A DNA stretch of 64,000 nt from Bacteroidales bacterium (GCA_017446025.1 JAFSRR010000082.1:11027-75026); one strand, 5' to 3'; shown: positions 1 through 64,000, counted from the first letter of the stretch. Numbers and translations: made by a program. Notes: generated by a model from the letters alone, not told the origin.

Positions 1-1136
1 CCGATGTCAAAGCCGCCTTCGTCGCAGGGTTCCAGTCCCAGCAGCAGTTTGAGGAAGGTGCTCTTGCCACTGCCGTTTCGGCCGACGATGCCCAGTTTCT
101 CATAGCGGGCGAAATTGTAGTAGAAATGGTCCAGTATCACCTGGTCGCCGTAGGCTTTGGAGATATACTTCGCCTCGAAGATCTTGGAGCCGATGTAGGT
201 GGCTTTGACATCGAGCTGCAGCTGTTCTTCGCGGCGGTATTGCGACACTTCTTCCTTGAGTTCATAGAAAGCCTCCTTGCGAGCACGGGCCTTGGTTCCC
301 CGGGCCGAAGGCATCCGCCGCATCCAGTCCAGTTCGTAACGGAACAGGTTGTTGGCCCGGGCCAGATGGGCATTGGAGGCATCGATGCGTTCCTGTCGTT
401 TTTCCAGATAATAGCTGTAATTGCCGTTGTAATTGTAGAGCCGTCTGTCATCGATTTCCAAAATACGGGTGCAGACGCGGTCCAGGAAATAGCGGTCGTG
501 CGTCACCATGAGCAAAGTGATACCCGATTTGACCAGGTATTTTTCCAGCCACTCTGTCATGGGCAGGTCCAGGTGATTGGTCGGTTCGTCCAAGATGAGC
601 AGTTCCGGCTCGGAGATAAGGGCGTTGGCCAGGGCCACCCGCTTACGCTCGCCGCCCGATAAACAGCCCATGGGACGGGAAAAATCGGGAATACTGAGCC
701 GCGTCAGGATCTGTTTGACACGCACCTCGTAGTCCCAGGCCTGGTGAAAGTCCATCAGGTGCAGCAACTGCTCCATTTCGGCATCCATCACCTGCTCCCC
801 GTCCTGCCGGATTTTCTGTTCGTAGCGAGCGATGACGCGCACCGTCTCGCTGTCGGTCTGGAAACAGGCCTGCATCACGGTGGCTGCATCGTCCACCTGA
901 GGCTCCTGAGGCAGGTAGGACACTCTCAGGTCGCGACGGAAGGTCACCGCCCCGGCCTCATAATCTTTGTCGCCAGCCAGGATGTTGAGCAAGGTGGATT
1001 TGCCCCGTCCGTTCTGCGCGATCAGGGCAATGCGCTCGCCTTCGGCCACTCCGAAGCAAATATCTTCGAACAAAAGCAGATCTCCGTACGATTTGGTCAG
1101 ATGATCCACCTGCAGGTATGGGACACTTTGCGACAT
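1..1136 (-). CDS. ABC-F family ATP-binding protein (Uup-like), 3' end runs off the window
   Basis: Translated by hand (absent from the ORF track): starts MSQSVPYLQVDHLTKSYGD, first Walker A QNGRGKST, second Walker A GRNGSGKST near position 60-85, no TM segments. Confidence 0.88.
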   Translation of the reverse strand, partial: MSQSVPYLQVDHLTKSYGDLLLFEDICFGVAEGERIALIAQNGRGKSTLLNILAGDKDYEAGAVTFRRDLRVSYLPQEPQVDDAATVMQACFQTDSETVRVIARYEQKIRQDGEQVMDAEMEQLLHLMDFHQAWDYEVRVKQILTRLSIPDFSRPMGCLSGGERKRVALANALISEPELLILDEPTNHLDLPMTEWLEKYLVKSGITLLMVTHDRYFLDRVCTRILEIDDRRLYNYNGNYSYYLEKRQERIDASNAHLARANNLFRYELDWMRRMPSARGTKARARKEAFYELKEEVSQYRREEQLQLDVKATYIGSKIFEAKYISKAYGDQVILDHFYYNFARYEKLGIVGRNGSGKSTFLKLLLGLEPCDEGGFDI

Positions 1137-1139
1137 TGA

Positions 1140-3965
1140 TTAATCTGGAAACAGGGGCTGCAGGCACTGGGCCGTGAAACTTTCCGGGCAACGGGCCACT
1201 TCGCGCGGGGTGCCGCAACAGACCACCCGACCTCCCTTGCGACCGCCGTCAGGCCCCATGTCGATGATATGGTCGGCCAACTTGATGACATCGACGTTGT
1301 GTTCGATGATGATCACCGTATTGCCCTTGTCCACCAATCGGTTGATAACCATCATCAACACGCGGATATCATCGAAGTGCAGGCCGGTGGTGGGCTCATC
1401 CAGTACATAAAGCGTATTGCCGGTGTCTCTCTTGGCCAGTTCGGCTGCCAGTTTGATGCGCTGCGATTCGCCGCCCGAGAGCTGGGACGATGGCTGTCCC
1501 AGTTTGACATAACCCAGGCCGACTTCCTGTATGGTTTTGATTTTCTGAACAATCTGCGGCTGGTTCTCAAAGAAATCCACCGCAATGTTGATGGTCATGT
1601 CCAACACATCGGCAATGGATTTGCCTTTGAAACGCACTTCCAGCGTCTCGCGGTTGTAGCGCTTGCCCCGGCATTCGTCACAAGGCACGGTGACATCGGG
1701 CAGGAAGTTCATTTCGATGGTCTGATAGCCGTTGCCCTTGCATTTTTCACAACGGCCACCGGCCACGTTGAACGAGAAACGACCGGGCTTGTAGGCACGA
1801 ATCCTGGATTCCGGCAGGCTGACGAAAAGATTGCGTATATCGGAAAAAACACCGATGTAGGTGGCCGGATTGGAACGTGGACTGCGTCCGAGCGGTGACT
1901 GGTCGACCGAGACGATCTTGTCGATGTAACGGACACCTTCGATGCGGTCAAAAGGCAAAGGTTCTTCCAGGCTGTGGTAGAAATGCTGGCTCAGGGCGGT
2001 CTGTAGCGTACCGTTGATGAGCGAGGATTTGCCGCTGCCCGACACGCCGGTCACCACAATCAACTTGCCCAGGGGAAAGGAAACATCGATGTTCTTCAGA
2101 TTGTTGCCCCGGCATCCCGTCAAAGTGATGGCATGGCCGTTGCCCGGGCGCAGTGTCCGAGGCAGGGGGATTTCAATTTCACCGCGCAGGTAGCGGGCTG
2201 TCAACGTGTCGGCCTTCATCAACTCTTCCGGAGTGCCGGCAAACACCAGGTTGCCACCCAGCCGGCCGGCCCGGGGACCCAGATCGACGATATAGTCAGA
2301 GGCAAGCATCATGTCGCGGTCGTGCTCCACGACAATGACCGTGTTGCCCTTGTCGCGCAGGGCTTTCAGGGAATTGATCAAGCGCAGGTTGTCACGGTAG
2401 TGCAGGCCGATGCTCGGCTCGTCCAAGATATAGAGCACATTGATCAGCTGTGAACCAATCTGCGTGGCCAGCCGGATACGCTGGCTCTCACCGCCCGACA
2501 AAGTGGCCGAACCGCGGTTCAGGGAAAGATAGTCCAGCCCGACATCCAGCAAAAAGCCCAGACGTGTCTGGATTTCCTTGAGAATCTCGCCGGCAATGTG
2601 CTGTTGCTTGTCGCTGAGATGGGCCGGCAGGGCCTGGAACCAGTCGTGCAGTTCACGGATGTCCATCCCGGCCAGATCGGCGATGTTCTTGTCATGTATC
2701 CTGAAATAGAGAGATTCCTTCTTGAGCCTTTGTCCCTGGCACAGCGGGCAGGTTTTCACCGAAACATACTGGTTGGCCCATTTCTGTGCCGTGGCCGAGG
2801 CATCGCCTTCCTGCATCATTTCCACATACTTGAGCACGCCTTCGAAATGGACGGTGTAGTTGTCCAGGCCCAATGAAGGATTTTTGATGACCAGCGGCTC
2901 GTCGGTACCGTTCAGGATTTCGTCCAGTGTATCCTCGGACAGCTGCTTGACGGGTGTTTTCAAGGTGAAACCCTGCCGCTTGAGCAAGGCTTCCACCTGC
3001 CAGAAAAGCATGCTGTTCTTATATTTGCCCAAGGGGGCGATGGCGCCTTCGTAGATGCTCAGGCGCTGGTCGGGAATCACTTTGTCCAAATCGACCTGTC
3101 GTATCTGTCCCAGTCCCTTGCAACGCGGGCAGGCACCCTGGGGGGAATTGAAGGAAAAATGGTGCGGCGCCGGATCGGGATACGACAGCCCCGTGTCGGC
3201 GCACATCAACTGGCGGCTGTAATGGCGTATTTCACCGCTCTGCCGGTCCATCAGCATGATCAGGCCGTCGCCTGCCCGCATGGCCGTCTGGATGCTTTTA
3301 CGCAGGCGATGGCTTTCCTTCTCGCTGACCACCAGCTTGTCGATGACTATTTCGATGTCGTGGGTCTTGTAGCGGTCCAGGCGCATGGCTGGCTCTATCT
3401 CGCGCAACTGCCCATCGACACGGACGTTCAGATAGCCTTTCTTGCGCAGGGATTCGAACAGTTCCTGGTAATGGCCTTTGCGACCCCGCACACTGGGCGC
3501 CAGCAGATACACGCCCCGCCCCCGGTAGTCTTTCAGAATCAGTTCGAGTACCTGCTCCTCTGTGTATTTCACCATCTTTTTACCCGTCACATAGGAATAG
3601 GCTTCGCCAGCGCGGGCATACAGCAGGCGGATATAGTCGTAGACCTCGGTCTGGGTGCCGACCGTGGAACGCGGATTCTTGTTGGTGGTCTTCTGTTCGA
3701 TGGAAATGACCGGACTAAGACCGCTGATCTCATCCACATCGGGACGTTCCAGGTTGCCCAGGAAATTGCGGGCATAGGCCGAGAATGTCTCAATATATCG
3801 ACGCTGGCCTTCGGCATAGATGGTGTCGAATGCCAGGGACGACTTGCCGCTACCGCTCAGGCCGGTAATCACCGTCAGGCTGTAGCGGGGAATCTGCACA
3901 TCGATGTTCTTCAGATTGTGGACCCGGGCACCAAAAACAGAAATGCAATCAGCGTTTTTTTTCAT
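1140..3965 (-). CDS. uvrA: Excinuclease ABC subunit A
   Basis: GARVHNLKN start, two Walker A motifs (GLSGSGKSS, GVSGSGKSS), LSGGESQR signatures, CxxC zinc fingers, 941 aa. Confidence 0.98.
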   Translation of the reverse strand: MKKNADCISVFGARVHNLKNIDVQIPRYSLTVITGLSGSGKSSLAFDTIYAEGQRRYIETFSAYARNFLGNLERPDVDEISGLSPVISIEQKTTNKNPRSTVGTQTEVYDYIRLLYARAGEAYSYVTGKKMVKYTEEQVLELILKDYRGRGVYLLAPSVRGRKGHYQELFESLRKKGYLNVRVDGQLREIEPAMRLDRYKTHDIEIVIDKLVVSEKESHRLRKSIQTAMRAGDGLIMLMDRQSGEIRHYSRQLMCADTGLSYPDPAPHHFSFNSPQGACPRCKGLGQIRQVDLDKVIPDQRLSIYEGAIAPLGKYKNSMLFWQVEALLKRQGFTLKTPVKQLSEDTLDEILNGTDEPLVIKNPSLGLDNYTVHFEGVLKYVEMMQEGDASATAQKWANQYVSVKTCPLCQGQRLKKESLYFRIHDKNIADLAGMDIRELHDWFQALPAHLSDKQQHIAGEILKEIQTRLGFLLDVGLDYLSLNRGSATLSGGESQRIRLATQIGSQLINVLYILDEPSIGLHYRDNLRLINSLKALRDKGNTVIVVEHDRDMMLASDYIVDLGPRAGRLGGNLVFAGTPEELMKADTLTARYLRGEIEIPLPRTLRPGNGHAITLTGCRGNNLKNIDVSFPLGKLIVVTGVSGSGKSSLINGTLQTALSQHFYHSLEEPLPFDRIEGVRYIDKIVSVDQSPLGRSPRSNPATYIGVFSDIRNLFVSLPESRIRAYKPGRFSFNVAGGRCEKCKGNGYQTIEMNFLPDVTVPCDECRGKRYNRETLEVRFKGKSIADVLDMTINIAVDFFENQPQIVQKIKTIQEVGLGYVKLGQPSSQLSGGESQRIKLAAELAKRDTGNTLYVLDEPTTGLHFDDIRVLMMVINRLVDKGNTVIIIEHNVDVIKLADHIIDMGPDGGRKGGRVVCCGTPREVARCPESFTAQCLQPLFPD

Positions 3966-4893
3966 AGTCTGTCACCCAGGCAGGATTGTGGACATAGAGT
4001 TTGGCGGCATCGAAAAACAGGCTCTCCTTCACAGGAATGCGCACATGGTAAGTCCGGTGCTGCGTGTTGTCCAACTGGTTGTCGCGCAGCCAGAGATTGG
4101 CTTCCTTGAGTTGCAGGTAGGAAATGCCGTGCCGACGGGCAAAGACTGTCCAATCAGGCACACTGCCCTGCACACTCACCTCGCGGTAGGCCACCGGTTG
4201 GTACAAATCGGCCGACTTGAGCTGGAATCCATAGCTCTGGGGATGTTCCAGCACCATTTTCATGGTAATGAGCCGAAAGATATAGCGGCTGGTTTCCTCC
4301 GACAGCCAGAGGTCGAAGAAATCATCGGTCTGCTGTCGTTCCAGTTCGGCAGTAATCCGGCGTTTGCCGGCATTGTAGGCAGCCGCCGTCAGGAACCAGT
4401 CTCCGTAGAGTTCGTAGCACTCCTTCATGAATTCACAGGCCGCCTGGGTTTCCTTCTCGATATGATAGCGCTCGTCTATCTGATCGTTCACCACCAGACC
4501 GTTTTCACGGGCCGTGCCGGGCATGAACTGCCACAGACCGGCTGCACCGCTCGGCGACAAAGCCTTGGGATTGAGCGCACTCTCAATGCAACAGAGATAT
4601 TTCATATCATCGGGGATGCCATTCTTCTTCAGGATCGGCTCGATGACGGGGAAATAGCGGTTGGCCCGCTTGATGATCTGCAATGTCGAGGAATGCATGT
4701 AGTTCATGGCGAGCATTTCGCGGTCGAAACGCTCGCGCAGGTCCAACCTGACCAGATTGACTTTCTGCCCGCAGAAAACAGCCTGGGCAGGAATGGGAAT
4801 GGCATAGGAAGAAGCCGGGTTCATTTCGTTCTGCGATGCGAGCGGCACAACTGCCAACAGACAGCAGAGAAGGGTCATCGTACAGTGTTTCAT
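3949..4893 (-). CDS. Lytic transglycosylase (SLT domain, MltD-like)
   Basis: Signal peptide; motifs IES (catalytic Glu), GLWQFM, AAYNAG, ETSRY. Confidence 0.9.
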   Translation of the reverse strand: MKHCTMTLLCCLLAVVPLASQNEMNPASSYAIPIPAQAVFCGQKVNLVRLDLRERFDREMLAMNYMHSSTLQIIKRANRYFPVIEPILKKNGIPDDMKYLCCIESALNPKALSPSGAAGLWQFMPGTARENGLVVNDQIDERYHIEKETQAACEFMKECYELYGDWFLTAAAYNAGKRRITAELERQQTDDFFDLWLSEETSRYIFRLITMKMVLEHPQSYGFQLKSADLYQPVAYREVSVQGSVPDWTVFARRHGISYLQLKEANLWLRDNQLDNTQHRTYHVRIPVKESLFFDAAKLYVHNPAWVTDYEKKR

Positions 4894-4896
4894 CTT

Positions 4897-6183
4897 CTAC
4901 TCCAGCAAATTGATATCACCTTTTCTGACATATTCCACCCCGTCCGAACCGGTCGCCATGATGACATAGAAATACACACCGGGATTGACCGGCCGGCCGT
5001 GCCAGGTACCGTCCCAGCCCAGCGACGGATCGCTCCACTCGAACAGCACATTGCCCCAACGGTTCATGATACGTCCGTGAAACTTGACCAGCGAACGGTA
5101 GGCCACCTTGAACTCGTCGTTCTCGCCCGGCGTGGAGCGAGGGGTGAAGAAGTTGGGACAATCCAGGAAGGATTCCGTCACCGTGACGGTGAATGAGGCC
5201 GAGTCGGACGCAACGGCATTCGAGGCTTTCAATTTGACGACAAAGCTGCCGGCCTGGTTGAAGACATAGTTGATATCTGTCTCATTTCTATACAGATAGG
5301 TATCCGTGGAACCGGGCGTGGTGTAGATGTACCAAATGGTATGGGTCGTGGGAGGATTGACCTGACTCAGGAAATTCACTTCGAGGGGGGCCGGGCCGGT
5401 CAGTCCGTCGGTGCCGCCGCCCACTTCGTTGTCACCCTTTTCTTTCTCAACGACCAGGGCCTGGGCATGCGTCACCACTTTGACAGCCGTGTATGAGGCC
5501 GTGACAGAGGCGCTTGCCAGGCCGAAATACTCGGCAAACTGATCGCCCGTCAGTTCGAACTCGGTATTGTCGAGCGGGGCTTCGACATTGATGCTCGACA
5601 GATAGCCTTCACGCTCCAGGGTCACTTCCTTGGGACGGTAGCCGTTGGTGGCGGCGTCCCACTCCAGGTCGACATAGCGGAAGGAATGCTTGCGATTGAG
5701 GTAATAGGCCCGTCCGTCCAGTCCGCGATAGGCCAGGTCGTCGGCACAGCCGCTCACAATGATCTGGAGGCTCTCGGTGATGTCTTCGGCCTCGGTTACG
5801 GGCACCAGGGCGGCATATTGGCAGGGATGCAGCTGATAGTCGATGACGTAGACGGCATGACGCTCCGTGCCGTCCTCGACAAAGTAGCCGCAGTCGGCGC
5901 TCAGATTATTCAGGATGGAGGCCGTGGCTGTTTGGGTGATATCGGGTGCCGACAGTTCGACAGCATCGTCAAAGGCATGCGTGTAACGATACCAGCGGCA
6001 GGCAGCCGGATTGTCACTATTGTAGGAAAGGGAGGCTCCCGTCAGGCCGTTGAACACATAGACTTGTTCCAGACCCGAAGCCGCCACAGCCCCGGCCGAA
6101 TAAGGGCTTCCTCCCACCACCGTGATGGCGCGGGATGAGAGCAAAGAGAGACAAGCCAAAGCCAACAATAATATCTTTTTCAT
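4897..6183 (-). CDS. Secreted PKD-like protein with gliding-motility-associated (T9SS type B) C-terminal domain
   Basis: Signal peptide; GPAPLEVNF PKD-like segment; C-terminal CPNFFTP...NDEF...NRWG..LF...GWDG...GVYFYVI..KG. Confidence 0.88.
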   Translation of the reverse strand: MKKILLLALACLSLLSSRAITVVGGSPYSAGAVAASGLEQVYVFNGLTGASLSYNSDNPAACRWYRYTHAFDDAVELSAPDITQTATASILNNLSADCGYFVEDGTERHAVYVIDYQLHPCQYAALVPVTEAEDITESLQIIVSGCADDLAYRGLDGRAYYLNRKHSFRYVDLEWDAATNGYRPKEVTLEREGYLSSINVEAPLDNTEFELTGDQFAEYFGLASASVTASYTAVKVVTHAQALVVEKEKGDNEVGGGTDGLTGPAPLEVNFLSQVNPPTTHTIWYIYTTPGSTDTYLYRNETDINYVFNQAGSFVVKLKASNAVASDSASFTVTVTESFLDCPNFFTPRSTPGENDEFKVAYRSLVKFHGRIMNRWGNVLFEWSDPSLGWDGTWHGRPVNPGVYFYVIMATGSDGVEYVRKGDINLLE

Positions 6184-6288
6184 TGTATATCAAATATATA
6201 CATTCACATTCAGCAATGCTTCGCCGCCACTGCGAAGATAGCAAAATAAATTGAGCCGAGAGCAGCAATGCACATCTATAATTTATAT

Positions 6289-6296
6289 TATCTTTG
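6289..6296 (+). promoter_or_regulatory. Bacteroidota -7 promoter element (TATCTTTG) for the LysM gene
   Basis: Matches TAnnTTTG, about 20 bp before the ATG at 6317. Confidence 0.65.
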
Positions 6297-6316
6297 TGCA
6301 TCGAAATACTCATCCA

Positions 6317-8062
6317 ATGAAGAGAACACTTATCCTGACCATAGCCGGCCTGCTGGCCAGCCTGACCATCGCCCTGGCCCAGCAGCCGTCCATCCCTGTC
6401 ACCGTCATCAACGGCAAACAGTATTATCAATATCAGGTTCAGCCCAAGGAAACCATCTATGGCCTTTCCAAGCGTTTTGGCATCACCCAGGAAGAACTGA
6501 TCGGCATGAATCCTTTCCTGGCCGCCGGCATGCAGATCGGGCAGATCCTCACCATTCCCGTTGTCCCGGGTGTCATGCCGGCTCCGGCTGCACAGCCCCA
6601 AACCGCCACGGTGACGGCTGCCCAGAGCCCCCAGCCTGCAATTGCTGCTGTGGAGATCGACGAAGAGGAAGGCAATGAATACATGGCTGTCGGTACCCGC
6701 ACCTACCAGGTGACCCGCCGCAAGGAAAAGCTCAAGGATATTTCCACCTGGGAGAATGTCAGCATCGACGACATCAAACGCCTGAATCCCGGTGTGCCCA
6801 ACGTGCTCAAACGCGGATCGGAGCTGGTTTTGCCGGCCAGGGAAAAAGAGGCGGCTGCCACACCGCAACCCACTACTACCGCCACGACAGCCGTCCAGGC
6901 CGAAGAGACAGAGTATCCTGTACAGCCCGACATTCAGGAACCGGCCGGAGAGCCCGTCTTCCTGCCCGACGACCAGTATCTCCCACCCGTGCGTACCAGC
7001 AAGGACCATGTCAAGACAGCCCTGTTGCTGCCCCTGATGCTGGGTGACAGCACCAGCCAGCCCACCGAGCGCTACATCGAGTTCTACGAAGGCGTGCTGC
7101 TGGCCGTGGACACGTTGAAAAGCCTTGGCTTTTCGACCGACATGGCCGTCTATGATATCGGCACGAGCCTGTACCGGCTGCAGCAGACGCTCAAAACCCA
7201 CGACCTCTCCGCTGCCGACTATGTGATTGCCGCTGCCAATGCCGACCAGATGCCCTTCTTGTCTGAATGGGCCCGCGTCAACCAGGTCAAACTGATCCTC
7301 CCCTTCAGTTCCCGCATTCAGGAAACGGCCGGCAACCCCTATATCTATCAGGTCAATCCGCCGCAGCAGCTCACCCACAACCGCCTGCTGTCGGGCGATA
7401 CGGCATTCTTCCGTGGCAAGAACATCGTTTTTGTCAGGACCTATCAGGAAGACCAGGACGAACGCTACTCCCTGTTCCAGGGTCTGAAACGCTATCTGGC
7501 CGCCTATGGCATCCCCACCCAGGAAGTCTACGAATATGAGGAGATGACAGCCTTTGCCGATACGCTGAATGCCCATCTGAGCCGGGTACGCGACAATCTG
7601 ATCATCCCGGCACCGACCTCCATGTCGGGCAGCAACCGGCTCATTTCGACCATTGCTTCGGCCTGCAATGCCCGGCCCACCGGACAGGTCTGCATCCTGG
7701 GCTATCCCGAATGGATTGCCCTGAGCAAGAACAACCTGCCGCTGCTCTACAGCCTCAATGCCGTCATCTACGGCAACTTCTACGCCGACTTCGGCCGCGA
7801 CGACGTACGAGCCTTCCAGTTGCGCTATTCGCTCACTTTCGGCAAGGATATCCTCAACACCTATCCCCGTTATTCGATGATGGGCTATGACATCACTCTC
7901 CAACTGGCCAACCTGTTCTGCGGACAGCAATACAGCATCCGTCCCTTGCAGCACTGCCTGGATTTCGTCCAGCCCGATGCGACCGGCGGCTGGTACAACC
8001 GCAATGTCTATATCATCCGCCACACCGCAGACCGGCACATTGAATCCTCCTTGTTGAAATGA
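6317..8062 (+). CDS. LysM peptidoglycan-binding protein with C-terminal periplasmic-binding-like domain
   Basis: Start reassigned to MKRTLIL (signal peptide); LysM YQVQPKETIYGLSKRFGIT..L..MNP..GQILTIP, second degenerate LysM, ALLLPL..FYEG..LA segment. Confidence 0.8.
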   Translation: MKRTLILTIAGLLASLTIALAQQPSIPVTVINGKQYYQYQVQPKETIYGLSKRFGITQEELIGMNPFLAAGMQIGQILTIPVVPGVMPAPAAQPQTATVTAAQSPQPAIAAVEIDEEEGNEYMAVGTRTYQVTRRKEKLKDISTWENVSIDDIKRLNPGVPNVLKRGSELVLPAREKEAAATPQPTTTATTAVQAEETEYPVQPDIQEPAGEPVFLPDDQYLPPVRTSKDHVKTALLLPLMLGDSTSQPTERYIEFYEGVLLAVDTLKSLGFSTDMAVYDIGTSLYRLQQTLKTHDLSAADYVIAAANADQMPFLSEWARVNQVKLILPFSSRIQETAGNPYIYQVNPPQQLTHNRLLSGDTAFFRGKNIVFVRTYQEDQDERYSLFQGLKRYLAAYGIPTQEVYEYEEMTAFADTLNAHLSRVRDNLIIPAPTSMSGSNRLISTIASACNARPTGQVCILGYPEWIALSKNNLPLLYSLNAVIYGNFYADFGRDDVRAFQLRYSLTFGKDILNTYPRYSMMGYDITLQLANLFCGQQYSIRPLQHCLDFVQPDATGGWYNRNVYIIRHTADRHIESSLLK

Positions 8063-8721
8063 TGCGAAAATTCCTGCTGTCCATATCCTTGCTATTGATC
8101 TGTGCCGCCACTAGCTTGCAGGCTCAGTACAGTGTGATGAACCAGCCGGAACTCTATGTCGGCCTGGCCGCCGGTCCGACCTTCTCGACGGCCACCATGA
8201 TGCCGCTCTATGTCGACAAGACTTTCATCCAGGGGCTGGAAGGCGGCCTGGTGGTGAGATACATCTCCGAAAAGAACTTCGGGCTGGAAGCCGGCCTGAA
8301 CTACAGCCAGAGCGGCTGGAAAGATGACTACGGCTATCAGGCCACCGATGCCTACCAGCGTTCCATCAGCTATGTGGAACTACCCTTCCTGATGCATGCC
8401 TGGCTGCCCAGCGGCAGCAGCCGGTTTTTCCTGGATGCCGGACCGAAAGTGGGATGGTATCTCTCCGAGACAGAAAGCATCGACAACCATTCCGGTACCA
8501 CCTGGCCCTACTATGGCAAGACTGTGGAGACCTATCTCCAATGGGGCATCATGGGCAAAGTGGGTTTCGAAGTGCATTTCGGTCCCCTGGCACTGGGTCT
8601 GGAAGGAGGCTATTACTACGGCCTGTCCGACATCTTTTCCAACAAAGTGACCGATCCCTTCGTCTCGTCCAACTTGTCGCAGATCGTAGCCCGCGTATTT
8701 CTGCTCTATCGCCTGAAATAG
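8059..8721 (+). CDS. Outer-membrane beta-barrel protein (PorT/porin-like family)
   Basis: Signal peptide, amphipathic strands, YVELPFL and AGPKVGW motifs, aromatic residue near the C-terminus. Confidence 0.72.
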   Translation: MMRKFLLSISLLLICAATSLQAQYSVMNQPELYVGLAAGPTFSTATMMPLYVDKTFIQGLEGGLVVRYISEKNFGLEAGLNYSQSGWKDDYGYQATDAYQRSISYVELPFLMHAWLPSGSSRFFLDAGPKVGWYLSETESIDNHSGTTWPYYGKTVETYLQWGIMGKVGFEVHFGPLALGLEGGYYYGLSDIFSNKVTDPFVSSNLSQIVARVFLLYRLK

Positions 8722-8724
8722 CGC

Positions 8725-8760
8725 AAAAAAAAATCGGCCCGTGCTCTTGCACAGGCCGAT
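8725..8760 (-). terminator. Intrinsic terminator after rpoD (possibly bidirectional)
   Basis: Stem ATCGGCC-C-GTGC/GCAC-A-GGCCGAT preceded by an A9 run (U-tract on the minus strand), between convergent genes. Confidence 0.8.
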
Positions 8761-8781
8761 ACAAACTTGAAATCCGGCGTA

Positions 8782-9642
8782 TTATCCCAGATAGCTTTTC
8801 AAAAGTTTACTGCGTGAATTCTGGCGCAGACGGCGGATAGCCTTTTCCTTGATCTGTCTGACACGCTCACGGGTCAAACCGAACTTGTCGCCGATCTCTT
8901 CCAGGGTCATTTCCTGGCAACCCAGGCCGAAAAACATCTTGATGATGTCGCTTTCGCGTTCGGTCAGGGTGGAAAGAGCCCGGTCGATTTCCTTGCTCAG
9001 CGATTCGTTGATAAGCGTACGGTCGGCTATCGGAGCATCGTCGTTGACCAGCACATCGAGCAGGTTGTTGTCCTCGCCTTCCACGAAAGGAGCATCGACC
9101 GAGACATGGCGGCCCGACACTTTCAGCGTGTCGGCAATCTTATCGACCGGAATGTTCAGTTCTTCAGCCAGTTCCTCGGGCGAAGGCTTGCGTTCGTGCT
9201 CCTGCTCGAACTTGGAATAAGCTTTGGTGATCTTGTTCAGCGAGCCCACCTGGTTCAACGGAAGACGGACGATACGGGACTGCTCGGCCAGGGCTTGCAG
9301 GATAGACTGACGAATCCACCACACAGCGTAGGAGATGAATTTGAATCCTCGCGTCTCGTCGAACTTCTCGGCGGCCTTGATAAGGCCCAGGTTGCCCTCG
9401 TTGATAAGGTCGGGCAGACTCAATCCCTGATTCTGATACTGTTTGGCGACGGAGACCACGAAACGCAGATTGGCGCGGGTCAGTTTTTCCAAAGCGGCAC
9501 GATCCCCTTGACGGATGCGCTGAGCCAGTTCAACTTCTTCCTCTACCTTGATCAGTTCCTCACGGCCGATTTCCTGCAGGTATTTGTCCAAGGAAGCGCT
9601 TTCACGATTAGTGATAGACTTAGTGATTTTAAGCTGTCTCAT
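8782..9642 (-). CDS. rpoD: Primary RNA polymerase sigma factor, Bacteroidota type (no region 1.1)
   Basis: [15 protein letters not shown] start, [33 protein letters not shown]. Confidence 0.97.
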
Positions 9643-9664
9643 GCTTTACAGAAAATTTGGGGCA

Positions 9665-9672
9665 CAAAGGTA
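9665..9672 (-). promoter_or_regulatory. -7 promoter element (TACCTTTG) for rpoD
   Basis: TAnnTTTG match 22 bp upstream of the start. Confidence 0.7.
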
Positions 9673-9735
9673 GCAAAAAGTATTCTCTTTTCCACCCTCG
9701 CGCCCAAAATATTTTCAGAATTGAAAAACGATCGT

Positions 9736-11292
9736 TTATTCGTTCATATCCACGGCATAGTAGGTCACCTTGCCCGTCGGGTACATACCCACGATAAACA
9801 GGGCTGTTTCACCAAATCCGGCACCGCGTTGGATGTCTTTGACCAGCGATTCAAACTGGCTCACCGACTGGATGCGCTGGTCGTTCACTTTCATGATGAT
9901 GAACCCCTTGCGTACACCGGCCGCCTTGAGCTTGCCGTCGGTCAGACCGGATACCTGGATGCCATAGCTGATGTTGAGCTGCTTCTTGAGCTGATCGGAC
10001 AACTCATTGAAGGCGGCACCTAATACTTCAACGCCGTTATTCTTGACGATCTGTGTATTGCCCTGCAAATTGCGCAGCGTTACGTCGAAACTTTCCTTGT
10101 TCTTGCCGCGGAGGACTTCCACCTTGACCACGTCGCCGGGACGGTACTGGCTGATGCACTCCTGCAACTGGGCGTTGGTGGTCACCTTCTTGTTCTGCAC
10201 CTTGACAATGATGTCGCCTTCCTTGATGCCGGCTTCCTGTGCACCGCTGTGCTCGCCGACAGAGGCCACATAGACACCTTCGACCATATCGATTTTCTTG
10301 TCCTTGGCCAGTTCGGAATTCATCGTCTGGATGGTGACGCCCAGCATGGCACGCTGGACGGAACCGTATTGCTTGAGATCGGTCACCACTTTGCTGACGA
10401 TGCTCACAGGGATGGCGAAGGAATAGCCCGAGAAAGCGCCCGATTTGGAGACAATGGCTGTATTGATGCCCACCAGTTCGCCGCGGGTGTTGACCAGAGC
10501 ACCGCCACTGTTGCCGGGATTGACGGCCGCATCAGTCTGGATGAATGATTCGATACTCAGGTTGGTATTGGTGTTGATGTTGGCGCCGCGCTGGTTGCCG
10601 TTGCTGCCACTGCCGATGATGCCCAGGTTACGTGCCTTGGCGCTGACGATACCGGCCGTCACGGTCGAAGTCAGGTTCAAGGGATTGCCCACGGCCAACA
10701 CCCATTCACCCACCTTCAGTTCGTCTGAATTGCCGAAGGGAATGGTCGGCAGGTCGTTCTCTTCAATCTTGATCAGGGCGATGTCAGTGGTCGGGTCGGT
10801 ACCGATGATCTTGGCGGCATAAGTGCGCTGGTCGTTGGTGGTCACCTCGATCTCGTCGGCCCCTTCCACCACATGGTTGTTGGTGACGATGTAGCCGTCG
10901 CGCGAAATGATCACGCCCGAGCCGTAGCCCACCTGGGGCTGCAACTGCTGCTGACGGGGCTGGTTATAGTCACGGTAACCGAAGAAATACTCGAACAGAT
11001 CGATCGGGCTCTGGCCCTGGGCGGCGCTGCGCACCGTGGTCTTGGACATGATGTGGACCACAGCGTGCACCGAGTTCTCGGCAGCCACCGTAAAATCGGT
11101 AGCGACAGCGGGAACCGCTTCTCCCCTGACCAGCTGGGTCTCTGCCTCAGGACGCTGCGACCAGACGGTTTCCTGCTGACCGACGGCCTCGAGTATCTTT
11201 TCGGAGAATTTGGAAATAACAAAATAAGAAATGCCGATACTGCATGCCAGCACGGCCACAATGATGAAGATGCCTTTAAAAACTTTTTTCAT
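9736..11292 (-). CDS. degP: HtrA/DegP (Do family) serine protease with two PDZ domains
   Basis: GSGVII, TNNHVV, DIALIK, QTDAAVNPGNSGG catalytic motifs; N-terminal TM anchor. Confidence 0.93.
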   Translation of the reverse strand: MKKVFKGIFIIVAVLACSIGISYFVISKFSEKILEAVGQQETVWSQRPEAETQLVRGEAVPAVATDFTVAAENSVHAVVHIMSKTTVRSAAQGQSPIDLFEYFFGYRDYNQPRQQQLQPQVGYGSGVIISRDGYIVTNNHVVEGADEIEVTTNDQRTYAAKIIGTDPTTDIALIKIEENDLPTIPFGNSDELKVGEWVLAVGNPLNLTSTVTAGIVSAKARNLGIIGSGSNGNQRGANINTNTNLSIESFIQTDAAVNPGNSGGALVNTRGELVGINTAIVSKSGAFSGYSFAIPVSIVSKVVTDLKQYGSVQRAMLGVTIQTMNSELAKDKKIDMVEGVYVASVGEHSGAQEAGIKEGDIIVKVQNKKVTTNAQLQECISQYRPGDVVKVEVLRGKNKESFDVTLRNLQGNTQIVKNNGVEVLGAAFNELSDQLKKQLNISYGIQVSGLTDGKLKAAGVRKGFIIMKVNDQRIQSVSQFESLVKDIQRGAGFGETALFIVGMYPTGKVTYYAVDMNE

Positions 11293-11408
11293 GATGCTTG
11301 TTTTTTAGACAGTTGTTGTTTTTGTTTTGGTGATACACATTACAAAAACGATTCCAAACGGAAAATGTTACACAAATGTCAGAAAGAATCAGGATAATGG
11401 GCCGTCAC

Positions 11409-11439
11409 TTTGTCAGTTTGCTGAAAAAACGTACTTTTG
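11409..11439 (+). promoter_or_regulatory. Complete Bacteroidota promoter for rnpB (-33 TTTG, -7 TACTTTTG)
   Basis: TTTG at 11409-11412, 19-bp spacer, TACTTTTG at 11432-11439 just before the RNA. Confidence 0.8.
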
Positions 11440-11445
11440 CGGCGC

Positions 11446-11784
11446 AATAACAGAGAACGCGGCTGTCGCCGGGCCGAAAGGTCGGGAGGAAAGTCCGGGC
11501 AACAAAGGGCACCATACTTCCTAACGGGAAGCTGCTCGCGAGGGCAGAGTCAAGGTAACAGAAAACTACCGCCTCAGGGTAAGGGTGAAAAGGCAGGGTA
11601 AGAGCCTACCGCCGGCAGGGTGATCTGCCGGGCCGTACCACTTATGGGTTGCAAGGCCATGTAAACCGACGTCACGAGGGTTGCCCGCCCCAGTCGGAGG
11701 GTAGGCCGCTGGAACGGCAGGGAGACTTGCCGTCTAGATAAATGACAGCATCACACAGAACCCGGCTTACGGTTCTCTGTTATT
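11446..11784 (+). ncRNA. rnpB: RNase P RNA, bacterial class A
   Basis: GAGGAAAGTCCGGGC near the 5' end, ACAGAACCCGGCTTAC near the 3' end, P1 helix AATAACAGAGAAC/GTTCTCTGTTATT, internal GGGTGAAA..GGTAAGAGC. Confidence 0.97.
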
Positions 11785-11803
11785 TTTTTTAAGACTGGAG
11801 GCT

Positions 11804-13144
11804 ATGGCAAACATAATCAAGAAAACGGAGATCATCGTCACCCGGGTCTGGAACTATGTCACCCGGGATGTATGGCGTGTCGACCTGTCGGCCAGCAAGC
11901 GGAGCCGCTTCGGGCTGGACAACATCATCCGCATCATCTACCTGGCCGGACGCGGATTCCTGGAAAACAAGCTGTCGCTGATGGCCTCTGCCCTCACCTA
12001 TTTCACCCTGCTGTCCTTCGTGCCCTTCCTGAGCCTGATACTGGGCATTGCCAAGGGCTTCGACGCCCAGGAATACCTGCAGGCTGAACTCATCAACCAG
12101 TTTCCCGGTCAGTCGGAAGTGCTCAACCTGGCCTTCGGGCTGGTCGATTCGGTGCTGTCGTATGCCACTAAGGGCGTGGTGGTCGGCATTGGCATCGTGT
12201 TCATCATCTGGTCGCTCTGGGCCATCGTTAGCAACATCGAAAAAAGCTTCAACATGGTCTGGCAGATTTCAAAAGGTCGCAACATCTATCGTAAGTTTAC
12301 CGACCTGCTGGCCGCCCTGTTCATCCTGCCCATCCTGCTGATTCTCTCCTTCGGTGTCACGATCTACCTGAAGACCACCATCGATTCCTCTCCTATCCTC
12401 TCTGCTTTGAGTCCGGTGATGAATGTCGTGGTCAAGAGTATTCCCTATTTCCTGTCCTTCCTGTTGTTCACCTTGATGTACATCATCATTCCCAACACCA
12501 AGGTCAAACTACCCAATGCCCTTTTGGGCGGTCTGTTGGCCGGTATCGCCTACCAGGCCTTCCAATACCTCTACATCAACGGACAGTTGTGGGTGAACCG
12601 CTACAATGCCATCTACGGCAGTTTCGCCGCCATTCCCCTCTTGCTGCTGTGGCTGCAGCTCACATGGACCATCGTGCTGTTCGGGGCAGAAGTTACCTTC
12701 GCCGCCCAGAATCTGAAGAATTACCTCTTCGAGCGGGAAAGCAAGCATATCAGCCAACGCTACCGCTACTTTTTCACCATCCTCATCATGAACGTGGTGT
12801 GCAAACGTTTCGAGCAAGGAGACAAAGCCCTTACGGACGAAGAGATTTCTGAACAATACCACATCCCCATCGGCATTGTCAAACGCCAACTGGACATGCT
12901 CTGTGAGGTCGGTCTGCTGAGCGAAGCCAACAGCAGCGAGGATGATCGCGTACAGGTGTATCAACCGGCCATGGACATCCATCAGATCAGTGTCAGCTTG
13001 ATTTGGCAGAAAATGTTCGAACACGGTGTGGAAGATTTCAAGATGGATCCCAATGAGGAGTATCCCGCTCAATGGAACGCCCTGATCGACATGGAGAACG
13101 CCCTGATCGCCAAAGGCGGCGAATGCCTGGTAAAAGACCTATAA
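11804..13144 (+). CDS. YihY/BrkB family inner-membrane protein with C-terminal winged-helix-like extension
   Basis: ASALTYFTLLSFVP, IEKSFNMVW, YNAIYGSFAAIPLLLLWL..W..VLFGAE. Confidence 0.9.
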   Translation: MANIIKKTEIIVTRVWNYVTRDVWRVDLSASKRSRFGLDNIIRIIYLAGRGFLENKLSLMASALTYFTLLSFVPFLSLILGIAKGFDAQEYLQAELINQFPGQSEVLNLAFGLVDSVLSYATKGVVVGIGIVFIIWSLWAIVSNIEKSFNMVWQISKGRNIYRKFTDLLAALFILPILLILSFGVTIYLKTTIDSSPILSALSPVMNVVVKSIPYFLSFLLFTLMYIIIPNTKVKLPNALLGGLLAGIAYQAFQYLYINGQLWVNRYNAIYGSFAAIPLLLLWLQLTWTIVLFGAEVTFAAQNLKNYLFERESKHISQRYRYFFTILIMNVVCKRFEQGDKALTDEEISEQYHIPIGIVKRQLDMLCEVGLLSEANSSEDDRVQVYQPAMDIHQISVSLIWQKMFEHGVEDFKMDPNEEYPAQWNALIDMENALIAKGGECLVKDL

Positions 13145-13165
13145 CCATCTCAAAATAAAAGTATT

Positions 13166-13765
13166 ATGGCAAAATCTATTAGCAAAAGCACTCTGATTCT
13201 GATTGCAGTCATTGCTGTCATTGCCCTCTGGGGTGTCTCCACCTACAATTCCCTGGTTACAGCCGACGAAAGCGTCACCAATGCCTGGTCGCAGGTAGAA
13301 AACGTATATCAGCGTCGCATGGACCTGATTCCCAACCTGGTCAAAACCGTACAGGGAGCCGCAGATTTCGAGCGCAACACCCTGAGCGATGTCATTGAAG
13401 CACGTTCCAAAGCTTCATCGGTCCAGATCGATGCCAACAACCTGACCGAAGAGAACCTGGCTGCCTTCCAGCAGGCTCAGGATGGTCTGAGTGCCGCCCT
13501 GAACCGCCTGATGGTCGTTGTGGAGCGCTATCCCGAACTTAAGGCTAATCAGAACTTCATTGAACTGCAGTCGCAGCTCGAAGGCACCGAAAACCGCATC
13601 ACCGTGGAGCGTCAGAAATACAACGACGTGGTCAAGACCTATAACGCCGGTGTCCGTAAATTCCCGCGCAACATCATCGCCTCGTTGTTCAATTTCGACA
13701 CCAAGGCCTATTTCAAGGCTGCCGAAGGTGCTGACAAGGCCCCCGAAGTCGATTTCAATTTCTAA
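13166..13765 (+). CDS. lemA: LemA family protein
   Basis: WSQVENVYQRRMDLIPNLV, VVERYPELKANQNF, EGTENRI. Confidence 0.95.
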   Translation: MAKSISKSTLILIAVIAVIALWGVSTYNSLVTADESVTNAWSQVENVYQRRMDLIPNLVKTVQGAADFERNTLSDVIEARSKASSVQIDANNLTEENLAAFQQAQDGLSAALNRLMVVVERYPELKANQNFIELQSQLEGTENRITVERQKYNDVVKTYNAGVRKFPRNIIASLFNFDTKAYFKAAEGADKAPEVDFNF

Positions 13766-13786
13766 GCATCAACCTGCCGGCCTGTC

Positions 13787-14581
13787 ATGAGGCATATTGT
13801 CAACAGACGGTTTCTGACGGTCCTCACCGTGCTGCTCACATGCGGCATGGGGCTGCCGTCGGCCCAAGTGCCTGAAAAGCCCTACCCGCCCCGTTTGGTC
13901 AACGATCTGGCAGGCATGCTGACACAGGCAGAAAACGACTCCCTGGAAGAGGAACTGGTCAAGTACGATTTCCGCACTTCCACCCAGATCTGCGTCGTTA
14001 CGCTCAACGACCTGGGCGGCATGGACATCATGAGCCTGGCCTACAAAATCGGCGAAAGCTGGGGTGTGGGCAACGAGGCCAACAACGGTGTAGTGTTGCT
14101 CATCAAGAACAAGACGCGCGACAGCCGTGGCGAAGTGGCCATTGCCACCGGCTACGGTACGGAAGGCATCCTGACCGATGCCGTGTGCCGTCGGCTCATC
14201 GAGGACGACATCCTGCCCCACTTCCGTGAAGGCCGAAGCTACGAAGGAATCCATCAAGCCTGTCAACATATTGAGGGGCTGCTGGATGGAGAGTTTGAAT
14301 TCGAGGAGGAAGAGCCTGATATTTGGGTGGTCTTTGGTATCATGATCATCCTGGCCATCGTGGCCATCGTCTTTTTTGCCCTGCTCATCAAATACAGCAA
14401 GAACCACCCCGACGGCGGTGGCGGCAAAGGCCCGACCATCATCATCGGCCCGGGCAGCGGTCTCTTTGGCGGTGGCGGCCGCTCAGGACTGGGCAGCTTC
14501 GGCGGTGGCGGATTCAGCGGTGGATTCGGAGGCTTCGGCGGCGGTCACTTCGGTGGCGGCGGCGCCCACGGAAGCTGGTGA
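13787..14581 (+). CDS. TPM-domain protein (YgcG-like) with Gly-rich tail
   Basis: VNDLAGML, WGVG..NNGVVLLI, ATGYGTEG.LTD, TM helix, C-terminal GGGHFGGGGAHGSW. Confidence 0.92.
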   Translation: MRHIVNRRFLTVLTVLLTCGMGLPSAQVPEKPYPPRLVNDLAGMLTQAENDSLEEELVKYDFRTSTQICVVTLNDLGGMDIMSLAYKIGESWGVGNEANNGVVLLIKNKTRDSRGEVAIATGYGTEGILTDAVCRRLIEDDILPHFREGRSYEGIHQACQHIEGLLDGEFEFEEEEPDIWVVFGIMIILAIVAIVFFALLIKYSKNHPDGGGGKGPTIIIGPGSGLFGGGGRSGLGSFGGGGFSGGFGGFGGGHFGGGGAHGSW

Positions 14582-14586
14582 AGCAA

Positions 14587-15195
14587 TTATTCCTTGGAGA
14601 GCTGAATCATGCGGCTGATGTACTTGCCGACGATGTCAAATTCGAGGTTGACCACCGTGCCCACTTCGATTTGCGAGAAATTGGTATGATCGTGGGTATA
14701 GGGAATGATGGCCACTGAGAAACGGTCTTTTTCGCTGTCGCAAACCGTCAGACTGACCCCGTTCACGCAGACTGAGCCCTTTTCCACCGTTATGTAGCCC
14801 TGGCGGGCCATCTCCGGATCAAATATATATTCAAAGGTATAGCGCCAGCTGCCGTCCGTTTCCTCAACATCGGTGCAGACGGCTGTCCGGTCCACATGGC
14901 CCTGCACGATGTGGCCGTCCAGGCGACCGTTCACCCGCATGCTGCGTTCCAGGTTGACCAGATCGCCCACCTGCAAGAGTCCCAGGTTGCTGCGGTCGAG
15001 CGTTTCCTGCACGGCCGTGACGGTGTATTCGTCTCCCTTGATATCCACCACCGTCAGGCAGACTCCGTTGTGGGCCACACTCTGGTCGATGGACAATTCG
15101 CCGGTAAAGGAGCAACTAAGCGTCAGATGCAGATTGCCCTCTTCCCTTCTCAGGCCGGTCACCCGGGCCGCTTCTTCTACAATTCCTGAAAACAT
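14587..15195 (-). CDS. ribE: Riboflavin synthase (alpha chain)
   Basis: MFSGIVE start, NGVCLTV, VNLER, GHIVQGHVD, VNLEFD. Confidence 0.96.
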   Translation of the reverse strand: MFSGIVEEAARVTGLRREEGNLHLTLSCSFTGELSIDQSVAHNGVCLTVVDIKGDEYTVTAVQETLDRSNLGLLQVGDLVNLERSMRVNGRLDGHIVQGHVDRTAVCTDVEETDGSWRYTFEYIFDPEMARQGYITVEKGSVCVNGVSLTVCDSEKDRFSVAIIPYTHDHTNFSQIEVGTVVNLEFDIVGKYISRMIQLSKE

Positions 15196-15216
15196 GATGC
15201 AAGTCTTTTATTGAGA

Positions 15217-15298
15217 CAAAGATAAATCTTTTTGTCGAGATAATATTGAAAAAAGTCGGTCGCAAGTATTGTCGGGAAGCAAAAATAAGCTACCTTTG
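15217..15298. promoter_or_regulatory. Divergent promoters for riboflavin synthase (-) and tRNA-His (+)
   Basis: TATCTTTG on the minus strand at 15217-15224; TACCTTTG on the plus strand at 15291-15298. Confidence 0.7.
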
Positions 15299-15337
15299 CA
15301 GCCGAATTCGAAAGCAGTTTCCCTGCATTTCGTACAT

Positions 15338-15412
15338 GGTGGATGTAGCTCAGTTGGTTAGAGCACTGGATTGTGGTTCCAGGTGTCGAGGGTTCGAGTC
15401 CCTTCTTCCACC
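15338..15412 (+). tRNA. tRNA-His (GTG), G-1 encoded, CCA not encoded
   Basis: GGTGGATGTAGCTCAGTTGGTTAGAGC D-arm, anticodon arm CTGGA-TTGTGGT-TCCAG, T-loop GGTTCGAGTCC, 3' TTCCACC. Confidence 0.97.
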
Positions 15413-15418
15413 CCTTCC

Positions 15419-15452
15419 AAGGCCGACATTTCAAGTCGGCCTTTTTCTTTTT
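15419..15452 (+). terminator. Intrinsic terminator after tRNA-His
   Basis: AAGGCCGAC/GTCGGCCTT stem followed by a T-rich tract. Confidence 0.85.
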
Positions 15453-15471
15453 CCAGCCCGGGACTTGAAAG

Positions 15472-16458
15472 CTATTTGATCTTGACCACGCGAATGCCCG
15501 TAAAGCGGCGGATGTCGGCCAAATAGTCGCAAAGGGGTTCGGGAGAAACCATTACCCGGTGGCCCGACGATGAAGCATGCAGCAGATGCAGTCGCCCATC
15601 CTGGTAATGGGCAAAGCCCAGGTGGCCGATGTCCATGCCATCGACCGCCGTATCGATCATGATGATATCGCCCTCCGCCAGCCGGGCCACCAAACGCTCA
15701 CGGGCATCGGCGAGTCGGTCTTGCAACAAGGCTATCCCCTCCTCTCTGACCATTTCCTGCGGAATATAGCAGGTGGTATCCATCTCATTGAGGCGCTGTT
15801 CGATCTGCTCCATCTTCTTGACGAAGGCAGGATGCGCCACCAACATGGGATACAGCTCCGAATTCCATGTCATGAAGTAGATATCGTGACCTGAGGGGAT
15901 GCTGGAATAGCGCGGCGTGACATCCTCGACCAAGCCCATGCGCTGGTTGTCGAGCAGCCATTCGGTGGTATAGTGCAGGCGGGTCGTATAATCACCCATG
16001 TCACCGCCACGGTAGCGCAGCAACACTATCATGTAGGGATAGGCCTCGGCGCCCTGCTGCAGCCGTATCAGGTGACAGAGGGCCGTGACATTCTCCACCA
16101 GCGTCACACAGTCCAGTTCGCGCAGATTGACCACCAAACGCTCGTTGCCCCGCTCGTCGTTGTTTTCCAGCGTTCCGCCCACATAGGGCACATCAAGGAA
16201 CAGCGGCAGCAGGCTGTCAAGCACACAGGCTTCGTCCCAGGCATTCTCGCGGGCCCGCGACAAGATAGAAGCCACGATGGCGCTGTCCTCCGCTCCCATG
16301 CAAGAGAGCAGCTCGGGACGGGCCAGGCGCAGGGAATCCAACTTTTCGGACAAGGAACCAGTCACCGCCGGACGACTCTGGCAGGAGAGCGGCAGCAACA
16401 GACCGACTGTCAGCAGACAGAACGATACAGCAGCGACAAACGACCGACGGAGTGACAT
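15472..16458 (-). CDS. DUF1460 NlpC/P60-like N-acetylmuramoyl-L-alanine amidase lipoprotein
   Basis: Lipobox-like LPLSC; PYVGGTLE, LDCVTLVE (catalytic Cys), RLHY, GHLG, LLHASS, GIRV. Confidence 0.88.
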   Translation of the reverse strand: MSLRRSFVAAVSFCLLTVGLLLPLSCQSRPAVTGSLSEKLDSLRLARPELLSCMGAEDSAIVASILSRARENAWDEACVLDSLLPLFLDVPYVGGTLENNDERGNERLVVNLRELDCVTLVENVTALCHLIRLQQGAEAYPYMIVLLRYRGGDMGDYTTRLHYTTEWLLDNQRMGLVEDVTPRYSSIPSGHDIYFMTWNSELYPMLVAHPAFVKKMEQIEQRLNEMDTTCYIPQEMVREEGIALLQDRLADARERLVARLAEGDIIMIDTAVDGMDIGHLGFAHYQDGRLHLLHASSSGHRVMVSPEPLCDYLADIRRFTGIRVVKIK

Positions 16459-16468
16459 GGAAACGATA

Positions 16469-17347
16469 TCAATAAATAGCCTTGGCTCCGGCCAACAGCG
16501 TGTTCTTCATCAGCGAGACGATGGTCATCGGACCCACGCCGCCGGGCACGGGCGTGATGTAGGCGCACTTGGGGGCGACGGCATCGAAATCGACATCACC
16601 GGTCAGCTTGAAGCCGCTCTTGGTCAGCGTGGAAGGTACACGGGTGGTCCCCACGTCGATGACCGTGGCACCTTCTTTGACCATATCCTCTTTCAGGAAA
16701 TGCGGACGGCCCAGGGCGCAGACGATGATATCGGCCGAGAGGCACTGCTGCTTGATATCGGTGGAATAACTGTGGACCACCGTTACCGTGGCATTGCCGG
16801 GATAGTCCTTGCGCATAAGCAGGTTGGCCAGGGGCTTGCCGACGATGTTGCTGCGGCCGATGATGACCACGTGCTTGCCGGCAGTCTCTATCTTATAGCG
16901 GCGCAACAGTTCCAGGATGCCGGCCGGTGTGGCCGACAAAAAGGAAGGCAGCCCGATGCAGGCACGGCCCACGTTGACCGGATGGAAGCCGTCCACATCC
17001 TTGCGATAATCGATGGCTTCGACAATTTTCTGCTCGTCGATATGCTTTGGCAGCGGCAGCTGTACGATAAATCCATCCACTTCCGGATCACGGTTCAAAC
17101 CATCGATGGCAGCCAGCAGTTCGGCTTCCGACACCGTTTCCTCAAAACGGATCAACGAGGACTTGAATCCACAGACGGCACAAGCCTTGATCTTGTTGGC
17201 CACATAAGTTTCACTACCTCCGTCATGGCCCACTAAAATGGCAGCCAGATGCGGAGCACGACGGCCCTGGGCCACCATTTGGGCCACTTCAGCAGCGATT
17301 TCCTGCTTCACCTGTTCGGCAACAACCTTTCCATCAATTAATTGCAT
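16469..17347 (-). CDS. folD: Bifunctional methylene-THF dehydrogenase/cyclohydrolase
   Basis: [39 protein letters not shown]. Confidence 0.97.
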
Positions 17348-17373
17348 AAATCTTATGATTAGTATGTGAATAA

Positions 17374-18702
17374 TTATCTTCTCTTCTTGCCACCATGCAT
17401 CTTGGCTCCTGGCTTGGCCTGCGAGACCATTTTCATCATCTTGCGAGTCTCGTCGAAACGTTTCATCAGGTTGTTCACCTCCTGGATGGAAGTGCCGCTG
17501 CCCTTGGCGATGCGCTGACGGCGGCTGGTGGCAATCGCCTCGGGATGTTCGCGTTCGTAGGGCGTCATCGAATTGATGATGGCTTCGATATTCTTGAAGG
17601 CATCGTCGTCGATATCCACATTCTTCATTGCCTTGCCCACGCCGGGAATCATCGAGGCCAGGTCCTTGAGGTTGCCCATCTTCTTGATCTGGTTGATTTG
17701 TGCCCGGAAATCGTTGAAATCGAACTGGTTCTTGGCAATTTTCTTATGCAGGCGACGGGCCTCTTCTTCGTCATACTGTTCCTGGGCCTTCTCCACCAAC
17801 GAGACAACGTCGCCCATGCCCAGGATACGGTCGGCCATGCGCTTGGGGTGGAAAACATCGATGGCTTCGGGTTTTTCGCCCGTGCCGACAAACTTGATGG
17901 GCTTCTCCACCACGCTGCGGATCGACAAGGCGGCACCGCCGCGGGTGTCACCGTCGAGCTTGGTCAGGACCACGCCGGTAAAATCGAGCCGGTCGTTGAA
18001 TTCCTTAGCCGTGTTGACGGCATCCTGACCGGTCATCGAATCAACCACGAACAGGATTTCGTTGGGCCGGACGGCCTGCTTGATGGCGGCGATCTCTGCC
18101 ATCATCAGTTCATCGACCGCCAGTCGACCGGCCGTATCGATGATCACCACGTCGTTGCCGTTTTGACGGGCAAACTTGATGGCATTCTCGGCTATCTTGA
18201 CGGGGTTCTTTTCCCCTTCCTCGGTATAGACCGGCACACCGATTTGCTCGCCCAACACCTTGAGCTGTTCGATGGCGGCGGGACGATACACGTCGCAGGC
18301 GGCCAGTAGAGGATGACGGCCGCGTTTGTGTAGCAGCAGGTTGGCCAGTTTGCTGGAGAAAGTGGTCTTACCGGAGCCCTGCAGACCTGCCATCAGAATG
18401 ACAGCCGGACTGCCCTTGACATCGATATCGACGCTCTCGCCGCCCATCAGGCGGGCCAGTTCGTCGTGGACAATCTTGACCATCATCTCCTGAGGCTTGA
18501 CAGCGGTCAATACCTGCTGACCCAGGGCTTTTTCCTTCACCTCATCGGTAAACTGCTTGGCGGTCTTGTAGTTGACGTCGGCATCCAACAAGGCCCGACG
18601 CACATCTTTCAGGGTATCAGCGACATTGATGTCGGTTATCCTACCTTGGCCTTTTAGTATCTTAAAGGAACGCTCCAAGCGCTCGGTCAAATTCTCAAAC
18701 AT
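17374..18702 (-). CDS. ffh: Signal recognition particle protein
   Basis: [34 protein letters not shown], Met-rich C-terminal domain. Confidence 0.98.
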
Positions 18703-18742
18703 AGTCTCTACTCTTTTTAATTTCTATCTCTGTATCAATTTC

Positions 18743-19729
18743 TTATTCACTATAGAAAATCACATCGTCCTGGGCTGGATGCAGGAATTCATATTCCAAG
18801 GTCCGACTCAGGCCGTCGGCCAATGTATAGGGCGCCTGGAAATGCTCGTGGGCCTTGACCGAGGCAAACTGGGTGGTCGAACAGAATTTCTTCACCCGGA
18901 TGCTGCTCACCGAGAGTTTCTTTCGCAGCACGAAGGCCAGGGCGTCGAAGCAATAACCGCCGGCCATACCCAGCCAATAGGGGAAATGGATCATCGGAAT
19001 CTTCCGGCCCAGTACCCGGCTCACCAGGGGAATCAGCTCGTTCATGCTGAAATCGGGCTTGTCGACATAGTTGAAGACGTTATACCCTTCCATCTGGTTT
19101 TCAATCAGGTGCTTGACAAAAGCCACCACATTGCCCACATAGGCCATGGACTTGACATTGTCGCCCTTGCCCACCATCAGGAAACGGCCGCCGGCGATCT
19201 GATGCAGCAGATTATAGACATTGCCCCGGTTGCGTTCGCCGAAAATAACCGTCGGACGCAAGATGTTGATGTTCCAGTCGGGGTGGGCGGGATACCAGGC
19301 CTGCAAGACCTGCTCGGCCTGCCATTTGCTCTTGCCGTAATGGTTGAAAGGATCGGCCGGGAAATCTTCGTCGGGATTGGGCTTGTTCATGCCGTAGATA
19401 GCCACCGATGAGAAGAAAACCAGCCGCTTGACGCCGTTTTTCTCCATGGCAGAGAGCGTATTGCGCATGCCGCCCACATTGACATCGTAATAGAGCGAGG
19501 TCGGCGTCACATCGTCGCGGTGTTCGGCAGCCAGCAGCACGACCAGGTCGGTGCCTGCCAGCAGGCGGTCCAGGGCCTCCTGGTCCAGGACATTGGCGAT
19601 GACAGTGATTTCAGGGAAAAAACGGCTCTGCTGCTTGTCGATGTTAAGCAGTTCGTAGGAAGACTCCTTCAGAAGATTCATGAGCCGGGAGCCGACAAAG
19701 CCCGAAGCGCCGATGAGCGTTATTTTCAT
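18743..19729 (-). CDS. gnu: SDR epimerase of the Gnu type (GlcNAc-PP-undecaprenol 4-epimerase-like)
   Basis: Start reassigned to MKITLIGASGFVG; LLAAEHRDDV.PTSLYYDVNV, YGKSKWQAE, RPTVIFGERNRGNVYNLL, RVKKFC.TTQF all match my recollection of E. coli O157 Gnu (not aligned). Confidence 0.8.
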   Translation of the reverse strand: MKITLIGASGFVGSRLMNLLKESSYELLNIDKQQSRFFPEITVIANVLDQEALDRLLAGTDLVVLLAAEHRDDVTPTSLYYDVNVGGMRNTLSAMEKNGVKRLVFFSSVAIYGMNKPNPDEDFPADPFNHYGKSKWQAEQVLQAWYPAHPDWNINILRPTVIFGERNRGNVYNLLHQIAGGRFLMVGKGDNVKSMAYVGNVVAFVKHLIENQMEGYNVFNYVDKPDFSMNELIPLVSRVLGRKIPMIHFPYWLGMAGGYCFDALAFVLRKKLSVSSIRVKKFCSTTQFASVKAHEHFQAPYTLADGLSRTLEYEFLHPAQDDVIFYSE

Positions 19730-20469
19730 TTCATTCGTTTTACAAAAGCCCGATATGCATAATTGACGAAATACCACGCAGCCCGCATAAAGCCGGTATG
19801 CTCCTCCTTGACGTAGATGTTCCACTGCCAGCCGAGTACAGTCAGCTTGTTGGACGATACCGACTGGCGGTTGACACGGTAGATGGCTTCGACCGTGTTG
19901 GTGTTCTTGGCGATGTAGCCGCGTTTGAGCACGGAAAGCCAAAGGGCGTAGTCCTCATGGCCGATCTTCTTGAAGCGTACCGGACCCACTTTCTTCACAT
20001 CATACATCACCGTCAGGCAGCCCATCACGTTGCCTTTGAGCAATTGACGGTAGGTCACCGAAGGCGGTGCGATGATGTACCGGCCGTTGCGATGCCCCTG
20101 TTCGTCCATTTTCTCATAGTTGGCATAGACAATGGCCACCTTGTCGTCAGCGAACAATGCCAGCTGGTGTTCCAACTTGGTCGGCATCCACAGATCGTCG
20201 CTGTCGAGGAAAGCGATGTATTCGCCCCGGGCATTTTCGATACCGATGTTGCGGGGCAAGGTCGGGGAACCCGAAGGGCTGTCTGTGCAGATATATTTGA
20301 TTCTCGGGTCACGGGCGGCATATTGCTGGATGATCTCGGATGATCCGTCCTTGGAGCAGTCGTCGATGATGAGCATTTCCCAGTCCGTATAGGTCTGTGC
20401 CAGCACCGATTCGATGGTTTCGCGGATCGAATCGCCGGAATTGTAGCAGGGAGTGACGATCGAGATCAT
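19726..20469 (-). CDS. GT2 glycosyltransferase (TuaG-like)
   Basis: Start reassigned to MISIVTPCYN; IIDDCSKD, FLDSDD (DxD), HEDYALW, SVSSNK. Confidence 0.9.
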   Translation of the reverse strand: MISIVTPCYNSGDSIRETIESVLAQTYTDWEMLIIDDCSKDGSSEIIQQYAARDPRIKYICTDSPSGSPTLPRNIGIENARGEYIAFLDSDDLWMPTKLEHQLALFADDKVAIVYANYEKMDEQGHRNGRYIIAPPSVTYRQLLKGNVMGCLTVMYDVKKVGPVRFKKIGHEDYALWLSVLKRGYIAKNTNTVEAIYRVNRQSVSSNKLTVLGWQWNIYVKEEHTGFMRAAWYFVNYAYRAFVKRMK

Positions 20470-21929
20470 TTTTTGTAAGTTCCTTTGAATAAATACTTGG
20501 CCAGCGATCTGAAGCCGATCAGATTGCGCTTGAATTCGGCTGGACTGGTCGCCGACTGCCAGGCTTTTCGCAGCAGGTAGCGCGGGTTGGTGTAGTATTT
20601 TTTGCGGGCATAGTCGCAAAAACGCACCAACTCTTCATTGCTGACATTGGGCAGGTTGATGACCGTGTTGTGCAGGCCTTCGGGGGTGAGCCACTGGCTC
20701 CAGTCTTCGGTGATGAGATAGCCCTTCTGCTTGGCTTCCTCGTAAGCCTCGGTACCGGGATAGACCATCAGGGGGAAGAACTGCGCCGTGTCGGGCAAGA
20801 GTTTCATGGCCAGGTCGAGCGTCTTTTGCATGGTCTCGGGCGTCTCGTTCAGATTGCCCACCATGAAACAGCCGTGCACCAGGATCTTGGCTCGACGACA
20901 GAGATTCATGAAATCGACCGCCTTTTCCAGGTTCAGATGCTTCTTCATGTGCTTGAGCACTTCGTCATCGCCGCTCTCAAAGCCCACAATGACCAGCCTG
21001 AGCCCCGACTGCTTCAAAGTCTTGAAGTAATCCAGGTCGGCAATCAGGTCGGCCCGCTGGTTGATGTTGTAGGGAATCTTGTTGCCCCGACGGATCAGCT
21101 CGTTGGCCACATCGAGCGAGTGCTGCTTGTCGGTGATATAGGTGTCGTCCTCGAAGGTGATGGACTTGACATCGGGAAATTCACGGCGGATATAGTCGAA
21201 TTCATCGGCCACATTGCCGGGCGAACGGTAGCGCATCTTGTGGCCGCTGAACGTTTGCGGAAAGGCGCAGAAGGTGCAGCGGAAAGGACAGCCGCGGCTG
21301 GCGTCTATCGTCACATTGGGATAGGGCGCAAAACCATAGTAATAGTCGTGGATGTCCAGATAGCGCTTATAGATCTCTGATACAAATGGAATGGCATCCA
21401 GGTCGGTGATCAGAGCTGCAGGCTTGTTGGTGACAATCTCCCCACTCTCTTTTTTCCAGACCAATCCGTCCACGGCACTCATGTCGGCGCCGCAGGAAAC
21501 GGCCTCCAGCCAGTCGCGGACGATGTAGTCGTATTCACGCACCGCCACGTATTTCAGATGGGCGGAAGCCTCGAGCGATTCCCTGGGCAGGACAGAGACA
21601 TGCCGGCCCACCATCAGTATGTGGATCTTGGGGTACTTTTCGGCGATCTGGTCCACCACCCTCAGGTCGTTGATGATACTGGGCGTCGAACAGTCGCAGA
21701 CAACCGCCTCGATGTTTTTCGCGGCAATGCGGTCCAGGACGTAGGGCACATCGACACATTTGGCCGGGGCATCCAGGAAATCGACCTCATGACCGGCCTT
21801 GATGGCGATACCGGCCGCGTATGAAAGCCACTTGGGGAAATATAGTGTGCTGCTTTTCGTCACAGCCGGGCTGCGGGATTCCCGGGAGAAGTGATCCAAA
21901 AAGGGCGGATTCAAAAACAGGACATTCAT
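20466..21929 (-). CDS. Cobalamin-binding-domain radical SAM protein (class B, HpnJ-like)
   Basis: VLFLNPP N-terminus, SRGCPFRCTFC (CxxxCxxC), FEDD, VGFESG, HGCFMVG, YPGT. Confidence 0.88.
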   Translation of the reverse strand: MNVLFLNPPFLDHFSRESRSPAVTKSSTLYFPKWLSYAAGIAIKAGHEVDFLDAPAKCVDVPYVLDRIAAKNIEAVVCDCSTPSIINDLRVVDQIAEKYPKIHILMVGRHVSVLPRESLEASAHLKYVAVREYDYIVRDWLEAVSCGADMSAVDGLVWKKESGEIVTNKPAALITDLDAIPFVSEIYKRYLDIHDYYYGFAPYPNVTIDASRGCPFRCTFCAFPQTFSGHKMRYRSPGNVADEFDYIRREFPDVKSITFEDDTYITDKQHSLDVANELIRRGNKIPYNINQRADLIADLDYFKTLKQSGLRLVIVGFESGDDEVLKHMKKHLNLEKAVDFMNLCRRAKILVHGCFMVGNLNETPETMQKTLDLAMKLLPDTAQFFPLMVYPGTEAYEEAKQKGYLITEDWSQWLTPEGLHNTVINLPNVSNEELVRFCDYARKKYYTNPRYLLRKAWQSATSPAEFKRNLIGFRSLAKYLFKGTYKK

Positions 21930-21935
21930 ATATGC

Positions 21936-22664
21936 TTATCTCTTCTTTCCTTGCCGCCTCATCGAGCGCAGGACCAGGTGGCAGAATATATGTACTCTAT
22001 AATAGATGCGAAACCATATCGGATTGTTACTCTTCGAACCGGTAAAAGACACCGTGGCTTCATGCCGGCGATAGGAGACCAGAATCTCGTCTTCCATATA
22101 GCCGCAACGGCAGTGCCACTGGGCATAGAGCGCTATCCACAGGTCGTGGGCGGCCAGGCCTTTGGGAAAGGGCAAAGTCGCTTCCAGCAGTTCCCGGCGC
22201 ATGGCCATGCAGCAGCCCAGCCAGGCATTGTTGTAAAGGTTGTGCCAGAAAGAACGCTTCATGGGCCAGGCAGTATCGAAATGCGGCGACTTGATAACCT
22301 GCATGCGACTGTCCACCAGGCGGCAGTTGCACATGATGCAATCGTAGTGGCCCGTCTGCATGAAGGCTGTCATCTTCTGTATCTTGTCGGGCATCCAGAC
22401 ATCGTCCTGATCGGAGAGGAAGACAATCTCGCCACGCGACTGCTGCAGGGCATACTCGAAATTGCGGGCCACCCCCAGGCGTTCATGGCTGAAGAAGCGG
22501 ATGCGGGGATCGGCAAAGGCGGCAACCACCTCTGCAGTTTTGTCGGTCGAAGCATCGTCCGAAATGACCAGTTCATCCGCTGCATCCATCTGGCAGAGGA
22601 TCGAGGCAATCTGCTCCTGAAGGAACCTGGCCCCGTTGTAGGTGGCCATGCAAACTGAGATCAT
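21936..22664 (-). CDS. GT2 glycosyltransferase (rhamnosyltransferase-like)
   Basis: MISVCMATYNG, SDDASTD, FLSDQDDVW, GCCMA, HDLWI, YRRH. Confidence 0.9.
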   Translation of the reverse strand: MISVCMATYNGARFLQEQIASILCQMDAADELVISDDASTDKTAEVVAAFADPRIRFFSHERLGVARNFEYALQQSRGEIVFLSDQDDVWMPDKIQKMTAFMQTGHYDCIMCNCRLVDSRMQVIKSPHFDTAWPMKRSFWHNLYNNAWLGCCMAMRRELLEATLPFPKGLAAHDLWIALYAQWHCRCGYMEDEILVSYRRHEATVSFTGSKSNNPIWFRIYYRVHIFCHLVLRSMRRQGKKR

Positions 22665-22722
22665 AGACTATGCGTTTCGTACCCGGCGTAAAGACTTCGT
22701 AAAGGCTTTTCCGATATTTGGA

Positions 22723-22730
22723 CAAAAGTA
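22723..22730 (-). promoter_or_regulatory. -7 promoter element (TACTTTTG) for the glycan cassette
   Basis: TAnnTTTG in an AT-rich intergenic region 58 bp upstream of the first GT2. Confidence 0.65.
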
Positions 22731-22771
22731 GTAATAATAATTAAGATTCACAGCCTTTTCATCGGCTTTTT

Positions 22772-23815
22772 TCACTCCACCGCCGGAATGTCGGCAAACA
22801 CCGGCAAATGATCGCTGTAACCGCCATGGTAAGACCGTCCGACATAGGTTCTTTTAGGACGCAATCCCAAGTATTTTTCATCTTCTTCGAGCAGAAAAGC
22901 GGCATTCACCACTCCGGCCGACAATCCGGGAGAGGCATATAGCGATGACGAAACGATGATATGGTCGAGCATGCTCCATTCCCCCTGGTATTTGTGGCTT
23001 TTGACAGGGGCCGTGCGCGCTTGCCGCCACAGCAGGTCGTAGAGTGAGGCCGGGCGGCATCGGGCCGTATCCGGGTGAGCTCCCAGCACCTCGGCCACGG
23101 AGCGGTCGGAGGGTTCGTCGTTCAGGTCGCCCATGATGACAATCCTGGCTTGCGGATCGGCCAGGAAGAGTTCTTCCACCCGTCGCCTGAGCGTCGCAGC
23201 CGCCTGGAAACGAAGCGGTTCGGATGCACGGGCGCCCCCGTAGCGCGAAGGCCAGTGACAGACAAAGACGTGATAGACATGCTGGTCGGGCAACAGGAAA
23301 CTGGCGTGCAAAATGTCGCGAGTGGGCCGGCCCGGCACGCCGTTTTGTGAGGGCATCACCACAGGTATCGCCTCCGAATCAATCAGTTTGAGCCGAAAGC
23401 GATCGTAGATCAGCGCGACATCGATGCCGCGCCAATCGGGCGATTCGTAGTGGATGTAGCGGTATTCCGCCTGATGGAATTCCCTCAGCAGGGTTTCCAC
23501 CACCCGGTCGTTTTCGATTTCAGCCAAGCCGATCAGGGCCGGCAGCCGTCCGTCGCCCGCAGCGGCAAGCGCCTGGGCGATGCGATGGGCCTTGAGCCGG
23601 TAGCGGAGCCAGGTCCAATGGTAGCTGCCCTCCGGCAGGAAATCCTCATCGTTTTTGAGACTGTCGTGACGGGCATCGAAAAAATTCTCAGTGTTGTAGA
23701 AAACCATCCGGCAAGACGGTCTGGCCACCGGAAGCAAAGCGGAAGATTGCGCCAGCCCAAAGGGCATGGCAAAGAGCAGGAAGCCTGCAGTCAGCAGGCA
23801 AACAAAGTGTTTCAT
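22772..23815 (-). CDS. Secreted endonuclease/exonuclease/phosphatase family protein
   Basis: FYNTENFFD, AEIEN, RGIDVAL, HWPSR, MGDLND, LDHIIVS, SDHLPV. Confidence 0.9.
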   Translation of the reverse strand: MKHFVCLLTAGFLLFAMPFGLAQSSALLPVARPSCRMVFYNTENFFDARHDSLKNDEDFLPEGSYHWTWLRYRLKAHRIAQALAAAGDGRLPALIGLAEIENDRVVETLLREFHQAEYRYIHYESPDWRGIDVALIYDRFRLKLIDSEAIPVVMPSQNGVPGRPTRDILHASFLLPDQHVYHVFVCHWPSRYGGARASEPLRFQAAATLRRRVEELFLADPQARIVIMGDLNDEPSDRSVAEVLGAHPDTARCRPASLYDLLWRQARTAPVKSHKYQGEWSMLDHIIVSSSLYASPGLSAGVVNAAFLLEEDEKYLGLRPKRTYVGRSYHGGYSDHLPVFADIPAVE

Positions 23816-23850
23816 GGTATATAACAATTAAATAAATATCAGCGTTTTAG

Positions 23851-25233
23851 CTACTTGAACAGCCAGCGCATCAGGTCATTGCCGTTGGCATAGACCAGCA
23901 GGAACAAGAGCAGGATCATGCCCACCGTCTGGGCCTTTTCAATGAACTTGTCGCTGGGTTTGCGACGGGTGACAACCTCTACCAGCAGGAAGAGGATATG
24001 TCCGCCGTCCAAGCCCGGAATGGGCAGGATGTTCATGAAAGCCAGGATGACCGACAGGAAAGCGGTTGTCTCCCAGAACACACGCCAGTTCCATGCGGCC
24101 GGGAACAGGCTGCCGATGGCGCCGAAACCGCCCAAACTGCGGGCACCTTCCTTGGTGAAGACATATTTCATGTCGCTGGCATAGCCGCCCAGTTTGCGTA
24201 CCGCCAGTTTGATGCCGGCCGGAATCGACTGCCACAGGGAATAGCTGATCTGCCGGGTCTCGTACAACTCGGTGGGCATCTTGGCCGAGAACCCGATCAA
24301 GGCGGTGGAATCCAGCTGGATACTCATCTGTGCCAATTGCCCGCCCCGGTAATAGTCCACTACGATGGTGCTGTCGGCATATTGGCCCAGGAGAGAAACA
24401 AAATCGCTGAAAGCCGGAGTCCCCACCCCTTGGATGGCCACCAGGCTGTCACCGGGCATCAGGCCGGCCGCTGCGCCGGGAGTACCGGGCAACACCTGCT
24501 TGACGACCGTCGGATAACGGAAAGCGGCAAAGCCCTGGCCGGCAGCCATCAGCTGCTGCATGAAATCACGCGGAATCCAAACCGTATCGACCGCTCCGGC
24601 CCGTGATACAAGCACCGTTTCAGCTTCTATGATGGCCCGGAAGGACATATCGTTGAACTGCTCTATTTCCACCCCGTCGGCCGACAGGAGGATGTCACCG
24701 TCGCAAAAACCGGCCCGATGGGCGGGCTCGGAGAATTCCATGCCCAGGGGCACGTTGCGTACCGGCAGGTAGGAAGTCCCCCAGATGCCCAGTACCATGG
24801 AATAGAGCAACAGGGCCAGGATAAAGTTGAAGAGCACACCCCCGGCCATGATCATCAACCGCTGCATGGGCGACTTGGTACGAAACTCCCAAGGCTGCGG
24901 TTCGGCCGCCAGATCGGAGGCCGACTGGGTCTCGTCGATCATACCGGCAATCGAGCAATAGCCGCCCAGCGGCAGCCAGCCCAGCCCGAAGGTGGTCGTA
25001 TCGGGATACTCCGCCCAATGGGCCGGCGGATTCTTCGACAGGAAGTCAAACTCCAGCTTGCCCTTGATGCGTTTGCAACGCAAAAGCGAAAACCATGGGT
25101 TGAAAAACAGGTAGAAACGCTCCACCCGGGTTCCCGACAGGCGGGCAAACAGGAAATGACCGAACTCGTGGATGATGATCAGTATGGAAAGGCTGAAAAT
25201 CAGCTGCAAGGCTCTCAACAAAAAAGGACTCAT
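23851..25233 (-). CDS. rseP: RIP metalloprotease RseP
   Basis: HEFGH (HExxH), LPLGGY, PDZ domains, NILPIPGLDGG. Confidence 0.95.
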   Translation of the reverse strand: MSPFLLRALQLIFSLSILIIIHEFGHFLFARLSGTRVERFYLFFNPWFSLLRCKRIKGKLEFDFLSKNPPAHWAEYPDTTTFGLGWLPLGGYCSIAGMIDETQSASDLAAEPQPWEFRTKSPMQRLMIMAGGVLFNFILALLLYSMVLGIWGTSYLPVRNVPLGMEFSEPAHRAGFCDGDILLSADGVEIEQFNDMSFRAIIEAETVLVSRAGAVDTVWIPRDFMQQLMAAGQGFAAFRYPTVVKQVLPGTPGAAAGLMPGDSLVAIQGVGTPAFSDFVSLLGQYADSTIVVDYYRGGQLAQMSIQLDSTALIGFSAKMPTELYETRQISYSLWQSIPAGIKLAVRKLGGYASDMKYVFTKEGARSLGGFGAIGSLFPAAWNWRVFWETTAFLSVILAFMNILPIPGLDGGHILFLLVEVVTRRKPSDKFIEKAQTVGMILLLFLLVYANGNDLMRWLFK

Positions 25234-25243
25234 AAAAAACTGA

Positions 25244-26410
25244 CTATAAGGTGTTCAAATAATTGCGGGCGATTTCACGGGCCAAGCTGTCCGAGTCGAC
25301 ATAATCCTCGTAGCAGGGCTTGGCGATGAAATCGGCCTTGAGCATGGTATATTCTATCAAGTCGGACATGGCCACAAAACCGATCCTGTCTTGTAAAAAG
25401 GCTTCCACAGCCACTTCGTTGGCCGCATTCAGCACACAGGGCATGTTGCCACCCCGGTGCATGGCCTCGTAGGCCAAGGCCAGGTTGCGGAACTTGTGCA
25501 GGTCGGGATGTTCGAAACTAAGCGAGGCGATCTTGGGAAAATCCACCCGGGGATAGGAAGTCTTCAACCTGACGGGATAGCTGAAGGCATACAAAATGGG
25601 CAGTTTCATGTCGGGCAGCCCTAGCTGGGCCTTGACCGAACCATCCTGGAACTGCACCATGGAATGGACAATCGACTGGGGATGGACCACCACCTCGATC
25701 TGATCGGGCCGGACACCGAAGAGCCACTTGGCCTCGATGACCTCGAAACCCTTGTTCATCATCGAAGCCGAATCGATGGTGATCTTGGCGCCCATCTGCC
25801 AGTTGGGATGGCGCAAGGCCTGTTCCTTGGAGACAAACTTGAGTGCTTCCTCACTGTAGGTGCGGAAAGGCCCGCCCGAAGCTGTCAGGATGATTTTCTC
25901 GATAGGATTGTATGGCTCAAGACACTGGAAAACGGCCGAATGTTCCGAATCCACCGGCAATATCACTGCCTGATGTTTGAGAGCCAGACTGTTGATAATC
26001 TCACCGGCCACCACCATCGTCTCCTTGTTGGCCAAGGCAATGTCCTTGCCAGCCTGCAAGGCGCGGATGGTCGGTTTCAAACCGGAATAGCCCACCATGG
26101 CCGTCAGGACCATATCGACAGGCCCGGCCTCAACCACCTGCTCCAAGGCCTCCGGACCGGCATACACCTTGATGGGCAGGTCGGCGAGGGCTTCCTTCAG
26201 GCGGGGATAATGCGCCTTGTTGGCGATGACCACCGTGTCGGGCATAAACCGGCGGGCCTGCTCGATAAGCAGATCGACCCGGTTGTTGGCCGTCAGGGCA
26301 TAGGCCTCGAACTGGTCGGGATGCTCGGCAATGACTTCCAGGGCCTGCGTACCGATCGATCCGGTCGAGCCCAGGATGACTATCTGTTTTTTGGGATTGT
26401 CGCTGTTCAT
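25244..26410 (-). CDS. dxr: 1-deoxy-D-xylulose-5-phosphate reductoisomerase
   Basis: LGSTGSIG, LANKE, PVDSEH, HPNWQMGAKITIDSA, NKGFE. Confidence 0.98.
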   Translation of the reverse strand: MNSDNPKKQIVILGSTGSIGTQALEVIAEHPDQFEAYALTANNRVDLLIEQARRFMPDTVVIANKAHYPRLKEALADLPIKVYAGPEALEQVVEAGPVDMVLTAMVGYSGLKPTIRALQAGKDIALANKETMVVAGEIINSLALKHQAVILPVDSEHSAVFQCLEPYNPIEKIILTASGGPFRTYSEEALKFVSKEQALRHPNWQMGAKITIDSASMMNKGFEVIEAKWLFGVRPDQIEVVVHPQSIVHSMVQFQDGSVKAQLGLPDMKLPILYAFSYPVRLKTSYPRVDFPKIASLSFEHPDLHKFRNLALAYEAMHRGGNMPCVLNAANEVAVEAFLQDRIGFVAMSDLIEYTMLKADFIAKPCYEDYVDSDSLAREIARNYLNTL

Positions 26411-27243
26411 TAAAAGGAAATATATTCTTCAGGGTTCAGGGCATGTCCTTTGTACCAGAGTTCGAAATGCAGCTGGGCATTCTCGGCCGAAGCAGAAGAT
26501 TTACCGATGAAAGCCACGGCCTCACCGGCCTTGACCGTCTCGCCGGAGCGCTTCAGGACTTCCTTCAACTGACTGTACACCGACACAAAGTCGTTATTGT
26601 GCTGGATCAGGACGATATAATCGAAATCAGGGGTATAGGCCGTCATGATTACCTTGCCGTCCAGGGCGGCCAGCACGGCACGGCGCGTGGGGGCGGCAAT
26701 GTCCAATCCGTTGCGTTTTTCCAGCGGATTGTAGTGGCCCACGATTTCTCCCCTGAGCGGCACGTAGAACAACATCCCGTCGGTGGATATCTGCGGGGCG
26801 AAAGACGAGGCCGCACCCCGTTCACTCTCTTCATACTGGCGACGGAATTCCAATTCCTTCTCGGAAGGATCGGCCACTGTCGTCTGCAAAGCAGCCAGAT
26901 CGGCCAGGTTCATGGTTGTGTCCATCTCGTATTCTCCCGAGATCAAGCCGCGGACAAGTGTCATGTAGCTTTCCTGCTTGGTCATCTGCACAGACAGGGA
27001 GTCCACCCGGAAAGACTCGGCCATGATGCGCTGTTTGAGGCGGGGATCCAGATAGCCGGGCAGGAGATGACGGATGGGGGTGCCGAACAGCACCAGATAG
27101 AACAGCACTAGAAGGGTCAGCACCGCAGCGATGGACGTCAAAATGACCCGGGCCCTGGTGAAACGGGTGGTGAAAACGGTATCCAGCGTGTTTTCGTTCA
27201 GTACCGTAAAACGGAATCTCTGTGTCTTGTATTTCTTCTTCAT
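26410..27243 (-). CDS. M23 family peptidase-like protein (probably degenerate metal site)
   Basis: N-terminal TM; GLDIAA, HFELW, NPEEY; the first HxxxD His and the HxH motif appear altered. Confidence 0.8.
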   Translation of the reverse strand: MKKKYKTQRFRFTVLNENTLDTVFTTRFTRARVILTSIAAVLTLLVLFYLVLFGTPIRHLLPGYLDPRLKQRIMAESFRVDSLSVQMTKQESYMTLVRGLISGEYEMDTTMNLADLAALQTTVADPSEKELEFRRQYEESERGAASSFAPQISTDGMLFYVPLRGEIVGHYNPLEKRNGLDIAAPTRRAVLAALDGKVIMTAYTPDFDYIVLIQHNNDFVSVYSQLKEVLKRSGETVKAGEAVAFIGKSSASAENAQLHFELWYKGHALNPEEYISF

Positions 27244-27255
27244 AGCGCAAATATT

Positions 27256-27786
27256 CTAATACATCTCCAGCAGGCCTTCGGGCACGCGCAGCGACAGGCA
27301 GCTGTTTTCCTTGTCAAAGACTTCGATCAACTCTTCGGCCGCCGGGACAATCAGTTTTCCTTTCGGGCCTCGGACTTCGAGCAACACGTTCAAAGTGGAA
27401 TCATCCACTGCCGTGATTTCGCCAAACGACGCCCCACTCCCGGCATCTGTCAGCTGCCAGCCGACAAGTTGCGTCCACGTGAGCGGCTGATGCTCATACC
27501 AGTCCTTGTCGAGCTGCGACTTGGGATAAAACACCTCCTGGTTGCTCATGGCACGGGCTTGCCGCTCGTTGTCAACACCCTCGAATTTAACCAGGGCCGT
27601 CGTCTCGGAACGGAAACGGTAGGACTCCCAGAAAAAAGGCACCAGGATGCCATCGGTCATGACCAGCCAATAGGGACATTGGGTACGGTCGAAGACATCG
27701 TCCTCGAAATGAAATCCCAATTCCCCGGCAATACCGTGCGGTTTGCCCAGGCGGCCGATCCGGATGACATCTTCAGCTTTGATCAT
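27256..27786 (-). CDS. rimM: 16S rRNA processing protein RimM
   Basis: GKPHGIAGE, PRC-barrel C-terminus ending VPEGLL. Confidence 0.93.
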   Translation of the reverse strand: MIKAEDVIRIGRLGKPHGIAGELGFHFEDDVFDRTQCPYWLVMTDGILVPFFWESYRFRSETTALVKFEGVDNERQARAMSNQEVFYPKSQLDKDWYEHQPLTWTQLVGWQLTDAGSGASFGEITAVDDSTLNVLLEVRGPKGKLIVPAAEELIEVFDKENSCLSLRVPEGLLEMY

Positions 27787-29087
27787 ATTCTCGAAATATG
27801 GGCACCGAGCTCATTGAGCCGCTCATCGATGCGCTCGTAGCCCCGGTCGATCTGTTCAATATTGTTGATGCGGCTGGTTCCCTGTGCCGACAAAGCGGCG
27901 ATGAGCAGGGCAATACCGGCACGTATATCGGGCGATGACATGATGGCTGGCCGCAGCACCTGCTGTTTGTCCAATCCGATAACGGTGGCGCGGTGCGGGT
28001 CGCAGAGGATGATCTGGGCACCCATGTCGATGAGTTTGTCGACAAAGAAAAGACGGCTCTCGAACATCTTCTGATGGATCAGCACACAGCCTTTGGCCTG
28101 GGTGGCCACCACGAGCATCACACTCAAAAGGTCGGGCGTCAGGCCGGGCCAGGGCGCATCGGCCACCGTCATGATCGAGCCGTCGATAAAAGATTCGATG
28201 GTATAATGCTCCTGGGCCGGCACATAGAGGTCGTCGCCGCGGCGTTCGAGCTGGATGCCCAGACGCTGGAAACTGTAAGGAATGATGCCCAGTTCGTCGT
28301 AGGCTACATCCTTGATGGTGATTTCCGAGCCGGTCATGGCAGCGATGCCGACAAAACTGCCCACCTCGATCATATCAGGCAGCAAGCACATCCGGCAGCC
28401 GCCCAGGCTGTCGACACCGACTATGGTGAGCAGGTTGCTTCCGATGCCCGAGATCCGGGCACCCATTTTGTTGAGCATCCGGCAGAGCTGTTGGATATAA
28501 GGCTCGCAAGCGGCATTGTAGATGGTGGTCCGGCCCTTGGCCAGGACGGCAGCCATCAGGATATTGGCCGTACCTGTCACTGAGGCTTCATCGAGCAGCA
28601 TGTAGCAACCGGTCAGTTCCTTGGCTGTGACCACATAGCTGCTGCTGGCGGCATCGTACTCAAATTCCGCACCCAGCCGCTGTATGCCCAGGAAATGGGT
28701 ATCCAGGCGGCGACGGCCGATCTTGTCGCCACCGGGTTTGGCCACACGGGCCTTGCCCAGGCGGGCCAACAGCGGGCCGATAAGCATCACCGAGCCACGC
28801 AAGGCCGCCGTTTTCTGGAAGAAACTCTCTGTCTCGATGGCCGATTCGTCCAATTGGTCGGCCTGAAAACACCAGGAGCCCTTGCCCAGTTTCTCCACCT
28901 TGACGCCCAGGTCGGCAAGCAGAGAAATCAGGTTGTTGATATCCAGTATGTCAGGAACATGGTCGATATAGACTTTCTCCCGGGTCAGCAAGGTGGCACA
29001 AAGCAATTGCAAGGCTTCGTTCTTGGCTCCTTGCGGACGGATGCTCCCCTGGAGGCGGTGACCTCCTTCTACGACAAACGACGACAT
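27783..29087 (-). CDS. murA: UDP-N-acetylglucosamine 1-carboxyvinyltransferase
   Basis: GAKNEAL, PGGDKIGRR (Asp in place of the fosfomycin-reactive Cys), SVTGTAN, DIRAG, RGYE. Confidence 0.96.
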   Translation of the reverse strand: MSSFVVEGGHRLQGSIRPQGAKNEALQLLCATLLTREKVYIDHVPDILDINNLISLLADLGVKVEKLGKGSWCFQADQLDESAIETESFFQKTAALRGSVMLIGPLLARLGKARVAKPGGDKIGRRRLDTHFLGIQRLGAEFEYDAASSSYVVTAKELTGCYMLLDEASVTGTANILMAAVLAKGRTTIYNAACEPYIQQLCRMLNKMGARISGIGSNLLTIVGVDSLGGCRMCLLPDMIEVGSFVGIAAMTGSEITIKDVAYDELGIIPYSFQRLGIQLERRGDDLYVPAQEHYTIESFIDGSIMTVADAPWPGLTPDLLSVMLVVATQAKGCVLIHQKMFESRLFFVDKLIDMGAQIILCDPHRATVIGLDKQQVLRPAIMSSPDIRAGIALLIAALSAQGTSRINNIEQIDRGYERIDERLNELGAHISRI

Positions 29088-29096
29088 GGCGTATCT

Positions 29097-29720
29097 TTAT
29101 TTGCGACGGTTATTCTTCTTTCCGACAGGATTCTTGCTCAGCTGGGCAACATCCCTGACATCCATCAGATGCATATCTTCCTCCTTGATATCGATCCTGC
29201 CCCCCGACAGTTCCCTGAGATCGTCGAACACTTTCTTGTCTTCCATGATTTCGTGGTTCATGGAATAATAGCTCTTCTTCATGTGATTGGCGATCATGCG
29301 GACAAGGGCAGTCTTCTCTTCACCGTCCTCCATCTTGACGGCCTCGTCGATCAGGGCCTCGGCCAGGAAGCCGTAATGACGCACCTTGATGTGACGGCTC
29401 TCATAGGGCACACGCTCGGGTTTGGTCAGCAAATTGTCGCGGCGCACCGGTTCACAGGGATAGTCGATATCCAGTTTGAAATCCGACATGATGGCCAGAT
29501 GATCCCAGAGTTTGTGCTTGAAATCACTGACATCGCGCAGATGCGGGAACAGGTTGCCCATGATCTGGATGATGGCCTGGGCACAGCGGGTACGTTCTTC
29601 CTTGTCTTCCAAGGTCATGGCATAGTCCACCATGCGCTGGATGTTGCGGCCGTATTCGGGCAGGGGCATCGGCGGTATCTGGGTGTTGTACTCCAATTCG
29701 TTGACTTCCATAGATTTCAT
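29097..29720 (-). CDS. DUF4290 domain protein
   Basis: LEYNT..PEYGRNIQ, KLWDHL, IANHMK; the usual Bacteroidota neighbour of murA. Confidence 0.88.
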   Translation of the reverse strand: MKSMEVNELEYNTQIPPMPLPEYGRNIQRMVDYAMTLEDKEERTRCAQAIIQIMGNLFPHLRDVSDFKHKLWDHLAIMSDFKLDIDYPCEPVRRDNLLTKPERVPYESRHIKVRHYGFLAEALIDEAVKMEDGEEKTALVRMIANHMKKSYYSMNHEIMEDKKVFDDLRELSGGRIDIKEEDMHLMDVRDVAQLSKNPVGKKNNRRK

Positions 29721-30433
29721 TGCTTGTTTAGTATTTGCTTGATTTTAGTCGGCACAGTGGCCTGGAATTCTTTCAGATAAAACGGTTCAAAATAGGCGAC
29801 ATCCTCTGTCCGACCAGCCGCCAATGCTTCCTCGGCCGGCCGGATCATGGCCTGGGCCGTCAGTTTGACATCGGCCTCGTAAAACAAAGGACGACGGGCA
29901 ATCACCGGATAACACTTGGCCGCCCCATTGCCGAAGATATAGAGGGGGGCCTCCCCTTCCAGCGTGCTGAAACAATGCTCATCGACCACCAGGGCCTGGG
30001 TCTGGCTCAGAGGCGTCAAGTCGGATCGGAACAGCGCCGTATAGACTTCCATGCGGCGGGCATCGATCATCGGACAAAGCAAGGCCTCCTTGTCCAGGCT
30101 CCCGGCCGGCCTGGTCTCGAGAAATGCCCGGGTCAGCACCTGCAAGGTCGGCACGGCCACCAGGGGCACAGACAAGGCATAGCAGAGCCCTTTGGCCATC
30201 GATACGCCAATGCGCAGCCCTGTGTAGGAACCCGGCCCGCTGCTCACCGCCACGGCATCCAACGACAAATGCGCCTGTTCGGCCACACGCAATGCCTGAT
30301 CCACGTAAACGCCCAGTTGGACGGCATGGGATGGGCCCGCATCGTTACAGGCGGCGAACAAGACTTCGCCGTCCCGGCTCAAGGCCACCGAGCAAAGGGA
30401 GGTGGCAGTCTCTATGTGCAGGATCAGGGCCAT
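29717..30433 (-). CDS. tsaB: tRNA t6A biosynthesis protein TsaB
   Basis: IETAT, GPGSYTGLRIG, IDARRMEVY, FEPFYLK. Confidence 0.95.
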   Translation of the reverse strand: MALILHIETATSLCSVALSRDGEVLFAACNDAGPSHAVQLGVYVDQALRVAEQAHLSLDAVAVSSGPGSYTGLRIGVSMAKGLCYALSVPLVAVPTLQVLTRAFLETRPAGSLDKEALLCPMIDARRMEVYTALFRSDLTPLSQTQALVVDEHCFSTLEGEAPLYIFGNGAAKCYPVIARRPLFYEADVKLTAQAMIRPAEEALAAGRTEDVAYFEPFYLKEFQATVPTKIKQILNKQ

Positions 30434-30900
30434 CAGTCTTGTTTACGGATATGGGACTCTATCAGTTGGGCGCAACAGCGCACATATTCGGCACAGGGGC
30501 GTTTGCGGTAGTATTCCGGTGTACGGGGCGAGGGCTGGGGATCGTCCGACACCCTGGGGCAGGTACCGGAGAGCAGCTCCCCGCAGATGATCGAGCCGTT
30601 CTCGGCGCGGAAAGCGGCGGCCAACTCCTGCACTTTGGCATAGTTGCGCTGCTTGGCCTCCTTGTCGGCGGGATCGGTCTGGCCGTTGTCCAGGCCGTTG
30701 ATCATGAACATGCCCGACACAGCACCGCAGACCTGACGCATCCTGCCCATGCCGCCTCCAAACGAGGCTGACATTTTCAGGGCTGTTTCAGTATCGACTC
30801 CGTAGAGATCGGCATAGGCGGCCACGACCGACTGTGCGCAGTTGTATCCTTCGTGGAAGAGGGCCACTGCCCTTTCAACTCTGTCGTCCGTCATGGTCAT
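30433..30900 (-). CDS. C_GCAxxG_C_C family putative redox-active protein
   Basis: YNCAQSV, CGAVSG, SIICGELL, RPC. Confidence 0.88.
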   Translation of the reverse strand: MTMTDDRVERAVALFHEGYNCAQSVVAAYADLYGVDTETALKMSASFGGGMGRMRQVCGAVSGMFMINGLDNGQTDPADKEAKQRNYAKVQELAAAFRAENGSIICGELLSGTCPRVSDDPQPSPRTPEYYRKRPCAEYVRCCAQLIESHIRKQD

Positions 30901-33266
30901 AAATTTTCAAACATGCCCTCCATACGGTCACTTTCTTCCAACAACCCTTCTGTCTCCCCGCAGGGTTTCAGATAAGGGGCCGGAATGTCGAACGAGTCGG
31001 TCTGGAGATATCCCAGCGAGGGATCGGCATAGACTTTGTTCATATAGATCGCCCAGATGGGCAGGGCCACGTTGGCTCCCTGGCCGTCTGTCATGTAATC
31101 GAAATGGATGTCTCGGTCCTCACCGCCGCCCCAGGCGCCGCTCACCAGCTTGGGCGTGAAGCCCATGAACCAGCCGTCCGAATTGTTCTGGGTCGTACCG
31201 GTCTTGCCGCCCATATCGGCCTTGATGCCATATTTGAAGCGGACACGCACCCCGGTGCCCTCGTTGATGACGGCACGCAGCATGGTCTGCATCTTGTAGC
31301 AGGTCTCCTCGCTGAAGACTTCCGACATCTGGGGGGAGAAATACTCCAGCACATTGCCGTCGTTGTCTTCAATGCGGGTCACAAACAGGGGGGCCACCCG
31401 GATGCCGCCGTTGACAAAAGCCGTATAGGCACTCACCATCTCGGCAATGGATACGTCGCAGGAGCCCAGACAGAGCGAATAGACGGGATCCAGCTCGCCG
31501 CGGATGCCGAACGAACGAAGCATCCTGACAAAGGCATAGGGCGAGAGCTTGCCCATCAGATAGGCGGAGATCCAGTTGTTGGAATTGGCCAGCCCCCAGC
31601 GAAGCGTCACCATTTCACCGACATTCTTGCTGCCACTGTTGCGCGGGCTCCAGGGTTCGCCCGTCTCGGTCATGAGCGTAATGGGCTCGTTGCGCACCGG
31701 GTCGCAGGGACTGAAGCCCTCCTCCATGGCCATGGTGTAGAGATAGGGTTTGATGGTGGAGCCCACCTGCCGGCGGCCGACCATCACCATGTCATACTGG
31801 AAGGGCACGAAGCTGACACCGCCAACATAGGCTTTCACATGGCCGTTGAAGGGGTCCATCGACATGAACCCGGCCCGCAGGAAATGCTTGTGGTAGCGGA
31901 TGGAATCCAAGGGCGACATCACCGTGTCGATCATGCCCTGATAGGAGAACACCTCCATCTCGATGGGCGTCTTGAAGACCTTGCGGATTTCGTCCTGGTT
32001 GAGACCGGCCTTGCGCAGCACGCGGTAGCGTTCGGTCTGACGGGCACTGGTCCAGATGACCGAATCCACTTCCCGGGCCGTCAGGTTGTTGGTATAGGGA
32101 GCATAGCTGCGGCCCTTCTTCTCCTTGAAGAACTTGGGCTGCAGATCCATGGCAATATGTTCATAGACAGCTTCTTCGGCATACTGCTGCATGCGCGAGT
32201 CGATGGTGGTGTAGATCTTCAGGCCGTCATCATAGAGGCTGTAGTAGGAGCCGTCGGGTTTCTTGTTCTTGCGGCACCAGCCAAAAAGCGGATTGGTGGC
32301 CCATGCGATGGAATCGTCGCGATAGAGCTGCGTCTGCCAGGAGGCGTAATTCTTGCGCTCAGGCTTGGCATGCGTCATCATCACTCTGAGGTACTGGCGG
32401 AAATAGGGAGCCAGGCCTTCGGTGTGGCTGATGCGCTGGTAGTCGGTCACTAGGGGCAGTTCCTTGATGGAATCGCGTGCGGCAGGCGACAGGAAACGAT
32501 AGCCCACCATCTGGTTAAGCACCAGGTTGCGGCGCTCCAGGGCACGTTCCTTGTGGCGCAGGGGATTGTAGAGGGATGGGTTCTTGAACATGGCCACCAG
32601 CGTCGCTGCCTGTTCGATGGTCAGTTCCTCGGGCGTCGTGTTGAAATAGACCTTGGCGGCCGTCTTGATTCCCACGGCATTGTAGAGGAAGTCGAACTTG
32701 TTGAGATACATCGTCAGGATTTCCTCCTTGGTATAGAAGCGCTCCAACTGTACGGCGATGACCCATTCCTTGAGCTTCTGCAGCATACGCTCCATGGTGT
32801 TGCGGGCCGGCGGCATGTAAAGCTGCTTGGCCAGCTGCTGGGTGAGCGTACTGCCGCCACCGCCGCTCTTCTGACGCAGCACACCGCGTTTGACCAAGGC
32901 GCGGAAAAACGCCTTGAAATCGACGCCCGAATGCTTGGCAAAACGGACATCTTCCGTAGCCAGCAGCGCCCGCACCATGTTGGGCGAAATCTGCGAATAG
33001 CTCACCGAAATGCGGTTGTCGGTATTCTGATAGTAAGTGGTCAGCAGCTTGCCGTCCGAGGTATAGACTTCACTGGCGAATTTGTTCTTGGGGTTCTCCA
33101 ATTCTTCGATGGGCGGCATGTAACCGGCCTTGCCGTTGACAATGAGGACAAACAGCAGGGCGACAGAGGCGACGCCTAAGGCGAACAATATCCAGAAAGT
33201 CCTCAGTATCAGGGTCAGGACTGGGGTTTTATGTGGTTTGCTTCCAGCACTTTTCTTCTTAGCCAT
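30897..33266 (-). CDS. Class A penicillin-binding protein (PBP1A family)
   Basis: Start reassigned to MAKKK; TEDVRF..HSG, GGSTLTQQLAK transglycosylase motifs; STIK, SNN, KTGT transpeptidase motifs. Confidence 0.93.
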   Translation of the reverse strand: MAKKKSAGSKPHKTPVLTLILRTFWILFALGVASVALLFVLIVNGKAGYMPPIEELENPKNKFASEVYTSDGKLLTTYYQNTDNRISVSYSQISPNMVRALLATEDVRFAKHSGVDFKAFFRALVKRGVLRQKSGGGGSTLTQQLAKQLYMPPARNTMERMLQKLKEWVIAVQLERFYTKEEILTMYLNKFDFLYNAVGIKTAAKVYFNTTPEELTIEQAATLVAMFKNPSLYNPLRHKERALERRNLVLNQMVGYRFLSPAARDSIKELPLVTDYQRISHTEGLAPYFRQYLRVMMTHAKPERKNYASWQTQLYRDDSIAWATNPLFGWCRKNKKPDGSYYSLYDDGLKIYTTIDSRMQQYAEEAVYEHIAMDLQPKFFKEKKGRSYAPYTNNLTAREVDSVIWTSARQTERYRVLRKAGLNQDEIRKVFKTPIEMEVFSYQGMIDTVMSPLDSIRYHKHFLRAGFMSMDPFNGHVKAYVGGVSFVPFQYDMVMVGRRQVGSTIKPYLYTMAMEEGFSPCDPVRNEPITLMTETGEPWSPRNSGSKNVGEMVTLRWGLANSNNWISAYLMGKLSPYAFVRMLRSFGIRGELDPVYSLCLGSCDVSIAEMVSAYTAFVNGGIRVAPLFVTRIEDNDGNVLEYFSPQMSEVFSEETCYKMQTMLRAVINEGTGVRVRFKYGIKADMGGKTGTTQNNSDGWFMGFTPKLVSGAWGGGEDRDIHFDYMTDGQGANVALPIWAIYMNKVYADPSLGYLQTDSFDIPAPYLKPCGETEGLLEESDRMEGMFENL

Positions 33267-33288
33267 TTTAATACATGTATATTGCTTA

Positions 33289-33357
33289 CAAAAGTAGTAC
33301 AAGTCGGGGGTAATCACAAAAAAAAATTGTGTTTGCAGAGAAAATGACCTACCTTTG
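33289..33357. promoter_or_regulatory. Divergent promoters for the PBP1A operon (-) and pyrB (+)
   Basis: TACTTTTG on the minus strand at 33289-33296; TACCTTTG on the plus strand at 33350-33357. Confidence 0.7.
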
Positions 33358-33380
33358 CCAGCGTTAATACACAACATCGT

Positions 33381-34292
33381 ATGTCAGCGAAAAGTCTGGT
33401 CTCCATCAGCGACTATTCCAAAGAACAAATCCTCCGGATTCTAGATCTTGCAACGGGCTTTGAAGCCTGCCCCAACCAGCGTATCCTGGAAGGCAAAGTC
33501 GCCGCCACCCTGTTCTTCGAGCCCTCCACCCGTACCCGGCTCAGTTTTGAGACCGCCGTCAACCGGCTGGGCGGCAAAGTCATCGGCTTTTCCGATGCCG
33601 CCACCTCCAGCAGCACCAAGGGCGAGACCTTGAAGGACACCATCAAGATGGTCTCCAACTATGCCGACATCATCATCATGCGCCACTATCTGGAAGGCGC
33701 TGCCCGCTATGCTTCCCAGGTGACCGACATCCCCATTGTCAACGCCGGTGACGGAGCCAACCAGCATCCCTCCCAGACCCTGCTCGACCTCTACTCCATC
33801 CGTAAGACCCAGGGGCGCCTCGAAGGACTGAACATTGCCCTGGTCGGCGACCTGAAGTATGGCCGCACCGTTCATTCCCTTTTGATGGCCATGAAGCATT
33901 TCCCGTCCACCTTCTATTTCGTGGCGCCCGAAGAGCTGGCCATGCCCGCCGAATACAAGCAGTTCTGCCGCGACAACGGCATCAAGTGGCACGAGACCTC
34001 GGTGTTCAGCCAAGAGATTATCAACCAGGCCGACATCATCTACATGACCCGCGTCCAGAAAGAGCGTTTCACCGACCTGGTCGAATACGAACGGGTCAAG
34101 AACGCCTTCATCCTGCGCAACAACATGCTCGACAATTCGCGCGACAACCTGAAGATCCTGCATCCCCTGCCCCGTGTCAACGAGATCGCCCAGGATGTGG
34201 ACGACAACCCCAAAGCCTACTATTTCCAGCAGGCCCGCAACGGTCTCTACGTGAGACAGGCCATCATCAGCAGTTTATTAGACTTAGTGTAG
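33381..34292 (+). CDS. pyrB: Aspartate carbamoyltransferase catalytic subunit
   Basis: [27 protein letters not shown]. Confidence 0.98.
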
Positions 34293-34297
34293 CAGCC

Positions 34298-34756
34298 ATG
34301 GCAGACAAGAGTGAAATGCAGGTCAAGGCCCTGAAAAACGGCACCGTCATCGACCATATCCCCTCAGACAAGTTGTTCAAGGTGGTATCCATATTGAAAC
34401 TCGACAAGATCGACAGCGAAGTGACCATCGGCAACAACCTCACCAGCCGCCTGATGGGACGCAAAGGCATCATCAAGATTGCCGACCGCTATTTCGAGGA
34501 GGATGAGATCAACCGCATCGCCCTGATCGCTCCCAAGGCCAAGATCAATACCATCCGCGACTACGAGGTGGTCGAGAAAAAAATCATAGAATTGCCCGAA
34601 GAAATCAGCGGTTTGGTCAGATGCGTCAATCCCAAGTGCATCACCAACAACGAGCCCATGGAGCCTTGCTACCGGGTGGTCGGACGCAGTCCGCTCACCT
34701 TGAAGTGCTGCTACTGCGAACACACCATGTCCCAAGAAGAAATCAAGTTGCTGTAA
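34298..34756 (+). CDS. pyrI: Aspartate carbamoyltransferase regulatory subunit
   Basis: Start reassigned to MADKSE; GTVIDHI, C.NPKCITN, C.YCE zinc site. Confidence 0.96.
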   Translation: MADKSEMQVKALKNGTVIDHIPSDKLFKVVSILKLDKIDSEVTIGNNLTSRLMGRKGIIKIADRYFEEDEINRIALIAPKAKINTIRDYEVVEKKIIELPEEISGLVRCVNPKCITNNEPMEPCYRVVGRSPLTLKCCYCEHTMSQEEIKLL

Positions 34757-34760
34757 GTCG

Positions 34761-35330
34761 ATGAAACAACAGTGGAAACCTGGTACCATGATCTATCCGC
34801 TGCCGGCCGTGCTGGTCAGCTGCGGCGCCGCGCCCGATGAGTACAACCTGCTCACAGTGGCCTGGACCGGCACCATCTGCAGCGAACCGCCGATGTGCTA
34901 TGTATCCATCCGCCGCGAGCGTCATTCCTACGATATCATCCGCCGCAACATGGCCTTTGTCATCAACCTGACCACCGAAGAGCTGGCCCGCGCCACCGAC
35001 TGGTGCGGAGTCCGGAGCGGCCGTCAGTATGACAAGTTCAAGGAGATGGGCCTCACGCCCGTCCCGGCCCGTCTGGTGCAGGCTCCCATCGTGGACGAGG
35101 CCCCGGTCAACATCGAATGCCGGGTCAGGGAAATCATCAGCCTGGGCTCGCACGACATGTTCCTGGCAGAAGTGGTCAATGTGCAGGCCGACGACCGCTA
35201 TCTGGATCCCGAGAGCGGCAAGCTGGACCTGGCCGCCGCCCGCCCGCTGGTCTATGACCACGGCAAATACTACAGCCTGGGGCAGGAAATCGGCAAGTTC
35301 GGATGGACGGTCGAGAAAAAGAACAAATAG
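34761..35330 (+). CDS. Flavin reductase family protein
   Basis: [32 protein letters not shown]. Confidence 0.9.
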
Positions 35331-35371
35331 GAAAAACAAACCATATCATTAATTCAAAACAAAGCATTGCT

Positions 35372-36652
35372 ATGCAGCGAGACAACGCATTATTCGAGAT
35401 CATCGAAAGAGAACATCAGCGTCAGCTGAAAGGGGTGGAACTCATCGCCTCCGAAAATTTTGTCAGTGACCAGGTGATGCAGGCCATGGGGTCCTGCCTG
35501 ACCAACAAATATGCAGAAGGTTATGCCGGCCACCGCTATTACGGAGGCTGCGAGGTGGTTGACCAGGCCGAGACGCTGGCCATCGACCGCATCAAACAGC
35601 TGTTCGGTGCCGAATATGCCAATGTGCAGCCCCACTCGGGCGCACAGGCCAACGCTGCCGTTTTCCTGTCTGTCATGAATCCCGGCGACAAGTTCCTGGG
35701 ACTCAACCTGGCCCATGGCGGTCACCTGTCGCACGGTTCGCCCGTGAACTTCTCAGGCTTGTTTTTCCAGGCCTTGGAATACAATGTCCGTGAAGATACC
35801 GGCCGGGTCGATTACGACCAGATGGAGGAAGTCGCCCTGAGAGAGCGTCCCAAGATGATCATCGGCGGTGCTTCGGCTTATTCACGCGAATGGGACTATG
35901 CCCGCATGAGAGCCATCGCCGACAAGATCGGCGCCATCCTGATGATCGACATGGCCCATCCGGCCGGCCTGATTGCCGCAGGTTTGCTCAACAACCCGCT
36001 GAAATACGCCCACATCGTCACCTCCACCACCCACAAGACACTGCGTGGCCCCAGAGGCGGTATTATCCTGCTGGGCAAGGACTTTGACAATCCCTGGGGC
36101 AAAACCACTCCCAAGGGCGTCGTCAAGAAGATGTCTCAACTCATCGACTCAGCCGTCTTCCCCGGCATCCAGGGCGGACCGCTCGAGCATGTCATCGCTG
36201 CCAAAGCCGTCGCTTTCGGCGAAGCCCTGCAGCCCGAATACAAGACCTACCAGCAGCAGGTCAAGAAAAACGCCGCTGTCATGGCCCAGGCTTTCATGGA
36301 CAAGGGTTACAAAGTAATCTCCGGCGGTACCGACAACCATTCGATGCTCATCGACCTGCGCGCCAAATTCCCCGAATTGACCGGTAAAATGGCCGAAAAT
36401 GCATTGATACAGGCCGACATCACCATCAACAAGAACATGGTGCCCTTCGACAGCCGCTCACCTTTCCAGACCTCCGGTATCCGTGTCGGTACTCCGGCCA
36501 TGACCACCCGTGGCGCCAAGGAAGACCTCATGTGCGAAATCGTCGAATGGATGGATGATGTCATGTCGCATCCCGAAGACCAGCAGGTCATCAAGAGCGT
36601 TCGCGAAAAAGTGAACGCCACGATGAAGGGCTATCCCATCTTCGCTTACTAA
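35372..36652 (+). CDS. glyA: Serine hydroxymethyltransferase
   Basis: [32 protein letters not shown]. Confidence 0.98.
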
Positions 36653-36658
36653 GAGTCG

Positions 36659-37990
36659 TTGAAAATATCAGCGACAGCCAAGTACATCAACCGGGAAGTG
36701 CTCCGCCTGGCACTGCCCAGCATTCTGGCCGGTATCACCATTCCCCTGGTGGGCATGGCCGATACAGCCATTGCCGGACGATTGGGATCGGCCGCCCATA
36801 TCGGCGCCATTGCACTGGGTTCCACCATGTTCGACTGGCTCTACTGGAACATGAGTTTCCTGCGCATGGGCACTGCCGGCATCACAGCCCAGGCCTTCGG
36901 ACGGGCCGACCTTCGCAAAGCCGTCTCCACATTTATGCAAGGCATGGCCGTCGCACTGGGCATCTCGCTGTTGATAATGATCTTCCAGCGTCCCTACGCG
37001 CGGCTTTTCTTCCTCATCACCCCCACTTCGCCGGAGACCATGCAACTGGCCCTGACATATTTCTACATCAGGGTATGGGCTGCCCCGGCCGCATTGTCGC
37101 TGTTTACCGTCAGGGGCTGGTTTTTCGGTATGCAGAACAGCATCGGTCCCATGCTCGTCGACATCATCGTCAATATTGTCAACATCGTGGCCAGCTGGTA
37201 TTTTGCCTTGCATCTTGACATGGGGGTGGCCGGCATCGCCCTGGGTACGGTCGTGGCCCAGTATACCGGACTGTTGACTGGGTGTTTGCTGCTGTGGATC
37301 TATTTCAGGAAATACCGCTCCTACCTCGACTGGAAAGACATTCTGGTCAAAGATGACCTGAAACGCTTCTTTTCCATCAACGCCAACCTGTTTATCCGCT
37401 CCATCTGCATGCTGCTGGTCTATAGCGGGTTCACCATGCTGTCGAGCCACTTTGGCGATATGGCACTGGCCGTCTCCTCCATCATGATGAAACTCCTGTT
37501 GCTTTATTCCTACTTCATCGATGGTTTCGCCTATGCCGGCGAGGCACTGACCGGACGCTTCATCGGAGAAAAGAACGAAAACGCCGTCAAACTGTGCATC
37601 AAACTCCTGTTTACCTGGTGCGTACTGATTGGAATCATCTCAACCATAGTATATTACGTCGGTGACGAATGGCTCCTGGGCATCATGACATCGGTCGACA
37701 CGGTCAAGGCCGCCTGTCGTCCCTATCTGGTGTGGCTCTATGTCATGCCTTTCATTTCCTGCATTGCCTTTACCTGGGACGGCATCTTCATCGGGGCCAC
37801 CGCCTCGAGGGCCATCCGCAACACCATGTTTTATGCCGTGGCCGCCTTCTACCTGAGCTATCTGATACTGCAACCTGTTATCGGCTTCCAATCGCTATGG
37901 ATCGCCTATGCCGCCCATCTGGTGGTCCGTTCCGTGGCCATGACCATGTTCGCGCCCCATCACGTCTATGCCCGGGTCCACGCCGGTTGA
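36659..37990 (+). CDS. MATE family efflux transporter (DinF-like)
   Basis: About 12 TM segments; PLVGMADTA, FLRMGTAG.TAQA.G, DGFAYAGEALTG, DGIFIGAT; TTG start. Confidence 0.9.
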   Translation: MKISATAKYINREVLRLALPSILAGITIPLVGMADTAIAGRLGSAAHIGAIALGSTMFDWLYWNMSFLRMGTAGITAQAFGRADLRKAVSTFMQGMAVALGISLLIMIFQRPYARLFFLITPTSPETMQLALTYFYIRVWAAPAALSLFTVRGWFFGMQNSIGPMLVDIIVNIVNIVASWYFALHLDMGVAGIALGTVVAQYTGLLTGCLLLWIYFRKYRSYLDWKDILVKDDLKRFFSINANLFIRSICMLLVYSGFTMLSSHFGDMALAVSSIMMKLLLLYSYFIDGFAYAGEALTGRFIGEKNENAVKLCIKLLFTWCVLIGIISTIVYYVGDEWLLGIMTSVDTVKAACRPYLVWLYVMPFISCIAFTWDGIFIGATASRAIRNTMFYAVAAFYLSYLILQPVIGFQSLWIAYAAHLVVRSVAMTMFAPHHVYARVHAG

Positions 37991-38204
37991 CCGCCCCGGT
38001 AGGCATAGTTGCCGGCAACCACTATCCGACCTCGTTTGCATTTTTGAAAGAAATAGTTTATCTTCGTGGTAGAGATATTCATTTTTCGAAAAGACGTAAA
38101 CAAATCAGCGGACTTTACCTACCCGCCTGATCGCTTGACCCACCTGATCCCAACCTGAAAGGGTTCCTTTATTTTTCAACCTCAACCATCTTTTTATATG
38201 ATCC

Positions 38205-38924
38205 ATGGCACCTAAGAAAAACATTCCACGTGTGAGTAGCCGATTGCGGCAAAACATTTTGAGAACGCCGACGGAAATCCGTCGAGCCAGTGGTATCCTT
38301 ATCTATGGAAGGCGCATCAAAAGCCTCATTTTCACAACAGACATAGCCATCATCCGCAACTGCGACGCAGATGCCATCATGGCCGTGTATCCCTTCACCC
38401 CGCAACAAACCATCAGCGATTCCATCATCAAGCATTCTTCCCGGCCGGTGTTCTGCGGCATCGGCGGCGGAACCACCAAGGGGCTGCGCACGGTATCCTT
38501 GGCCAAAGATGTGGAGAGTCAAGGAGCCATGGGGGTCGTACTCAACGCTCCCACCTCCAATGCCGACCTCAAGGCCGTGGCAGAAGCAGTCGAAATTCCG
38601 ACAATCATCACAATCGTCAGTCCCGCCACCGACATCCGATCTCGTATCGAAGCCGGCGCCTCGATACTAAATGTGGCCGGCGGACGGGAAACCGTGGGCA
38701 TCGTCCGGATGATTCGGAAAAAATATCCTGAGACACCTATCATCGCCACCGGCGGAAAAACGGCCGACAGCATTCTGGCGACTATCGAAGCAGGGGCAAA
38801 TGCCATCACCTACACACCTCCCAGCATACAAGAGATGTTCAAGCAGATGATGGGCAACTACCGCAACGATGCGGCAGCCCGGGACGACCAGGATATCCAT
38901 CTGGGAGAAACCTGGCTGGGATGA
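38205..38924 (+). CDS. Uncharacterised TIM-barrel protein ('hydrolase')
   Basis: Beta/alpha alternation; AVYPFTP, GIGGGTT, GVVLNAP, NVAGG, PIIATGG, AGANAI phosphate-binding-like C-terminus. Confidence 0.7.
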   Translation: MAPKKNIPRVSSRLRQNILRTPTEIRRASGILIYGRRIKSLIFTTDIAIIRNCDADAIMAVYPFTPQQTISDSIIKHSSRPVFCGIGGGTTKGLRTVSLAKDVESQGAMGVVLNAPTSNADLKAVAEAVEIPTIITIVSPATDIRSRIEAGASILNVAGGRETVGIVRMIRKKYPETPIIATGGKTADSILATIEAGANAITYTPPSIQEMFKQMMGNYRNDAAARDDQDIHLGETWLG

Positions 38925-38981
38925 TTCCGTGACGAGGGGATTAATTTTTTCCTTATCTTCGCGGCGAAAAAGGATTCCATT

Positions 38982-39869
38982 ATGAAAAAGCATCTGAAGG
39001 TAGGATTGGTCCAAGCCCGTATCGGCGCAGATATAGAAGCCAACAAGCTGCACCTCAAAGAGATGATTGTCGACTGCTGCCGGCAGGGAGCCCAACTGGT
39101 CGTCCTGCAGGAGTTGCACAACAGCCGCTACTTCTGCCAAAGCGAGGATACCACCCTCTTTGACCTGGCCGAGAGCATTCCCGGTCCGTCGACAGATTTC
39201 TACGGCCAACTGGCTGCAGAGCAACAGATTGTACTGGTCTGTTCGCTGTTCGAGCGCCGGGCCGCCGGCCTCTACCACAATACAGCCGTTGTCATCGACA
39301 AGGACGGACACATAGCCGGCAAATACCGCAAGATGCACATTCCCGACGATCCCGCCTATTACGAGAAATTCTACTTCGCCCCGGGCGACCTTGGCTTCCA
39401 TCCCATCTCCACCAGCGTCGGCCGGCTGGGCGTGCTGGTCTGCTGGGACCAGTGGTATCCCGAAGCCGCCCGCGTCATGGCGCTGCAGGGAGCCGATCTG
39501 CTCATCTACCCCACGGCCATCGGCTGGGAATCGAGCGACAGTCCGGCCGAAAAGGAGCGCCAACAGCAGGCCTGGTCCCTGTCACAGCGCGGTCATGCCG
39601 TGGCCAACGGCCTGCCGGTGATCTCGGTAAACCGCGTCGGACACGAGCCCGACCCTTCAGGCCAGACCCGTGGCATCGATTTTTGGGGACACAGTTTCGT
39701 GGCCGGTCCGCAGGGAGAGATTCTGGCCCAAGCCTCCGACACGGACGAGGAAGTCCTGGTCGTGGACATCGACCTAAGACGCAGCGAAGAGGTACGACGC
39801 TGGTGGCCCTTTCTCAGGGACCGTCGCATCGACAGCTATCAGGATATCCTGAAACGTTTCGCGGATTAA
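38982..39869 (+). CDS. aguB: Carbon-nitrogen hydrolase, N-carbamoylputrescine amidase-like
   Basis: Catalytic triad LQEL, YRKMHIPDDP.YYEKFYF, CWDQWYPE. Confidence 0.85.
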   Translation: MKKHLKVGLVQARIGADIEANKLHLKEMIVDCCRQGAQLVVLQELHNSRYFCQSEDTTLFDLAESIPGPSTDFYGQLAAEQQIVLVCSLFERRAAGLYHNTAVVIDKDGHIAGKYRKMHIPDDPAYYEKFYFAPGDLGFHPISTSVGRLGVLVCWDQWYPEAARVMALQGADLLIYPTAIGWESSDSPAEKERQQQAWSLSQRGHAVANGLPVISVNRVGHEPDPSGQTRGIDFWGHSFVAGPQGEILAQASDTDEEVLVVDIDLRRSEEVRRWWPFLRDRRIDSYQDILKRFAD

Positions 39870-39879
39870 AGCAAGCAGA

Positions 39880-40995
39880 TTATTGGACCAGCACCCAGGC
39901 TTTGGCATAGCGGGGATGCTCGCTTCGGAAGGCTGGCAAACTGGCCACGGCCTCCAGGCGTGAGCTGTAGGCTGTCACATAGACACGGTAATGCTCCGCT
40001 CCGACAGCGACGCCGACCTCGGGAAAACTGTCCCGCAACTGACGGCGTTCGATGTATCGACGCGCCGAGTTTTCATCGGGAAAACTGGCAATCACAATCA
40101 GGTATTGTTTGGAACTCCCTTTCGAGGGTGTTTTCACAGTCTGGGCTGCTTGAGTTGTCCGGGGTGTCTGAGTTGTCCGGGCAGCCACAGTGGTCTCAGA
40201 CGGTGTCACCGTGGTCGCGGGCTCAGCCGCAGGCTCGACAGCAGGATCGGCAACAGGCTCCAATGCAGGCTCAGGTTCAGCCGCAGGAACAGCAACAGGC
40301 TCAGCCACAGGAACGTCCGCAGGAGAAGATTCAGGCATGGCAGATTCCATCTCAATATTGTCGGCCACAGGTACCCGGGCCAGCATATCGGTATCGACGC
40401 CCAGCACGGAAGCCTGGTTAAGGTTGTAGCCCGCCCGGTTCAAAGGCTGTGAACCGAAAAACAGGATCAGCAGCACAGCAGCGGCAGCAGCGGCAGCCCA
40501 ATGGCCCCATTGGGCCACCAGGGAAGGCTGGCGGGAGGCCTCCGAGGGCTCCTTCCTAACAGGGGAAGATACCGGCCTGGCCACCGAACAAGGAATCGCC
40601 TTCAGCCCGAAAAGCGCAGGCGACAGGACATTCCCGCCCTGTGGCAGGAACGTCAGGGCTTCCTCCTCATTCAAATGCATCGTGCCGAGTTGCCCCAGGC
40701 TCACATACCGGCCTTCGGCCATCTGGTCGCGCAGGAGGGCCACGGCCTCACGGATGCGCTGGTTGGCCGCTTCGAAAGACAGGCCGAAACCGGCCTGATA
40801 GGCCGCCGTTAGCAGACCGTCGTTGAAATCGAGCCGGGCATTGAAACTCAACTGACGGCTGCGGGGATGGAATATTTCCCGCTCCGGATCGTAGCAAGCT
40901 TCCGATTCCTGCTGGATAAAACCGCCCAAACCGGGCACGACCACGCAGTCATGCTCGGCGAGCAACCCTTCCAGTTTTTCAATCAGTACCTGCAT
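39880..40995 (-). CDS. HU/CCDC81-like N-terminal domain, TM helix and SPOR domain protein
   Basis: HDCVVVPGLGGF, FN..L..NDGLL, LGQLGT; TM; Pro/Ala/Glu linker; YLIVIASF...YRVY...AWV. Confidence 0.85.
   Translation of the reverse strand: MQVLIEKLEGLLAEHDCVVVPGLGGFIQQESEACYDPEREIFHPRSRQLSFNARLDFNDGLLTAAYQAGFGLSFEAANQRIREAVALLRDQMAEGRYVSLGQLGTMHLNEEEALTFLPQGGNVLSPALFGLKAIPCSVARPVSSPVRKEPSEASRQPSLVAQWGHWAAAAAAAVLLILFFGSQPLNRAGYNLNQASVLGVDTDMLARVPVADNIEMESAMPESSPADVPVAEPVAVPAAEPEPALEPVADPAVEPAAEPATTVTPSETTVAARTTQTPRTTQAAQTVKTPSKGSSKQYLIVIASFPDENSARRYIERRQLRDSFPEVGVAVGAEHYRVYVTAYSSRLEAVASLPAFRSEHPRYAKAWVLVQ
40140..40330 (-). repeat. Low-complexity coding repeats in the SPOR protein linker
   Basis: (E/D/V)P(V/A)A tetrapeptide repeats; TGAGTTGTCCGGG at 40151 and 40169 (RTTQ twice). 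Confidence 0.7.
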
Positions 40996-41007
40996 CCGAA
41001 AAGCAAG

Positions 41008-41054
41008 AAAAAGGGAGAATCCCCGAACACTCGATGATTCAGGCGATTCTCCCT
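41008..41054 (-). terminator. Intrinsic terminator after pgk
   Basis: AGGGAGAATC/GATTCTCCCT stem with an adjacent A-run. Confidence 0.7.
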
Positions 41055-41067
41055 ATAAATGATCCAA

Positions 41068-42324
41068 TTAGCCCTGGATGGCCTTGATGCCGGGAAGCAC
41101 CTTGCCTTCGATGGCTTCCAAAAGGGCACCGCCACCCGTTGAGACGTAGCTCACTTTGTCGGCCAGGCCGAACTTGTTGACACAGGCTACCGAGTCGCCA
41201 CCGCCTACCAACGAGAAAGCGCCCTTGGCCGTAGCCTCTACGATAGCTTCTGCAACAGCCTTGGAACCAGCAGCGAAGTTGTCGAATTCAAAGACGCCGG
41301 CAGGACCGTTCCACAGGATGGTCTTGGAGTTCTTGATCACCTCGGCGAAGATCTTCATGGTCTTGGGGCCGATGTCCATGCCTTCCCAACCATCGGGAAT
41401 GTCGTTGACCCCGGCATAAGCCGTCTTGGCATCGTTGCTGAAGCTGTCACCGATCTTGGAATCCACGGCCAGCACCAGGTTGACACCGTTTTCCTTGGCC
41501 TTCTTCATGATGTCGAGCGCCAGGTCCAGCTTGTCGTCCTCGCAGATGGAGGTACCGATCTTGCCACCCATGGCCTTGCTGAAGGTGTAGGTCATACCGC
41601 CCGTCAGGATCAGGTTGTCGACCTTGCCCAGCAGGTTCTCGATGATGTCGATCTTGGTCGATACCTTCGAACCGCCCATGATGGCCGTGAAAGGACGGAC
41701 CATGTTTTCCATCACCTTCTCGACGGCGACGACTTCCTTGTTCATCAGGTAACCGAACATCTTGTGGTCGGCATCGAAATAATCGGCGATCAAAGCCGTG
41801 GAAGCGTGGGCACGGTGGGCCGTACCGAAAGCGTCGTTGACATAGCAGTCGGCATAGGAAGCCAACTTCTTGGTGAAAGCTTTCTGGCTTTCCTTGACAG
41901 CCTTCTTGGCGGCAGCCTTTTCCTCGTCGGTGGCATCATCGGCCAGTCCTCTGGGCTTGCCTTCTTCCTCGGCGTAGAAGCGGAGGTTTTCAAGCAGCAG
42001 GGCCTGACCCGGCTTGAGGGCTGCCACCTGGGCATCGGCCTGCTGGCAGTCCGGAGCAAAAGCCACGGGCACACCCAAGCACTCGGAAACATGGTCAAGA
42101 ATGGATTTCAGGGAATATTTGGGATCGGGGTTCTTCTTGGGACGACCCATGTGCGAACCGATAATCAGCATACCGCCGTCTTTGATGATCTTCTTCAGCG
42201 TCGGCATGGCGGCGCGGATACGGGTATCATCCGTGATTTTCAGATTTTCGTCGAGGGGCACGTTGAAGTCCACCCGGACAAAAGCTTTCTTTCCAGCAAA
42301 ATTGAATTTGTCAAGAGTCTGCAT
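41068..42324 (-). CDS. pgk: Phosphoglycerate kinase
   Basis: [42 protein letters not shown]. Confidence 0.98.
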
Positions 42325-42437
42325 AATAGATTGTATATTAGATTGTTAAATAATTCTTTAAATCAATTTCCCCTCTATGGGAAACACAGGCGAATATACG
42401 AAATAATCCAGCGTCCACCAAAGGGAAAACCGGAAAA

Positions 42438-44522
42438 CTACTTCAAATATTTGTCCAGCCAGGCGAAATAGGTCCGCTGCCACAGAATGGCGTTCTGAGG
42501 CTTGAGAATCCAGTGGTTCTCGTCGGGGAAGACCAGCAACTGGGCATCCAGTCCGCGCAGCTTGGCGGCATCGAAGGCAGCCATGCCCTGCGAAGCCAGG
42601 ATGCGGAAGTCCTTCTCGCCATGAATGCAGAGAATGGGGGTATCCCACTTGTCCACGAAGCGATGGGGGGAATTGGCAAACGAACGCTGGGCCACGGCAT
42701 TGCCCTTGTCCCAATAGGCACCGCCCAGGTCCCAGTTGACAAACCACATCCCCTCGGTTTCGACATACTGCTGTTCGAGGTTGAAGATGCCGCTGTGAGC
42801 AATGAAAGCCTTGAAGCGCTTGTCGTGGTTGCCGGCCAGCCAATAGACCGAGAAACCGCCGTAGGAAGCCCCCACGCAGCCCAGATGGTCCTCATCGACA
42901 TAGGGTTCGGCGCTGACGGCGTCGATGGCCGAGAGATAGTCTTTCATGTTCTGGCCGCCGTAGTCGCCGCTGATCTGCTCAAGCCATTCCTGGCCGAATC
43001 CGGGCAGACCGCGCCGGTTGGGAGCCACGATGATATAGCCCTGGGCAGCCATCAACTGGAAATTCCAGCGATACGACCAGAACTGGCTGACGGGACTCTG
43101 CGGACCGCCCTCGCAGAACAGTAGGGCGGGATATTTTTTGGCGGGATCGAAATGAGGCGGATAGATGACCCAGACCAGCATCTGCTTGTGATCGGTGGTC
43201 TCCACCCAGCGCTCCTCCACCCGGCCCGTGGCGAGCTGGGCGAAAATATCGTCGTTCTCGTGCGTGATGACCGTCATCTCGCCACTGGCGGGATCGATGC
43301 GGACCACCTCGTTGGGGCGCGACATGCTGTGACGCAGGCCCACCAGGCAGTCGGCAGCCGGCAAGGCGTTGTCAAAGTCATAGACGCCCTGGGTGATCTG
43401 ACGGATGTCACCCGAAGCCAGGCTCAGTTCATAGACATGGGTGCGGCCATGCCAGACACTGGTGAAATAGATACGGCTGTCATCGGCCGACCAAGCCAGC
43501 GAAGAAGCTTCCTGGTCGAAAGAGGCCGTATAGTCGGTCATGGATTTCGTTTCGCTGTCATAGACCATCAGGCGGTTCTTGTCGGATTCGTAGCCGTCGC
43601 GGGCCATGCTCGAGAAGGCAATATAGCGGCCCGAGTGCGAGAACAGCGGGTTGGTATCGTAGCCGCCCATGCCCTGGGTAAGGTTTTCGGTGCGGAAATC
43701 CTCTTCCACATAGCACAGGTAGATGTCGGAATTGGTCGAGACGGCATAGTCCAGCCCGGTTTTCTTGCGGCAGGTATAGGCCACCACCTTGCTGTCGGGG
43801 CTCCAGGCCAGCTGCTCGATGCCGCCGAAGGGCTTCATGGGCGATTCGTATGGCTCGCCTTCCAGCAAATCGTGGATATTTTCCAGTTTTCCCTCCTTGA
43901 AATCGGCCACAAAGGGATGGGGTATGCTCTCCACCCATTCATCCCAATGCTTGTACATCAAATCATTGATGACACGACCGCTGGCCTTGTCCAGGTCGGG
44001 ATAGAGATCCTGGGCTGTCTGCCCGTATTTCACCTGGGCGACGAACAACAGCCGCTGGCCGTCCGGGGAGAAGGCATAGGCTTCGATGTCCTTGTCGTAG
44101 TGGGTGAGCTGACGGCGTCCCTTGCCCTCGGCCGTCATTTCCCAGAGCTGCATGGAGCCGGAAGCTGCCGAAAGGAAATAAATCTTCTTGCCATCGGCCG
44201 ACCAGGTGGCTGACTGCTCCGACTGGGGAGTCTGCGTGAGCTGACGCACCTGACTGCCGTCGCACGAGGCAACGAACAAGTCGCGATTGCCCTTGTTCTC
44301 GGGCACACTGTAATAAGAAACTCCGTAGAGCACTTCCTGCCCGTCGGGAGATACCTGGATGTCGGAGACACGACCCATCTGCCAGAGCACTTCGGGCGTC
44401 ATCAGGTCGGAATCCAGCTTGGCGTTGCTCTTGCCGATATTCACGCAAGAAGCATCCTGTTTGTTGCCACAGGAAGAAAGCAATGCAGCTGCAGCCATCA
44501 GAAGGAAAAAATTTTTAGTCAT
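42438..44522 (-). CDS. S9 family peptidase lipoprotein (dipeptidyl-peptidase 5-like)
   Basis: Lipobox LLSSC, beta-propeller repeats, GASYGG nucleophile, HGEKDFR, PDENHW. Confidence 0.9.
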   Translation of the reverse strand: MTKNFFLLMAAAALLSSCGNKQDASCVNIGKSNAKLDSDLMTPEVLWQMGRVSDIQVSPDGQEVLYGVSYYSVPENKGNRDLFVASCDGSQVRQLTQTPQSEQSATWSADGKKIYFLSAASGSMQLWEMTAEGKGRRQLTHYDKDIEAYAFSPDGQRLLFVAQVKYGQTAQDLYPDLDKASGRVINDLMYKHWDEWVESIPHPFVADFKEGKLENIHDLLEGEPYESPMKPFGGIEQLAWSPDSKVVAYTCRKKTGLDYAVSTNSDIYLCYVEEDFRTENLTQGMGGYDTNPLFSHSGRYIAFSSMARDGYESDKNRLMVYDSETKSMTDYTASFDQEASSLAWSADDSRIYFTSVWHGRTHVYELSLASGDIRQITQGVYDFDNALPAADCLVGLRHSMSRPNEVVRIDPASGEMTVITHENDDIFAQLATGRVEERWVETTDHKQMLVWVIYPPHFDPAKKYPALLFCEGGPQSPVSQFWSYRWNFQLMAAQGYIIVAPNRRGLPGFGQEWLEQISGDYGGQNMKDYLSAIDAVSAEPYVDEDHLGCVGASYGGFSVYWLAGNHDKRFKAFIAHSGIFNLEQQYVETEGMWFVNWDLGGAYWDKGNAVAQRSFANSPHRFVDKWDTPILCIHGEKDFRILASQGMAAFDAAKLRGLDAQLLVFPDENHWILKPQNAILWQRTYFAWLDKYLK

Positions 44523-44545
44523 AGTTGTCTGTTGTATTTACAGAT

Positions 44546-44574
44546 AAAAAATGCCGGTCAACTGCACCGGCATT
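44546..44574 (-). terminator. Intrinsic terminator after bamD-rpoZ-DUF4293
   Basis: AATGCCGGT/ACCGGCATT stem with an A6 run. Confidence 0.75.
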
Positions 44575-44580
44575 CAATTC

Positions 44581-45042
44581 CTAACGGATTCTCTCATAGG
44601 CCCTCACTTTCTTCTCGTCATTGAGTATGGCGTTCATGGCCAAGAACTCGAGTATGAGGGAGACAAAAGGAAGGGATATGCCGAAATTGAGTCCAAAAGA
44701 AGCATCCAGACGCCGCACCGTGACCCATAGGAAGACGAGGTAGGCCAAATAGAAGCCTATCAAGGCCAGCAGGTTGAAGATGCAAAACCTGACCTGGGTG
44801 AGCCGCTTGCGATAGAAGAACACGGCCACCAGGCTCGAGGCGATGCATACGGCCAGTATGGCCCCCAAGCCCCAGAACGAGATGGAAGCATTGCCCTCAC
44901 CGACACGCTGTGCCACCGAAAAAGCCTCATACGAATAGACCGTGCCCTCAGCGCTGAAGAAAGTTCCCCAAGGCAGATAGAGCGCGGCCACCATGGCGGC
45001 TATGGCCAGCAGCAGGTACAATGTCTGTATACGCTGGATCAT
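44581..45042 (-). CDS. DUF4293 membrane protein
   Basis: MIQRIQTLYL start, R.TQ.R, AI..DEK.V.A.ERIR end, 4 TM. Confidence 0.9.
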   Translation of the reverse strand: MIQRIQTLYLLLAIAAMVAALYLPWGTFFSAEGTVYSYEAFSVAQRVGEGNASISFWGLGAILAVCIASSLVAVFFYRKRLTQVRFCIFNLLALIGFYLAYLVFLWVTVRRLDASFGLNFGISLPFVSLILEFLAMNAILNDEKKVRAYERIR

Positions 45043-45371
45043 TATTTCTTGACTTTGTCTTTCAACGGATTGCGATAATAAATCTTACCCTCGATGTATT
45101 CCTGGGTGGCAATCAGCGTCGGCTTCGGTAATTTTTCATAGTAGCGGGAAATCTCGATCTGTTCACGATTCTCGAAGACTTCTTCCAGGTTGTCGGTGTA
45201 GGGAGCGAATTCCTGCAGTTTCTTTTCCAGTTCCGTCTTGATGTCAACGCTGATCTGGTTGGCGCGCTTTGCAATCACGGAGACCACTTCGTAAACGTTT
45301 TCATCACCCACCATCGACTGGATGTCGCGGGTCTGGGTATTGGTAGGAGCTACTGTTTTTTTGTAATCCAT
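45042..45371 (-). CDS. rpoZ: RNA polymerase omega subunit (Bacteroidota type)
   Basis: NVYE..IAKRANQI, LEEVFENREQIEISRYYEKLPKP. Confidence 0.92.
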   Translation of the reverse strand: MDYKKTVAPTNTQTRDIQSMVGDENVYEVVSVIAKRANQISVDIKTELEKKLQEFAPYTDNLEEVFENREQIEISRYYEKLPKPTLIATQEYIEGKIYYRNPLKDKVKK

Positions 45372-45390
45372 AACTGTAATAATATTGATA

Positions 45391-46200
45391 TCAATTGTTT
45401 TCGCCTAGATAGGAACGAGCCTGGTCGAGCATTGCCTTGGCTTCCTTGGCGTATTTGCTATCCGGGTAGTCGTTCGTGAAACTATAGTACTCGTCCACCA
45501 CAGCGCGCATGCGTTCGGGAATCATCGCGGCCACGCTCTCACGCGCATAGGTAAAACGGGATTTGAGTATCAGGAAGGAGAAGTCCTCGCGGTAGACCGA
45601 CGAGGGGAAGTCACGCAGGGCGTTGTTGGCCGTGACGATGCAGGATTCATAGTTGTTGCCCATGAAGTTGCCCAGGTTATAATACAGCTGACAGTTGAGC
45701 AAGGCCTTGTAGGCCAGCTTTTCCATCAAAGTGTTGAGCATTTCTTCGGCTTCGGTGCGGTGTTCGCTCAAAGGATAGTATTCCAGAAAGACCGTCAACT
45801 CGTCCATGGCCTCGATGGTGCCCTCCTGCGACAGACGAGAATCGGGCGAGTTGATGAAGGCCGACTTGCCGGCCATGAAGCGGCATTCCTCCGTAAAGGT
45901 GCCCTTGGGGTAAGTCTTGTAATAGAGCTGGTACTGGGCCCCTGCGGAATAGTAGTCTTTGGTGCGGTAATAAGAGTTGGCCAGCATGTAGAGGCACTGC
46001 TCTGCCCGCTCCGTTCCCTTGTAAACAGCTTTCAATTCCTCCATCAGTTCGATGACGCGCTTGTACTTGCCCTGGTCGTAATATTCGTTCGCCTTGTTCC
46101 ATTTGGCGTCATAATCATTGCTCTTCTGGAGTTTGTAATACTCTCCACAAGATGATAATGCGCAGCATATCAACAAGATAAACAAATATCTGACTTTCAT
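45391..46200 (-). CDS. bamD: Outer membrane protein assembly factor BamD
   Basis: Start reassigned to MKVRY; lipobox LSSC; TPR-like helices; YP..S motifs; conserved position next to rpoZ. Confidence 0.88.
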   Translation of the reverse strand: MKVRYLFILLICCALSSCGEYYKLQKSNDYDAKWNKANEYYDQGKYKRVIELMEELKAVYKGTERAEQCLYMLANSYYRTKDYYSAGAQYQLYYKTYPKGTFTEECRFMAGKSAFINSPDSRLSQEGTIEAMDELTVFLEYYPLSEHRTEAEEMLNTLMEKLAYKALLNCQLYYNLGNFMGNNYESCIVTANNALRDFPSSVYREDFSFLILKSRFTYARESVAAMIPERMRAVVDEYYSFTNDYPDSKYAKEAKAMLDQARSYLGENN

Positions 46201-46325
46201 TTTGTTCGGTCGCAAAAAGTCCGCGAATTTACCAATTATCATATAATCTGTCAAGTGATTTGATTAAAATAATTCTGTCATGCAGTATTTTGACGGACAA
46301 GGGCCGCAAGTTGTAACAAAAGACT

Positions 46326-46333
46326 TACCTTTG
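46326..46333 (+). promoter_or_regulatory. -7 promoter element (TACCTTTG) for uvrB
   Basis: TAnnTTTG match 38 bp before the ATG. Confidence 0.65.
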
Positions 46334-46371
46334 CATCGAGGGTTTCAGGCCCTCCTGTTTTGCCCGTTCAC

Positions 46372-48371
<2,000 letters not shown>

Positions 48372-48375
<4 letters not shown>

Positions 48376-49853
48376 AACCGGAATCCCAGCGTAGCGACGA
48401 TGTTCAGGCTCTTGACATCCAACTTGGCATAGTTGGTGTAGGGATCGCCGTAATTGTCGGTGCGGGCATTGTAGAAGGGATGGAAATGCTCGCCACGCAT
48501 GCTGTAGGTGGCGGCCAGATCCAGGTACCAGCTGTCGAAGCGCAGGCCGCAGCCGCCCGCCAGCATGTCGGCACCACGGTCGATGCTGTACTGGGGCGTA
48601 TAGGTCGGAGTATGGATCTCAATGTTGTTGGTGATGACTTCCCCCCTGACGGGCGACATGTAATGGGCATAACCGCAACGGCCGCTGAAGACATCCGAGA
48701 AGCGCCATTCCAGTCCGACACGGAAGTTGAGGACATCGCGGAAATACGTGTGCACATCGGCCGAGATATCGTTATATACATAGCCGTAGGCATCCTTTTC
48801 CTGCATGGCCGAATAGAAAGTCTGGTCCAGATCGGCACTCAGGAAGCCCTTGCGACCCAGCTGCAAAGCGGCACTATAGACCATGCGGGTCGGAGTCTTC
48901 AGATGATAGGCATACGAGGAGAACTGGCCGTTGTTTGTCCTCTGGGTGGTGTTGTGCGTCACGTTGTCATAGACAATGCCTGTTGCCGTCATGGTGGTGG
49001 CCGTCACATCGACCAGATCGTAGTAGGTCGGTGTATGGACCGCCAGGCCCAGGCGCAGAGCCGCCGTCGGACGCAGGATCAGGCCGAACTTGGCGTTGAC
49101 GGCGTTGCCGCTGGTCCGCAAATCGTTGGACAGACGGAAATCGCCACCCAGCTCAAACACTTCCTGATAGTAGGTATCCAGACGATAGTTTATCGACTGC
49201 ACGCCGATGGCCATGCCGAAATAGACGAAATAGCCGTAGTTGAAGCCGAAACCGAAGTCCCAGACATCCGAACGGCCCGATTCCATCATGTACTGTTCGT
49301 TATCGACCGTTTCGTTGGCCGCCAGGATGGGATTGTAGGCATCATCCAGCATATAGGCCTTGTACATGAAGTCTTCCAGGCCGCTGCCCACTACCAGGTT
49401 GTCCAACAGGGAAACCGGACGGTTGACGCCCCGGACAGCCGTATGGCGGCTGAAATTCTTCAGGCGGTTGTAGCTGACAGCGAAATTGTAGTTGGCAAAG
49501 CCTTCTTCATTGTCCGTGCGATAGGCCGACACAAAACCGAAATTGGCCGGCATCGTGCGGGTTTTGCGGTCGGAAATGCCGACACCCGTCTCGCGGAAAT
49601 CAGCGGAAACACCCACCGAACTAAGTGCGTGGGTATAGGTCAGCTCGCCCGAGCGGTAGATACCCAGTCCGGCCGGGTTGATGGTCAGCGAAGTCATGTC
49701 GCCGCCCAAGGCGCCGAAAGCATTGGCCATACTCATGGCACGGGCCGTACCATAAGGTTCGGCCATCGAATATTTCAACAAATCGAAGGCTTCCTGGGCC
49801 TGTAGGTTCAGACCCAGGAAGACGACTGCCAGTATAATACAGATTCTTTTCAT
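48372..49853 (-). CDS. FadL/OmpP1-like outer membrane beta-barrel ('hemin receptor' family)
   Basis: Signal peptide, GTARAMSMANAFGALGGD..INPAGLG hatch motif, HTPT, C-terminal TLGFRF. Confidence 0.85.
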
Positions 49854-49898
49854 TGTCTGGTATGTGGTTACTTGGTTACATTAGTGGCAAACAGGGGC

Positions 49899-51443
49899 TT
49901 AGCGGCGACCGCTGGAAGAACCCGAAGAGGAACGACCACCCGAACTGCTCGAAGAGCCGCCGGAATAGCTGCTACCCGAAGAACGGCCCGAGGAACTCGA
50001 GGAGCTGCTGGACGAATAGCTGCTGGACGATCCGCTGGAGTAGCTCGACGAACTCGAACGGCTGCTGCTCGAAGAAGAGGAGCTCACCGAGGAGCGGCTG
50101 GAAGTCGACGCACTGGACGACCTGGTTGTGGCCGGAGCGGAGCTCGAAGAGGAGCGGACGCTGGTGCCCGTGCTGGCCCGGCTGGCAGACGAACTGCTGC
50201 TGGAGCGGGTACTCGAACTGGAGCTGCTCGTGCGGCCAGTGCTGCTGGAGCTCGAAGACGAACGCGGCGTAGTCGTCACCGTCGAACGGCTGGTGGAAGA
50301 AGAGCTGCGGCTGGAGCTGTTGCCCAGGATGCTGCGACCCGTGCTGGCCGATGAGTTCACCGAACTGCGGCCCGTCGTGGCCGTAGTGGCCGTCGAAGCC
50401 CTTCTACCCGTCGCGGTGTTGGCCGACGAAGAACGTCCTGCCGTGGTGCGGGTCGACGTCACAGCCGAGCGGCTGGAAGTCGTGGAAGCCGTGCGCAGGC
50501 TGCTGGCAGCGGAACGGTTGCCGGTGCCGGCCCGGCTGCCCGTAGCCACTTGTGTGGCGGAAGCCGTGGTCGTAGCCCTGCCCGAAGTCGTGCTGGAAGC
50601 CAGGCGCGGCAGTTCCACCTCGTTATATACCGCCGAGCGCGTTCTGGGACTGGCCGTGGTGGCACCCCGGGTCAAGGCACCCGTGGGACGGGCGGCATTG
50701 TGGTCGGAATGCGGACGGCGTTCGTTCAACGCATAGTGCGAGGGATGTCCCCAGAGGTCGTAAGGACCGTGATGACGGTGGTGATGGTAGCTGTAGTAAT
50801 GACGGGGATAATAGTAGTAGTCGTGATACCACGGATTATACCAGCCATAATACCAGGGATCGTAAGTGCCCCAATAGTACCAGTCGTGGTAGCTGTACCA
50901 GTAGTGACGGTAGCTGTAGGGACTGTAGTACCATGAATAGTAGGGACGATAGTAATAATCGTAGTACCAGGGGCTGGCCCAGCCGCTGTAATAGTAGTCG
51001 GGCTCGTCGTTGTCATAGTAGATGTTCAGCGTGGCGCCGTCTTCGACCAAGACATTCAGGTAACCGTCTTCGGTGACATGGGTGGTGAAATCCTTGTCAT
51101 AGAAGCGGCGGATGCGTTCGCTGTACTGATACTCCTGATAGGCCTCGTATTCCTCGGCACTGATCAGGACGGAATCAGGCTCGGCGGTGGTCGCTTCAGC
51201 ATTGAGGGCAGCCAGCGCCGAAGGACGGCGGTTGTATTCATCCACGTTGCGCGTGGAAGCAGTGTAAACCACCGGTTCCTCTACGGTCTGAGCCTCAGAT
51301 GCCGTGGCCAACATAGTCTTGGCCTGCTTTTTTGCATACTTGGGATGATAATAGAGATCATCGTCGTAAGACTGTGCATTGATGACATTCGGCCAGAACA
51401 AGCCTGTCAACAAAATTGTCAGCGTCAAAATCCTGGTTTTCAT
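49899..51443 (-). CDS. Secreted low-complexity protein (Tyr/Trp/His-rich core, Ser/Thr/Arg/Gly tail)
   Basis: Signal peptide MKTRIL..NAQ, YDDDLYY, DEYNRR, YSERIRRF motifs, tail ending SSSGRR. Confidence 0.8.
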   Translation of the reverse strand: MKTRILTLTILLTGLFWPNVINAQSYDDDLYYHPKYAKKQAKTMLATASEAQTVEEPVVYTASTRNVDEYNRRPSALAALNAEATTAEPDSVLISAEEYEAYQEYQYSERIRRFYDKDFTTHVTEDGYLNVLVEDGATLNIYYDNDEPDYYYSGWASPWYYDYYYRPYYSWYYSPYSYRHYWYSYHDWYYWGTYDPWYYGWYNPWYHDYYYYPRHYYSYHHHRHHGPYDLWGHPSHYALNERRPHSDHNAARPTGALTRGATTASPRTRSAVYNEVELPRLASSTTSGRATTTASATQVATGSRAGTGNRSAASSLRTASTTSSRSAVTSTRTTAGRSSSANTATGRRASTATTATTGRSSVNSSASTGRSILGNSSSRSSSSTSRSTVTTTPRSSSSSSSTGRTSSSSSSTRSSSSSSASRASTGTSVRSSSSSAPATTRSSSASTSSRSSVSSSSSSSSRSSSSSYSSGSSSSYSSSSSSSSSGRSSGSSYSGGSSSSSGGRSSSGSSSGRR

Positions 51444-51619
51444 AAGGCTCAATTATTAAAAGGTTATCGGTTTTCTGTTTTCTATCCCTTAGATGACTCA
51501 AAAGGCCGAAAGTAAACTGGCATTAAGTTGATTTAACTAAAAAGGGTCCGGAACCCGTTATTCAGCGGCAAGATACGAAGAAAAAACGGGATTCCGAGCA
51601 TGAACCGCGAAAAAAGCAC

Positions 51620-51627
51620 TAACTTTG
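51620..51627 (+). promoter_or_regulatory. -7 promoter element (TAACTTTG) for yggS
   Basis: TAnnTTTG match about 40 bp before the ATG. Confidence 0.6.
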
Positions 51628-51668
51628 TCCTTAATAAAAAGCGAGGCCAGTGCCCGCGCCACATCCAC

Positions 51669-52343
51669 ATGTCTGTCACGACCAACATACAGCAGCTGAA
51701 AGCCACCCTGCCCCCGCAGGTCGGGCTCATTGCCGTGTCCAAGTTCCAACCGGTCGAGAAGCTGCAGGAAGCCTACGAGGCAGGCCAGCGCCTTTTCGGC
51801 GAGAACCGCGCCCTGGAGATGCGTGACAAGCACTCCCTGCTGCCCCAGGACATCCAATGGCATTTCATCGGCCATCTGCAACGCAACAAAATCAAGTATA
51901 TCGCGCCCTTTGTCGCCATGATCCATTCGGTCGACAGCCCGGAGCTGCTCGAAGACATCGACCGGGCCGCTGAAAAAGCCGGCCGCACCATTCCCTGCCT
52001 TTTGCAGTTGCACATCGCCCGCGAAGAGACCAAATTCGGTTTCAGCCCGCAGGAAGCGCTCGACTACCTGGCCGGCGGCACGTGGCGGTCCCTGGAGCAC
52101 ATCCGCCTGTGCGGCATGATGGGCATGGCCACCTTCACCGACAACCAGGCCCAGGTACTCGAAGAGTTCGGGCTGTTGAAACAATGTTTCGATACGGCCA
52201 AAGAAAAATGGTTCGCCGCAGACGACGGTTTCCGCCACCTGTCCATGGGCATGTCCGATGATTATCCGCTGGCCATCCAGTGCGGCAGCACGATGGTACG
52301 CATCGGCACGGCTATCTTCGGCAGCCGGCCGCTCAATCCGTAA
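51669..52343 (+). CDS. yggS: YggS family PLP homeostasis protein
   Basis: IAVSK, FGEN, WHFIGHLQRNK, HSVDS, LSMGMS.DY, RIGTAIFG. Confidence 0.95.
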   Translation: MSVTTNIQQLKATLPPQVGLIAVSKFQPVEKLQEAYEAGQRLFGENRALEMRDKHSLLPQDIQWHFIGHLQRNKIKYIAPFVAMIHSVDSPELLEDIDRAAEKAGRTIPCLLQLHIAREETKFGFSPQEALDYLAGGTWRSLEHIRLCGMMGMATFTDNQAQVLEEFGLLKQCFDTAKEKWFAADDGFRHLSMGMSDDYPLAIQCGSTMVRIGTAIFGSRPLNP

Positions 52344-52785
52344 GCGGAATCTTCTCTATGCGGGTCTGGTGACGCCCGCCATCGAATTCAGTCTCAAGAA
52401 AGATCTCTATGATCTTGACGGCCGCTTCCTTGGAAATGAAACGGGCTGGCAGGCAGCACACATTGGCATCGTTGTGCTGACGGGCCAGGCGTGCGATGTC
52501 TTCCGACCAGCAGAGCGCCCCGCGGATTTGCTGATGTTTGTTGACCGTCATGCAAACGCCTTCGCCGCTGCCACAAATGGCAATACCGCAACGGCTCTCG
52601 CCTTCCTCGACCGATTCAGCCAGAGGATGGGCAAAATCAGCATAATCACAACTGTCAGGGGAATAGGTGCCAAAATTGATGAAAGGAATGTTCTTTTCCG
52701 TGAGCCAGTCACAAACAGCTTCCTTCAATTCATAACCCGCGTGGTCGCTACATACCGCCACCGGAACAGCATCGTCTGAATTCAT
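52333..52785 (-). CDS. rpiB: Ribose-5-phosphate isomerase B
   Basis: SDHAG, DYADF, ICGSG.G, HNDAN, FDGGRH..R. Confidence 0.95.
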   Translation of the reverse strand: MNSDDAVPVAVCSDHAGYELKEAVCDWLTEKNIPFINFGTYSPDSCDYADFAHPLAESVEEGESRCGIAICGSGEGVCMTVNKHQQIRGALCWSEDIARLARQHNDANVCCLPARFISKEAAVKIIEIFLETEFDGGRHQTRIEKIPLTD

Positions 52786-52811
52786 GTCTAATAATGTGAG
52801 ATTTGGAACCG

Positions 52812-52819
52812 CAAATATA
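52812..52819 (-). promoter_or_regulatory. -7 promoter element (TATATTTG) for rpiB
   Basis: TAnnTTTG match 26 bp upstream of the start. Confidence 0.6.
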
Positions 52820-52844
52820 CGAAGATTTTCTGTACTGCAAATAT

Positions 52845-53672
52845 TTATTCTTTCGACGAGGCTTTTTCCACCAGCCGGGACGATCGTCGGACGGCGGCCG
52901 CCACAATCAGGATGCTGATCTCATAGAGGGCCCAGATGGGCAGCGACACCAGGGCCAGGGTGAAAGCATCGCCCGTGGGCGTGATGACGGCGGCAGCAAT
53001 GAGGATGATGACGATGGCGTAGCGGCGTTTCTCGCGCATAAAACCGGGACTGAGGAAACCCAGTCGGGCAAACAGCCAGCTGAGGACCGGCAGCTCGAAC
53101 ATCAGGCCCATCAGCAGCGACATGACCAGAAGCGCCTCCATATACGAGGCCAGGGTAATCATGTTGGGCACCTCCGCACTCACCTGATAGGTGGCCAGGA
53201 AACGGAAAGAGAACGGGAAAATGATGAAATAGTTGAGCAGCACGCCCAGGAAAAACAACAGGAAAGCCCAGATGAGCGCCGGAAAAGCATAATGTTTTTC
53301 ATTGACATACAAGGCCGGGGAGACAAAACGGAACAGTTCGAAGAGGATATAGGGCGAAACCACCACCGCACCGGCGGCAAAAGCCGCATACATATGGATG
53401 AAAAACTGCGACGTGAGCTGCGTGCTGATGAGTTGGGCCTGGAAAGCGCCGGCACCCAGGGAAGGCATCTGCCAGGCCTCCGAAAGACGGTTCATCAGGC
53501 GATAGAGCACAAAATCGCTGTGCTGGGGTGCCAGCAGGATTGTAAACAGACCCTCCTTGAAGTAAAATGCAACGATGCCGGCGACCAGCACGGCCGCCAG
53601 TATCCTCAACAACACTTTCCGGAGCTCGTCCAAATGGCTCCAGAAAGACATTTTCCCAGCAGTTTCCGACAT
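52845..53672 (-). CDS. tatC: Twin-arginine translocase subunit TatC
   Basis: HLDELR, FVSPALY.NE, FELP, AVITPTGD, LYEISI. Confidence 0.95.
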   Translation of the reverse strand: MSETAGKMSFWSHLDELRKVLLRILAAVLVAGIVAFYFKEGLFTILLAPQHSDFVLYRLMNRLSEAWQMPSLGAGAFQAQLISTQLTSQFFIHMYAAFAAGAVVVSPYILFELFRFVSPALYVNEKHYAFPALIWAFLLFFLGVLLNYFIIFPFSFRFLATYQVSAEVPNMITLASYMEALLVMSLLMGLMFELPVLSWLFARLGFLSPGFMREKRRYAIVIILIAAAVITPTGDAFTLALVSLPIWALYEISILIVAAAVRRSSRLVEKASSKE

Positions 53673-53697
53673 AGGGGAAATACGCTCGCAGGACAAG

Positions 53698-53931
53698 TTA
53701 TTCAGCCTTGCCGTCCGTTTCCTTAGGCGTTTCCTTGGATTCGGCCTTGTCAGCCGTCTTGGCCGTTTCCTGATCGGGGGTGTTCATTTCCTGCTTGAAG
53801 GATTTGATGCCCTTGCCCAGGCCTTTCATCAGTTCGGGCAGCTTGGCGGCGCCGAAAAACAGCAGGATCACCAGGGCGATGACGATGAGTTCACCCGTGC
53901 CGAGTCCCAACAGCAAAAAGAGATGTGACAT
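53698..53931 (-). CDS. tatA: Twin-arginine translocase subunit TatA
   Basis: ELIVI..LLFFG..KLPELMKGLGKGIKSFK. Confidence 0.95.
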   Translation of the reverse strand: MSHLFLLLGLGTGELIVIALVILLFFGAAKLPELMKGLGKGIKSFKQEMNTPDQETAKTADKAESKETPKETDGKAE

Positions 53932-53952
53932 GATCGCTTGTCGTTATGTGGT

Positions 53953-54891
53953 TCAACAATCTATTTTACGCTTCAGCCGTTGCTCCTGCTTGAATAGCAG
54001 CAAATCGGCCAGCATCTGCACTTGCGTCATCTCAAAACCGGCGCGACGGGCCTCCTCTATGGGATTGAGGTACATCGTTCGGATTTCCATCGGCCGGCCG
54101 GCATCGTAGTCCAGCTTCATGCTGGGCGCATAGGGCGTCATCTTTTCCGTCAGGTCGATCATGTGATCGATGAAGCCTGCCGGAATATCCGCCCCGCAAC
54201 AGGCCGCGGCCGCCACCACTTCCTGCATCAGGCCGATGACCAGCCGGCGGCTGTCCGGCTGGAAAGTCAGTTCGGCCGTAGTGGCGTTCAATGCCACCGT
54301 CAGGCCGTTGTACGGAATGTTCCAGACCAGCTTTTTCCAGCGCAACAGATGGGCGTCCATTTCCAGATGCACCCCGATGCCCGCCTGTCGGAGGTCTTCG
54401 ACAAGACCCGGCAACAAGGCGGTGGCATCCGTTTGGAAAGGGGCCAGGCTCAAGTCGCCGTAAGCGGCGTGATGGATATGTCCCGGCCCCACCTTGAAAG
54501 TGCAGATAAAAGCCGTGGCGGCCGCCAGGGCGACAGAAGGCAAGGCAGCAGAGAGTTCCTGCTCCATGTCCAGGCCGTTCTGGATCAGCACCACCAGGCT
54601 CTTTTTGTGCAGCAAAGGAGGCAGCATCTCCCCCAGCCTGTCGTTACCGGTGGTCTTCATGCAGACCAGCACGATATCGCAGACAGGCATGTCACGGGTG
54701 TCGGCATAGGCATGGACCGGGAACAGATGGAAATCACCGCCTACGGAATCCACCCTCAGGCCGTCCTTTTTGACCGTTTCGTAATCACTGCGCAGCAGAA
54801 AGTGAACCTCCTGCCCGCTCTGTGCCAAACGGCCGCCATAATAGCCGCCTATACCGCCCGTACCGAGGATTGCGTACCTACGATTTGCCAT
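53953..54891 (-). CDS. panE: 2-dehydropantoate 2-reductase (putative)
   Basis: GTGGIGGYYG, QNGL, WKKLVWN, PSMKLD..GRPME. Confidence 0.85.
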   Translation of the reverse strand: MANRRYAILGTGGIGGYYGGRLAQSGQEVHFLLRSDYETVKKDGLRVDSVGGDFHLFPVHAYADTRDMPVCDIVLVCMKTTGNDRLGEMLPPLLHKKSLVVLIQNGLDMEQELSAALPSVALAAATAFICTFKVGPGHIHHAAYGDLSLAPFQTDATALLPGLVEDLRQAGIGVHLEMDAHLLRWKKLVWNIPYNGLTVALNATTAELTFQPDSRRLVIGLMQEVVAAAACCGADIPAGFIDHMIDLTEKMTPYAPSMKLDYDAGRPMEIRTMYLNPIEEARRAGFEMTQVQMLADLLLFKQEQRLKRKIDC

Positions 54892-54907
54892 GAAACTGCA
54901 GAGCAGA

Positions 54908-56929
54908 TTATTTAGCCAGCATGGCCTTTACCTGCTCATAGACATTCTGGCCGTTGAAGCCGAGCTTCTCGTCGAGCACCTTGTAGGGAGCCGAGAAACC
55001 GAAGCTTTCCAGACCGAAAATCTTGCCGTCGCTGCCGACCAGGCCCTGCAGGTTGACAGGCAGACCGGCCGTCATGCCGAATTTCTTGACACCGGCGGGC
55101 AGCACCTGCTGCTGATAGGCTTCGCTCTGGCTGCGGAACAGGCCTTCGGAAGGCACATTGACGATGCTGATCTTCAGACCGTCGGCACGCAGCAGCTCGG
55201 CACCGGCCACCAGCGTGGCCACTTCCGAACCGGAAGCCACCAAAATGACATCGGGATGGGCATCCGAGCCGGCGATGATGTAACCGCCCTTGGCAGCCTG
55301 CTCATAATCCGTACCGGCAGGCAGCAGCGTGATGTTCTGACGCGAGAAGATCAATGCGGTCGGCGTGTCGTTGTTCTCCATGGCCAGCTTCCAGCAGACC
55401 GTGGTTTCTTCGGCATCGGCCGGACGCAGCACCAGCATGGAGTTGCGGCCGCGGTGGTTTTTGAGTTTTTCCATCAGGCGGATCTGGGCTTCCTGCTCCA
55501 CGGGTTCGTGGGTCGGACCGTCCTCACCGACGCGGAAGGCATCGTGGGTCCAGATGAACTTCACGGGAAGTTCCATCAAGGCAGCCATACGGACAGCGGG
55601 TTTCATGTAGTCGGAGAAGACAAAGAAGGTGCCGCAGGCGGGAATCACGCCGCCGTGCAGGGCCATGCCGATGCAGCAGCAAGCCATGGTGAGCTCGGCT
55701 ACGCCAGCCTGGAAGAAAGCGCCCGAGAAATCGCCCTTCTGGAAGGCGGTGGTCTTCTTCAGGAAACCGTCGGTCTTGTCCGAGTTGGACAGATCGGCCG
55801 AAGCGCAGATCATATTGGGCACCTGTTCGGCCAGGACGCTCAGAACGGCAGCCGAAGCGTTGCGGGTGGCATCGTTGGCCTTCTGCTGGACAGCCTTCCA
55901 ATCGACCTTCGGGGTCTTGCCAGCCAACCAGTCCTTCAACTGGGCAGCCTTGTCTGCATTGGCGGCAGCCCAGGCCTTTTCTTCAGCATAGCGTTCGGCG
56001 GCAATCTTCTTCAACTCTTCGGCACGCTTGGCATACAAGGCCTTGACATCGTCGAAGATGACAAAAGCGTTGTCGGGATCGCCACCCAGGTTCTTGACCG
56101 TGTTGCGATAAGCCTCACCGCCCAGGGGCGCGCCATGGGTCTTGCAGTTGCGCTCATAGGAGGTGTTGTCTTCCTTGCGGGCGCCCTTGCCCATGATGCA
56201 CTTGCCGATGATCAGGGTCGGACGGGCCTTCTCCTGCTGGGCCGCTTCGATGGCCTGGCGGATCTGCTGGCAGTCGTTACCGTTGATCTCAATCACGTTC
56301 CAGCCCCAGGCACGGTACTTCATGGCCGTGTTCTCGCTCATGACGGCAGCGCATTCGGTCGACAGCTGGATGTCGTTCGAGTCGTAGAACATGATCAGGT
56401 TGTCCAGGCCCAGGTGACCGGCGATACGGCCGGCGCCCTGAGAGATTTCCTCTTCGACGCCGCCGTCGGAGATATAGGCATAGATGGTCTCCTTGGCGAA
56501 AGTCGGGTTGCCCGTGCGGGCAGCCAGGAACTTGGCGGCGATGGCGGCACCCACGGCATAGGCGTGGCCCTGGCCCAGCGGGCCGGAAGTGTTCTCGATA
56601 CCGCGGACAATATTGCGTTCAGGATGACCGGCCGTCGGCGAACCCCACTGGCGCAGCTGTTGCAGTTCATCGAGCGTGAATTTGCCGATCAGCGACAGCT
56701 GGGCGTAGAGCATCGGAGCCATGTGGCCAGGATCCAGGAAGAAACGGTCACGACCTGCCCAGGCAGGATTCTCGGGATCGTACTGGAGATATTCTGAATA
56801 AAGGACATTGATGAAATCGGCTCCGCCCATGGCACCGCCCGGATGACCCGATTTGGCTTTTTCCACCATCGAAGCAGCCAGGATACGGATATTGTCGGCT
56901 GCCCGATTCATTAATTTGACATCGTTCAT
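54908..56929 (-). CDS. tkt: Transketolase
   Basis: SGHPGGAMG, SGPLGQG, SDG...N TPP motif, SADL, VGEDGPTHEP. Confidence 0.97.
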   Translation of the reverse strand: MNDVKLMNRAADNIRILAASMVEKAKSGHPGGAMGGADFINVLYSEYLQYDPENPAWAGRDRFFLDPGHMAPMLYAQLSLIGKFTLDELQQLRQWGSPTAGHPERNIVRGIENTSGPLGQGHAYAVGAAIAAKFLAARTGNPTFAKETIYAYISDGGVEEEISQGAGRIAGHLGLDNLIMFYDSNDIQLSTECAAVMSENTAMKYRAWGWNVIEINGNDCQQIRQAIEAAQQEKARPTLIIGKCIMGKGARKEDNTSYERNCKTHGAPLGGEAYRNTVKNLGGDPDNAFVIFDDVKALYAKRAEELKKIAAERYAEEKAWAAANADKAAQLKDWLAGKTPKVDWKAVQQKANDATRNASAAVLSVLAEQVPNMICASADLSNSDKTDGFLKKTTAFQKGDFSGAFFQAGVAELTMACCCIGMALHGGVIPACGTFFVFSDYMKPAVRMAALMELPVKFIWTHDAFRVGEDGPTHEPVEQEAQIRLMEKLKNHRGRNSMLVLRPADAEETTVCWKLAMENNDTPTALIFSRQNITLLPAGTDYEQAAKGGYIIAGSDAHPDVILVASGSEVATLVAGAELLRADGLKISIVNVPSEGLFRSQSEAYQQQVLPAGVKKFGMTAGLPVNLQGLVGSDGKIFGLESFGFSAPYKVLDEKLGFNGQNVYEQVKAMLAK

Positions 56930-56968
56930 GTTACGTGTGATTTGAATATTGTAAGTGATTGTTATCTG

Positions 56969-58558
56969 CTATTTCTTGAACTCCACGGAAATCTTCTCGA
57001 TGGGAAGACTGTCGAGATAGTTCTTCATATAGACGTTGAAACCGGCCACATCCTCGGGATCGGGATCCACGGCCACCCCTTCATTGCCGGCGAATACCAC
57101 ATTATCCAGATAGTCGGGCAGGCTGAGGTGTTGTTTGTTGTTGACCACGAAACCGGCCAGCAGGGCGATACCCCAGGCACCCCCCTCACCTGCCGTCTCC
57201 ATGACGGAAATCGGCGTGTTCAGGGCAGCCGCCAGCATGCGCTGACCCACCTTGGGCGTGGTGAAATAACCGCCGTGACCCGTGAGCCGGTCCACTTTGA
57301 CCTTTTCTTCGTTCAAGAGGATGTCGTTGCCGATCTTCAGGACACAGATGGCACCATAGAGATGGGCACGCATGAAATTGGCCAGGTTGAATTTGTCATT
57401 GGCCGAGCGGACAAAGAGCGGACGGCCGTCGGACGTACCGGTGATGGGTTCACCCGAAACATAGTTGTACGACACGATACCGCCGCAGTCGGCATCACCC
57501 GTCAGGGCTGCATTGAACAAGTTGCAATACAACTCATAGGTGCTCAACTTGATACCCAGCAGTTCCTGGTATTCCTTGAACAGACCCACCCAGGCATTGA
57601 TGTCGGAGGTGCAGTTGTTGCAGTGCACCATGGCCACCAGGCTGCCGTCGGGAGTCGTTACCATATCGATCATTTCATAGGGGCGAGACAGTTCCTTTTC
57701 CAATACGATCATCGAGAAGGAAGAGGTACCGGCCGAGACATTGCCCGTGCGCTGCTTGACGGCATTGGTAGCCACCATGCCCGTACCGGCGTCGCCTTCG
57801 GGCGGACAGAAAGGAATGCCGGGTTTCAGATGGCCTGAGGCATCGAGCAGACGGGCACCTTCGGGTGTCAGGCTGCCGGCGTTCTCACCAGCCACCAGCA
57901 CCTCGGGCAAAATGTCGGAGAGTTTCCAGGCATAGCCCTTGGGAGCCACCAGTTTGTCGAACTTCTCGACCATCACCTTGTCGTAGTCACAGGTCTTGGG
58001 ATCCACGGGGATCATACCCGAGGCATCGCCTACGCCCAGCACCTTGCGGCCTGTCAGCTGCCAGTGGATGTAACCGGCCAGCGTAGTCAGAAAATCGATC
58101 TCAGGCACGTGTTTCTCCCCGTTGAGGATGGCCTGATACAGATGCGAGATACTCCAGCGCAGCGGAATGTTGTACTTGAAGAGCTTGGACAGGGCGGCAG
58201 CGGCGGCAGCAGTATTCGTGTTGCGCCAAGTGCGGAACTCTGCCAGCATCTCGTTGCCCTTGAAAGGCATGTAGCCGTGCATCATGGCACTGACGCCGAT
58301 GGCGGCCAGCGACTCGATTTCCACACCATACTGTTCGAGCACGTGCTTGCGCAGGTCGGCATAGCAACCCTGCAAACCACCCCGGATATCCTCCAGGCTG
58401 TAGGTCCACAGACCGTTCACCAATTTGTTTTCCCAGTTGTGGCTGCCCTGGGCGATGGGCTTGTTGTCGGGGTCGATCAAGACCGCCTTGATACGGGTCG
58501 AACCGAATTCGATACCCAAAACGGCCTGGCCGTTGGCAATAATTGTTTTAGCGTCCAT
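56969..58558 (-). CDS. araB: FGGY carbohydrate kinase, L-ribulokinase by context
   Basis: GIEFGSTRIK, SAMMHG, PEGDAGTG, SAGTS, GHGG, EGGAWG; follows araA. Confidence 0.85.
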   Translation of the reverse strand: MDAKTIIANGQAVLGIEFGSTRIKAVLIDPDNKPIAQGSHNWENKLVNGLWTYSLEDIRGGLQGCYADLRKHVLEQYGVEIESLAAIGVSAMMHGYMPFKGNEMLAEFRTWRNTNTAAAAAALSKLFKYNIPLRWSISHLYQAILNGEKHVPEIDFLTTLAGYIHWQLTGRKVLGVGDASGMIPVDPKTCDYDKVMVEKFDKLVAPKGYAWKLSDILPEVLVAGENAGSLTPEGARLLDASGHLKPGIPFCPPEGDAGTGMVATNAVKQRTGNVSAGTSSFSMIVLEKELSRPYEMIDMVTTPDGSLVAMVHCNNCTSDINAWVGLFKEYQELLGIKLSTYELYCNLFNAALTGDADCGGIVSYNYVSGEPITGTSDGRPLFVRSANDKFNLANFMRAHLYGAICVLKIGNDILLNEEKVKVDRLTGHGGYFTTPKVGQRMLAAALNTPISVMETAGEGGAWGIALLAGFVVNNKQHLSLPDYLDNVVFAGNEGVAVDPDPEDVAGFNVYMKNYLDSLPIEKISVEFKK

Positions 58559-58566
58559 ATTGTGAT

Positions 58567-60105
58567 TTATTTAAGGGCTTTGTTCAACATATAATAGACT
58601 TCGTTGTTGCGAAGCGTCTGCTTGAAGTCGGCCGTGGTGGTCTGCTTGTTGATGCGGACATACTCGATGCCGAGGATTTCAGCAAAGTCTTCCCAATATT
58701 CTTCCGTGATGTCGTAGGAGAAGGCGCTGTGGTGCGTGCCACCGGCCAGGATCCAGGCACCGGCCCCGATCTCAAATGTAGGCTGCGGCACCCACAGGGC
58801 ACTGGCCACCGGCAGTTTGGGCATGGGCTTGGGCTCGATGCACTCCACTTCCTGCGAAATCAGACGGAAACGGTTGCCCAGATCCACCACGGTCGCCTTG
58901 ATGCCGTGGCCCACCTTGGAGGTGAAGACCAGGCGGGCGGTCTGCTGCTTGCGGATGCCGATGCCCAGGAAATGGACTTCCAGTTTGGGTTTGTCCACTG
59001 CAATCAGCGGGCAGATTTCCAGCATGTGGCTCTGCAGGCATGACGAGCGGTCGCCGGCGAAGTTGAGCGTGTAGTCCTCCAGGAAGGAGCAGCCGGTAGG
59101 CATCCCCTGCTGCATGACCCAGAGCGTGCGATACAGGCAGGCCGTCTTCCAGTCGCCTTCGGCACCGAAACCGATACCCTCGGCCATCAGGCGCTGCGAG
59201 GCCAGGCCGGGAATCTGGTCGAATCCGACGAAGTTCGGGTCGTTGATGTCGGCATCACCCAGGTCGTCGAAATTGGTGGTGAAAGCCGTGGCACCCTCGT
59301 CCTTCAAAACGCGGCGCAGGGCAATCTCGGCCTTGGCGGCGTTGTGCACCTTTTCCCAGTAAACCTTTTCGCCACTCTCATCGATCTTGACGGTGTACTC
59401 CTTTTTATATTGTGCCACCAAAGCGTCGGCTTCGGCATCGGTCACCTTCTTGAAATAATCCATCAGGGAGCTGACGGGATAATAGTCCACATGATAGCCC
59501 AGGCGCTGTTCGAATTCCACGCGGTCGCCATCGGTCACGGCCACATTGTTCATGTTCATGCCAAACATCAGGCAACGCACATTGTGGGCATCGGCCACGC
59601 CGGCGCAAACACGGGCCCAGACAGCGATTTTCTGCTGTACGTCGGCATTCTTCCAATAACCGCAGACCACCTTGCGGGCCACGCGCATACGAGTGCAGAT
59701 ATGACCGAACTCGATGTCGCCGTGGGCGCTCTGGTTGAGATTCATGAAGTCCATGTCGATCTCGTTCCAGGGAATCTCGGCGTTGTACTGGGTGTGGAAA
59801 TGCAGCAGGGGTTTGTGCAAAGCCTGCAGCCCCTTGATCCACATCTTGGCCGGAGAGAAAGTGTGCATCCAGGTGATGATGCCGATACACTTCTCCTCGT
59901 TGTTGGCGGCTTTCATCACAGCTTCCACTTCCTGGCTGCTGTTGGCCGTACCTTTATATACTATCTTCACAGGAATGATGCCGGAACGGTTTAGATTCTC
60001 GACCATTTCCTTGGAGTGTCCGTCCACAGAGACGACAGCATCACCTCCGTACAAAAGCTGTGCACCGGTGATCCACCAGATTTCCAATTTGTCAAATGCA
60101 CTCAT
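58567..60105 (-). CDS. araA: L-arabinose isomerase
   Basis: Start reassigned to MSAFDK; WMHTFSPAKMW, NLNQSAHGD, GFGAEGDWK, SFLEDY, HMLE, GG.HH. Confidence 0.96.
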   Translation of the reverse strand: MSAFDKLEIWWITGAQLLYGGDAVVSVDGHSKEMVENLNRSGIIPVKIVYKGTANSSQEVEAVMKAANNEEKCIGIITWMHTFSPAKMWIKGLQALHKPLLHFHTQYNAEIPWNEIDMDFMNLNQSAHGDIEFGHICTRMRVARKVVCGYWKNADVQQKIAVWARVCAGVADAHNVRCLMFGMNMNNVAVTDGDRVEFEQRLGYHVDYYPVSSLMDYFKKVTDAEADALVAQYKKEYTVKIDESGEKVYWEKVHNAAKAEIALRRVLKDEGATAFTTNFDDLGDADINDPNFVGFDQIPGLASQRLMAEGIGFGAEGDWKTACLYRTLWVMQQGMPTGCSFLEDYTLNFAGDRSSCLQSHMLEICPLIAVDKPKLEVHFLGIGIRKQQTARLVFTSKVGHGIKATVVDLGNRFRLISQEVECIEPKPMPKLPVASALWVPQPTFEIGAGAWILAGGTHHSAFSYDITEEYWEDFAEILGIEYVRINKQTTTADFKQTLRNNEVYYMLNKALK

Positions 60106-60130
60106 AATTATTTGGTTTTTAGTTGATTGC

Positions 60131-60829
60131 TTAATGTTTTTGTCCCTTCTGGCCATAGTAGGCATTCGGACCGTGCTTGCGCATGTAATGCTTTTCGATG
60201 AGCAGCGGATTCATCGTCGTGTGAGGATTTACGCTGTAGGAGATGAAGGCCATCTTGGCGCACTGCTCCATAACCTTGGCATTGTAGACAGCGTTGTCGG
60301 GCGAGGTGCCCCAACTGAAGGGACCGTGGTTCTTGACCAGCACGCCGGGCGTATGGTCGGGATTGATATCGCGGAAAGCCTCGACAATGACATTGCCCGT
60401 CTCCTCCTCGTAACGGGCCATCTCCTCGGCGCGCATGTCACGCGTACAGGGGATGTCCTTGTAAAAATAGTCGGCGTGGGTCGTCCCGATGTTGGCAATG
60501 GGCCTGCCGGCCTGGGCAAAGGCCGTGGCGTAGGTCGAATGCGTGTGGACGATGCCGCCGATGTTTGGGAAGGCCCGATACAGGACCAGATGGGTGGGTG
60601 TGTCGGACGAAGGGTTCAGACTTCCCTCCACCACCCGGCCTGTGGCCAGATCAACGACCACCATGTCGTCGGGCTTCATATGGTCATAGCTCACGCCACT
60701 GGGTTTGATCACCACCAGGCCCTTTTCCCGGTCGATGCCCGAGACGTTGCCCCAAGTGAAGATCACCAGTCCCTGACGCACCAGGTCAAGGTTGGCTTGG
60801 CAGACCTTTGCTTTCAATTCTTCCAGCAT
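60131..60829 (-). CDS. araD: L-ribulose-5-phosphate 4-epimerase
   Basis: [41 protein letters not shown]. Confidence 0.97.
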
Positions 60830-60846
60830 ATTACTCGTTATTACCA

Positions 60847-61060
60847 GTGAAATAAGCTACTATGCTCTCCAGACTACGGACCCTGCGGGTCCTATCCCTC
60901 CCAAAGCAAGCTTTGGGCCCCTCCCATTCTGGGCTGTGCCCAAGAACTCCTTTTCGCTCGAATGAGCAAAAGAGTTTTGCTCCTTGCTCGCTCTCGCGTC
61001 GTTCCACGACTGCGTGGGCGCAGACGGTCTGGAGAGCATAGTAGCTTATTTCATAGTTAT
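60847..61060. mobile_element. MITE-like / structured palindromic intergenic element
   Basis: Perfect 27-bp inverted repeat TGAAATAAGCTACTATGCTCTCCAGAC (60848-60874 / 61027-61053), several internal hairpins, flanking 9-bp direct repeat TTATTACCA (60838-60846, 61061-61069); no transposase. Confidence 0.65.
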
Positions 61061-61063
61061 TTA

Positions 61064-63040
61064 TTACCACAGTGCTACGTAAAGGACCGTCAAAATGACA
61101 ATGATACAGATAGCACCGATATTGAAACCTCTGTCCGTATGGAACAGATCCAGGTCGACCTCGACAGCCTTCGGATCCTGGACTTTGTCCTTAGCATTGG
61201 ATCTCAGATAGATACCCAATACCACCAGCATGGCGGCCAGGAAGAACATTGCCTCGAAACCGTAGAACTGCAGCACGGCCAGGTGACCGCCGCACCACCA
61301 GGCAATCTTGGCGACCAGAGCGGCAGCAGCCACGACAATACCGCTCCACAGCAGGATGCGGCTCCAGAACATCTGACGGCTGACCGTGCGGGCATCCATT
61401 TCGGCAGCCTTGACCGTATTCTTGCTCAGCAAGGAAATCGGGATGAACATAGCCACCAGGACCATGAAGACATAACCCATGCGGAGCAGGAAGGGCGTAT
61501 TCGGCATAATGAACTTGAAGAGGATGCTGAAGACGAAGGTACCCAGGGCGGCAGCAATGGCAGCCGGACCCGAAGAACGCTTCCACAGCAGACCCAGACC
61601 GAAGATGACCACGATACCCGGATAAACGAAACCGGAATATTCCTGGATGATCTGGAAGGCCTGATCGGCGCCGCCCATGATGGGATAAACGGCCAACAGG
61701 GCAATGATCAAGGCAACCAGGGAGGTCAGACGACCCGTCTTGACCAGGTTGCGCTCGCTGGCGCCCTTGTGGAGGAACTTCTTATAGACATCCATCGTGA
61801 AGATGGTCGAAGTCGAGTTGAACATCGAAGCCAGCGACGAGATGACGGCGGCCGTCAGGGCGGCAAACGAAAGGCCCTTGACAAAGACCGGCGTGAAGTT
61901 GCGGATCAGGAAAGGATAGGCATCGTCCGAACGCGTGATGGCACCGGCCAGGTCGATCTTGCTGTGCAGCTCGGGATCGTTCCAGATGAGGTAGGCGCAG
62001 ACACCGGGGATACAAACGATGAACGGAATCAAAATCTTCAGGAAGGCGGCGAAAATCAAACCTTTCTTGGCTTCGCCCAGGTTCTTGGCAGCCAGACCCT
62101 TCTGGATGATGTACTGGTTGAAGCCCCAGTAACCGGTGTTGGTCAGCCACAAGGCACCCACGATGACCACGATACCCGGAATGGTAAAATAAGGATCAGG
62201 GGCCTGGGTAGCCGTACCCTGCAGCACAGGATAGAGATCCATGTTGCGCTCGACCACCAGATGGAAGTGCGTGTCACCCGGCACGGAAGACAGTTTCTGG
62301 AAGACCACCGACAAAGCGTCCAAGGCACCGCTGGCCCCGACATGGGGCGCAATGACTGCCAGGGCGGCATAGGCCGTAATCAGACCGCCACCCACCAGGA
62401 AGGTCACCTGCAGCACATCGGTCCAGGCCACAGAAGCCAGACCGCCATAGATGGAATAGATACCGGCGATGACGAACAGGGCGATGATGATGAACAACGT
62501 CACATAATCCACCTGCATGCCCAGGAACATGCCGTGGATGGTCGGCAGGCCCAGGATCTGCTTGATGGCCAGGGCACCCAACCAGGAAACAGAAGTCAGG
62601 TTGATAAACACGTAGAGGAAAAGCCAGAAAATGGAGAATGCCAGGCCTACCCCATTGTTGTAACGTTCACTCAGGAACTGGGGAATGGTGAAGATCTTGC
62701 GCTTGATCATCACCGGCAGCAGGAACTTGGCCACCAGGATCAGCGTGGCGGCAGCCATCAGCTCGTAAGCAGCGATGGCGATACCCGAAGCATAAGCCGA
62801 TCCCGACATGCCGATAAACTGCTCGGCCGAGATGTTGGCGGCAATCAAAGAAGCACCGACGGCCCACCAAGTCAGGGTATTACCTGCCAGGAAATAGTCG
62901 TTCGAACTTTTTTCTTCTCCCTTTTTGTTGCGGGACAGGAAGAGACCCAGACTGACGAGCACCACCAGATAGACCGCGAAGACAATGTAGTCCACAGTCG
63001 CAAACCCGTTGGCACTCAGGCTTTCAAGAATTTGGTTCAT
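61064..63040 (-). CDS. araP: Sodium:solute symporter (SSS), arabinose permease by context
   Basis: DYFLAG, ASLIAANISAEQFIGMSG, TIPQFL.ERY, GGL.SVAWTD, NQYIIQ, NS.STIFTMD; lies between araM and araD. Confidence 0.88.
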   Translation of the reverse strand: MNQILESLSANGFATVDYIVFAVYLVVLVSLGLFLSRNKKGEEKSSNDYFLAGNTLTWWAVGASLIAANISAEQFIGMSGSAYASGIAIAAYELMAAATLILVAKFLLPVMIKRKIFTIPQFLSERYNNGVGLAFSIFWLFLYVFINLTSVSWLGALAIKQILGLPTIHGMFLGMQVDYVTLFIIIALFVIAGIYSIYGGLASVAWTDVLQVTFLVGGGLITAYAALAVIAPHVGASGALDALSVVFQKLSSVPGDTHFHLVVERNMDLYPVLQGTATQAPDPYFTIPGIVVIVGALWLTNTGYWGFNQYIIQKGLAAKNLGEAKKGLIFAAFLKILIPFIVCIPGVCAYLIWNDPELHSKIDLAGAITRSDDAYPFLIRNFTPVFVKGLSFAALTAAVISSLASMFNSTSTIFTMDVYKKFLHKGASERNLVKTGRLTSLVALIIALLAVYPIMGGADQAFQIIQEYSGFVYPGIVVIFGLGLLWKRSSGPAAIAAALGTFVFSILFKFIMPNTPFLLRMGYVFMVLVAMFIPISLLSKNTVKAAEMDARTVSRQMFWSRILLWSGIVVAAAALVAKIAWWCGGHLAVLQFYGFEAMFFLAAMLVVLGIYLRSNAKDKVQDPKAVEVDLDLFHTDRGFNIGAICIIVILTVLYVALW

Positions 63041-63063
63041 CGTAGTTGATATTTCTCTGTTGA

Positions 63064-64000
63064 TTATTCAGCACATTTTTCTGCAGCCTTGTCGCAGCCG
63101 GCTTCCTTGTCGCAGCCGACCTTGGCCTTTTCACAGCCGGCCTGGTCTTTGCAGCAATCCTCCTGCTTGTCACAGCAGGCCTTCTCGCAGCAGACACCGA
63201 ACTGATAGATGCAGACACTCTGGTAGGTCTCGCCCGGGCGCAGCACCACCGAAGGCCATTCAGGTTTGTTGGGGCTGTCGGGATAATGCTGGGTTTCCAG
63301 GCAGATGGCGGCGCGCTGGTTATAGACCACACCGTGCTTGCCGGTGAGAGAACCGTCCAGGAAGTTTCCCGTATAAACCTGAATGCCGGGTTCGTTGGTA
63401 TAGACCCTCATGGTACGACCCGATTCCGGATCGCAAATCATGCTGGCCAGACACTTGGGGCAATGCGTGTTGAGCACCCAGTTGTGGTCATAGCCGTTGC
63501 CGTTCTTGAGCTGCTCGAAATCATAGTCGTTGATGCGCTCCCCGATGCGGGTCGGACGGCGGAAATCCATCGGCGTGCCCTCGACGCAGGCAATGTCGCC
63601 CGTGGTCATGAAAGTGGCGTCCACGGGAGTATAGCCGTCAGCATTGACCATCAGTTTGTGATCCAGCACCGACTGGGCCTTGCCCGTCAGGTTGAAATAG
63701 GAATGATGCGTCAAATTGACGATGGTCGGCTTGTCGGTGACAGCCTCGTATTCGATGACGATGGCATTGCTGTCGGTGAGCGTGTAATTGGCCTTGGCCG
63801 TAAGTTGGCCGGGGAAACCCATTTCACCGTCGGCGGCAGTATAGGATACGGTCAGGTGCTGGTCGTCCTGCTGCTCGACGTCGAACATGCAGTACTGGAA
63901 GCCCTTCGCGCCACCGTGCAGGCTGTGGGCGCCGTCGTTGACCGAGAGCTGGTATTCCACGCCGTCGATGACAATCTTGCCCTCTTTGATGCGGTTGCCG
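63064..64000 (-). CDS. galM: Aldose 1-epimerase (GalM/AraM mutarotase), 5' end off the window, with a Cys-rich C-terminal tail
   Basis: GNRI, LHGG, NLTHHSYFNL, GYDHNW, QVYTGN, LETQHYPDSPN; frame is open to the window edge. Confidence 0.93.
   Translation of the reverse strand, partial: GNRIKEGKIVIDGVEYQLSVNDGAHSLHGGAKGFQYCMFDVEQQDDQHLTVSYTAADGEMGFPGQLTAKANYTLTDSNAIVIEYEAVTDKPTIVNLTHHSYFNLTGKAQSVLDHKLMVNADGYTPVDATFMTTGDIACVEGTPMDFRRPTRIGERINDYDFEQLKNGNGYDHNWVLNTHCPKCLASMICDPESGRTMRVYTNEPGIQVYTGNFLDGSLTGKHGVVYNQRAAICLETQHYPDSPNKPEWPSVVLRPGETYQSVCIYQFGVCCEKACCDKQEDCCKDQAGCEKAKVGCDKEAGCDKAAEKCAE

Follow-up and report, generated by a model that had tools for sequence, protein, structure and literature searches.

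The locus and its insertion site

The window analysed here, a stretch of 64,000 nucleotides from a rumen Bacteroidales bacterium, carries a set of four genes on its minus strand between positions 18743 and 22664. According to the ORF listing and the sequence, a family-2 glycosyltransferase (GT2-A; 21936..22664, 242 aa) comes first, followed by a radical SAM enzyme with a B12-binding domain (rSAM; 20466..21929, 487 aa), a second, TuaG-like family-2 glycosyltransferase (GT2-C; 19726..20469, 247 aa) and an SDR epimerase (18743..19729, 328 aa). The start of GT2-C was set at an ATG internal to a longer ORF (20619..19726), and that of the epimerase at an ATG within ORF 19942..18743. The genes are as compact and co-directional as an earlier note on this DNA had described: GT2-A and rSAM are 6 bp apart, and a 4-bp overlap (ATGA) joins both rSAM to GT2-C and GT2-C to the epimerase, with the latter two starts overlapping the preceding stops. 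Contigs from RNA libraries (four runs from two studies) match all four genes and span three gene junctions; this is weak evidence, and the libraries may include DNA carry-over.

The surroundings are housekeeping throughout. By Pfam, the cassette is preceded by an EEP-family gene (PF19580; 22772..23827, minus strand), which forms the upstream border of the insertion site, and then by RseP, Dxr, an M23 peptidase, RimM and EPSP synthase. ffh (SRP54; 17374..18702, minus strand) begins 40 bp downstream and is followed by folD, an AmiA-like amidase and riboflavin synthase. Pfam annotation of these flanks revealed no flippase, polymerase or nucleotide-sugar gene adjoining the cassette, as claimed before.

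TAnnTTTG is the Bacteroidetes -7 consensus. One such promoter-like motif, TACTTTTG (22723..22730, minus strand), lies 58 nt upstream of the GT2-A start codon. By itself, TAnnTTTG shows no enrichment across the window, where 20 matches compare with 15.2 expected and 13 of 100 shuffles yield at least 20; we read the motif as a promoter because the relatives (L091-L096) conserve its position in the intergenic stretch that follows the EEP gene. In cassette-free relatives, the equivalent motif directly precedes ffh, and the transcription unit therefore probably continues into this gene. Within the 40-bp spacer between cassette and ffh, TAnnTTTG does not occur free-standing, its sole match (18696-18703) spanning the start codon of ffh, and nothing resembling a terminator was found. 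The cassette sits in the ffh leader and is probably transcribed from the ffh promoter, with ffh being probably co-transcribed, yet outside the glycan function. Consequently, of the single promoter proposed earlier for the four genes, the motif itself stands, but its reach probably extends to ffh.

The cassette is an accessory presence/absence module that is gained or lost as a unit. It occurs in 8 of 29 genomes of the family and in 2 of 301 of the order, and rSAM and the epimerase co-occur exactly, in the same eight family genomes from two genera (g1 and g2). In relatives of the same genus, the site is cleanly empty, with the EEP gene immediately next to ffh; the cassette-free order Dxr-RseP-EEP-ffh is conserved at three such loci (L091-L093) and EEP-ffh at a fourth (L094). 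The insertion point falls between the relatives' ffh promoter-like motif and ffh. That the four genes are mere neighbours with no common pathway is therefore hard to believe: besides their joint presence or absence at one site, the two overlaps and the 6-bp gap speak against it, as do the same four genes in the same order at all four other Bacteroidales loci (L001, L002, L003 and L019; 59-95% identity) and the recurrence of the rSAM-GT2 pair across phyla.

Family assignment of the encoded proteins

Both glycosyltransferases exceed the PF00535 gathering cut-off of 23.3 bits, GT2-A with 97.5 and GT2-C with 125.7 bits. The best NCBIfam match of GT2-A is TuaG, at 82.3 bits far under the cut-off of 400, and the protein shares 59-93% identity with its counterparts at the four Bacteroidales loci. 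GT2-C aligns end to end with the TuaG model (NF047683; positions 4-252 of 252), and its 262.4 bits, likewise under 400, make it TuaG-like only. Among solved structures, GT2-C is closest to chondroitin synthase (residues 375-499, 93 bits), and at a Bdellovibrionaceae locus (L004) the gene immediately after rSAM encodes a copy with 42% identity.

The epimerase (PF01370, 122.4 bits) matches E. coli Gnu over 328 of 328 residues with 64% identity and 79% positives (E 8e-163), which strongly confirms its previous designation as Gnu-like. The E. coli reference gene, located between wcaM and galF, carries the annotation N-acetyl-alpha-D-glucosaminyl-diphospho-undecaprenol 4-epimerase; this close full-length similarity to the galF-linked product, rather than to GalE or Gne, places the protein in the Gnu clade. 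Assignment to GalE was rejected (80 bits versus a cut-off of 262). According to PMC3682973, the substrate of Gnu is Und-PP-GlcNAc supplied by WecA; epimerization of Und-PP-GlcNAc, and none of UDP-GlcNAc, is known only for the O157 enzyme (Rush et al. 2010, cited therein). The cassette protein is thus a predicted Und-PP-GlcNAc 4-epimerase. The host genome encodes a WecA-like gene (140 bits, under the cut-off of 326).

rSAM combines an N-terminal PF02310 domain (residues 22-132; 51.9 bits, cut-off 32.1) with a PF04055 core (residues 211-374, 77.6 bits), whose CxxxCxxC motif reads CPFRCTFC (C214/C218/C221) and is conserved without exception in the 26 family members aligned. An N-terminal B12-binding domain before a radical SAM core with this motif is the architecture of class B. 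Going by this domain, rSAM is a candidate cobalamin user, and its own genome encodes other B12-dependent enzymes. Against the HpnJ model (TIGR03471), the protein aligns end to end (positions 1-459 of 472) and scores 364.5 bits, below the cut-off of 577.6; the next NCBIfam model is BchE with 154 bits, and all remaining models reach at most 109. Twelve of 12 homologues from other phyla likewise align with the model end to end and fall short of its cut-off (326-396 bits). These proteins form a strongly conserved family, with 56-64% identity across phyla, that occurs in several hundred species from at least seven phyla. In a quick IQ-TREE search, four HpnJ rows split from 81 rows of this sister family with an SH-aLRT of 100; L085, one of five true HpnJ, was left out because its start is unclear. 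In each of the five Acidobacteriaceae genomes searched, a true HpnJ scoring 741-786 bits is accompanied by a member of the sister family (344-356 bits) at a separate locus. The earlier label "HpnJ-like" hence holds in the sense of a sister family, but not of membership in HpnJ.

Could a hopanoid pathway nevertheless account for the enzyme? The squalene-hopene cyclase domain PF13243 was found neither in the host genome (81% complete) nor in five further cassette-bearing genomes (82-99% complete, two of them at least 95%), while control genomes matched as expected. With the domain found in none of six cassette genomes, no hopanoid pathway explains rSAM, and the idea of the earlier note withstands this check. 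Together, the sub-cut-off score, the separate clade, the coexistence with true HpnJ in Acidobacteriaceae and the cyclase search indicate that rSAM is not HpnJ itself.

The AlphaFold model of rSAM (pLDDT 84, pTM 0.87) has AprD4 as its closest solved fold (TM 0.71-0.72, E 1.5e-21, 21% identity), and AprD4 is the top sequence match among solved structures, too (59.6 bits). Membership in the AprD4 family (NF033070) was rejected, at 66.4 bits versus a cut-off of 500. The fold also matches OxsB and the methylases MgmA/QCMT (9ccb), CysS, TsrM and TokK, the methylases with TM 0.61-0.70. AprD4 is listed as unrelated to B12-dependent enzymes in the network legend of a 2026 review (PMC12931638). Since the best fold match is of this kind, the presence of a B12 domain is no proof of cobalamin use.

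Gene neighborhoods and the putative sugar-editing reaction

What could such an enzyme act upon? We fetched 80 homologue loci, with a co-directional downstream ORF callable in 67 and an upstream ORF in 69. Directly downstream of rSAM, a GT2 gene is found at 60 of the 67 loci and a Wza-like gene at four; upstream, GNVR/Wzz (33 loci), GT9 (11), GT4 (10) and GT2 (4) occur. Fifteen loci annotated in detail contain Bac_transf, Wzy_C, Wzi and NDP-sugar enzymes, and neither these nor the cassette harbor an HpnK-like deacetylase. The recurring linkage to glycosyltransferases that the earlier note had anticipated is thus real. Its suggestion of a GT2/gnu linkage stands for the GT2 part, which recurs widely, but gnu is confined to the Bacteroidales loci, with no match above 29% identity at the remaining 76. 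In Acidobacteria, the neighbor of rSAM is an EpsD/MftF-like GT2 that is just 20-25% identical to GT2-C. As the adjoining GT2s belong to differing subfamilies between phyla, the rSAM-GT2 pairing is not one fixed enzyme couple. We found no paper describing this pairing.

These neighbors also bear on a reading in which rSAM, as a true HpnJ or some other enzyme of lipid head groups, remodels the sugar of a membrane lipid, be it a hopanoid or not, instead of an Und-PP glycan. HpnJ is indeed the nearest named family, and both HpnJ and calditol synthase target sugars that form the head groups of membrane lipids, as described in PMC13459092. However, the score lies under the HpnJ cut-off, true HpnJ is a separate gene in Acidobacteriaceae, the neighbors are Wzz, Wza, Bac_transf, Wzy and glycosyltransferase genes, and the presence of a Gnu orthologue among the four genes suggests Und-PP-GlcNAc. 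We regard this reading as very improbable, and its hopanoid version as largely refuted; the cyclase was found in none of the six cassette genomes searched.

Most likely, the cassette serves to make a surface sugar chain that is chemically edited. More specifically, we consider it a good bet that the four genes constitute a self-contained accessory module tailoring a surface glycan assembled on undecaprenyl diphosphate, with rSAM editing a lipid-linked sugar. We infer the following scheme, which covers the carrier lipid, the sequence of steps and the chemistry of the radical reaction. A WecA-type enzyme encoded elsewhere would provide Und-PP-GlcNAc, which the Gnu orthologue would convert to Und-PP-GalNAc; the TuaG-like GT2-C and GT2-A might then add one sugar each, and rSAM, through a 5'-deoxyadenosyl radical, would edit one lipid-linked sugar. 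The finished unit would be flipped and transferred by machinery outside the cassette. Clues to the substrate are the Gnu orthologue, the WecA-like gene of the host and the likeness of GT2-C to TuaG and chondroitin synthase; counting against the scheme are the sub-cut-off WecA score, the restriction of gnu to Bacteroidales, the varied GT2 subfamilies, AprD4 as the nearest fold and the lack of an HpnK-like deacetylase. The product may be a GalNAc-primed lipid-linked glycan with a residue that is methylated or ring-contracted, as had been suggested from the sequence before.

For the edit itself, our favored guess, by homology with HpnJ, is that a pyranose contracts to a five-membered carbocycle, although the ring-contraction role of HpnJ, as presented in PMC9092360 and PMC13459092, rests on a knockout only. 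In the similarity network of PMC9204698, HpnJ groups at the stringent threshold with the C-methylases Fom3 and MoeK5, which makes C-methylation about as likely as ring contraction. rSAM could accordingly be a cobalamin-dependent C-methyltransferase that methylates the lipid-linked glycan at an unactivated sugar carbon, in the way of MoeK5 or GenK on other glycosides, an option that we deem plausible but short of probable. Most characterized class B enzymes are methylases according to the same source, the fold matches those of the methylases named above, and the B12-binding domain is kept. Yet the two top family matches of rSAM, HpnJ and BchE, are non-methylases, with methylase models at 109 bits or less, and so is AprD4, the best solved fold.

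Somewhat less likely is a different radical sugar reaction, such as an AprD4-type 1,2-diol dehydration/deoxygenation, an oxidation or an epimerization, maybe performed on a nucleotide sugar that serves as donor for the adjacent GT2. AprD4, which acts on an aminoglycoside sugar, tops both the sequence and the fold matches, and a downstream GT2 at most loci would also fit a pair of donor-maker and donor-user. The low AprD4 family score argues against such a reaction, as does the lack of an AprD3-like partner reductase in the cassette, whose only SDR is the Gnu orthologue; moreover, GT2s of different subfamilies are unexpected next to rSAM if all bind one unusual donor.

Returning to ring contraction, a bolder reading, less probable than not, is that enzymes of the HpnJ sister family turn a hexose or hexosamine, lipid-linked within a surface glycan under construction, into a cyclitol-type, carbocyclic residue. 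If true, many bacteria, including these rumen Bacteroidales, would display pseudo-sugars that resist acid and glycosidases in their O-antigen, capsule or glycoprotein glycans. We know of no biosynthetic route for carbocyclic residues in polysaccharides. For caryose, the origin is stated as unknown in PMC9092360.

Comparison with known systems

Several described systems share features with the cassette. AprD4, the radical SAM 1,2-diol dehydratase of apramycin biosynthesis, resembles rSAM in its two-domain architecture, its fold (TM 0.71-0.72 at 21% identity) and, as predicted for rSAM, its sugar substrate, but differs in family (66 bits versus 500) and in having a partner reductase, which the cassette lacks. 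Calditol synthase (Cds) of Sulfolobus acidocaldarius, likened here by its description in PMC13459092, is a radical SAM enzyme as well and has been proposed to turn a lipid-linked hexose into a cyclopentane polyol by ring contraction; unlike in the cassette, the substrate is an archaeal tetraether lipid and not a bacterial glycan. In the S. acidocaldarius control genome, the HpnJ model matches below its cut-off.

The gnu modules that initiate O-units in enterobacteria, namely in E. coli O157 and in Yersinia pseudotuberculosis O6/O7 with its three-gene GalNAc-GalNAc-UndPP set, likewise combine Gnu (64% identity between the E. coli and cassette proteins) and glycosyltransferases in a small module starting from WecA-made Und-PP-GlcNAc (PMC3682973), with no initiating transferase, flippase or polymerase of their own. 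In contrast to the cassette, these modules are devoid of a radical SAM enzyme and reside in an O-antigen locus, instead of the housekeeping setting of an ffh leader in a Bacteroidales host.

The HpnI-HpnK-HpnJ branch of hopanoid side-chain synthesis is similar in that a GT2 adjoins a B12-domain radical SAM enzyme, in the whole-length model alignment of rSAM and its 32% identity to a true HpnJ, and in a lipid-anchored hexosamine as the likely substrate. The cassette departs from this branch in the sub-cut-off score and own clade of rSAM, in its GT2s, among whose matches there is no HpnI model, and in lacking an HpnK-type deacetylase and a genomic squalene-hopene cyclase; what is found instead are polysaccharide-assembly neighbors at loci of the rSAM family and, within the cassette, a Gnu orthologue.

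A sister family of HpnJ

The cassette consists of four minus-strand genes, which encode a generic short GT2 glycosyltransferase (GT2-A; 22664..21936, 242 aa), a B12-domain radical SAM enzyme (rSAM; 21929..20466, 487 aa), a second GT2 (GT2-C; 20469..19726, 247 aa) and an extended-SDR epimerase (19729..18743, 328 aa). ORF listing, sequence and Pfam agree with an earlier note that had described four packed, co-directional genes of these families: a 6-bp gap separates GT2-A from rSAM, and ATGA overlaps join rSAM to GT2-C and GT2-C to the epimerase gene. By Pfam, the surroundings are housekeeping genes—an EEP-family protein, RseP, Dxr, an M23 peptidase, RimM and EPSP synthase on one side, ffh, folD, an amidase and riboflavin synthase on the other—and, as the same note had remarked, no flippase, polymerase or nucleotide-sugar gene adjoins the cassette.

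Is rSAM an HpnJ? Aligned end to end with the NCBIfam HpnJ model, it scores 364.5 bits, below the curated cut-off of 577.6; BchE follows with 154 bits, and all methylase models lie at or below 109 bits. Homologues from other phyla are likewise sub-cut-off for HpnJ (12 of 12 tested, 326–396 bits). The cluster motif, CPFRCTFC (C214/C218/C221), is invariant in 26 of 26 aligned relatives. Across Bacteroidales, Bdellovibrionota, Aminicenantes, Binatota, Myxococcota and Acidobacteriota, members of this family are 56–64% identical, with a mean column identity of 72%, and rSAM shares only 32% with a true HpnJ. Direct demonstration that the two coexist as separate genes comes from Acidobacteriaceae, where all five genomes searched encode a true HpnJ (741–786 bits) and, elsewhere in the genome, a member of the sister family (344–356 bits). 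We also computed a quick maximum-likelihood tree with 85 rows: four of the five true HpnJ (L085 was omitted for its ambiguous start), together with the window and 80 loci. It separates HpnJ from the sister family with a starred support of 100 and unites the five Bacteroidales sequences in one clade, again at a starred 100, which adjoins an Oligoflexales sequence with an unstarred support of 88. The enzyme is no HpnJ but a sister of it; the likeness claimed earlier holds at the level of a sister family and fails, by score and tree, for HpnJ itself. A protein atlas yielded only generic 'B12-binding radical SAM' clusters, and the cassette proteins belong to neither the HpnJ nor the TuaG equivalog family.

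The enzyme had also been placed outside a hopanoid context, and genome searches concur: with positive controls matching, a squalene-hopene cyclase (SHC) domain was not found in the window's own genome (2.1 Mb, 104 contigs, 81% complete), nor in five further cassette genomes of the family (82, 83, 89, 95 and 99% complete). According to a recent survey at the TIGRFAM level, HpnJ domains are confined to genomes with SHC and HpnH (bioRxiv 10.1101/2025.07.29.667474), a restriction that fits the sub-threshold rSAM family being something else.

Which reaction might rSAM catalyse? No solved structure is close; by sequence, AprD4 ranks first (59.6 bits). An AlphaFold model from a 26-row alignment (pLDDT 84.2, pTM 0.87) has its best fold match in the same protein (TM 0.71–0.72), followed by class B MgmA, CysS, OxsB, TsrM and TokK. 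Our favoured candidate, tentatively held, is an HpnJ-like contraction of a pyranose to a cyclopentane. Three papers (PMC9204698, PMC9092360, PMC13459092) present HpnJ-type ring contraction as a proposal from one knockout and HpnJ-type enzymes as never reconstituted; a similar contraction is proposed there for calditol synthase and PtmC, neither of them reconstituted. C-methylation would be nearly as likely as contraction, given that a stringent threshold places HpnJ with Fom3 and MoeK5 in a similarity network (PMC9204698), and an AprD4-like dehydration, for which the fold match speaks, or another reaction is possible. Cobalamin is used elsewhere in the own genome, which encodes methylmalonyl-CoA mutase and further B12-binding domain proteins. 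A 495-aa frame there (contig C41, 40516-40734), with a weak, sub-cut-off match to the B12-binding domain (22.5 bits), may represent a second class-B-like radical SAM gene.

Polysaccharide loci and the priming substrate

By estimate, ~890 stored stretches of genome contain the two signature peptide patterns of the HpnJ sister family; a scan of 600 of them confirmed 567. For 80 retrieved loci, we took as the downstream ORF the nearest co-directional frame with a length of 150 aa or more and a start between −150 and +600 bp relative to the rSAM stop; it could be called in 67 loci, and in five of the 13 others the downstream sequence was shorter than 1.7 kb. Sixty of the 67 encode a GT2 and four a Wza-type export protein, bearing out the recurring GT2 linkage that the earlier note had sought in a neighbourhood survey. 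The 69 called upstream ORFs carry GNVR (33), Wzz (29), GT9 (11), GT4 (10) and GT2 (4) domains, the four GT2s being those of Bacteroidales loci. Annotation of 83 proteins from 15 loci added WbaP-type initiating transferases, Wzy_C, Wzi, NDP-sugar dehydratases, NeuB, cytidylyltransferases and class I methyltransferases. Together, this shows the rSAM family to be tied family-wide to GT2s and polysaccharide machinery, and in terms of context it supports the glycan interpretation proposed earlier. The adjoining GT2s form more than one orthologous group: those of Acidobacteria are ~340 aa long, EpsD/MftF-like and only 20–25% identical to GT2-C, and one from Bdellovibrionaceae (locus L004) is TuaG-like, with 42% identity. 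GT2s adjoining rSAM do not match the HpnI model. In the Acidobacteriaceae loci, no HpnI or HpnK gene adjoins a true HpnJ within 1.5 kb, which makes these loci unsuitable as a positive control for the hpn cluster. Among the loci examined, no other version is as small or as well defined as the Bacteroidales cassette.

Several further observations accompany this survey. In Acidobacteriota, Binatota and delta-proteobacterial loci, proteins of ~400–460 aa without a Pfam match (E up to 1e-5) are encoded two genes upstream of rSAM, before GT9 (L016:4179-5552, L022:3276-4649, L023:4223-5563, L050:4399-5613), and may be unrecognised polymerases or ligases. Just upstream of a full-length rSAM in Aminicenantes (L006:7001-7361) lie partial pieces of 27 and 101 aa (52% and 34% identity), which may be the remnant of a duplication. 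A search for fused long forms yielded 11 proteins, with tallies of 9 intein-type, 1 TPR fusion and 2 glycosyltransferase fusions. Nine rSAM relatives (P0241–P0249; 903–1040 aa, 37–48% identity, one labelled Aenigmarchaeota) carry intein-splicing and LAGLIDADG domains, and so contain inteins within a class B radical SAM enzyme. In P0250 and P0251 (1911 and 1826 aa), a distant B12-rSAM domain is fused to GT2 or GT4, methyltransferases and TPR repeats; at 26–30% identity, no closer than HpnJ, we set them aside as weak support for the sister family.

The Gnu-like epimerase of the earlier note was confirmed. Its gene matches a 615-nt stretch of E. coli DNA with 69% identity, and does so in 1325 of 5426 genomes; in the ten records listed, the match falls in a gene annotated as N-acetyl-alpha-D-glucosaminyl-diphospho-undecaprenol 4-epimerase, and in one record inspected the gene sits between wcaM and galF. 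With 64% identity to the E. coli protein across all 328 residues, the cassette epimerase is, by sequence, a Gnu orthologue. As described in PMC3682973, which cites Rush et al. 2010, the O157 enzyme at the gnu locus is inactive on UDP-GlcNAc and converts WecA-made Und-PP-GlcNAc to Und-PP-GalNAc; the same source takes gnu as a marker of GalNAc as the first repeat-unit sugar. On a separate contig, the own genome encodes a WecA-like protein (355 aa; ECA_wecA, 140 bits, below the cut-off of 326), and also MraY. Bacteroides fragilis commonly carries close relatives of the epimerase (70–74% identity). A third genus of the family has Gnu homologues with 59–65% identity (L100:6161-7147, L101:3124-4119, L102:6098-7093, L103:5116-6816) at the 3′ end of long co-directional polysaccharide-type operons, and GT4 or GT2 glycosyltransferases are encoded in the two of these that were annotated (L100, L102); rSAM was not found in these genomes. 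The suggested recurrence of gnu beside rSAM holds for Bacteroidales loci and does not extend further, with no Gnu orthologue in the other 76 loci and best EPI-like matches of 22–29% identity.

GT2-C aligns over its full length with the TuaG model (262 bits, cut-off 400), and among solved structures it is closest to E. coli K4 chondroitin synthase (93 bits), in chain residues 375–499, which we take to be the glucuronosyltransferase domain acting on GalNAc. TuaG is part of a GlcA-GalNAc polymer pathway. This likeness would fit a transferase acting on GalNAc-PP-Und. A blastn search of E. coli genomes with GT2-C returned a 66-nt match in wcaA only, and a complex prediction of rSAM (alignment A1) with GT2-C (alignment A4) scored 0.00 against a mark of 0.32; the former is uninformative, and the latter speaks neither for nor against a complex.

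An accessory unit in the ffh leader

When the order is sampled evenly, own genome included, rSAM occurs in 2 of 301 genomes, and within the family in 8 of 29: in 3 of 10 of the own genus (own genome counted), in 5 of 5 of a second (one match cut by a contig end) and in 0 of 14 of the third. Exactly the same eight genomes of the first two genera carry the Gnu gene. The order EEP, GT2-A, rSAM, GT2-C, Gnu, ffh is identical in six other cassette loci (L001, L002, L003, L019, L095, L096), and the cassette is shown to be a co-inherited, translationally coupled set. Three cassette-less genomes of the same genus (96, 98 and 70% complete) read Dxr-RseP-EEP-ffh, with no gene between EEP and ffh; in one third-genus genome (99% complete) EEP is again followed directly by ffh, Dxr and RseP being unmatched in the fetched stretch. 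The cassette is an accessory presence/absence unit inserted in the ffh leader. Its GC content (0.54–0.55) and GC3 (0.72–0.745) equal those of the flanks, and its composition therefore bears no sign of recent transfer. Composition, distribution and tree suggest that this Bacteroidales lineage acquired the cassette in a single old transfer, with losses later on.

What drives these genes? The TAnnTTTG promoter motif named in the earlier note is present at 22723-22730; as a class, such motifs are not enriched in the window (20 found, 15.2 expected). A strict two-part Bacteroidetes promoter, TTTG-N17–21-TAnnTTTG, has no match upstream of the cassette and three elsewhere in the window, and sigma-70 and terminator scans gave counts near shuffle expectation. 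At empty sites, TAnnTTTG lies in the short EEP-ffh spacer shortly before the ffh start; at occupied sites it lies in the same post-EEP spacer, now preceding GT2-A. The Gnu-ffh spacer measures 40 bp in the window and 38 and 12 bp in two relatives. None of the three holds a free-standing TAnnTTTG, the sole match in that of the window (18696-18703) spanning the ffh start codon, and in the window we found no terminator-like site there either. We infer that the former ffh promoter drives a single transcription unit comprising both cassette and ffh. In the spacers compared (18703-18742 and 22665-22771 of the window, and loci L091–L096), the cassette lies between the ffh-preceding TAnnTTTG and ffh, and the essential gene ffh is therefore probably dependent on read-through of a glycan cassette.

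RNA-library contigs from four runs of two studies match all four genes, with 0–3 differences per 150–370-nt piece. Single pieces bridge the GT2-A/rSAM (21889-22135), rSAM/GT2-C (20346-20662) and GT2-C/Gnu (19686-19836) junctions with at least 31 nt on each side. The Gnu-ffh spacer is unbridged among the pieces listed, parts of the stretch being uncovered; as contigs, they have no bearing on co-transcription. They are weak evidence of expression, because DNA carry-over is possible.

A proposed pathway

How might these activities combine? In the pathway we propose, a WecA-type enzyme encoded outside the cassette would prime synthesis, Gnu would epimerise the product to Und-PP-GalNAc, two glycosyl transfers would follow, rSAM would modify a lipid-linked sugar by radical chemistry, and enzymes encoded elsewhere would flip and transfer the glycan. 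Und-PP-GlcNAc is the concrete starting substrate to which the Gnu orthologue points; since E. coli makes it, heterologous expression would allow a direct test of the chemistry. The HpnJ sister family is far more widespread in polysaccharide loci than HpnJ-type enzymes; we found no description of it in glycan loci in the literature, with subscription journals mostly outside the search. Within one genus, the cassette is a natural presence/absence polymorphism. If the pathway is true, it would provide strain-variable surface chemistry in the rumen that could affect recognition by phages, protozoa or the host. Compared with known systems, the cassette resembles a hybrid, wherein a gnu-type O-unit initiation module is combined with an HpnI/HpnJ pair.
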